The notes beneath the pieces are model-generated. The model made no database searches and was not told where the DNA came from. It saw nothing but the letters and a program-made list of their open reading frames with translations. This document shows, in pieces, positions 1 to 31,416 of a DNA stretch of 31,416 nt; the first letter of the stretch is position 1; each line of letters opens with the position of its first letter. The stretch covers positions 1-31,416 of the forward strand of contig JALVYA010000165.1 in assembly GCA_027038095.1 (NCBI GenBank), read 5' to 3'. Origin of the DNA: Archaeoglobaceae archaeon (GTDB lineage Archaea; Halobacteriota; Archaeoglobi; Archaeoglobales; Archaeoglobaceae). The position numbers and the translations under genes were made by a program.

Positions 1-2
1 AC

Positions 3-767
3 ATGCTGAAAAGCCTTGCCTCCACTTTTAAGTCCCACAAAATACCGGTTGTTCTTGATCCGGTAACAGAGCCCGTTGGTAAAGGCCTTCAGAAAACGTT
101 TGAGAGAGTGATTCAGATAAGAAGGACAGCAATCCTGGGTCAGGACAGGGACATAAACTGTCCGATTATGATAACGCCTATAGCCGCATGGACAATAGAA
201 GGAGACGATGTCGGAAAGATGTACTGGGAAACGGTGATAGCCGGAGTGTTTACAGTTAAGTACGGTGACATAATGATTCTGCACAGTTTAGAGCCGCACA
301 CGATAATGCCTCTCGTAACTTTAAGAGCAAACATATACACTGATCCCAGAACACCCGTTCAGGTTGAGCCGGGGCTGAGAGCGATAAACAACCCGGACAG
401 GAACTCTCCAGTTCTGATAACGACAAACTTCGCCTTAACATATTACACTGTTGAGAGCGACCTGCAGAGCTCTGGAGCGAGTGGCTGGTTGCTCGTCCTC
501 GACACGGGAGGTCTGGGAGTTGAGGTCAGCGTCGCCGGAGGTCAGTTTGAACCGGGAAAGGTAAAGCAGCTGATGGAGGAAACCAAGGTTGCGGAGAAAG
601 TTGACCACCGCTACCTCGTAATTCCCGGTCTGGCTGCAAGACTTCAGGGAGCTTTAGAAGATGAGCTCGGCTGGAAAGTGCTCGTAGGACCGACGGATTC
701 TGGCAGGCTTAAAGCCTGGCTCGAACAGAACTGGCCGCCCAAGGATGGTGTTAAGGTTAAGGAGTAA
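3..767 (+). CDS. cdhE: Acetyl-CoA decarbonylase/synthase (ACDS) gamma subunit / corrinoid Fe-S protein large subunit, C-terminal part; the gene begins upstream of the window
   Basis: Motifs typical of CdhE/AcsC: LRANIYTDPRTP, SPVLITTNFALTYYTVESD, LDTGGLGVEVSVAGG, LVIPGLAARLQG, WKVLVGPTDS. Confidence 0.93.
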   Translation: MLKSLASTFKSHKIPVVLDPVTEPVGKGLQKTFERVIQIRRTAILGQDRDINCPIMITPIAAWTIEGDDVGKMYWETVIAGVFTVKYGDIMILHSLEPHTIMPLVTLRANIYTDPRTPVQVEPGLRAINNPDRNSPVLITTNFALTYYTVESDLQSSGASGWLLVLDTGGLGVEVSVAGGQFEPGKVKQLMEETKVAEKVDHRYLVIPGLAARLQGALEDELGWKVLVGPTDSGRLKAWLEQNWPPKDGVKVKE

Positions 768-780
768 GGCAGGCACAGAC

Positions 781-870
781 AAACATTAATGGAATGGTGA
801 AACACTAAAAAACACGAAAACACTAAAGAAACATTAAAGCAAGATATCGGTAAAAGGTAAAACACGAAAA
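781..870. repeat. Degenerate AAACA(C/T)(T/G)AAA repeats between convergent genes; T-rich on the minus strand
   Basis: Copies start near 781 (aaacattaa), 800 (aaacactaaa), 810 (aaacacgaaaa), 819 (aacactaaa), 829 (aaacattaaa) and 860 (aaacacgaaaa). Confidence 0.6.
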
Positions 871-871
871 A

Positions 872-1624
872 TCACTGAAAAAATCCCGCCATAAACTCCT
901 TTACCTTTTCTCTTACGGAAACAACGTCACCTATCACAGCCACTGCCGGCGAGCCAACACCCTCTCTTTCAGCAACCTCAGCTATGTCTTTCAGTTTTGA
1001 ACAGACTACTTTTTGCTCATCGCAGCAACCCCACTGAATTACTGCTGCTGGGGTTTCGGGGTTTTTTCCGTTTTCGATAAGCTTTCTCACGTTCTCCTTC
1101 AGACTGCTCATGCCCATCAGTATGACTATTGTGGCGTTAAGCTTCGCCAGAGCCTCCCAGTTTAGCCTTTCCCTCGCCTGTTTTCCCGTTATGAAAACGA
1201 CGGCGGGGTCAAATTTCCTGTGAGTTAGAGGTATTCCGGCGCAGGCTGGAGCGGCTATGGCAGAAGATATGCCGGGAACAACGACGAATTTAACTCCGTT
1301 CTCAGCCAGATACTCCATTTCCTCTCCTCCTCTGCCAAATATAAATGGATCGCCGGCTTTCAGCCTGAGTACTTTTTTACCCTCCTTAGCAAGGCTTACG
1401 AGCAGCTCGTTTATCTCCTCCTGCCTCATCCTGTGCCTGCCGGCCCTTTTACCGGCATTGATTTTCTCAGCTTTGCTCCTGTCTAAAAGCTCCCAGACCT
1501 TTCTGCCAAAAAGCTCGTCGTGAACGATTACGTCCACTTCCTCTATCAGTTTTCTGGCAGCCTCAGTTATAACGTTTCCGCAACCGGCTCCGGCTATGTA
1601 AACGATTCCTTCCATTCCTTCCAT
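872..1624 (-). CDS. cobA: Uroporphyrinogen-III C-methyltransferase (SUMT), stand-alone
   Basis: VYIAGAGCG, GKKVLRLKAGDPFIFGRGGEE, VVPGISSAIAAPA, GIPLTHR. Last gene of the hemL-hemC run. The start could be 1615. Confidence 0.93.
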   Translation of the reverse strand: MEGMEGIVYIAGAGCGNVITEAARKLIEEVDVIVHDELFGRKVWELLDRSKAEKINAGKRAGRHRMRQEEINELLVSLAKEGKKVLRLKAGDPFIFGRGGEEMEYLAENGVKFVVVPGISSAIAAPACAGIPLTHRKFDPAVVFITGKQARERLNWEALAKLNATIVILMGMSSLKENVRKLIENGKNPETPAAVIQWGCCDEQKVVCSKLKDIAEVAEREGVGSPAVAVIGDVVSVREKVKEFMAGFFQ

Positions 1625-1648
1625 TTTATCTCCACCCGTGTAAACCTC

Positions 1649-2551
1649 CTAAAACCTGCCGTACTCCTTCATTATCCTTTTACAGTCCTCTTTCAGGTTT
1701 AACGCTATTTCCCTCGCTTCTTCGACTGCACTGCTTCTGGAAATCAGCTCGTCAACCCTCAGATCTCTACCGCTTTTCGAGTATACGTGAACGATTAGTC
1801 TTACCCTGTTTGACGCATCCGAATTGAGGCTGGCAAAAATTCCCGCTGGAACGGCACACCCAATTCCAAGGGTTTCGAGTACAACCCTCTCCACGCTCGC
1901 CTCAAGAAACGTTCTTTCGTGATTTACGAATTCCACCAGATCCTCCTCTCCTTTTCTCGTTTCCACGGCTATTATTCCCTGATTCGCAGAAGGGACGAAG
2001 ACCTCCGGATCCAGTCTGTGCCTCCTGACGTCAATACCCAGCCTTATCAGACCCGCTTCAGCCAGAATTATGGCGTCGTACTCTCCCTCTCTGAGTTTTC
2101 TCAGCCGCGTGTCCACGTTCCCTCTCAGATTTTCCGTCTTCAGGTCGGGTCTGACTCTTCTGAGCTGTGCGATCCTTCTGAGGCTCGAAGTTCCTACGAC
2201 TGCTCCTCTTTCCAGATCCTCCAGACCCTCACCGTTTTTCGAGATCAGGCAATCGCAGGGACTTTCCCTCTCCATAACAGCTGCAATCGTACCTTTTATT
2301 TTGGAAGGCACATCCTTGTAGCTGTGAACAGCCACATCGATTTTTCCCTCTGCAAGAGCCACATCTATTGTCTGCACGAAGGCTCCAGCCCCCCTGAACT
2401 CGTGCAGGGGTTTGTCTTTCATTACATCTCCCAGACTCCTGATGATTTTGACTTCCACCTCGTACCTTTCTTTCAGCAGTTTAACCACTTTTTCCGTTTG
2501 CGCCAGAGCAAGCTTGCTTCCCCTCGTTCCAACTACAATTTTCTCAGGCAT
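1649..2551 (-). CDS. hemC: Porphobilinogen deaminase (hydroxymethylbilane synthase)
   Basis: [51 protein letters not shown] (cofactor-binding Cys). Confidence 0.96.
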
Positions 2552-3801
2552 GCTTTTGCTACCTCTACTGTTTTTTCAACATCCTCTTCCGTGTGAGCGA
2601 CGCTGACAAAACAGGTTTCGTACTGTGACGGGGGCAGAAAGACTCCACTTTCGAGCATTCTGGAAAAGAACTCTAAAAACTTCGAAGCGTCCAGTTTCAA
2701 AGCGTCAGCGTAGTTCTCCGGCTTTTTACCAAAGTAAATGCAGAACATCGACGCTATGCATGCCGCCGAATATCCGAGTTTCTCAAGTTCTGGAGATATG
2801 CCCTCGACTATTGCTTTTGTCTTGCTTTCCAGATCCCTGTACGGCCTGTTTTTCACGAGGTAGTTAACGGCTGTGTATCCGGCGGCGAGGGTTAACGGAT
2901 TCCCGCTGAAGGTTCCAGCCTGATAAACGGGGCCAAGCGGTGAAATCAGCTCCATAATTTCTCTTCTTCCGCCGTAGATTCCTACTGGAAGTCCCCCTCC
3001 CGCAATTTTTCCGAGAGTTGTCAGATCGGGTTTAACTCCGTAGTACTGCTGGGCTCCTCCTTCGCTGAGTCTGAAACCGGTTATCACTTCGTCGAATATG
3101 AGCAAAACCTCGTTTTCTTCAGTAATTTTCCTGACCTCCTTCAGGTACCCGTCTGCTGGCAGTATAAGGGAGCTGTTGCCCATCACGGGTTCGAGTATCA
3201 TTGCCGCAATTTCGTCCCTGTTCTTTTCCAGCAGAGAACTCAGACTCTCCACGTCGTTGTAGGGAACCTGATACGTGTACTTCACGAACTCTTCCGGTAC
3301 TCCTGCCGAATTCGGAACGCCATGAGTTGTGGCTCCACTTCCCGCTTTAACAAGAACGGCATCGTGTGCACCGTGAAAACTACCCTCCACCTTTACGATG
3401 CCCTTTTTACCTGTATAACCCCTTGCAAGCCTTATTGCCGCCATCGTCGCCTCGCTTCCGGTGTTTACGAACCTCAGCATTTCTATGCCCGGATAAAGTC
3501 TGGTTATTAGTTCTGCAAACTCGACTTCGAGTTCTACGGGCGTTCCGTAAAGCCACCCTTTTTCCACCTGTTCGAGGATTGCCTTTTTCACATCAGGATG
3601 AGCGTGTCCGAGAATCAGGGGCCCGTAAGCCAGACAGTAGTCTATGTACTCGTTGCCATCGACATCGTACAGTTTGCTACCCTTGGCGTACTTCGTGTAA
3701 AAGGGATACGGCTTCACGGCCCTTACGGGGGAGCTAACGCCAGCGGGCATCAGATTCTTCGCTTTCTCATACAGTTTCCTGGATAGGGGTTCTGAAGGCA
3801 T
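2533..3801 (-). CDS. hemL: Glutamate-1-semialdehyde 2,1-aminomutase
   Basis: [70 protein letters not shown]. Start moved to the ATG at 3801 because the first 41 codons of the ORF track do not resemble HemL. Confidence 0.95.
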
Positions 3802-4368
3802 GGCCTGAGTTTTCTGCACGGGATATTTATTTTTGCCTTTGTTGTTTGCTTGCAGTTTTACGGAAAATGCCTGCGGAGAAAAGGTAATGGGTAAAATGCT
3901 GGAGGTTTTGTTGATTATCTGCATATTTTACTTGCAGGGTAATAAAAGAGGGAATCGAAAGCACTCTAAAGTGGTTGAATATATTGGGAGTGTAAGCCAT
4001 GTCAGTTTTAGTCAGCCTAAGAAATACAGGGTTCGTCGTGATGGATGCTGGAGGAACACGAGTAATATGAAGCTTGGAGACTTCAAAGTAAGAGATTGCA
4101 ACTAACTATACTGCACATAACAGGTCACCATCGACAAAGAGTACAAAAGAAAGCTGGCGGAGCCATTTTGTCTTATGTTGTCCCGTAAACGCAAATCCTG
4201 ATATCAGGTTCGGCAGGTATTCCGATGGCGTCTACATATGAGGTAAATCTATTGAATGGCAATGTACTGAATATAGACTGCAGGATACCACTATAATTGA
4301 CACATCCATAGAAAAAGAGTATAGAAAAAATGGTTGCTTAATTATTTTTATTTCACTTGACAGGTTAT

Positions 4369-6786
4369 CTAAAAAGACCCGAACCTCTTCTCCGTTCTGA
4401 CTTCCTTCTCTATCTCCTCGACGAACTTTATCAGGTTCTCTACTTCACTCTCCGCTGGAGGTAACTTCGACACCTTTTCCGTGAACTCCCTCATCGTTTT
4501 TGCGAATTTCTCACCCTCGCTCGCAGAAATCCACGTGAGCAGCAGCCTCTCCCTGTTAATTCCAAACTGGTCCAGCATCTGCCAGAGTTTTTCCACTCTG
4601 TTTTTGGCCTTGTAGTTTCCCGTCAGGTAGTGGCAATCACCGAGGTGGCAGCCGGCAACTATGACTCCATCAGCACCGTTGAGAAACGCTTTCAGAACGA
4701 AAACTGGATCAACTCTCGCAGAGCACATGACTCTTATCGCTCTCACGTTTGCCGGGTATTTCAGCCTCGCCAGACCTGCGGAGTCTGCTCCTCCGTAGCT
4801 GCACCAGTTGCAGAGAAATGCGAGAATTCTCGGCCTTTCCTCACTTCCATCGAAAGCGTTCTCTATCTGTGCAATTATCTGTCTGTCCGTGAAGCAACCC
4901 ATCTGCAGAGCTCCGGTTGGACAGGCCGCAACGCACCCGCCACAGCCCGAACAGTTTGGTCTTACGTAAGCTTTCCCCCAGCTAAGGTCTATAGCGTTGA
5001 AATCGCATATCTCCTTGCAGAGACCGCAGCCAAAACACAGCTCGGGTATTACATAGGCCGTTATCGGATCGACCTCTATGGCTCCCTTTGACAGCAGAGT
5101 GGCTGCCCTGCTCGCAGCGGCACTTCCCTGAGCGACGCTCGTCGGTATGTCCTTCGGAGAGTGTGCACATCCCGCAATGTATATTCCGGCTATCGCAGTG
5201 TCGACAGGCCTTAACTTTGCGTGAGCTTCCATGAAGAAACCGCTTGAATCGGCTGCAATCCCGAGCTTTTTCCTGAGTTCTTCAGCACCCTCTGCAGGCA
5301 GCATGGCCGGAGCGAGGACGACCATGTCGAAGCTCTCCCTTCTTATTCTTCCTGTTAACGTATCCTCCGCAATGACCTTTAGCTTTTTTACAGCTTTACC
5401 GTCTTCAAAATCCTCGAATTCCTCGATTTTTGCCGGCCTCCCTCTGACGAACCTGACCCCCATTTCTCTGGCTCTCCAGTAGAACTCTTCGTAGCCCTTG
5501 CCAACAGTCCTTATGTCCATGTAGAAGATGCACACGTCCGTTTCCGGACTCTTCTCTTTTATCTGAATTGCGTGCTTTATGGAGTACATGCAGCAAACTC
5601 CCGAGCAGTACTTTCTCATTTCTCCCCTCTCTCCTCTGCTTCCGACGCACTGGATAAACGCTATGCTCTTTGGCTTCTCTCCGTTTTTGAGGACTACTTT
5701 TCCTCCAGTGGGCCCTGAAGCGTTGATGAGTCTCTCGAACTCCATGCTCGTTATCACGTTTTCGTAGACGCCGTAGCCGTACTCCGGAATGTTTGACGGA
5801 TCAAAGAGGTCGTATCCCGTAGCAACTATTATCGCTCCGACTTCTATTTCCTCTATTTCGTCTCTCTGCTCGTAGTCTATTGCCTTTGGCAGGCAGACGT
5901 CTTCGCAGATTCCACATCCCATGCACGCTGCTGGATCGATTGTGTAAGTTAGAGGCACAGACTGAGGGAATGGCAGGTATATCGCTTTTCTCTTGGAAAG
6001 ACCACAGTTGAACTCGTCGTCAACCTCCACAGGGCAGTGTTCGGCACACACACCGCAACCCGTGCACGCATCTGTAACGAATCTGGCCTTTTTTCTGACC
6101 CTGACCTTGAAATTACCGACGTAGCCATCGACGCTCTCTATCTCCGCGTAGGTTATGACGTGAATTCTTTCGTGTCTGTACGCCTCCACCATTTTCGGGC
6201 CGAGAATGCATATCGAACAGTCGAGGGTTGGAAACGTCTTGTCAAGCTGAGCCATGTGCCCTCCTATACTCGGACTTCTCTCAATCAGGTAAACTTCGAA
6301 TCCCTGCTCTGCCAGATCCAAAGCAGCCTGAATTCCGGAAACTCCGCCACCTATTACCATTGCTTTGTCTATCAGGGAAATCCTCTTCTTTTCCAGAGGC
6401 TCGAGATACCACGCTTTGGCAACTGCCATTCTTACCAGAGCCTTGGCTTTCTCCGTCGCCTCTCTTCCCCTGTGGACCCATGAACAGTGTTCTCTTATGT
6501 TCGCCATTTCCAGCATGTACGGGTTCAGTCCGACCTCCTCTATGCAGTTCCTGAAGAGGTTTTCGTGCATTCTCGGACTGCATGCTGCAACCACAACTGC
6601 GTTGGCGTCGCATTCAGCCAGTACTTCCTTTATCATTTTCTGTCCGCTCGAAGAGCAGAGGTATTTGTTGTGTTTAGCAACAACGACTCCCGGTAAGGTT
6701 GAGGCGTACTCAACGACTTCCTCCACGTCAACTTCTCCGGCTATGTTCTTTCCGCAGTGGCAGACGAAAACCGCAACTTTATTCAT
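4369..6786 (-). CDS. hdrA: Heterodisulfide reductase subunit A fused to a C-terminal MvhD [2Fe-2S] domain (MvhD about 4369-4836)
   Basis: N-terminal VFVCHCG, ACSPRMHE and NIREHCSWVH; Rossmann VIGGGVSG; MEFERL; CSGVCCMYSIKH; four ferredoxin-type Cys motifs. Followed by MvhD motifs FLCNWCSY, RVMCSARVD, GCHLGDCHY, WISASEG. Confidence 0.95.
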   Translation of the reverse strand: MNKVAVFVCHCGKNIAGEVDVEEVVEYASTLPGVVVAKHNKYLCSSSGQKMIKEVLAECDANAVVVAACSPRMHENLFRNCIEEVGLNPYMLEMANIREHCSWVHRGREATEKAKALVRMAVAKAWYLEPLEKKRISLIDKAMVIGGGVSGIQAALDLAEQGFEVYLIERSPSIGGHMAQLDKTFPTLDCSICILGPKMVEAYRHERIHVITYAEIESVDGYVGNFKVRVRKKARFVTDACTGCGVCAEHCPVEVDDEFNCGLSKRKAIYLPFPQSVPLTYTIDPAACMGCGICEDVCLPKAIDYEQRDEIEEIEVGAIIVATGYDLFDPSNIPEYGYGVYENVITSMEFERLINASGPTGGKVVLKNGEKPKSIAFIQCVGSRGERGEMRKYCSGVCCMYSIKHAIQIKEKSPETDVCIFYMDIRTVGKGYEEFYWRAREMGVRFVRGRPAKIEEFEDFEDGKAVKKLKVIAEDTLTGRIRRESFDMVVLAPAMLPAEGAEELRKKLGIAADSSGFFMEAHAKLRPVDTAIAGIYIAGCAHSPKDIPTSVAQGSAAASRAATLLSKGAIEVDPITAYVIPELCFGCGLCKEICDFNAIDLSWGKAYVRPNCSGCGGCVAACPTGALQMGCFTDRQIIAQIENAFDGSEERPRILAFLCNWCSYGGADSAGLARLKYPANVRAIRVMCSARVDPVFVLKAFLNGADGVIVAGCHLGDCHYLTGNYKAKNRVEKLWQMLDQFGINRERLLLTWISASEGEKFAKTMREFTEKVSKLPPAESEVENLIKFVEEIEKEVRTEKRFGSF

Positions 6787-6804
6787 TTAACCACCTTTAA
6801 CAAA

Positions 6805-8139
6805 TTAATTTTGCGTTTTCTCACTTCCGGACTTCTTCTTGCGAGCAGCCATCTGCTTTAACTTTTCCACGTCGGGCTTTCCAACCCTTATCAGACCTTC
6901 GTTGATCGCTCCGTCAACTATCTGCTTTCCTATCTCTGTTCTCGTTATTACAGTTCTCCATCCCTTCTGAGAACCGGCATTACCAAAGGATATGTCTGCA
7001 AATTCAGCACTCAGATCCCTGCAAACTCTGCACGATAGAGCCTCTTTTTCGGGGTGCTTCCCTCTGGGACAGAAAACACCCATTATAAGCTTTATCTCGT
7101 CGTGACCGAGCATTTTCATTTTCCTCGCAGCCTTTGACTGACATGGGACTCCAACGACTGCGATTTTCCTGTAACCTTTTTTAACAGCCTCTTTCAGGAG
7201 AGCTAACGTTGGAGCAACCACGAATTTTATTCCGGAGCACTCTTCAAGCTTTTCAGGCTTTGTGATTATAGTGGGCTCGTCTCCGACGACTATTGCGCAG
7301 TCAATTATTCCTTTTTCCATGGCATACTTGAGCAGGGCTGTTGCAGCTCCGGCTTTTTTTTCATCTCCTTTCCCCGACCTCTTTGCAGAAATTATGTCGA
7401 TGTACTCTCCGAGCGGATCCTCGCTCTCCTCAAGTTTGAAGTAGTCAGTTTTCGGACACTTGAGCAGGCAGGAAGCACAGTTTCTGCACTCCTCAACGAG
7501 GTACGGGTAGCTCAACCTGCCATCGACCGTTATTCTCAACACATCTTCTGGACAGGCAGAAACGCAGGCTCCGCAGATGGAGCAGAGTTTTCTGCCTATA
7601 ACTTCAGCGTGCAGAAGCGAAAATATGTCTCCTGCTTTTTCAAATTTTTTTATGACCTCGGGTATGTTCACATCGCCACCCGCCTCGAACATTCTCCTGA
7701 GCAATCCAGTGGAAAACCACTCCGATACGTAATCCGGAAACCTTTTCAGCTTTTTAGCTTCTTTTTTCTCTTTTGCTTCCTTCTCTACTGCTTTTGCCAC
7801 TTCTTTCTCTTCCACTTCCCCCGCTTCTGCCTCTTTTTCCAGCTCTTCAGCCACTCCCGCCTCTTTCCCTGCTTCTTTCTTCTCCTCTTCTTCTTTTTTC
7901 TCCTCGACCTCTTCAACTACAAGTTCAAGAGCGTTAAAGGGGCATACCTTAACGCATACTCCGCACCCTTCACACAGAAACCCGCTTTTAAGCTTCCCGC
8001 TCTCTATTCTCATCGTAACCGTGTTGTTAACAGGACAGACTGCAGCACAGTTACCGCAACCGATGCACTTCTCCTCGTAAACCTTTATGTATATTTTTGG
8101 TTCCATTCCGAGATTCTGGGTTCTAACATCAACAGCCAT
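6805..8139 (-). CDS. Fusion protein: FwdG-like 2x[4Fe-4S] ferredoxin, Glu/Lys-rich linker, and FpoF/FqoF/FrhB-like (F420 dehydrogenase beta family) domain
   Basis: N-terminal CIGCGNCAAVCPVN and CEGCGVCVKVCP; linker at aa ~76-131; EVIGRKLCSICGACVSACP and CRNCASCLLKCP; FrhB-type VGVPCQ, GVFC, CRVCRD, ADISFGNAGS, GWRTVITRTEIG. GAGGTG RBS-like motif upstream. Confidence 0.85.
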   Translation of the reverse strand: MAVDVRTQNLGMEPKIYIKVYEEKCIGCGNCAAVCPVNNTVTMRIESGKLKSGFLCEGCGVCVKVCPFNALELVVEEVEEKKEEEEKKEAGKEAGVAEELEKEAEAGEVEEKEVAKAVEKEAKEKKEAKKLKRFPDYVSEWFSTGLLRRMFEAGGDVNIPEVIKKFEKAGDIFSLLHAEVIGRKLCSICGACVSACPEDVLRITVDGRLSYPYLVEECRNCASCLLKCPKTDYFKLEESEDPLGEYIDIISAKRSGKGDEKKAGAATALLKYAMEKGIIDCAIVVGDEPTIITKPEKLEECSGIKFVVAPTLALLKEAVKKGYRKIAVVGVPCQSKAARKMKMLGHDEIKLIMGVFCPRGKHPEKEALSCRVCRDLSAEFADISFGNAGSQKGWRTVITRTEIGKQIVDGAINEGLIRVGKPDVEKLKQMAARKKKSGSEKTQN

Positions 8140-8142
8140 TTG

Positions 8143-8910
8143 TCACACCTCTTTTGTAACTCTTTTTAAAGCGTTCTCATGCTGGGTGAACCACGGGTAA
8201 AACGCGTTCTCGATTCTGACGTCCTCTCTCCTGATTTCTATCACCTTTGTCGGGCAGGCGTTTCTGCATGCTCCGCAGAGTATGCACACATCCATGTCCA
8301 CGCTCATTTTTCGTCCATCAAAGCTTATGGCGTGTGACGGACAAATGTCCATACAGACTCCGCAGAACTTGCAGTCCTCTCCGATTACGACCTCTCCGCT
8401 TATGGGTTTTTCAACGAATATCTTGTCGTCCGGACACAGCTTTGCGCACCTCCCGCAGAAAATGCACAGATCTTCTATCCACTCCTTCGTCGCTCTGCTT
8501 TCTCCTTCCGCTTTGTCCTCTTTTTTCTCCCCGTCTGCACTGGTTTTATCGACTATCGCACCCCATGGACATGCTTCCACGCATATACTGCAGTCTTCAC
8601 ACTCAAAATCGGCAAAAAACAGCCTTTTCAGCCTTATTTTAGCGCCTTCAACCTTAATCGCTCCTGAAGGACAGATTTCAGAACATACTCCGCAAAGAAT
8701 ACAGCTTTTTTCGTCAATTCTAACTCTCGGTTTTCCTATGAACATGTAGGCTAGGGGATACAGTCTTATAGCGTTCTGAGGACAAGCACTTGTGCACAGC
8801 TCGCAACCGAAGCAGAGCGACGTATCGTATGTGAGCATTCTCCTGACCTCTCCTTCCACGACCCTTTTTATCACGAAAATGTTTCCCCTGTACTCTGAAA
8901 TGTTCATCAT
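8143..8910 (-). CDS. FwdF/FmdF-like polyferredoxin with six CxxCxxCxxxCP motifs
   Basis: CFGCELCTSACP, CILCGVCSEICP, CEDCSICVEACP, CIFCGRCAKLCP, CKFCGVCMDICP, CILCGACRNACP. The N-terminus (IKRVVEGEVRRMLTYD) and the C-terminal W-containing helix resemble FwdF. Confidence 0.85.
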   Translation of the reverse strand: MMNISEYRGNIFVIKRVVEGEVRRMLTYDTSLCFGCELCTSACPQNAIRLYPLAYMFIGKPRVRIDEKSCILCGVCSEICPSGAIKVEGAKIRLKRLFFADFECEDCSICVEACPWGAIVDKTSADGEKKEDKAEGESRATKEWIEDLCIFCGRCAKLCPDDKIFVEKPISGEVVIGEDCKFCGVCMDICPSHAISFDGRKMSVDMDVCILCGACRNACPTKVIEIRREDVRIENAFYPWFTQHENALKRVTKEV

Positions 8911-8933
8911 TGAGCATGTGGGATAGTTTGCAA

Positions 8934-8948
8934 TATTTAACGTTTTGC
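8934..8948 (-). promoter_or_regulatory. Putative BRE-TATA promoter of the polyferredoxin / FrhB-like / hdrA operon
   Basis: The minus strand reads GCAAAACG-TTAAATA, about 24 nt upstream of the ATG at 8910. Confidence 0.55.
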
Positions 8949-8971
8949 CACGTCGTATGACGATATGTAAA

Positions 8972-9000
8972 CAATACTAACTATTAATCGTTATGTATTG
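8972..9000. promoter_or_regulatory. Imperfect inverted repeat (candidate operator) between the divergent hdr operons
   Basis: CAATACTAAC-TATTAATC-GTTATGTATTG: 10-bp arms with one bulge, centred on the palindrome ATTAAT. Confidence 0.45.
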
Positions 9001-9053
9001 CTGGTAATTTCAACGACAGATAGTGTTAAATTTCGAAAGCTAAATGTTAGCTC

Positions 9054-9584
9054 ATGAAGTGTTACCAGTGCGGGACATGCACGGCAGATTGCACGTACGC
9101 AAACATCGATGAAAGCGGTAATTTCAACCCGAGAAGGATGATGCTTGATTACTTCGAGAAAGGAAAGCTGTCAGAGCTCTGCTGGCTTTGTGCAGAGTGC
9201 TTCAAGTGCTACAGGTGTCCCAGAGACGTCAAACCTTACGCAGTGCTGGCGGAGATGAGAGCCGAATTCATCAAAAAGGGTAAGGTTCCGGCGTACGTTA
9301 AGGCGTTCGTCGAAACGGTTAAAAATTACGGGGAGCTTGACGAGACGGCATTCTTTCTGAAGCTCATGAAATCCGGTAACATGATGGACATGTCCATCGT
9401 AATCTCGTCCCTGAAGAACACTTTAAAGAACAGAGGTATATCCAAAGCGATTGCTCTGCCGAAAAAAAGTCCGTGTGCGGGAGAGGTATCCAGGATATTT
9501 TCAGCTGTTGAGGGTAAAGATAAAGTGAAGCTTGAAGCTGAGGAAAAATCCAGAAGCATAGCTGCAGCAGGTGTGCCTGCATGA
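9054..9584 (+). CDS. hdrC: Heterodisulfide reductase subunit C-like 2x[4Fe-4S] protein, lacking the usual N-terminal segment
   Basis: CYQCGTCTADC, NPRRMM, WLCAECFKCYRCPRDV. In-frame TAG at 9048-9050 fixes the start. ATGA overlap with hdrB. Confidence 0.85.
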   Translation: MKCYQCGTCTADCTYANIDESGNFNPRRMMLDYFEKGKLSELCWLCAECFKCYRCPRDVKPYAVLAEMRAEFIKKGKVPAYVKAFVETVKNYGELDETAFFLKLMKSGNMMDMSIVISSLKNTLKNRGISKAIALPKKSPCAGEVSRIFSAVEGKDKVKLEAEEKSRSIAAAGVPA

Positions 9585-10342
9585 AGCTCGCCTTCTTCCC
9601 CGGTTGCTCGGCAAAAAGCTCCGGAATGGAGTACGCCAAGTCATCACTGGAGCTGATGAAAAAGCTCGGTCTGGAAATTGCATGTCCGGAATTCAACTGC
9701 TGCGGAACTCACATAGTCGAGGAGTACAACAAAAACATCTGGTTGGCTTTGAACGCGAGAAACCTGTCTCTCGCTGAAGAAATTGGAGCGGACATAGTTA
9801 CGACCTGTCCGGCCTGCTATCAGAACCTGAAAAAAACGAATCTGGAGCTTGGAGACGAAAAAGTGCTTGAGGATGTTAACAGCGTGCTGGCAAGTGTGAA
9901 CAGAGAGTACAGAGGAAGTGTAAGTGTGTTCCACGTGATTGAAGTCCTGAGCAAACTCTCCAGGAAAATTGCCGTTGAAAGCAGGCTCAAAGTAGCAGCC
10001 TACTACGGCTGTCAGATACTGAGACCACCGGAGCTCGGAATAGACGATAACATCGAAAATCCAACGGTGTTCGAGAACTTCCTGAAGAATGCAGGTTTTG
10101 AAGTCGTGGACTTCAAAGCAAAAACTGAGTGCTGTGGCGGACCACTCCTGCTCACAGATTCAGATGCTTTCAAAAAGAGAGCGTTAACCATAGTTCTGGA
10201 GGCAAAGAAGGCGGGAGCCGATTGCATAACCACACTCTGTCCCCTCTGCCAGTTCTCTCTTGAAGTTGTTCAGGATAAGATGCCTGTTAGGCCCTTTACG
10301 AGCCTGATTCTGGAGAATCTGGCGAGTCAGATATCCGAATAA
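9581..10342 (+). CDS. hdrB: Heterodisulfide reductase subunit B-like protein with two CCG domains
   Basis: FFPGCS...NCCG...TCPACY and YYGCQ...ECCGG...LCPLCQ give ten Cys for two non-cubane clusters; also ALNARNLSLAE. Confidence 0.92.
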   Translation: MKLAFFPGCSAKSSGMEYAKSSLELMKKLGLEIACPEFNCCGTHIVEEYNKNIWLALNARNLSLAEEIGADIVTTCPACYQNLKKTNLELGDEKVLEDVNSVLASVNREYRGSVSVFHVIEVLSKLSRKIAVESRLKVAAYYGCQILRPPELGIDDNIENPTVFENFLKNAGFEVVDFKAKTECCGGPLLLTDSDAFKKRALTIVLEAKKAGADCITTLCPLCQFSLEVVQDKMPVRPFTSLILENLASQISE

Positions 10343-10358
10343 AAGCAAAATATTTTAT

Positions 10359-12158
10359 TTAAGTTAACTCTCTTCTACCCCCTTCAGCTAGCTCCATTGT
10401 ATAGCGAGCATAGGCTCTCACGATTGCAGGCCTGTTTATCATGCCGAGCAGAACTTTCGGGTTGTCCCTCCTGACAACAGGCAGCCTTCCAACACCGTAA
10501 GTTGCGAGTTTGATTAAAGCATCGCTTAAAGTTTCGTCGGGATACGTTACTATCAGGTGTCTGGACATGACATCTCTTACCTTTGTTACCTCTCTCAGTT
10601 CTGGAGGCACTCTTTCAGCGTCTTCAAACGTCACTATGCCTACGAGCTCGCCCTTTTCCATTACAGGAAATCCTATGTGTCCGTATTTTTCTATGAGCTT
10701 CAGAACCTCCATAACTGACGTCTCCGGACTGACAATTATCAGCTCCTCTCTCGGAACCATCGCCTCCTCCACTTTTATCTGCTTCAGTATGTCTATTGAC
10801 ATCTCTCTGCTGTGAACGGGGCTTTCAGCTCTCGTATCAAACTGTGCATCGCACAGAGTGTGGTCTCCGGTTATGGCGTAGGAAACGATAGACGCTATTG
10901 CCAGAGCAGGCAGGAGGTTGTAACCGCCGGTCATCTCTAAAACCATGATTATTCCAGCCAAGGGCGTTTTAAAGGCTCCTGCAAGCATTGCAGCCATTCC
11001 GACGAGCATGTATCCCACGGGACTTCCAATGAGGTTTGGGAAAAGACTGTGCAGGAAATACCCTATGGCTCCGCCGAACATGCATCCAATCACAACTGCT
11101 GGAGCGAAGAGTCCGCCGCTTCCACCGCTACCAACTGTTACGGTTGTGGAAATAATTTTCATGATTGCTATGGCGAACAGCAGTGCCGCTATTGGATATG
11201 CTCCGTGTATGGCCTTTTCAGCGTATCCGTATCCCGTTCCAAGAATGTACGGAAACTTCCACCCTATTAAACCCACTATCAAACCGCCTATGGCCGGTCT
11301 TATGGCAGTGTGGAATGGCAGGCTCTTGAAGAACTTTTTAACGGCTTTATACGTAAATATGTAGAACAGACTGAGCAAGCCACACGCCACACCGAGCAGT
11401 AAATACGCTAACAGCTCGAATGGAGACCTGATCACAACAGGTGGTGTGGAGAATATCCTCAGCTCTCCGAAGGGCATACCGGCAAAGTAGTCCAGTATCG
11501 ATGTGAACACAACAAAAGAAACTATGGATGCGATAACAGCTGGAATAATTGCTTCAACTTCGTAATCCCTTTTGTACAGAACCTCAATACCGAAAATAGC
11601 TCCACCGAGAGGCGCCATGAACACGGCACTCATTCCGGCACCGATACCACTCGCAATCAGAATTTTTTTGTCCTTTTCACTTATCTTCAACCTGCCTCCC
11701 AGTATTGACCCCATTCCAGCACCAATCTGCATTATTGGTCCTTCTCTTCCACCACTCCCTCCGCTTCCAATGGTCAGACCCGTAACCAAGACCTTGACAA
11801 AAGGCACTTTTGTAGCAATTCTCTCCTTCAGGTAGTGGAAGGCTTTAACAGCCTGACTCGAACCTCCTCCAAGCGTCTCAGGAGCCAAAAAGTATCCCAC
11901 CACACCGCACAGCAAACCACCTAAAGCTGGTATGATGAAAAGGGGAAGAATTCCGAGATGAAAGTGAAAGTGGAATATTTCAACCTCTCCAAATGAGTGC
12001 GGTGCTGTGTAACTGTCCAGACCTGAGAGAAAGAATTTGCTTCCAAGTTCAATGGCTGCTGCCAGAAGGAATGCCATGATTCCCGTGGCAAAACCCACGA
12101 GAACTGAGATTATTGTGATCGTGAGTATTCTGGTTTTCAGGTAAACCCTGCTGAGCAT
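10359..12158 (-). CDS. CLC-family anion channel/transporter with a C-terminal CBS pair
   Basis: GSGGSGGREGP, FMAPLGGAIFGIEV, GSGGSGGLFAP; many hydrophobic helices; CBS motifs HIGFPV and VGRLPVV. Confidence 0.92.
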   Translation of the reverse strand: MLSRVYLKTRILTITIISVLVGFATGIMAFLLAAAIELGSKFFLSGLDSYTAPHSFGEVEIFHFHFHLGILPLFIIPALGGLLCGVVGYFLAPETLGGGSSQAVKAFHYLKERIATKVPFVKVLVTGLTIGSGGSGGREGPIMQIGAGMGSILGGRLKISEKDKKILIASGIGAGMSAVFMAPLGGAIFGIEVLYKRDYEVEAIIPAVIASIVSFVVFTSILDYFAGMPFGELRIFSTPPVVIRSPFELLAYLLLGVACGLLSLFYIFTYKAVKKFFKSLPFHTAIRPAIGGLIVGLIGWKFPYILGTGYGYAEKAIHGAYPIAALLFAIAIMKIISTTVTVGSGGSGGLFAPAVVIGCMFGGAIGYFLHSLFPNLIGSPVGYMLVGMAAMLAGAFKTPLAGIIMVLEMTGGYNLLPALAIASIVSYAITGDHTLCDAQFDTRAESPVHSREMSIDILKQIKVEEAMVPREELIIVSPETSVMEVLKLIEKYGHIGFPVMEKGELVGIVTFEDAERVPPELREVTKVRDVMSRHLIVTYPDETLSDALIKLATYGVGRLPVVRRDNPKVLLGMINRPAIVRAYARYTMELAEGGRRELT

Positions 12159-12306
12159 GCAGATATCTCCACAACGTTGTTAATAACTTTTCCGCAAAGC
12201 ATCGGTTGTTCACAGCCATTACTGTGGAAGTTCTCTGAATGGTTATTTCAATCAAATCTCCTGATTTGAAGTCATTTGATAACGTCGCCGACTTACCAGA
12301 ATTTTG

Positions 12307-13302
12307 TCAGTTTTTTACTGCGTAGTTTAAATTTAATTTTTCACCAAAATATTTAACTGCTTTAGTAACAACCCCTTCGGGCGAGAGAACTATCAGCACT
12401 ATCAGCAATGCGTAGAGTATCATTTCGTCGGATATGTGTACGGGAGAGAACGAATTGAGGAACGTTGATACTTGAATCAGCACCCAGTTTTTGGCAACGT
12501 ATATCGCGAAACCTCCAGCCGCACTGCCGTAAAAGGTTCCTATACCTCCCGCTATAACGCCGAGTATGATTTCGAGCATTAAAGGAATGCTGAACGAATC
12601 AACTCCCACCGTCATCTCGTAGTGGACTGACAGAGCTCCAGCCAGTCCTGCGAAAAAAGCGCTGACGCAAAAAGCGAGCAGCTTGTACTTTACGACATCT
12701 ATTCCAACAGCCTCGGCAAGGTCTTCATCATCCCTCACAGCCCTGAGCTTGACGCCAATGCTGGAGTTTACGAAAGCGTACATGGCTGCAAGGCAGGAGA
12801 AGCAGAATACGAGGGCAATGTAGTAGTTCTCCACCACTCCACCCGGCAGGGCTTTGGAGAACGGAATCGAAAAACCCTCGTAACCTCCGAAAATTCCGGA
12901 GTATATGTTTGCGAGCTGGATAAAAATCAGCGGAAGTACTGCCGTAACGAGTGCCAGGTAGTATCCCTTAAGCCTCAAACATATCGCACCTATTCCCAGC
13001 CCGAACAGGGTGGCGACAATTCCCCCCGTCAGAATTGTCAGGAAAATGGGCAGGTCGGGATGTGGAATCCGGGAGGTGCAGAGCAGAGCAGTCGTGTAAG
13101 CTCCAATGCCTATAAACACCGTATGCCCTAAGTTCGTCTGCCCTGCGTATCCGGCAATTATGTCCCAGCTCACGCAGTAAACAACGAAGATAAAAGCAAG
13201 TCCAAGCATGTACAGCACGGCGGTGTTGACAGCCACTGGAAGTGCAGCGAATACAGCCATGCTGAGAGCGAAGAAAATTAAAGCTCTTGTTTTGCTCTTC
13301 AT
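12307..13302 (-). CDS. livM: Branched-chain amino acid ABC transporter permease, LivM-like
   Basis: SWDIIAGYAGQTNLGH, RLKGYYLALVT, GVKLRAVRDDEDLAEAVGID, GGIGTFYG. Start set at the ATG at 13302, coupled to the livH stop. Confidence 0.88.
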   Translation of the reverse strand: MKSKTRALIFFALSMAVFAALPVAVNTAVLYMLGLAFIFVVYCVSWDIIAGYAGQTNLGHTVFIGIGAYTTALLCTSRIPHPDLPIFLTILTGGIVATLFGLGIGAICLRLKGYYLALVTAVLPLIFIQLANIYSGIFGGYEGFSIPFSKALPGGVVENYYIALVFCFSCLAAMYAFVNSSIGVKLRAVRDDEDLAEAVGIDVVKYKLLAFCVSAFFAGLAGALSVHYEMTVGVDSFSIPLMLEIILGVIAGGIGTFYGSAAGGFAIYVAKNWVLIQVSTFLNSFSPVHISDEMILYALLIVLIVLSPEGVVTKAVKYFGEKLNLNYAVKN

Positions 13303-13303
13303 T

Positions 13304-14173
13304 TCACTCCACCCCCATGAGTCCCTGCGGTCTGACAACGAGTATTGCAATTATCGCGAGCATTGCAACGACTTCAGCCCACTCGGAGGCGAACAGTATG
13401 GATACGGCGACCTGCATGTAGCCGATGATGAACGCAGCTATGATGCTACCTCTAACACTGCCAAGACCGCCGAGAATGACTATTGCAAACGCGTATATCA
13501 GAACTCTCAACGCAGTCATCGGATTCACGGCGTAGATCTGAGCGTATAGTATCCCGCCAACTCCTGCTAACAGAGCTGACAAAAACATGGTTATTATATA
13601 AACTTTTTCAACGTCTATACCAATGATCATTGCTGCCTCGCAGTCCTGAGACGTTGCGACTATCTCCTTCCCACGTCTGGTTTTGTTTATGAAGCAGTCC
13701 AGTGCGGCAATTATGGTTATAGAAATGACGAAAGCAAGAATTCTCGTGTAAGTTACAGGAATTCCTGCTACGGATACGCAGCCTGAAACGAAGGGTGGAA
13801 TTGATATGGAGACATCGCTGAACACTGACAGCAGGATCTCCTTGATGAGCAAAGCAACTGCAAGCGTTACGAGAATTACCATCACCTCGTATCGTCTGAC
13901 CGGCTTAACTGTAAAAACGTAAACGGCAACGCCAACGAGTCCAACAAGCAGACATGCCACAGCTGAGGCAAGGATAAGTGCAGTTACGCCCGGAACGACT
14001 CTGGAAACGAGGTCGTACAGGACCAGCGTAAAGTACGCTCCGAGAGCGAAGTATATTCCGTGAGCGAAGTTGAGAACTCTTGCAACCCCGAAAACGAGGC
14101 TGAAACCGGAGGCTACAAGAGCCCAGATCCCTCCCACTATGCTGCCGAGCACGATTATTTCAGCCAGACTCAT
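13304..14173 (-). CDS. livH: Branched-chain amino acid ABC transporter permease, LivH-like
   Basis: ALVASGFSLVFGVARVLNFAHG, TRRGKEIVATSQD, AFAIVILGGLGSVRG, VVRPQGLMG. Confidence 0.9.
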   Translation of the reverse strand: MSLAEIIVLGSIVGGIWALVASGFSLVFGVARVLNFAHGIYFALGAYFTLVLYDLVSRVVPGVTALILASAVACLLVGLVGVAVYVFTVKPVRRYEVMVILVTLAVALLIKEILLSVFSDVSISIPPFVSGCVSVAGIPVTYTRILAFVISITIIAALDCFINKTRRGKEIVATSQDCEAAMIIGIDVEKVYIITMFLSALLAGVGGILYAQIYAVNPMTALRVLIYAFAIVILGGLGSVRGSIIAAFIIGYMQVAVSILFASEWAEVVAMLAIIAILVVRPQGLMGVE

Positions 14174-14296
14174 GGTATCTCCTGCTTTTTTGCTTCTCTG
14201 ACACTTTGATACTCTCTATCAAGCAAGCGTTACGGAATTGGGGCATGCAGAAGTGAGTAAAAAGATTGCGGTGCGCTTTCAACTCCCGTGGAATTA

Positions 14297-15421
14297 CTAA
14301 ATTTCCGAAAACTTTAGACACAGCCTTTCCAGCAGCTTCTTTCTTTCTAACACCTTATTCAAAACCTCTGCAGCACCGTTACCCGTTGAAATGATCGACG
14401 TAACGGGCTGGTAACGTTCAAATTCTTCACCCCACTCCGGTATGTCCGCGAAGAACGGGCTGTGTGGCGAGATACAGGCTCTCAGTTCTGAAGGACTGTA
14501 GTAAACAGCCCTGCAGGCGACCCTTTTTGGTTTTAATTTCAGGTCTTTCAGGTTTAATTTCCCTTCAAAAGTCCTGACGTGGAGGTCGAACAGTCCTGCG
14601 TCGTGGCTGAGCTCAAAAGAGTCGAGACTTCCCGGAATTCTCGGATTCAGCTCGAGGACGAAAACGCTATCGTTGCAAACGACCATGTCTACGCCACAGC
14701 AACCTTCCACGTCAAACAGGCTTGCAACTTCCTCGGAAATTCTTCTCGCCTTAACAAGCACATCTCTGCTGAGCGGGGATACTGCTTCAGCAGGCGTAAC
14801 GTTTCCGGAGTAGAGAAATCCGCATGCGTTCATTTCCTTCCATCCGGAGAGGAGTTTGTTAATCGCTATGCACTTCGTGCAGCTGCTGCTGGATAGAACT
14901 ATTGCCGATATCGTTTCCCCTTCCACGTACTTCTGCGGAATGTATTCCCTCTTTTTTCCCCCTCCATCTCTTTCGCTTTCGAATTTCAGGGCTTCAGAAT
15001 CGCCTGAAAAATCGCCTGAAAAAACTATTCCCACGCCTCCTCCACCAAACCTCGGCTTGAGAATAGTTCTGCCGTTTTCAAAGCTTTTTCCGATTTCGGG
15101 ATACGCTATTCCGGCTCTTTCAAGCTCTCTGTAAAACTTCAGCTTGTCCAGACACCTTTCATCGAAGCTTCCAGCCACCTCCACCTTTCTCCTGATTTTG
15201 CTCGCAAACTTTTCCATTCCCGTTGTCAGGACGGCAAACGTTCCTTTCTCCTCGCACAGCCTAACAACGAGTTCTGCGGAATTTTCGTCAAACCTGTAGT
15301 ATTCGTCGGCGTAAAGCTTTAAGTCTTCATCGCAGTACTTTACCACTGCAAAAACTTCGTATCCTGATATTTTCGCAGATTTTACGACATTTCTCGCATT
15401 TATTCCTGCAACGACTGCCAT
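14297..15421 (-). CDS. ATP-grasp domain protein (archaeal carboligase/amide-ligase-like, substrate unknown)
   Basis: LDKLKFY, ILKPRFGGGGVGI, QKYVEG, GCCGVDMV, VLELNPRIPGS (ATP-grasp ExNPR). Overlaps the end of cofE by 22 bp. Confidence 0.82.
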   Translation of the reverse strand: MAVVAGINARNVVKSAKISGYEVFAVVKYCDEDLKLYADEYYRFDENSAELVVRLCEEKGTFAVLTTGMEKFASKIRRKVEVAGSFDERCLDKLKFYRELERAGIAYPEIGKSFENGRTILKPRFGGGGVGIVFSGDFSGDSEALKFESERDGGGKKREYIPQKYVEGETISAIVLSSSSCTKCIAINKLLSGWKEMNACGFLYSGNVTPAEAVSPLSRDVLVKARRISEEVASLFDVEGCCGVDMVVCNDSVFVLELNPRIPGSLDSFELSHDAGLFDLHVRTFEGKLNLKDLKLKPKRVACRAVYYSPSELRACISPHSPFFADIPEWGEEFERYQPVTSIISTGNGAAEVLNKVLERKKLLERLCLKFSEI

Positions 15422-16170
15422 TCCTTTATAATCCTCCTTATAACGTCCTCCTCATCACTTCTGTACACGCTTCGAAATTCGCCCTCTCCGCCATCTAAGA
15501 GATTTTTGACACCCCTGAAAACGACTGCCGGTACCGAGTAATCCCCTTCTCCCATCAGCAGGTTCGCAAAAGCGGCAATTTCGTCAGCCACGCACTCGCT
15601 CGTTTTCGTCAGCCTCTTGCCAAAAAGGTCTCTTTTGCCAATCCAGTTTTTCAGGGGATTCACCCCAGAACACCCTATGGCAAAGCCCGTAACGCCCTTC
15701 CTGAAGCACCTTCCGTTCGTATCCGTGAGTATCACTCCAACTTCGCAGCCAGAAATTTCTTTTATGGCATCCCTTAACTTTCTTGCACTCAAATCGGGGT
15801 TTTCCGGTGGAAGCAGTACGAAACCGTCCTCGACGTTTGACCTGTCCACGCCGGCGTTTACGCATACGTTGCCAAACTTCGCTTTGACGAGCAGAAACGG
15901 ATGGCTTATCAGTATCTCCTCGCTTTCCTCAAGCACGGCCTGAACGAACCTCGCCTCTTCCCCGAGCTTTTCCGCTATTTCAACAGCTTCTCTGGAAGGA
16001 GTGTAGCTGTCCAGTTTTCTCACCCTGCCCTCAGCCCTCGACACGATTGTGGAGCTGACGGCAACCACATCTCCATCCAAAACGCGTGGCGCTATTATTT
16101 CAGCTATTTCCCTCAGCGTCGTTTCCTTGAGCAGAGGAAACCTTACGGGTATTACTCTTACCTCCGACAC
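15400..16170 (-). CDS. cofE: Coenzyme F420-0:L-glutamate ligase
   Basis: VSSTIVSRAEGR, VCVNAGVDRSN, LLPPENPDLSA, VILTDTNGRCFRKG, ADEIAAFANLLMGEG. GTG start. Confidence 0.93.
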   Translation of the reverse strand: MSEVRVIPVRFPLLKETTLREIAEIIAPRVLDGDVVAVSSTIVSRAEGRVRKLDSYTPSREAVEIAEKLGEEARFVQAVLEESEEILISHPFLLVKAKFGNVCVNAGVDRSNVEDGFVLLPPENPDLSARKLRDAIKEISGCEVGVILTDTNGRCFRKGVTGFAIGCSGVNPLKNWIGKRDLFGKRLTKTSECVADEIAAFANLLMGEGDYSVPAVVFRGVKNLLDGGEGEFRSVYRSDEEDVIRRIIKEWQSLQE

Positions 16171-16269
16171 GCACGTTTTTGGATGCCTGGATAAATACAG
16201 TTTTTCCTGAAGTTCAGCAACAGTGGTCAGCGGACAAACGTTAATTACTGCATAACCAGAACTGCAGAT

Positions 16270-17571
16270 ATGTTAGACCTCCTCAGAGTGGAAGCGATGA
16301 AAGCGGCGGAGCTGATAAGGAAGGCTGAAAGCGTTCACATCTTCACCCATTACGATGCAGATGGAATAAGCAGCGGTGCTGTGCTTGCAACAGCCGTAAA
16401 CAGGCTGGGGAAGCAGTTTCACGTTACATTTTTTAAAGGTCTCAACTCCGTGCCTGAAAGTGAGGCTGACCTGATAATTTTATCGGACATGGGCAGTGGA
16501 TGCCCGGACATAGTCGAAAGGATCGAAAAAGACGTTGTTATAGTTGACCACCACGCACCCGTGGGCAGGATAGAGAGCGGAAACAAGGTTGTCGTTCACG
16601 TAAATCCACACCTCTCTGGACTGGACGGAACTTACGAACTGTGTGCGAGCGGAGCGGCATTCGTTGTCGCTGATTGTTTGGGAGACAACGACGACCTCAC
16701 AGGTGTTGCAGTGGCTGGCATACTTGGAGATAAACAGAAAATTACTGGAGGCAACGCCGAAATAATAAACAGAGGGGTTAAATCGAAGAACATAGAAATC
16801 AAAAAAGGCCTGAACCTGCACTCCGGGAAGCTCAGAGATGTTTTGAGAATGTCAACAGAGCCTTTTCTCGATTTTTACGGAAAAGAAGATGAACTCGACG
16901 AATTTCTCAAAAAAGCAGGATTCAGCGGTGAAGAGGAAGTTGACGAGCTGAGCGAGGAGGAGACGAGGAGACTCGCCAACGCCATCGTTCTCAGGCTGAT
17001 TAAGCAGGGAGCTTACGAAGGAGTCCTTGAAGAATTTATAGGTAAAAAAATTATTTTGAAAAGTGAGCTTATAGAGAACGCCATAACGTTTACGGATGTC
17101 GTCAATTCATGCGGAAGAGCGTCTGCCTGCAGCATCGGATTTGCGATATGCGTAAAAGACGACAGGTACCTCGAAAAGGGATACGAAATCTGGAGGAAGT
17201 TTCAGACAGAGCTGCTTGAAGAAATAGCCAGAAGGAGGGAAGAGGTAAAAGAGGGCGAATGCATCAGGTACCTCGTCATGGAAAACGCACCCTCCACGGG
17301 CCCGGTGGCGACTGTGCTTTCGAGATACCTCTTTTCGGACAAACCTTTTATAGCTGTGAACATTAAAAACGAGACCGCGAAGGTTTCGTCGAGAGCGAAT
17401 CCGAAGATAAAGGTTGACCTCGGAGAAGTTATGAGAATTGCGGCTGAGAAAGCTGGAGGAAGGGGTGGAGGACACAGCGTCGCCGCTGGAGCGACGATAC
17501 CTCCTGAAAACGTGGAAGAGTTTATCAGAGAGGTGGATAGCCTTTGCTGTGCGATGCTGAACTCTTCTTAG
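16270..17571 (+). CDS. DHH/DHHA1 phosphoesterase, archaeal RecJ/GAN-like
   Basis: THYDADG, DMGSG, VDHH, RGGGHSVAAGA. Adjacency to pcc1 is a known euryarchaeal arrangement. Confidence 0.88.
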   Translation: MLDLLRVEAMKAAELIRKAESVHIFTHYDADGISSGAVLATAVNRLGKQFHVTFFKGLNSVPESEADLIILSDMGSGCPDIVERIEKDVVIVDHHAPVGRIESGNKVVVHVNPHLSGLDGTYELCASGAAFVVADCLGDNDDLTGVAVAGILGDKQKITGGNAEIINRGVKSKNIEIKKGLNLHSGKLRDVLRMSTEPFLDFYGKEDELDEFLKKAGFSGEEEVDELSEEETRRLANAIVLRLIKQGAYEGVLEEFIGKKIILKSELIENAITFTDVVNSCGRASACSIGFAICVKDDRYLEKGYEIWRKFQTELLEEIARRREEVKEGECIRYLVMENAPSTGPVATVLSRYLFSDKPFIAVNIKNETAKVSSRANPKIKVDLGEVMRIAAEKAGGRGGGHSVAAGATIPPENVEEFIREVDSLCCAMLNSS

Positions 17572-17783
17572 AGTGTGACTGTGCAGAATTAATAGCAAAA
17601 GCACTCAGCGTTGACGATCCCGCATGGTGCAGAAGCGAAGGTGAGGGAAAGATCGTAAGGATAAAAATAAAAACTGAAAGAGTTGAGAGTCTGCTTTCAG
17701 CGTGCGAAGACTACTTCAGGACTTTGAGAGCGGCGGTGAATGCACTCGAATCCCTGAAAAAGTTTGAAGCTCGCGGGGATTGA
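17544..17783 (+). CDS. pcc1: KEOPS complex subunit Pcc1
   Basis: 79 aa with C-terminal IKTERVESLLSACEDYFRTLRAA resembling Pcc1. TTG start preceded by GAGGTG. Follows the DHH gene. Confidence 0.7.
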   Translation: MLCDAELFLECDCAELIAKALSVDDPAWCRSEGEGKIVRIKIKTERVESLLSACEDYFRTLRAAVNALESLKKFEARGD

Positions 17784-17832
17784 GGCATAATAAAAAATTT
17801 GCAGTAAAAATTATTGAAGAGAGGTGCAGAAT

Positions 17833-18423
17833 ATGGAGATTTACTGTGATGTTTGTGGTGAAGAAACCGAGCACGAGCTGATCAGAGCTGATAAAAACCT
17901 GTACAGGTGCAGGCTTTGCGGAAGCGTTGTTGAGCTGAGACCCGAAAAGGAGATCGAGCTGAGAGCGATAATCAGCTCTGGAGCAACATCCAAGAGGGGC
18001 AGGATAAGGGTAAAACCCGGCGATTTGCTCGAAACAGGGGACGAAGTGGTAGTGGAAGTTGACGACGGCTTCAAGATTGGAGAGATAACGTCTCTCGAAT
18101 TTAGAAACGGGTCGAGGAGAAATTCGGCCATCGCAAAGGACGTTTCGACGGTGTGGCTGAGAGACGTTGGTGAGGTGTTCGTGAAGATAAGCCTCCACAA
18201 GGGTGCAATAACAACACCCTACAAACTGCTCGTTTCCGGAGATACCGAATTCGAGGTTGGAGAAGTACTCGAAATTAACGGAAAACGCTTCAGAATAGAG
18301 AGGATGAAACTCATAAACGGAAGATTACTGAAAAAAGAGGGTGACAGAGCAGAGGCGAAGGAGATAAGGAGAATTTACGCGATGTACCAGAGACATTACA
18401 GAAAACGCAGGAGGAGAAAGTAG
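17833..18423 (+). CDS. Archaeal zinc-finger protein (HVO_0476-like family)
   Basis: YCDVCG...EHE...YRCRLCG zinc ribbon, followed by two repeated domains ending in STVWLRD and RRIYA. GAGGTG RBS-like motif precedes the ATG at 17833. Confidence 0.75.
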   Translation: MEIYCDVCGEETEHELIRADKNLYRCRLCGSVVELRPEKEIELRAIISSGATSKRGRIRVKPGDLLETGDEVVVEVDDGFKIGEITSLEFRNGSRRNSAIAKDVSTVWLRDVGEVFVKISLHKGAITTPYKLLVSGDTEFEVGEVLEINGKRFRIERMKLINGRLLKKEGDRAEAKEIRRIYAMYQRHYRKRRRRK

Positions 18424-18561
18424 CGTTTGTTATCACCGCAGTGATTTGACTCAACCTGTTTTAATTGCTTAAAACGATTGTACGTATAAGTTCAGCTGAG
18501 CTTGCCATAGATGTCGATGGTGTTATATAGTTAGTGCACTCAGGTAAAAAAGGGATTGGCA

Positions 18562-19179
18562 ATGGATGCGACAAGGAGAGCTGATAGAGGCAGAAATGCC
18601 AGAAACTCCAGAGGGAGAGACAGAAAAGCTGAGAGAAGGCTTGAAGACTATGCCTACGTTATCGATTTTCTGCCCTACGGTCATCCAGAGGATAAGAGAC
18701 CGATACACAGAAGAGAGCCACTCGCCCAGTTAGTTGGGGAAAACTACTTCACTCTGCTCGAAGTAAGCATAAAAAAAGATGCGTCACCGCTCATTATGGA
18801 CAGGCTATACATAGGCAAGGGGGAGAGAGACGTCGTTAACAAGATAAAGAAAAAACTCAGGTACGATGAGTTAACTCCCGCAGCAAAATCGGAGCTGCCA
18901 TACGTTCTGGAGCACATAGTAAAGCAAAACGAGGACAGGTTCGTTGAGTTCTTCAACAAGGCTGAACCGATAACAACGAGGTTGCATCAGCTTGAACTGT
19001 TGCCCGGAATAGGAAAGAAAACGATGTGGGCGATTATAGAGGAGAGAAAGAATGAACCCTTCAAGAGCTTTGAGGACATAGTTAAAAGGGTCAGAATAAC
19101 GCACCCCGTAAAGCTGATAACGAGCAGGATAATATACGAGTTGAAGACTCCAAATGTGAAGTACAGACTTTTTACTTAG
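18562..19179 (+). CDS. DUF655-family putative RNA-binding protein
   Basis: EDYAYVIDFLPYG, QLVGENYFTLLE, RLHQLELLPGIGKK (HhH), PFKSFEDI. Upstream of rsmA as usual. Confidence 0.88.
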   Translation: MDATRRADRGRNARNSRGRDRKAERRLEDYAYVIDFLPYGHPEDKRPIHRREPLAQLVGENYFTLLEVSIKKDASPLIMDRLYIGKGERDVVNKIKKKLRYDELTPAAKSELPYVLEHIVKQNEDRFVEFFNKAEPITTRLHQLELLPGIGKKTMWAIIEERKNEPFKSFEDIVKRVRITHPVKLITSRIIYELKTPNVKYRLFT

Positions 19180-19188
19180 TTTTATTTT

Positions 19189-19935
19189 ATGAAGTTACAT
19201 AAATCCAGAGGTCAGCACATTCTGAAGAACAGAAAAATTGCCTCCAGAATGCTACGGTATTCTGAACTCGAGCCATCCGACACAGTCGTTGAAGTGGGAT
19301 GCGGAACAGGCGTTCTGACGGAACTCCTGCTTTCCAGAGGTGCAAGAGTTGTTGGGATAGAGATAGACAGGAGATTTGTCGAAATACTGAAAAACAGGTT
19401 CAGGAGAGAGATCGAAAACTCGCAGTTTGAGCTGCTGTGCGGCGACGCTTTAAAGGTTGACTTTCCGGAGTTCGATAAGTTCGTTTCCAACATTCCCTAC
19501 TCCATCTCCTCTCCTCTAACCTTTAAGCTGATTGAGCACGAGTTTGACAGGGCAGTGGTGATGTACCAGAAAGAATTTGCGGAAAGACTTGTGGCTACGA
19601 GGGGGAAAAAATACGGAAGGTTAAGCGTAATGGTCAGAGCCTACGTTTCTCCGAAGATCGTCGAAATCGTTGACAGAACAAATTTTTATCCCGTCCCCAG
19701 AGTTGACTCGGCAATAGTTGTCATGGAACCGTATCCCGAAATAGAGACTGACGTTTCCGCTTTAAAGAGGGTCGTTTCCGCTTGCTTCCGTTTTCGCAGA
19801 AAGAAACTCGCCAGAATTTTAAAGCAGCTGGGGTTTCCGGAAAGCACTGTGAGGAAGTACGGGGATAAAAGGGCTGAAGAGCTCACACCACAGGAGTACG
19901 CTGAACTGGCAAATCGTCTGAGCGATTCTGCCTGA
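19189..19935 (+). CDS. rsmA: 16S rRNA adenine dimethyltransferase KsgA/Dim1
   Basis: GQHIL, VEVGCGTG, GIEID, FVSNIPYSISSP, MYQKEFAERL, YGRLSV, FYPVPRVDSA. Confidence 0.95.
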   Translation: MKLHKSRGQHILKNRKIASRMLRYSELEPSDTVVEVGCGTGVLTELLLSRGARVVGIEIDRRFVEILKNRFRREIENSQFELLCGDALKVDFPEFDKFVSNIPYSISSPLTFKLIEHEFDRAVVMYQKEFAERLVATRGKKYGRLSVMVRAYVSPKIVEIVDRTNFYPVPRVDSAIVVMEPYPEIETDVSALKRVVSACFRFRRKKLARILKQLGFPESTVRKYGDKRAEELTPQEYAELANRLSDSA

Positions 19936-19992
19936 GCGATTTGCACGGTCGGTAATAATCATCTATTTATATTTTGAAATTAAGTATCAATC

Positions 19993-21858
19993 ATGGGATA
20001 CATGGGTAAGATTCTTGATGTCAACCTCAGCGAGGGCAGCATCAAAGTCGAGAAAACGGACATGGAAATAGCTGAAAAGTACATCGGCGGTAAGGGCTAC
20101 GCAACTGCCGTTCTGTACGAGATTCTCAGAGAATACTCAAAAGAGGGAATTTCTCCAAAGGACATAAACCCTCTTGGAGAGGAGAATGTAATGGTATTTG
20201 CTACCGGGCCTGCAACCGGAATTGCAGGCTTTCCATCGTCTGGCAGGTATCACGTAATGGCTCTCAAATCTCCTTTAACGAACTCCATTGCGAGTGCGAA
20301 TTCTGGAGGTAAATGGGGGCCCTACTTAAAGTTTGCCGGATTTGACGCTGTAATAATAAGAGGTGCTTCTCCTGAGCCGGTATACCTCGAAATCTTCGAT
20401 GGAGGGGCAGAGATAAGAACGGCAACACACCTGTGGGGAAGGACGACCTTTGACACGACAAAAATACTCACCGAGAAGTACGGAAAGTGCAGCGTAACGT
20501 GCATAGGCCCGGCAGGAGAGAACGGAGTTCTGTTTTCAGCCATAATAAACGACAACCACAGAGCGGCTGGAAGAACCGGCGTTGGAGCAATAATGGGGAG
20601 CAAGGGATTAAAGGCGATAGTCGTGGGCGGAAGCAACAGACCCGAACCGGCTGAACCGGAGAGGTATAAAGAAGTCGTTAAGAAAGCTGTTGAAAAGATA
20701 AAGACCCATCCGATAACGGGTGAAGGTCTGCCAAAGTACGGGACAGCCGTTCTCGTCAACATAATAAACAACGCCGGAATATTCCCGACGAAGAACTGGC
20801 AAACCGGAGTACATCCAAAAGCCGATGCCATAAGCGGTGAAACTCTCGCCGAAAAGTACCTTATAAGAAATGGTGCCTGCTGGGGCTGCCAGATAGGGTG
20901 TGCGAGAGTGACGAAGGTGGATTCCGGAGCTTACCAGATAAAGTACTCTGAAGGCCCGGAGTACGAGTCGATATGGGCGTTTGGAGGAACTACCGAAATA
21001 GAAGAACTCGACGCAGTAATCAAGGCAAACCACCTTTGCGACGAACTCGGAATTGACACGATATCAATGGGTTCAACATTGGCATGCGCAATGGAACTCG
21101 TGGAGAAAGGCTACATTCCCGAAGAGCTGCTTGAAGGGATTGACCTGAGGTTTGGAAACGCTGCTGCAATCGTTGAGATGGTCTGGAGAACTGCGTACAA
21201 GAGCGGTTTTGGAAAGTATCTGGCTCTCGGCAGTAAGAGGCTCGCAGAACTCTTCAACTGTCCGGACCTTTCCATGAGCGTTAAGGGGCTGGAGCTTCCG
21301 GCTTACGATCCAAGAGGTGCGAAGGGTATCGGCCTCAACTACGCAACTGCAAACAGAGGTGGCTGTCACGTTACAGGCTATACGATATCTCCGGAAATAC
21401 TTGGCTGTCCCGAGAAGATCGATCCGCTAAGCTACGAGGGCAAAGCCCAGTGGGTTAAGGCCTTCCAGGACCTCACCTGCGTTGTAAATTCAACCGTAAA
21501 CTGTCTGTTCACGACGTTTGCTCTCGGTGCTGAGGACTACGCACACCTGCTCTCCGCAGTTACTGGCAGAGAACTGAGCACCGAAGATATAATGCTGATC
21601 GGAGAGAGGATATACAACCTCGAAAGGTACATAATGAACCTGTACGGCTTCGACGGAAAAGACGATGTCCTGCCCAGAAGGCTGCTTAAAGAGCCGATGC
21701 CTGAAGGAGCGGCAAAGGGAGAAGTCGTCGACTTGGACAGGCTGAAAGAGGAGTACTACAAACTCAGGGGATGGGAGAACGGAAAGCCGACAAAGGAGAA
21801 GCTTGAGGAGCTCGGCATTCCTGAGTTAAAGCTCTCCAAGGTCTCGCCAGTTGTATGA
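19993..21858 (+). CDS. aor: Tungsten-dependent aldehyde:ferredoxin oxidoreductase
   Basis: KSPLT, GRTGVGAIMGSKGLKA, CWGCQIGC, EGPEYES, DELGIDTIS, YDPRG, NRGGCH. Confidence 0.92.
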   Translation: MGYMGKILDVNLSEGSIKVEKTDMEIAEKYIGGKGYATAVLYEILREYSKEGISPKDINPLGEENVMVFATGPATGIAGFPSSGRYHVMALKSPLTNSIASANSGGKWGPYLKFAGFDAVIIRGASPEPVYLEIFDGGAEIRTATHLWGRTTFDTTKILTEKYGKCSVTCIGPAGENGVLFSAIINDNHRAAGRTGVGAIMGSKGLKAIVVGGSNRPEPAEPERYKEVVKKAVEKIKTHPITGEGLPKYGTAVLVNIINNAGIFPTKNWQTGVHPKADAISGETLAEKYLIRNGACWGCQIGCARVTKVDSGAYQIKYSEGPEYESIWAFGGTTEIEELDAVIKANHLCDELGIDTISMGSTLACAMELVEKGYIPEELLEGIDLRFGNAAAIVEMVWRTAYKSGFGKYLALGSKRLAELFNCPDLSMSVKGLELPAYDPRGAKGIGLNYATANRGGCHVTGYTISPEILGCPEKIDPLSYEGKAQWVKAFQDLTCVVNSTVNCLFTTFALGAEDYAHLLSAVTGRELSTEDIMLIGERIYNLERYIMNLYGFDGKDDVLPRRLLKEPMPEGAAKGEVVDLDRLKEEYYKLRGWENGKPTKEKLEELGIPELKLSKVSPVV

Positions 21859-21996
21859 AGTCTTTTTATTTTACTTTGATTTTTTAAAAGTTATTTTTGA
21901 AGTTACTCTGTCTGGTTGCATATGTTGTATTTATCACTTCATAAAAAAATTAAAATACTAAAATACTAATATTCAAAGCAAAATAGCTGAGATTGT

Positions 21997-22584
21997 TTAA
22001 ATTAACTTTTGAATAATCAGCCTGAAATAGCCAACGTAAGGAATTCTGTAAACTGCAACCCCCACAATCCAGTCTGGCTTTACCGGGCGTGTCAGTTCAG
22101 GTTCGTCGGGGATGGGGTTGTGATCTCCCTGCGTTATGTATCCGGAACTGCTTGCAATTACGACCTTGCCTATGGGTTTATTCGTTACTATGAGCATGTT
22201 GTGGTATACTCTCAGCTCTCCGAGCTTTCCCGTCGTTCTGTTGATTCCGACTATCGGCTGACCCCGGTTTACCCATGCTATCACTCTGTGGATTATTGGA
22301 GTTACGTGGTCGTTGCCGTTCGGATGGTATACTATTACGTCTCCGTAGTCGCCGAACGACCTGTAACCAATTTTTTTTCCCTCGACCCATGTAACAATAT
22401 TCTTTCTGGCAGGACTCACGATTATTACGACGTCGCCTATGTTGAGGTGGGGCACCATGCTTCCCGACTCCACTGCAACCATGAACGGCCATGTACCGGT
22501 TAACGCGTAACCTGTACCGAGGATAACCGCAACAATAATTAGTGCATAGGCAACATCCTTAAGCGTTCCCAGAATGTCGTCCAT
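21997..22584 (-). CDS. Archaeal/ER-type signal peptidase I (S26, Sec11-like)
   Basis: N-terminal TM helix, VESGSMVPHL (catalytic Ser), IIHRV (His), ITQGDHN...D. Confidence 0.9.
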   Translation of the reverse strand: MDDILGTLKDVAYALIIVAVILGTGYALTGTWPFMVAVESGSMVPHLNIGDVVIIVSPARKNIVTWVEGKKIGYRSFGDYGDVIVYHPNGNDHVTPIIHRVIAWVNRGQPIVGINRTTGKLGELRVYHNMLIVTNKPIGKVVIASSSGYITQGDHNPIPDEPELTRPVKPDWIVGVAVYRIPYVGYFRLIIQKLI

Positions 22585-22595
22585 GTCTGGAGGAA

Positions 22596-24134
22596 ATGGA
22601 TATGGTAATTAAAGATGTCGACACGAGCAGGCTTATAATAAAAAAATTCGCCTTAGAAGGGTTCAACGTGCAGCCCAAAGCCATAGAAATACTCAGTTCT
22701 TTAAAGCCGGGTGAAATTGACAGAGTTATATCCCAAGTATGCAAACACTGTGCCGGGTCTTTTATAGTCACGGAAAATGACGTTAAAAAGGTTCTGGATA
22801 GCCTGAACGGTAACAGGTGTAATGGGTTAAACTGTAACGGGTTAAACAGAAAAAAGACTGAAAAAACGAAAAAACGGGTAAACGGCGTGAACCGCGAAAA
22901 AGCGGCAAAGATTGCTGTAAAAAACGGTGTAAACCTGACGCAACCCATTCAGGTGCTTAAAGACGTCAGTGGGAAGTCATGCTGTCAGGGAAAAATAGAG
23001 GATTTCGTGGCGTACTTCAACTCCCGCTACGAAAAACTCTCTTCAATTCTCAGGACGAGGGTCAATCCCGTACCCATTTCTGCTCTGAGGAGGCTGAAGT
23101 CTCAGAACGTCGAAGTTGTGGGCATGGTAAACGACGTTAGAGAAACCAGTAACGGAAACGCCATGTTCGAGCTCGAAGATAAAACCGGCCTCGTTAACGT
23201 TGTAGCCACAGGAAAGCTTAAAGACGTGGCAATGGAACTGCTCGGTGACGAGGTAATTGCCGTAAGCGGTATGTGGAACGGCAGGTGTATAATTGCGGAC
23301 AGAATAACCTTTCCGGATTTGCCCGTAAACGGAAACGGCAAAAAAGGATGGGGTTTTTACATAGCCTTCATATCTGATACTCACTTCGGCAGTATAACTT
23401 TCATGAACGACGCCTGGCAGAGGTTTGTCGAGTTCATGAACTGCGAAGCCGGTAACGAGAAAGCTCACAAAATTGCCGAGAGCATAAAGTACCTGATTGT
23501 AGCTGGAGACGTCGTGGACGGAGTGGGAATATACCCTAATCAGGAGAAGGAGCTTTCGATTACTGACATCTACTCTCAATACGAATTCGCAGCGGAACAG
23601 ATAGAAAAACTGCCCAAGCGGCTGAAGATAATCTTGTCTCCCGGAAACCACGATGCCGTCAGACAGGCCGAACCCCAGCCAAAGCTTCCGGAAGAGTTCG
23701 CATCTCTATTCCCCAAAAACGTAATACACGTGGGGAATCCCGCTCTGGTTACGCTCGACGGAGTTAAGGTTCAGATTTACCACGGAAGGAGCATAGACGA
23801 TTTAATAACGAAAATCCCGAGGCTCAGCTACGAGAAACCTCAGGAGGCAATGGTAGAACTCCTGAAGAGGAGACACCTATCTCCGGCTTACGGAAAGAGA
23901 TCTCCAATAGCTCCGGAAAAAGAAGATTACCTCGTTATTGAGGACGTGCCGGACGTTCTGCACTCCGGACATGTTCACACTTTCGGAACAGCATTTTACA
24001 GGGGTGTTTTCGTCGTTAACTCGAGCACCTGGCAGTCCCAGACGGAATTCCAGAAAAAGATGAACCTGAATCCCATGCCAGGTATTGTTTCGATATATAA
24101 CGGAGAAACTTCTGCAAGGCTAAAGTTTGCCTGA
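22596..24134 (+). CDS. polD1: DNA polymerase D small (proofreading) subunit DP1
   Basis: YFNSRYEKL, OB-fold VVGMV...ELEDKTG, FISDTHFGS, AGDVVDGVGIYPNQE, PGNHDA, YHGRS, HSGHVH. The start may be 22602. Confidence 0.95.
   Translation: MDMVIKDVDTSRLIIKKFALEGFNVQPKAIEILSSLKPGEIDRVISQVCKHCAGSFIVTENDVKKVLDSLNGNRCNGLNCNGLNRKKTEKTKKRVNGVNREKAAKIAVKNGVNLTQPIQVLKDVSGKSCCQGKIEDFVAYFNSRYEKLSSILRTRVNPVPISALRRLKSQNVEVVGMVNDVRETSNGNAMFELEDKTGLVNVVATGKLKDVAMELLGDEVIAVSGMWNGRCIIADRITFPDLPVNGNGKKGWGFYIAFISDTHFGSITFMNDAWQRFVEFMNCEAGNEKAHKIAESIKYLIVAGDVVDGVGIYPNQEKELSITDIYSQYEFAAEQIEKLPKRLKIILSPGNHDAVRQAEPQPKLPEEFASLFPKNVIHVGNPALVTLDGVKVQIYHGRSIDDLITKIPRLSYEKPQEAMVELLKRRHLSPAYGKRSPIAPEKEDYLVIEDVPDVLHSGHVHTFGTAFYRGVFVVNSSTWQSQTEFQKKMNLNPMPGIVSIYNGETSARLKFA
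22818..22847 (+). repeat. 15-bp tandem duplication encoding CNGLN twice in the DP1 linker
   Basis: tgtaatgggttaaac followed by tgtaacgggttaaac (one mismatch). Confidence 0.8.
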
Positions 24135-24179
24135 TTTTCTGTTTTAAGTGCAGTACAATCCAATCCATGAGGTGCCTGA

Positions 24180-24650
24180 ATGCCAGCACAAAAAACCATG
24201 AGGTTTAAGCTCAGGAAGATATTTTCGGAGCTGGAGGACAGCATAGAAGGAACGATGCTTTTGTCCAGAAAACCCGTTTCCTTTCTTGGAGATATAGATG
24301 TGGATACTGGAGAGGTTGTTGCAGGAGACAGTGATGTATTCGGTGAGAGAATAGCAGGCAGAATATTTGCTTTTCCTTCTGGCAGAGGTTCGACGGTTGG
24401 AACGTACACGATTTTACAGCTGGCGAAAAATGGAAAGGCTCCAGAGGCGATAATTAACAGAAAAACTGAAAGCATAATCGTTGCAGGTGCTGTAATTTCG
24501 AACATACCCCTGTTTGATTCCCCCGAGCCCGATATTTTCGCGGTGCATAACTTAAAACCGGGGCTGTACAGGGCTCGCATAGTCGATGAAGGGGAATTTG
24601 CGATACTGGAAGTAGAAACTTCAGGAATTGATGTAAGAATTATGGATTAA
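24180..24650 (+). CDS. DUF126 / aconitase X swivel subunit; probable phosphomevalonate dehydratase small subunit
   Basis: PVSFLGDIDVDTG, GRIFAFPSGRGSTVG, GKAPEAII, GAVISNIP. GAGGTG RBS-like motif. Confidence 0.85.
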   Translation: MPAQKTMRFKLRKIFSELEDSIEGTMLLSRKPVSFLGDIDVDTGEVVAGDSDVFGERIAGRIFAFPSGRGSTVGTYTILQLAKNGKAPEAIINRKTESIIVAGAVISNIPLFDSPEPDIFAVHNLKPGLYRARIVDEGEFAILEVETSGIDVRIMD

Positions 24651-24670
24651 AGGTAAAGGAGTTTGCTGCT

Positions 24671-25726
24671 ATGGATTCGGCCACGCTGGAATCGATCGTG
24701 CGTGAAGTACAGAAAACGTTCAGGATTTATTCAGTGGAAAAATTCGAAGAGAATGGAGAGGTTTACTTCAGGCTTTACGTAATTGAACCGGATTTAAAAA
24801 CCTTAAACGAGCTATCGTATAGAGCTGGTGAGCTGGGGATAGACGTTGAGCTGAAAAAGAGTCTGGGAGAGGAGTTCATAGAGGTCAGGCGAAAAAAGCC
24901 TGAAAAAAGCAGAGTGTGGTTAAACGTTCTCCTCCTCGCCCTTACATTTGCAACAACGACTTACGTTGGCATGAGCTTCTACCCACCGGATCAGAACAGG
25001 CTTGCCGGTGGTGTTGTTTTCTCTGCCGCAATTCTGTTCGTTCTCGGCAGTCATGAAATGGGGCACTACTTCGCAGCCAGAAAGTGGGGCGTAAAAACGT
25101 CCCTGCCCTACTTCATACCCGCTCCCACAATTCTCGGAACTTTTGGAGCTGTGATAACGCAGAAGAGCAACTGCCCGAACAGAAAAGCTCTGTTTGATCT
25201 GGGAGTTTCCGGGCCTCTGGTTGGAGTTCTTTCGTCAGTAATCGTTACGTACATTGGCCTTAAAATGCCAGCTCCCAGCATCAGCTTTCACACGCATTAC
25301 GTTGTAATTGGAGAGCCACCCCTGTACAGAGCTGTTGAGTTTTTAGCCAATTTTCACGGTAATTTCATGAACCCGGTTGCCTTCGCCGGATGGGCGGGCA
25401 TGTTTCTCACCTGTCTGAACATGATTCCTGTTGGACAGCTTGATGGCGGGCACGTTTTGAGGGCGATGATTGGAAAAGCGAGCGATCAGGTTTCAAAAAT
25501 TATGCCTCTGGTCGTGCTCGGTGTAGGTTACTGGGCAGATATGTGCTGCGGTGGAGGTGCGATATGGATAGTCTGGTCGCTGATACTGCTTTTCTTTTCA
25601 TTCGTGCCACATCCAAGTCCGGTGGATGACAGCACAAAAATCGATAAAAAAAGGTACGTTACAGGCGTTATAGCCTTCGTAATTGCAGCACTCTGCTTCA
25701 CTCCGGCACCTTTCAGGATGAAGTAG
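24671..25726 (+). CDS. Site-2 protease family (M50) membrane metalloprotease
   Basis: HEMGH, SLPYFIP, GTFGAVI, NMIPVGQLDGGH. Confidence 0.92.
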   Translation: MDSATLESIVREVQKTFRIYSVEKFEENGEVYFRLYVIEPDLKTLNELSYRAGELGIDVELKKSLGEEFIEVRRKKPEKSRVWLNVLLLALTFATTTYVGMSFYPPDQNRLAGGVVFSAAILFVLGSHEMGHYFAARKWGVKTSLPYFIPAPTILGTFGAVITQKSNCPNRKALFDLGVSGPLVGVLSSVIVTYIGLKMPAPSISFHTHYVVIGEPPLYRAVEFLANFHGNFMNPVAFAGWAGMFLTCLNMIPVGQLDGGHVLRAMIGKASDQVSKIMPLVVLGVGYWADMCCGGGAIWIVWSLILLFFSFVPHPSPVDDSTKIDKKRYVTGVIAFVIAALCFTPAPFRMK

Positions 25727-25750
25727 TTAACGTAGTTTAACTTCAAACTT

Positions 25751-27061
25751 TCAGGTGTCTTTAAGTTTTTTATGCAGATAATCATCGTATGCCTGAAGAT
25801 CCAGCAGTCCGTGACCGCTGAAGTTGAAGAGTATTACCTTCTCCTCGCCCTTCTCCCTCGCCTCTATTGCTTTATCTATCACAACTCTTATTGCGTGGTT
25901 GGTTTCAGGAGCTGGCACTATCCCCTCGCTCCTCGCGAACATCACTCCGGCTTCGAAGGTTGGAATCTGACTCACGGCTGTAGCCTTTATTATTCCGTGC
26001 TTTACGAGCAGGCAGAGAGTTGGAGCGTCTCCGTGATACCTCAAACCACCTGCGTGTATCGGTGGCGGTATAAACGTATGTCCAAGGGTAAACATCTTCA
26101 GCAGGGGCGTGAGACCTGCTGTGTCTCCGTAGTCGTACCTGTACTCCCCACCTGTCAGAGTTGGACATGCCTTTGGCTCAACGGCAATTATTTCAATTCC
26201 CTCCTTTTCGGCATCTTTCACGAACGGGTAGCAGAGTCCCGAGAAGTTGCTTCCTCCACCGACGCAGCCCACTATTACGTCCGGTTTTTCGTCAACCATT
26301 TCAAGCTGCTTTTTTGCCTCCAGCCCGATTACTGTCTGGTGCATCAGAACATGGTTCAGAACGCTGCCCAAGCTGTACTTCGTGTCCTCGTGCTTTGCTG
26401 CATCTTCTATTGCCTCGCTTATCGCAATTCCCAGACTTCCCGGATTGTTCGGGTCTTCACTCAGGATTTTTCTTCCGACCTCTGTCCTTTCTGACGGCGA
26501 GGGTACGACTTCTCCACCCCACGTTTCCATCAAAACTCTCCTGTACGGCTTCTGCATGTAGCTGACCTTTACCATGTAAACCATGCACCTCAAATCAAAC
26601 AGCCTGCACGCAAAGCACAGAGCAGATCCCCACTGACCGGCTCCGGTTTCAGTTGTTAGTCTCTCGACACCTTCCTCAGCGTTGTAGTATGCCTGAGCTA
26701 CTGCAGTATTCGGCTTGTGACTTCCCGGAGGGCTCGCACCCTCGTACTTGAAGTATATCCTCGCCGGAGTTTTCAACGCCTTTTCGAGCCTTTCAGCCCG
26801 GATGAGAGGTGTTGGCCTCCAGATTCTGTAAACGTCTCTTACCTCCTCCGGAATTTTAATCCACCTTTCACTGCTCATTTCCTGCTTTATCAGAGCTTTC
26901 GGGAATATTGGCTCCAGATCCTCTGGCTTTACGGGCTCTTCTGTAACCGGATGCAGCGGAACAGGCAGGGGTTCCGGCAGGTCCGGGATTATGTTGTACC
27001 ATTCTTTAGGCATTTCGTTCTCGTCAAGCAGTATCTTTTTCTCGTTCTTCTCGTGTTTCAT
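25751..27061 (-). CDS. trpB2: TrpB2-type tryptophan synthase beta chain (stand-alone)
   Basis: [23 protein letters not shown] (PLP Lys), [43 protein letters not shown]. Start set at the ATG at 27061. Confidence 0.94.
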
Positions 27062-27262
27062 AGGCTGACGGAATAACTGCATAATTTAAACCTTGTTCTT
27101 GCTCTGCGGAACAAATCCCGCTGTTCGGGTTTCGAAATCGCCTGAAATGCTGGTCGATCGTTGTAGGTTGTTTTGCCACCGTACTTATGTGGATTATGCA
27201 ATCACCAACTGGACACACAGCATCGACAACAGTATTAAACTGACCGCACAGAGCAGCAGAAA

Positions 27263-28270
27263 ATGAAACCTGAAAAGCCCGTGAGGTTGAGGGATTTCGT
27301 GAAGTTCAGGGACTGCTACTTTTCGGTCGTTTCTTACTTCAACTACCCTGAAGTTAAATGCCTGCTGAGGTACGCTCCGGCTGAAATGGTTTCAAACGAA
27401 AATTTGGAGGTGAGGGGAAATTACGTAAAGCTGAGTCACGAGCAGGCACTGGAGTTTTTCAGGGAGTACGAAAGAGGAGGCATTTTTTACCTTCCAGCCA
27501 GTGAAGTTGAAGTTTTAAAGCCGGAAGAGTTAACGCCCGGGATTGTTGAAAAGGATGGCGTTGCGAAAAAAGTTTACGAGTTTTTCAGGGTTCCACCGTC
27601 GCACAAGGGCGTTACCGGCTCACGGCTGATCGGTCTGAACAGAGAGGATTCGGACGTTGACTTCGTGGTTTACGGAGACTGGTGGTTCAGGGCGAGAGAA
27701 GAGCTGATTAGAGGTGTGAAAAGGGGCGTTCTCTCCCAGCCAGACGAGGACTGCTGGAAAAAAATATACAGGAAAAGAAGGCCGGCAATAGACTTCGACA
27801 CGTTCGTCATGCACGAAGAAAGAAAGTTTCACAGAGCTTTTATCGGAGATACTTACTTCGATCTGCTCTACGTCAGAGACTACGACAGGATTTACGAATT
27901 TGAAGAATTTTCGGGAATTAAAGCCGGCATGGCTGAGATAACGGGAAGGCTTGCAGACGATTCAGCGGTGTTTGACTACCCCGCAAGGTACCCGCTCGAG
28001 GACGTTGAGTTCGTCCATGCAGAGCTCTTTGATACAGATGAAGATGAAACTGAAATTAAATTAGACGACGTTCTGAGTCTCTCGTCGGTAGAGGTTCTCT
28101 CCTTCACCCACACCTACGCAGGTCAGGCGTTTGCCGGGGAGAGGGTGAGGGCTTACGGTGTCGTGGAAATAGGCTCGAAGGTGAAGCCGGAGGTAAAGCT
28201 CGTGGTGGGAACTCGAAGGGAATGTGAAGAGTTTATAATTTCTGAAAGTCTGGTAAACCGCAATGGTTGA
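27263..28270 (+). CDS. Uncharacterised archaeal nucleotidyltransferase (Pol-beta superfamily)
   Basis: GVTGS...[10 protein letters not shown] (GS...DxD motif), FTHTYAGQA. Overlaps the cofD start by 8 bp. Confidence 0.75.
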
Positions 28271-29183
28271 GTGTAAAAATTACGACCTGTGTTTTCTTTC
28301 CGGAGGAACAGGAACTCCGAAGCTGCTCAGAGGCTACTCCGCATTGAATCCACACTTCAGCGTAGTCGTGAACGTCGCTGAAGACATCTGGATTTCTGGA
28401 AATAAGCTGTGTCCGGACATAGATTCCGTTATTTACGCAATAGCTGGCGTAATAGACGACGAAAAGTGGTGGGGTGTGAAAGGAGACACCTTCGTGACTC
28501 ACGAGAGGTTAAAGGAGCTCGGCTTTGACGAGGGGCTGATGATAGGTGACATCGACAGGGCAACACACATAGCGAGGAGCGAACTTCTGAGAAAGGGGTA
28601 CACGCTGACTCAGGCTACGAGGGTCGTAAAAAACTCTTTTCAGGTCAAAGCTGAAATCCTGCCGGTGTGTGAAGAAGAGGTTAAAACGTACGTTAAAACC
28701 CCGGAGGGGTGGATGCACTTTCAGGAGTTCTGGGTTTTGAGGAAGGGCGAACCCGAAGTGGAGGACGTGGAGTTCAGGGGGATTGAAAAAGCTGTCGTCA
28801 CCGAAGACGCACGCAGAGCCATGGAGAACAGCGACGCTGTGGTCATAGGCCCGAGCAACCCGGTAACGAGCATACTGCCGATACTTGAGGTTAAAGGCGT
28901 GAGAAAACTTCTGAAAGACAGAGTCGTGATTGCCGTGTCACCCATAGTAAAAGGTAAGCCCGTGAGTGGTCCGGCTGCAAAGCTCATGAGGGCGAAGGGT
29001 CTGGAGGTATCTGCAAACGGCGTTGCAGAATTTTACTCGGACTTTCTGGATCTGATAGTCGTTCACAGCGGTGACAGGTGCAGTTACAGGCACGAAGAGA
29101 CGAACATACTGATGAAGAGCAGAGAAGATGAAGTGAGGCTGGCAAAATTCCTGCTCGGGGTTGTAGAAAAACTTTTGAGTTAA
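28263..29183 (+). CDS. cofD: 2-phospho-L-lactate transferase (F420-0 synthesis)
   Basis: [71 protein letters not shown]. Confidence 0.95.
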
Positions 29184-29209
29184 CAGTGGATTGCTGACTG
29201 TAAACTGAC

Positions 29210-30238
29210 TCAATATATGTAGGCATCGACCACCACGTGTATAACGCCGGGAGAGTAATTTTTAACCTTTTTTACGCACTCTATTCTTGCGTTTTTTCCT
29301 TCGGCTCTGGCTGCTGAGATAACTCTCCTTACAGGCCTCTCCAGAACGGCTTCGGGTACGGACTCGTGGTAGTGAATCCATCCCTTTCCCTTCAGAGCCC
29401 TTATTGCCACCGGTAAAAACTCGTGGCAGTTTATGTGTCCCATCACAACTCTGTCAGCAACTCTTTCCGGAGTTACGAACATCGAATCTCCGAGCACCGG
29501 AATTACTCTATCCTCAACTTCGTTCAACTTTATGTTTTCAATCAGGTAATGATAGGAGTCCGGATTGATTTCTATGGCGTAAACCTTTGCTTTTTTTGCC
29601 ATTGGGATCGTGAAGTACCCTATCCCGGCAAACATGTCAACGACCACTTCGTTTCCAACAATTGTTCCCATTCTCATCCTCTCAGCCTGATTTCCGGGGC
29701 TGAACATGACCTTCGACACGTCAAACCTGTACAGACATCCCCACTCCCTGTGAACGGTCTCTCCACCGCTCCCGGCAATAAGCTCGACATCCGGTTTTCT
29801 GAGCATGCCCCTCTTACCCCTGTCCCACCACACCGATTTGCAGTGAGGGTTTATTTCGAGCAGAGTCTCCCCTATCAGGCGGGCGTAATCTCTGAGCTCC
29901 TCCGGCATTTTAACGAGTATGACGTTTCCGATTACCTTGTAAGCTGAGGGTATGAGTTTTTCCAGTTTTTTCATTTCACTTTCCGGAAGTTTCTGTTTCA
30001 AAGCATCTTTCAGGTTTCTGGCTCTTGCGTAAACGGGTTTTTGCTGTTCTACGATTTCGAACTCAAATTCGGCCATCTCCTTCAGGGATTTCAGAGATAC
30101 CAGATCGCACTCTACGACTGGTATTTCCACCTGATCGCCTCTGGAGACTATCAGCCTTTTTTTATCCCTTAAATTCAGTATTTCCGCCAGTTCCACCGCT
30201 TTTCCAGCATCCTTTTTGTTCACCCTGAGCGCTTTCAC
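29210..30238 (-). CDS. taw2: Trm5/Taw2-family class I SAM-dependent tRNA-modifying enzyme, probably Taw2 (TYW2)
   Basis: FDVSKVMFSPGNQAER, VDMFAGIGYFTIP, IEINP, DRVVMG, GWIHYHE. GTG start. Confidence 0.68.
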   Translation of the reverse strand: MKALRVNKKDAGKAVELAEILNLRDKKRLIVSRGDQVEIPVVECDLVSLKSLKEMAEFEFEIVEQQKPVYARARNLKDALKQKLPESEMKKLEKLIPSAYKVIGNVILVKMPEELRDYARLIGETLLEINPHCKSVWWDRGKRGMLRKPDVELIAGSGGETVHREWGCLYRFDVSKVMFSPGNQAERMRMGTIVGNEVVVDMFAGIGYFTIPMAKKAKVYAIEINPDSYHYLIENIKLNEVEDRVIPVLGDSMFVTPERVADRVVMGHINCHEFLPVAIRALKGKGWIHYHESVPEAVLERPVRRVISAARAEGKNARIECVKKVKNYSPGVIHVVVDAYIY

Positions 30239-30287
30239 GTCAGAAAATTAGAGCAAGCGTTAAATAAGTGTAAGCCAAGCAGCGAGT

Positions 30288-30548
30288 ATGGAAGAGGGTA
30301 GTGGAGACAAAAACTCATCTCTAAGAGAAAGAGTTGAAAGAGTTATTGACGAAGAAATAAGGCCCGTGCTCGTTCAGGATGGTGGAAACATTGCGGTTAT
30401 CGACGTTGACGAGGAGAAAGGCATCGTGCTCGTTCAGCTCCTCGGAGCGTGTCACGGCTGTCCTATGTCCCAGTTCACTCTTGGCATGTTCGTGGAGCAG
30501 AGGCTAAAGCAGAAGGTGCCTGAGGTAAAGAGAGTGATTCCGGTTTAA
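30288..30548 (+). CDS. NifU/NfuA C-terminal-domain Fe-S carrier protein
   Basis: IRPVLVQDGGNI, QLLGACHGCPMS (CxxC), VPEVKRV. Confidence 0.9.
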   Translation: MEEGSGDKNSSLRERVERVIDEEIRPVLVQDGGNIAVIDVDEEKGIVLVQLLGACHGCPMSQFTLGMFVEQRLKQKVPEVKRVIPV

Positions 30549-30577
30549 AGCTCTGTAAAGCTGTTCAGGGGGTAGAC

Positions 30578-31024
30578 ATGGAGTCTTTTGAGAAACCCAG
30601 AGACGGAGATGTCATCATCATAGAACCTCTGAACAGCATAGTGTTTGACGGAAAAACGATATCCGGTAAGAGAGTTAACTGCAGGCTCTTCGGTGGATTC
30701 TGCGACTGTGGCGGAGTTATGTACCAGAAAGCCCAGTTCAAAAACGGAAAGTACGGGATACTCGTCTCAGAGTGCGAGAAATGCTGGAAAAATAAAGCTC
30801 TTGTTTTCTCGGATGATGGAAAGGTCAAGTCAAAACTCGACGTAAGGGTCGTAGATAGAAGCACGATATCCGATTTCATCAGGTCTGTTTTGAGCTCCTC
30901 TGAATTTCAGGCACTGCTATCAAAAGTTTCTGGCGAGACCTACAGTTACACGACATTCAGCAGAGCGAAGAAAAAACTCGAGAACATGGGGATAGACATC
31001 GATAAAATTCTGGGTCTTTTTTAG
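30578..31024 (+). CDS. Hypothetical archaeal protein with a putative Zn ribbon and a C-terminal helical/HTH-like segment
   Basis: FCDCGG...SECEKC. Clean ORF with GGGGGT RBS-like motif upstream. No family confidently recognised. Confidence 0.6.
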   Translation: MESFEKPRDGDVIIIEPLNSIVFDGKTISGKRVNCRLFGGFCDCGGVMYQKAQFKNGKYGILVSECEKCWKNKALVFSDDGKVKSKLDVRVVDRSTISDFIRSVLSSSEFQALLSKVSGETYSYTTFSRAKKKLENMGIDIDKILGLF

Positions 31025-31138
31025 CTGAATTGAAGTGATTTAAGTGGATTTAAAATGGATTGAAATTTCGGTATTTAATTTCTAAAAAACTGCAGCGTAT
31101 AAAAACAACAAAAAAATAAAATAATTAAAAAGTAATCT

Positions 31139-31416
31139 TTAAAGTTCATCAAAGGTGATGATTCTCACCGCTGTCGGTACCTTAACAACGCTACCAAGCC
31201 TAACTCCAACCAGACAGGAAATATCCTTCTTGGCTGCAAGGTCTATAACTCTCTGCGTTATAACGCCATCAAAAACTATGCTCGAAACTTTCGTGCTGTT
31301 CGTTTTGAGAACTTTCACGAGGTCTCTGACGGGCACTTCCTTTACGACGTTGAAGTTCTTATCGAGCAGTTTTGCTATTAGCCTGCCCTCAACGTCGTGC
31401 ATGTGCTTTCTCAGCA
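31139..31416 (-). CDS. dnaG: Archaeal DnaG-type primase / exosome-associated protein, C-terminal part; continues beyond the window
   Basis: EVPVRDL...IVFDGVITQRVIDLA resembles the C-terminus of archaeal DnaG. The frame stays open to the window edge. Confidence 0.75.
   Translation of the reverse strand, partial: LRKHMHDVEGRLIAKLLDKNFNVVKEVPVRDLVKVLKTNSTKVSSIVFDGVITQRVIDLAAKKDISCLVGVRLGSVVKVPTAVRIITFDEL

Follow-up and report, generated by a model that had tools for sequence, protein, structure and literature searches.

From which donor would an Hdr-type gene cluster lacking a hydrogenase or Fdh gene draw its electrons, and to which acceptors would it pass them? We addressed this question for a locus within a 31,416-nucleotide window, that is the whole stretch of DNA analysed, which is an entire contig of a metagenome-assembled genome of 68.6% completeness. 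The host is a dsrAB-positive, non-methanogenic, sulfite-reducing member of the Archaeoglobaceae from a hot vent.

Layout of the locus

As the initial annotation had proposed, the locus consists of two divergent, tightly packed operons, and all five open reading frames were recovered:

8143-8910, minus strand: FwdF-like polyferredoxin gene, 255 aa, first gene of the minus-strand operon
6805-8139, minus strand: ferredoxin/FrhB-like fusion gene, 444 aa
7030-7071, minus strand: lid-deletion site in the FrhB-like domain, 12 residues separating cluster ligands FC(357) and C(370)xxC
4369-6786, minus strand: hdrA-mvhD fusion gene, 805 aa
4849-6786, minus strand: HdrA part (FAD domain, inserted and C-terminal ferredoxin domains, N-terminal cluster domain)
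4369-4845, minus strand: MvhD ([2Fe-2S]) part, C-terminal tail and stop codon
3925-4368: gap without coding sequence downstream of hdrA-mvhD, where sister genera have fwdA-fwdC
8911-9053: divergent intergenic region, 143 bp, with two TTAAAT-type boxes as read from the sequence
9054-9584, plus strand: hdrC-like gene, 176 aa, two [4Fe-4S] motifs (C3-C13; C43-C55)
9581-10342, plus strand: hdrB-like gene, 253 aa, two complete CCG motifs

The polyferredoxin and fusion genes are 3 nt apart, the fusion gene and hdrA 18 nt, hdrC and hdrB share 4 nt (ATGA), and the three internal genes are preceded by GAGGTG, GGTGG and AGGTG. Both first genes have a TTAAAT-type box, a putative archaeal promoter element; because these boxes lie only ~23-30 nt upstream of the ATG, leaderless transcripts are suggested. 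Counting cysteine motifs reproduces the previously claimed inventory of about 21 [4Fe-4S]-type clusters (six in the polyferredoxin, 4 + 1 in the fusion, six in HdrA, two in HdrC and two non-cubane clusters in HdrB, 21 in total) plus one [2Fe-2S] cluster in MvhD.

The window also holds the 3' part of cdhE (3-767), in agreement with its reported proximity, and the F420 biosynthesis genes cofE and cofD. The claimed lack of hydrogenase and Fdh genes holds for the locus and the 31-kb window but not for the genome, where another contig (C93) carries an fdhA (TIGR01591, 921 bits, cut-off 666) paired with an fdhB-like gene.

Electron-transfer modules and their link to Fwd

The HdrA-MvhD core is near-canonical. 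It clears the NCBIfam HdrA2 cut-off (1130.6 vs 1100), its residues 3-645 align with HdrA 5odc_A (E 8e-241), and the MvhD part matches solved MvhD (E 1e-51) and Pfam FlpD (182.9 bits), aligning without gaps to MvhD 5odc_D and ElpC 8rvu_F. Retained are the HdrA Cys190/Cys193 pair and MvhD His714/Asp717, equivalent to ElpC His67/Asp70; both pairs have been discussed for bifurcation (PMC13580544).

The polyferredoxin has six CxxCxxCxxxC(P) motifs. FwdF is its top family (161 bits, under the cut-off of 375), and among PDB sequences it best matches 9sfi_T and FwdF 5t5i_F. Because the latter alignment begins at residue 107 (spanning 107-330 of 349), the protein lacks the first two-cluster module of FwdF.

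The candidate input module is the ferredoxin/FrhB-like fusion, which is organised as follows:

aa ~18-76: N-terminal 2x[4Fe-4S] ferredoxin domain
aa ~77-130: E/K-rich linker
aa ~131-178: conserved helical segment
aa 186-228: second 2x[4Fe-4S] domain
aa ~240-444: FrhB/FpoF-type flavin/[4Fe-4S] domain

Its Fer4 and FrhB_FdhB_N/C domains exceed Pfam cut-offs, and the protein as a whole scores far under every NCBIfam FrhB/FpoF equivalog cut-off. The spacing from PCQ to CxxC is 37 residues, compared with 80-100 in 102 canonical homologues, and positions 44-92 of the PF04432 profile have no match. In Fsr the missing stretch is residues 173-253, which takes in the lid at 204-253 (PMC10229431); the lid (~50 residues) and Fsr loop 171-189 are deleted throughout the fusion family. 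The domain nevertheless keeps 4/4 cluster cysteines and 26 of the 32 positions with conservation of 75% or more among the canonical homologues, only one of the 32 falling in the deleted segment. Across four genera, clear purifying selection preserves the fold and the cofactor-facing positions that remain. Three conserved positions are substituted in the genus of the window itself (Q->K, G->A, Y->F), within the Q-x-G-G and G-x-K-Y motifs; the G-G motif persists in distant family members. Because of the missing lid and these substitutions, the use of F420 as electron donor remains a prediction, though a plausible one.

A model of residues 170-444 (pLDDT 93) has a fold resembling FwdI, zeta, FrhB and Fsr, with CODH-zeta (8riu_B, TMq 0.88) and FwdI (8rja_E, TMq 0.85) on top, compared with a TMq of 0.60 for the Hdr-docking ElpB/FdhB, which belong to another subfamily. 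Given this structural proximity, the FrhB-like domain may sit on the Fwd or polyferredoxin side.

On the disulfide side, the HdrC-like protein has a dicluster domain (53.8 bits vs an equivalog cut-off of 160). The HdrB-like protein has two CCG domains (151 bits vs 345), with motifs C9..C40C41G..C76xxC79 and C144..C184C185G..C220xxC223, and, compared with methanogen HdrB, is missing ~45 aa at the C terminus. Since the host is a dsrAB-positive non-methanogen, CoM-S-S-CoB cannot be assumed as the disulfide. Each cluster carrier is dsrA-positive or has an incomplete genome, mcrA was absent from every carrier searched, and near-complete relatives lack ComA and possess DsrC. On these grounds the substrate is probably a disulfide other than CoM-S-S-CoB; with the sub-threshold HdrB and HdrC scores, this supports the unspecified disulfide of the initial annotation. 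Oxidised DsrC or its trisulfide is our leading candidate, as a guess.

The initial annotation had also proposed Fwd-type wiring and a search of archaeal genomes for the same neighbourhood. Of its reading, this wiring is the best supported: besides the FwdF alignment above, in three sister genera of the Archaeoglobaceae, the orthologous operon reads polyferredoxin-FrhB fusion-hdrA/mvhD and runs on into fwdA-fwdC. These are A. veneficus (loci L001/L115), genus g13 (L116-118, L006) and genus g17 (L119-123, L009, L002-4). A search of 75 other Archaeoglobi genomes at E<=1e-30 yielded no FrhB fusion. In A. veneficus and in genome G071, cdhABC-cooC adjoins the cluster.

In the window itself, fwdAC is not adjacent to hdrA-mvhD, and no fwd remnant, Rfam family or tRNA was detected in the gap at 3925-4368. 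In the HdrA tree, the genus of the window groups with A. veneficus (92/100), within the fwd-linked genera; because of this nesting, the linkage was probably ancestral and lost here. The fwdAC pair relocated in the window's genus is orthologous to the operonic pair (68-70% identity, vs 48-51% for the canonical fwdDBAC copy), and its fwdA is the only one found in G000 and in G067, the nearest relative (99% complete). In this genus fwdAC moved, and the fusion remained with hdrA and the polyferredoxin.

Preferred and rival readings

We consider it slightly more probable than an even chance that the genes at this locus specify the core of a soluble, Hdr-type complex for flavin-based electron bifurcation (reversibly, confurcation), leading from F420H2 or another donor to Fwd or ferredoxin. 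From gene content, motifs, fold, synteny and phyletic pattern we infer its electron-transfer steps, substrates and physical assembly. A two-electron donor, most likely F420H2, would give up its electrons to the FAD in the lidless FrhB-like domain, whose [4Fe-4S] cluster and adjoining ferredoxin domain(s) would relay electrons to the N-terminal clusters of HdrA and the fused MvhD [2Fe-2S], and from these to HdrA's bifurcating FAD. The high-potential electron would then travel via HdrC to HdrB's two non-cubane clusters and reduce a disulfide other than CoM-S-S-CoB. The low-potential electron would pass through the inserted ferredoxin domain of HdrA to the six-cluster polyferredoxin, and on to free ferredoxin or a dedicated formylmethanofuran dehydrogenase, predicted to comprise FwdA, FwdC, FwdB and a CdhB-like/2x[4Fe-4S] protein. 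Such a complex would power the reduction of CO2 in the Wood-Ljungdahl pathway. Because the sister-genus operon runs into formylmethanofuran dehydrogenase genes, the locus is probably a non-methanogen version of the methanogen Hdr-Fmd machine. Of the complex first proposed, the Fwd wiring, HdrA-MvhD core and disulfide reading are supported; weakened are F420 as donor, novelty of principle and, beyond the locus, the lack of Fdh, and fwdAC are not adjacent in this window.

The structural proximity to FwdI and CODH-zeta of Ca. Ethanoperedens would also fit an F420-reducing formylmethanofuran dehydrogenase of FwdI type, in which the fusion docks on the Fwd/polyferredoxin side and the complex works mainly oxidatively: formyl-MFR would yield CO2 and pass electrons to F420, with HdrABC confurcating thiol electrons into the F420 pool or serving as a second outlet. 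Other archaea (L010, L011) have FrhB-like genes immediately before fwdA, or close to fwd genes, without hdrA. A CdhB-like/ferredoxin fusion adjoins fwdB, and F420 confurcation has been proposed for ANME (PMC9012536). We regard this arrangement as unlikely: the fusion stayed behind when fwdAC moved, a FwdF-like protein is retained here whereas FwdI replaces FwdF in Ethanoperedens, a second lidless FrhB (P0179) lies in an hdrCBA-mvhD cluster without fwd, and oxidising thiols would be futile in a sulfite reducer. The family-wide deletions, the altered motifs and the low equivalog scores raise another doubt, namely that the lidless domain no longer uses F420 and either receives electrons at its exposed flavin from a protein partner, reduced ferredoxin or another cofactor, or is only a relay or structural module. 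On its own, HdrA2 of M. acetivorans is reported to oxidise F420H2 (PMC5296606; PMC12054007). The near-absence of conserved columns from the deleted segment, the selection on cofactor-facing positions and fold, the G-G motif of distant members and the F420 biosynthesis genes make such a loss quite improbable.

Finally, HdrA-MvhD might be fed by FdhAB (formate) encoded elsewhere or, in hydrogenase-bearing relatives, by MvhAG, with the fusion as an accessory or alternative entry. The genome holds at least four further HdrA paralogues beside the fdhAB pair on C93, so partners could be exchanged; in methanogens, Mvh, Fdh and Elp modules interchange on one Hdr (PMC12350162, PMC13580544), and [NiFe] hydrogenases occur in G069, G071 and A. 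veneficus. We give this possibility a small chance, as the fusion is operonic with hdrA in 21/21 carrier genomes examined, further HdrA-MvhD sets could serve Fdh, and [NiFe] hydrogenase was undetectable in G067 and G000, G067 retaining the cluster all the same.

Comparison with known systems

The general design favoured here (F420H2 to FAD subunit to MvhD to HdrA, polyferredoxin to Fwd) is already known from methanogens, as of 2025. The hydrogenase-free Elp-Hdr-Fmd supercomplex of Methanothermobacter marburgensis has F420H2-dependent Hdr activity (Nomura et al. 2025, PMC12350162; PDB 8rvu). It shares with the predicted complex an FrhB/FdhB-superfamily FAD/[4Fe-4S] subunit for F420H2, an MvhD-type [2Fe-2S] connector to a bifurcating HdrA, a high-potential branch to HdrBC and a low-potential branch via polyferredoxin to Fwd/Fmd. 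Unlike it, our locus lacks ElpA (a truncated FdhA), its donor subunit is of FpoF/Fsr/FwdI type (TMq 0.60 to ElpB, 0.88 to zeta), has no lid and carries an additional tethered ferredoxin domain, MvhD and HdrA are joined in one protein, the polyferredoxin contains six clusters instead of 8 or 12, and the host is a dsrAB-positive non-methanogen.

An HdrABC-MvhD core with an FmdF/FwdF polyferredoxin linking HdrA to Fwd is likewise found in Fdh-Hdr-Fmd of Methanospirillum hungatei (PDB 7bkb) and in Mvh/Vhu-Hdr-Fwd assemblies (PMC13580544, PMC13518236), and hdr and fwd genes cluster in Methanocella too (PMC12054007). The Fdh- and Mvh/Vhu-based assemblies differ in donor module and methanogen host; here the fwd genes are split, with fwdAC in the sister-genus operon and fwdB elsewhere. 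The F420-reductase subunits FwdI and CODH zeta of Ca. Ethanoperedens thermophilum (Lemaire et al. 2024, PMC11493965; PDB 8rja, 8riu) also combine a ferredoxin domain with an F420-reductase-type domain (FAD and one [4Fe-4S]) and associate with Fwd or CODH. They have a full-length reductase domain and are Hdr-free, with FwdF replaced, whereas the fusion is lidless, bears a second, tethered ferredoxin domain and always has its gene beside hdrA-mvhD.

HdrA2B2C2 of Methanosarcina acetivorans, which performs F420H2/ferredoxin-dependent bifurcation (Yan et al. 2017, PMC5296606), has an HdrA-MvhD fusion passing the same NCBIfam model and an hdrA2 gene operonic with a polyferredoxin; its operon lacks an FrhB-like gene and fwd linkage, and HdrB2C2 reduce CoM-S-S-CoB. 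Clusters of ANME-1, ANME-2d and alkane oxidisers, for which F420-linked bifurcation or confurcation was proposed (Chadwick et al. 2022, PMC9012536), place hdrA beside an FrhB-family gene; by description they are set apart by Mcr-bearing hosts and mostly an FdhA homologue, and operonic fwdAC is not described. In the sulfate-reducing archaea Archaeoglobus fulgidus and A. profundus, the soluble Hdr-like enzyme Mvh:Hdl has been proposed to carry out bifurcation with DsrC or an unknown disulfide and to supply CO2 fixation with low-potential electrons (Mander et al. 2004; Hocking et al. 2014, PMC3949148), but is hydrogenase-dependent. The architecture was initially put forward as unfamiliar; its principle is known from Elp-Hdr-Fmd and was proposed for ANME, and what is new is the variant.

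Gene content of the locus and of its genome

The window represents one entire contig (C165) of a 1.05-Mb metagenome-assembled genome (G000; 68.6% complete, 0.84% contamination) that contains dsrAB, and the nearest named proteins are from Archaeoglobus. Metagenomes of hydrothermal vents, generated in at least two studies, contain DNA of the window, and the nearest relative (G067, 99% complete) shares 95–99% protein identity over the cluster. All five open reading frames of the cluster exist exactly as given in the initial annotation, and its count of 21 [4Fe-4S]-type sites (6+5+6+2+2) plus the [2Fe-2S] site of MvhD, a motif count, was recovered. The features considered here are as follows:

Features of the cluster and of the remaining window
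4369-6786, minus strand: HdrA-MvhD fusion, 805 aa (HdrA2 model; alignment to solved HdrA and MvhD)
6805-8139, minus strand: fusion protein, 444 aa, with 2x[4Fe-4S], E/K-rich linker, helical segment, 2x[4Fe-4S] and FrhB/FpoF-type domain
8143-8910, minus strand: polyferredoxin, 255 aa, six CxxCxxCxxxC motifs, FwdF as best family (profile and motif search)
9054-9584, plus strand: HdrC-like gene
9581-10342, plus strand: HdrB-like gene with two complete CCG motifs, overlapping the HdrC-like gene
15400-16170, minus strand: cofE (F420 biosynthesis)
19993-21858, plus strand: aldehyde:ferredoxin oxidoreductase (AFOR domains)
28263-29183, plus strand: cofD (F420 biosynthesis)

The two divergent operons are separated by 143 bp. 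As read from the sequence, ribosome-binding sites of GGTG type precede the internal genes, and TTAAAT boxes lie about 23–30 nt before the ATG of both first genes; these boxes would fit the leaderless archaeal transcripts predicted for both. Outside the cluster, the window encodes cdhE (3' part), hemL/hemC/cobA, a ClC channel, an ABC transporter, cofE, cofD, the aldehyde:ferredoxin oxidoreductase (such enzymes are usually tungsten-dependent) and housekeeping genes. No Rfam family or tRNA was found in the window.

The cluster had been described as self-contained and free of hydrogenase and formate dehydrogenase genes. This is true for the locus and its 31-kb window but not for the genome, because fdhA with an FdhB-like gene, an FqoF-like gene (contig C36) and at least four additional HdrA paralogues are encoded elsewhere in G000. 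More specifically, contig C93 (L129:1-2698, plus strand) carries fdhA (TIGR01591, 921 bits, cut-off 666) followed by an FdhB/FrhB-like gene clipped by the contig end, and this pair likely encodes an F420-dependent formate dehydrogenase, a possible source of F420H2. No [NiFe] hydrogenase was found in G000 or in the 99% complete G067, but such enzymes are present in other congeners and in A. veneficus. A second set, hdrA (705 aa)-hdrC-hdrB-mvhD, is located on contig C83 (L130:2-5479, minus strand) and is followed by a 3'-truncated, 471-aa [FeFe]-hydrogenase-like ORF, which scores 369 bits against NCBIfam group A6 (cut-off 765), has the L2 motif MPCTAKKFE and reads TSCSPGW instead of TSCCP at L1. 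An [FeFe]-hydrogenase-like partner of Hdr may be encoded in an Archaeoglobaceae genome without detected [NiFe] hydrogenases.

HdrA-MvhD, the polyferredoxin and a lidless FrhB-like module

The HdrA-MvhD protein reaches 1130.6 bits against the HdrA2-type fusion model NF040770 (cut-off 1100), which covers aa 3-781 of 805. Residues 3-645 align to HdrA (5odc_A, E 8e-241) and residues 648-780 to MvhD (5odc_D, E 1e-51), so that a complete HdrA with FAD, N-terminal, inserted and C-terminal cluster domains is followed by MvhD in a single chain. The HdrA part has four ferredoxin motifs in addition to the N-terminal cysteines and C380/394/398/399. HdrA retains its Cys190/Cys193 pair, and the MvhD part has His714/Asp717; a role of such residues in electron transfer to the bifurcating flavin has recently been discussed (PMC13580544).

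The polyferredoxin is homologous to solved FwdF (5t5i_F, E 1.6e-37; also 9sfi_T), with six clusters instead of eight. Because its alignment spans residues 107-330 of solved FwdF, it corresponds to a FwdF-like polyferredoxin without the first two-cluster module. Elsewhere in G000, contig C49 (L132:1-3126, plus strand) joins HdrA to a FwdF-like polyferredoxin (aa 688-947; 171 bits to FwdF) in one 1041-aa ORF whose N-terminal end is cut by the contig end, and in its predicted product the contact between HdrA and polyferredoxin is covalent.

The fusion protein is rare. Only 24 proteins match at E≤1e-30 among 1.84 billion cluster representatives, and the architecture is common to just three full-length representatives plus fragments; among Archaeoglobi, the fusion is encoded in 21 of 96 genomes and five of 21 genera. 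Its FrhB-like domain passes both Pfam gathering scores (PF04422 and PF04432; 47.4 bits versus 22 and 77.7 bits versus 23.3) and falls far below the cut-offs of all NCBIfam equivalogs (FrhB, FpoF). The PCQ ligand and the CxxC ligands are 37 residues apart throughout the fusion family versus 80–100 in 102 canonical homologues, and positions 44-92 of PF04432 are without a match. Compared to Fsr, the gap corresponds to residues 173-253, the region in which a ferredoxin-platform loop (171-189) and a 'lid' (204-253) have been described (PMC10229431). Only one of the 32 columns conserved in at least 75% of canonical members lies in the deleted stretch; in the fusion family, 26 of the 32 are retained, among them all four cluster cysteines, and the window's genus has Q to K, G to A and Y to F replacements at conserved positions.

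A structure model of aa 170-444 was built from 94 sequences (pLDDT 93), an earlier AlphaFold model of the entire fusion from 14 sequences having been discarded (pLDDT 56). The best solved matches are CODH zeta (8riu_B, TMq 0.88) and FwdI (8rja_E, TMq 0.85), followed by FrhB and Fsr, whereas ElpB and FdhB match at just TMq 0.60. Because of the conserved positions and these structural matches, we consider that the domain has most probably remained a flavin/[4Fe-4S] module with the F420-reductase fold, for which F420 is a candidate substrate; judged from the model, it is not orthologous to the Hdr-docking ElpB/FdhB. The fusion shares the combination of ferredoxin and FrhB-fold domain with FwdI and CODH zeta but not a full-length reductase domain including the lid region, and FwdF has not been replaced: a FwdF-like gene opens the operon.

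Two further segments of the fusion are of interest. An E/K/A-rich low-complexity linker (aa ~77-130; window 7750-7911, minus strand) varies in length by tens of residues among relatives, and the conserved helical segment that follows (aa ~131-178), with invariant E140, T144, G145, R148, R149, E152, F166 and E167, may serve in docking. The lidless form also occurs in a few other FrhB proteins. One of them, P0179, is found on a metagenomic contig (L138:1406-8298, plus strand) whose genes follow the order dsrE/H, hdrC-like, a 298-aa ORF at the hdrB position, hdrA, mvhD, FrhG-like (Oxidored_q6), P0179 and tusA, so that genes for sulfur relay accompany the Hdr genes here; this arrangement hints that the lidless form may be a recurrent Hdr partner.

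Linkage to fwd genes and the disulfide substrate

In every carrier of the fusion examined, the fusion gene lies between the polyferredoxin and hdrA-mvhD genes, and hdrC-hdrB is divergent where the flank is long enough, though it was not seen upstream in one locus (L007). The operon runs on into fwdA and fwdC, often with overlapping junctions, in A. veneficus (L001/L115) and in the sister genera g13 (L116-118, L006) and g17 (L119-123, L002-4, L009), and the A. veneficus cluster is flanked by fwdB with a CdhB-like/2x[4Fe-4S] gene and by cdhABC-cooC. Within the window's own genus, represented by four further genomes, the operon ends with hdrA-mvhD, and the fwdAC orthologues are found elsewhere, between thi4 and a Toprim-domain gene. 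These relocated genes are 68–70% identical to the A. veneficus copy, versus just 48–51% for the canonical fwdDBAC of some congeners, and the relocated fwdA is the only one detected in G000 and in G067. In the 444-bp gap after hdrA, no remnant of fwdA or fwdC was found. Because the window's genus and A. veneficus group together (92/100) in the HdrA-MvhD tree, nested among fwd-linked genera, the fwd linkage is by parsimony ancestral and was lost once. Among the available evidence, this operon membership, conserved in three genera, lends the strongest support to the 'Fwd-type wiring' proposed in the initial annotation.

In G000, fwdB itself lies on contig C216 (L136:4651-6774, minus strand) beside a gene for a CdhB/ACS-epsilon-like (PF02552) and 2x[4Fe-4S] fusion protein, which may be a FwdG replacement; fwdD does not adjoin. 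The pair is conserved in A. veneficus (L001:13983-16003, minus strand), where it flanks the hdr-fwdAC cluster. In other archaea, FrhB-like genes without hdrA are located immediately upstream of fwdA (L010:4374-7087, plus strand) and, in a Methanothrix genome, near polyferredoxin-fwdACB (L011:1229-9939, plus strand); these loci possibly encode F420-linked Fwd enzymes of FwdI type outside Ethanoperedens. A pattern-based scan for related loci missed the nearest relatives and returned mainly generic ferredoxin/fwdF loci of methanogens. Full-length Chloroflexota matches (22–25%) were rejected as relatives, as they show an HdrA-like/FrhB-like/GXGXG (glutamate-synthase-type) arrangement.

The divergent operon encodes an HdrC-like protein with two [4Fe-4S] motifs and an HdrB-like protein with two CCG motifs (Pfam CCG, 87 bits) that lacks the C-terminal ~45 residues of methanogen HdrB. 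Neither reaches its equivalog cut-off (HdrB 151.4 versus 345, HdrC 53.8 versus 160). We did not find mcrA in G000, in the 20 other carriers, in four near-complete congeners or in an A. veneficus-type genome, and all ten mcrA-positive Archaeoglobi are without the fusion. Conversely, dsrA is present in all carrier genera and in 18 of the 20 other carriers, the remaining two being 89–91% complete. In four near-complete relatives, DsrC was found and ComA was not; ComA belongs to only one of the routes of CoM synthesis. Taken together, these results indicate that the substrate of HdrBC is probably not CoM-S-S-CoB, and CoM-S-S-CoB chemistry, as the HdrA2 match would imply, was rejected. The leading candidate partner, by analogy, is DsrC, for which a partnership with the Hdr-like enzymes of A. 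fulgidus and of sulfate-reducing bacteria has been proposed (PMC3949148). In several Archaeoglobi (G018, G021, G023, G025, G060 and others), the dsrA match reads across one in-frame TGA, or in a few cases TAA/TAG, which could reflect selenocysteine, sequencing error or a broken gene.

A proposed electron path and its relation to known Hdr systems

With each electron-transfer step assigned by homology, electrons from F420H2 would enter at the flavin of the FrhB-like domain and pass, via its cluster and the ferredoxin domain(s), to the N-terminal clusters of HdrA and the fused MvhD [2Fe-2S], and from there to the bifurcating FAD. One branch would then run through HdrC and HdrB to a protein or low-molecular-weight disulfide, and the other through the inserted ferredoxin domain of HdrA and the FwdF-like polyferredoxin to Fwd (CO2 to formyl-methanofuran) or to ferredoxin. 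Reversibility is expected, and the reductive direction would suit A. veneficus, which is an autotroph. In G067 and the window's organism, F420H2 could derive from formate via FdhAB.

Other readings place the donor differently. The fold match of the FrhB module, together with the FrhB-like genes adjoining fwdA in other archaea (L010, L011), is consistent with a position of the fusion on the Fwd side, as in FwdI, in a complex that would mainly oxidise formyl-methanofuran and reduce F420; however, FwdF is kept, and the fusion remained with hdrA after fwdAC had moved, both of which argue against this reading. Loss of the lid and the motif changes would also be compatible with a donor other than F420 for the lidless module, and the paralogues elsewhere in the genome with an external donor, FdhAB or Mvh. 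Entry from F420H2 at the FrhB-like domain, as originally proposed, is plausible, and both the link to Fwd and a disulfide other than CoM-S-S-CoB agree with our results.

A further extension, which we advance tentatively and consider rather unlikely, is a 'Wolfe-cycle-like' coupling without methane in these sulfite- and thiosulfate-reducing Archaeoglobaceae, in which a dedicated F420H2-dependent Hdr-Fwd supercomplex with a lidless, doubly ferredoxin-tethered FrhB input would use the exergonic reduction of a DsrC disulfide/trisulfide (or another sulfur-relay disulfide), formed in the course of dissimilatory sulfite reduction, to drive the reduction of CO2 to formylmethanofuran. If true, a single particle of a non-methanogen would hard-wire respiration to carbon fixation.

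The view that the architecture is uncharacterised has been overtaken in principle by Elp-Hdr-Fmd of M. marburgensis. This F420H2-dependent Hdr has been purified and resolved by cryo-EM; its donor is FdhB-like, its connector resembles MvhD, and a polyferredoxin links it to Fwd (PMC12350162). Fdh- and Mvh-Hdr-Fmd assemblies have also been solved. Furthermore, HdrA2 of M. acetivorans joins HdrA and MvhD in one protein and is encoded together with a polyferredoxin (PMC5296606), clusters of HdrA with FrhB/FdhB have been discussed in ANME (PMC9012536), and hdr and fwd genes are clustered in Methanocella (PMC12054007). The papers searched contained no description of the Archaeoglobaceae operon, although the A. 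veneficus genome that carries it has been public for years.

Hydrogenotrophic methanogenesis is regarded as centred on Hdr-Fmd supercomplexes. The same wiring, in one operon with fwdAC, in mcr-less and dsrAB-positive Archaeoglobaceae suggests that electrons may have been channelled directly from a bifurcating Hdr into CO2 fixation before methanogenesis arose, or at least that such channelling is not tied to it. It also suggests that the long-standing question of which substrates soluble Hdr-like enzymes reduce in sulfate-reducing archaea can be posed in concrete, testable form; A. veneficus, which is cultured, carries the complete operon and is suited to such a test. The lidless FrhB subtype, repeatedly beside hdrA-mvhD, is a defined target for studying the docking of F420 modules on Hdr.

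With the Mvh-, Fdh- and Elp-type supercomplexes, this operon shares the HdrABC core, the MvhD-type connector and the FmdF/FwdF/MvhB-type polyferredoxin, here with six clusters. None of the known donor modules (MvhAG, FdhAB, ElpAB) is encoded in the window, where an FrhB-type fusion from a different subfamily is the candidate donor, and fwdAC, contiguous with the operon in three sister genera, lies outside the window. It differs from known systems in its lidless FpoF/FwdI-type donor, its second tethered ferredoxin and the absence of ElpA, in its six-cluster FwdF, split fwd genes with a CdhB-like ferredoxin partner and divergent HdrBC, and above all in its dsr-positive, mcr-negative archaeal host.
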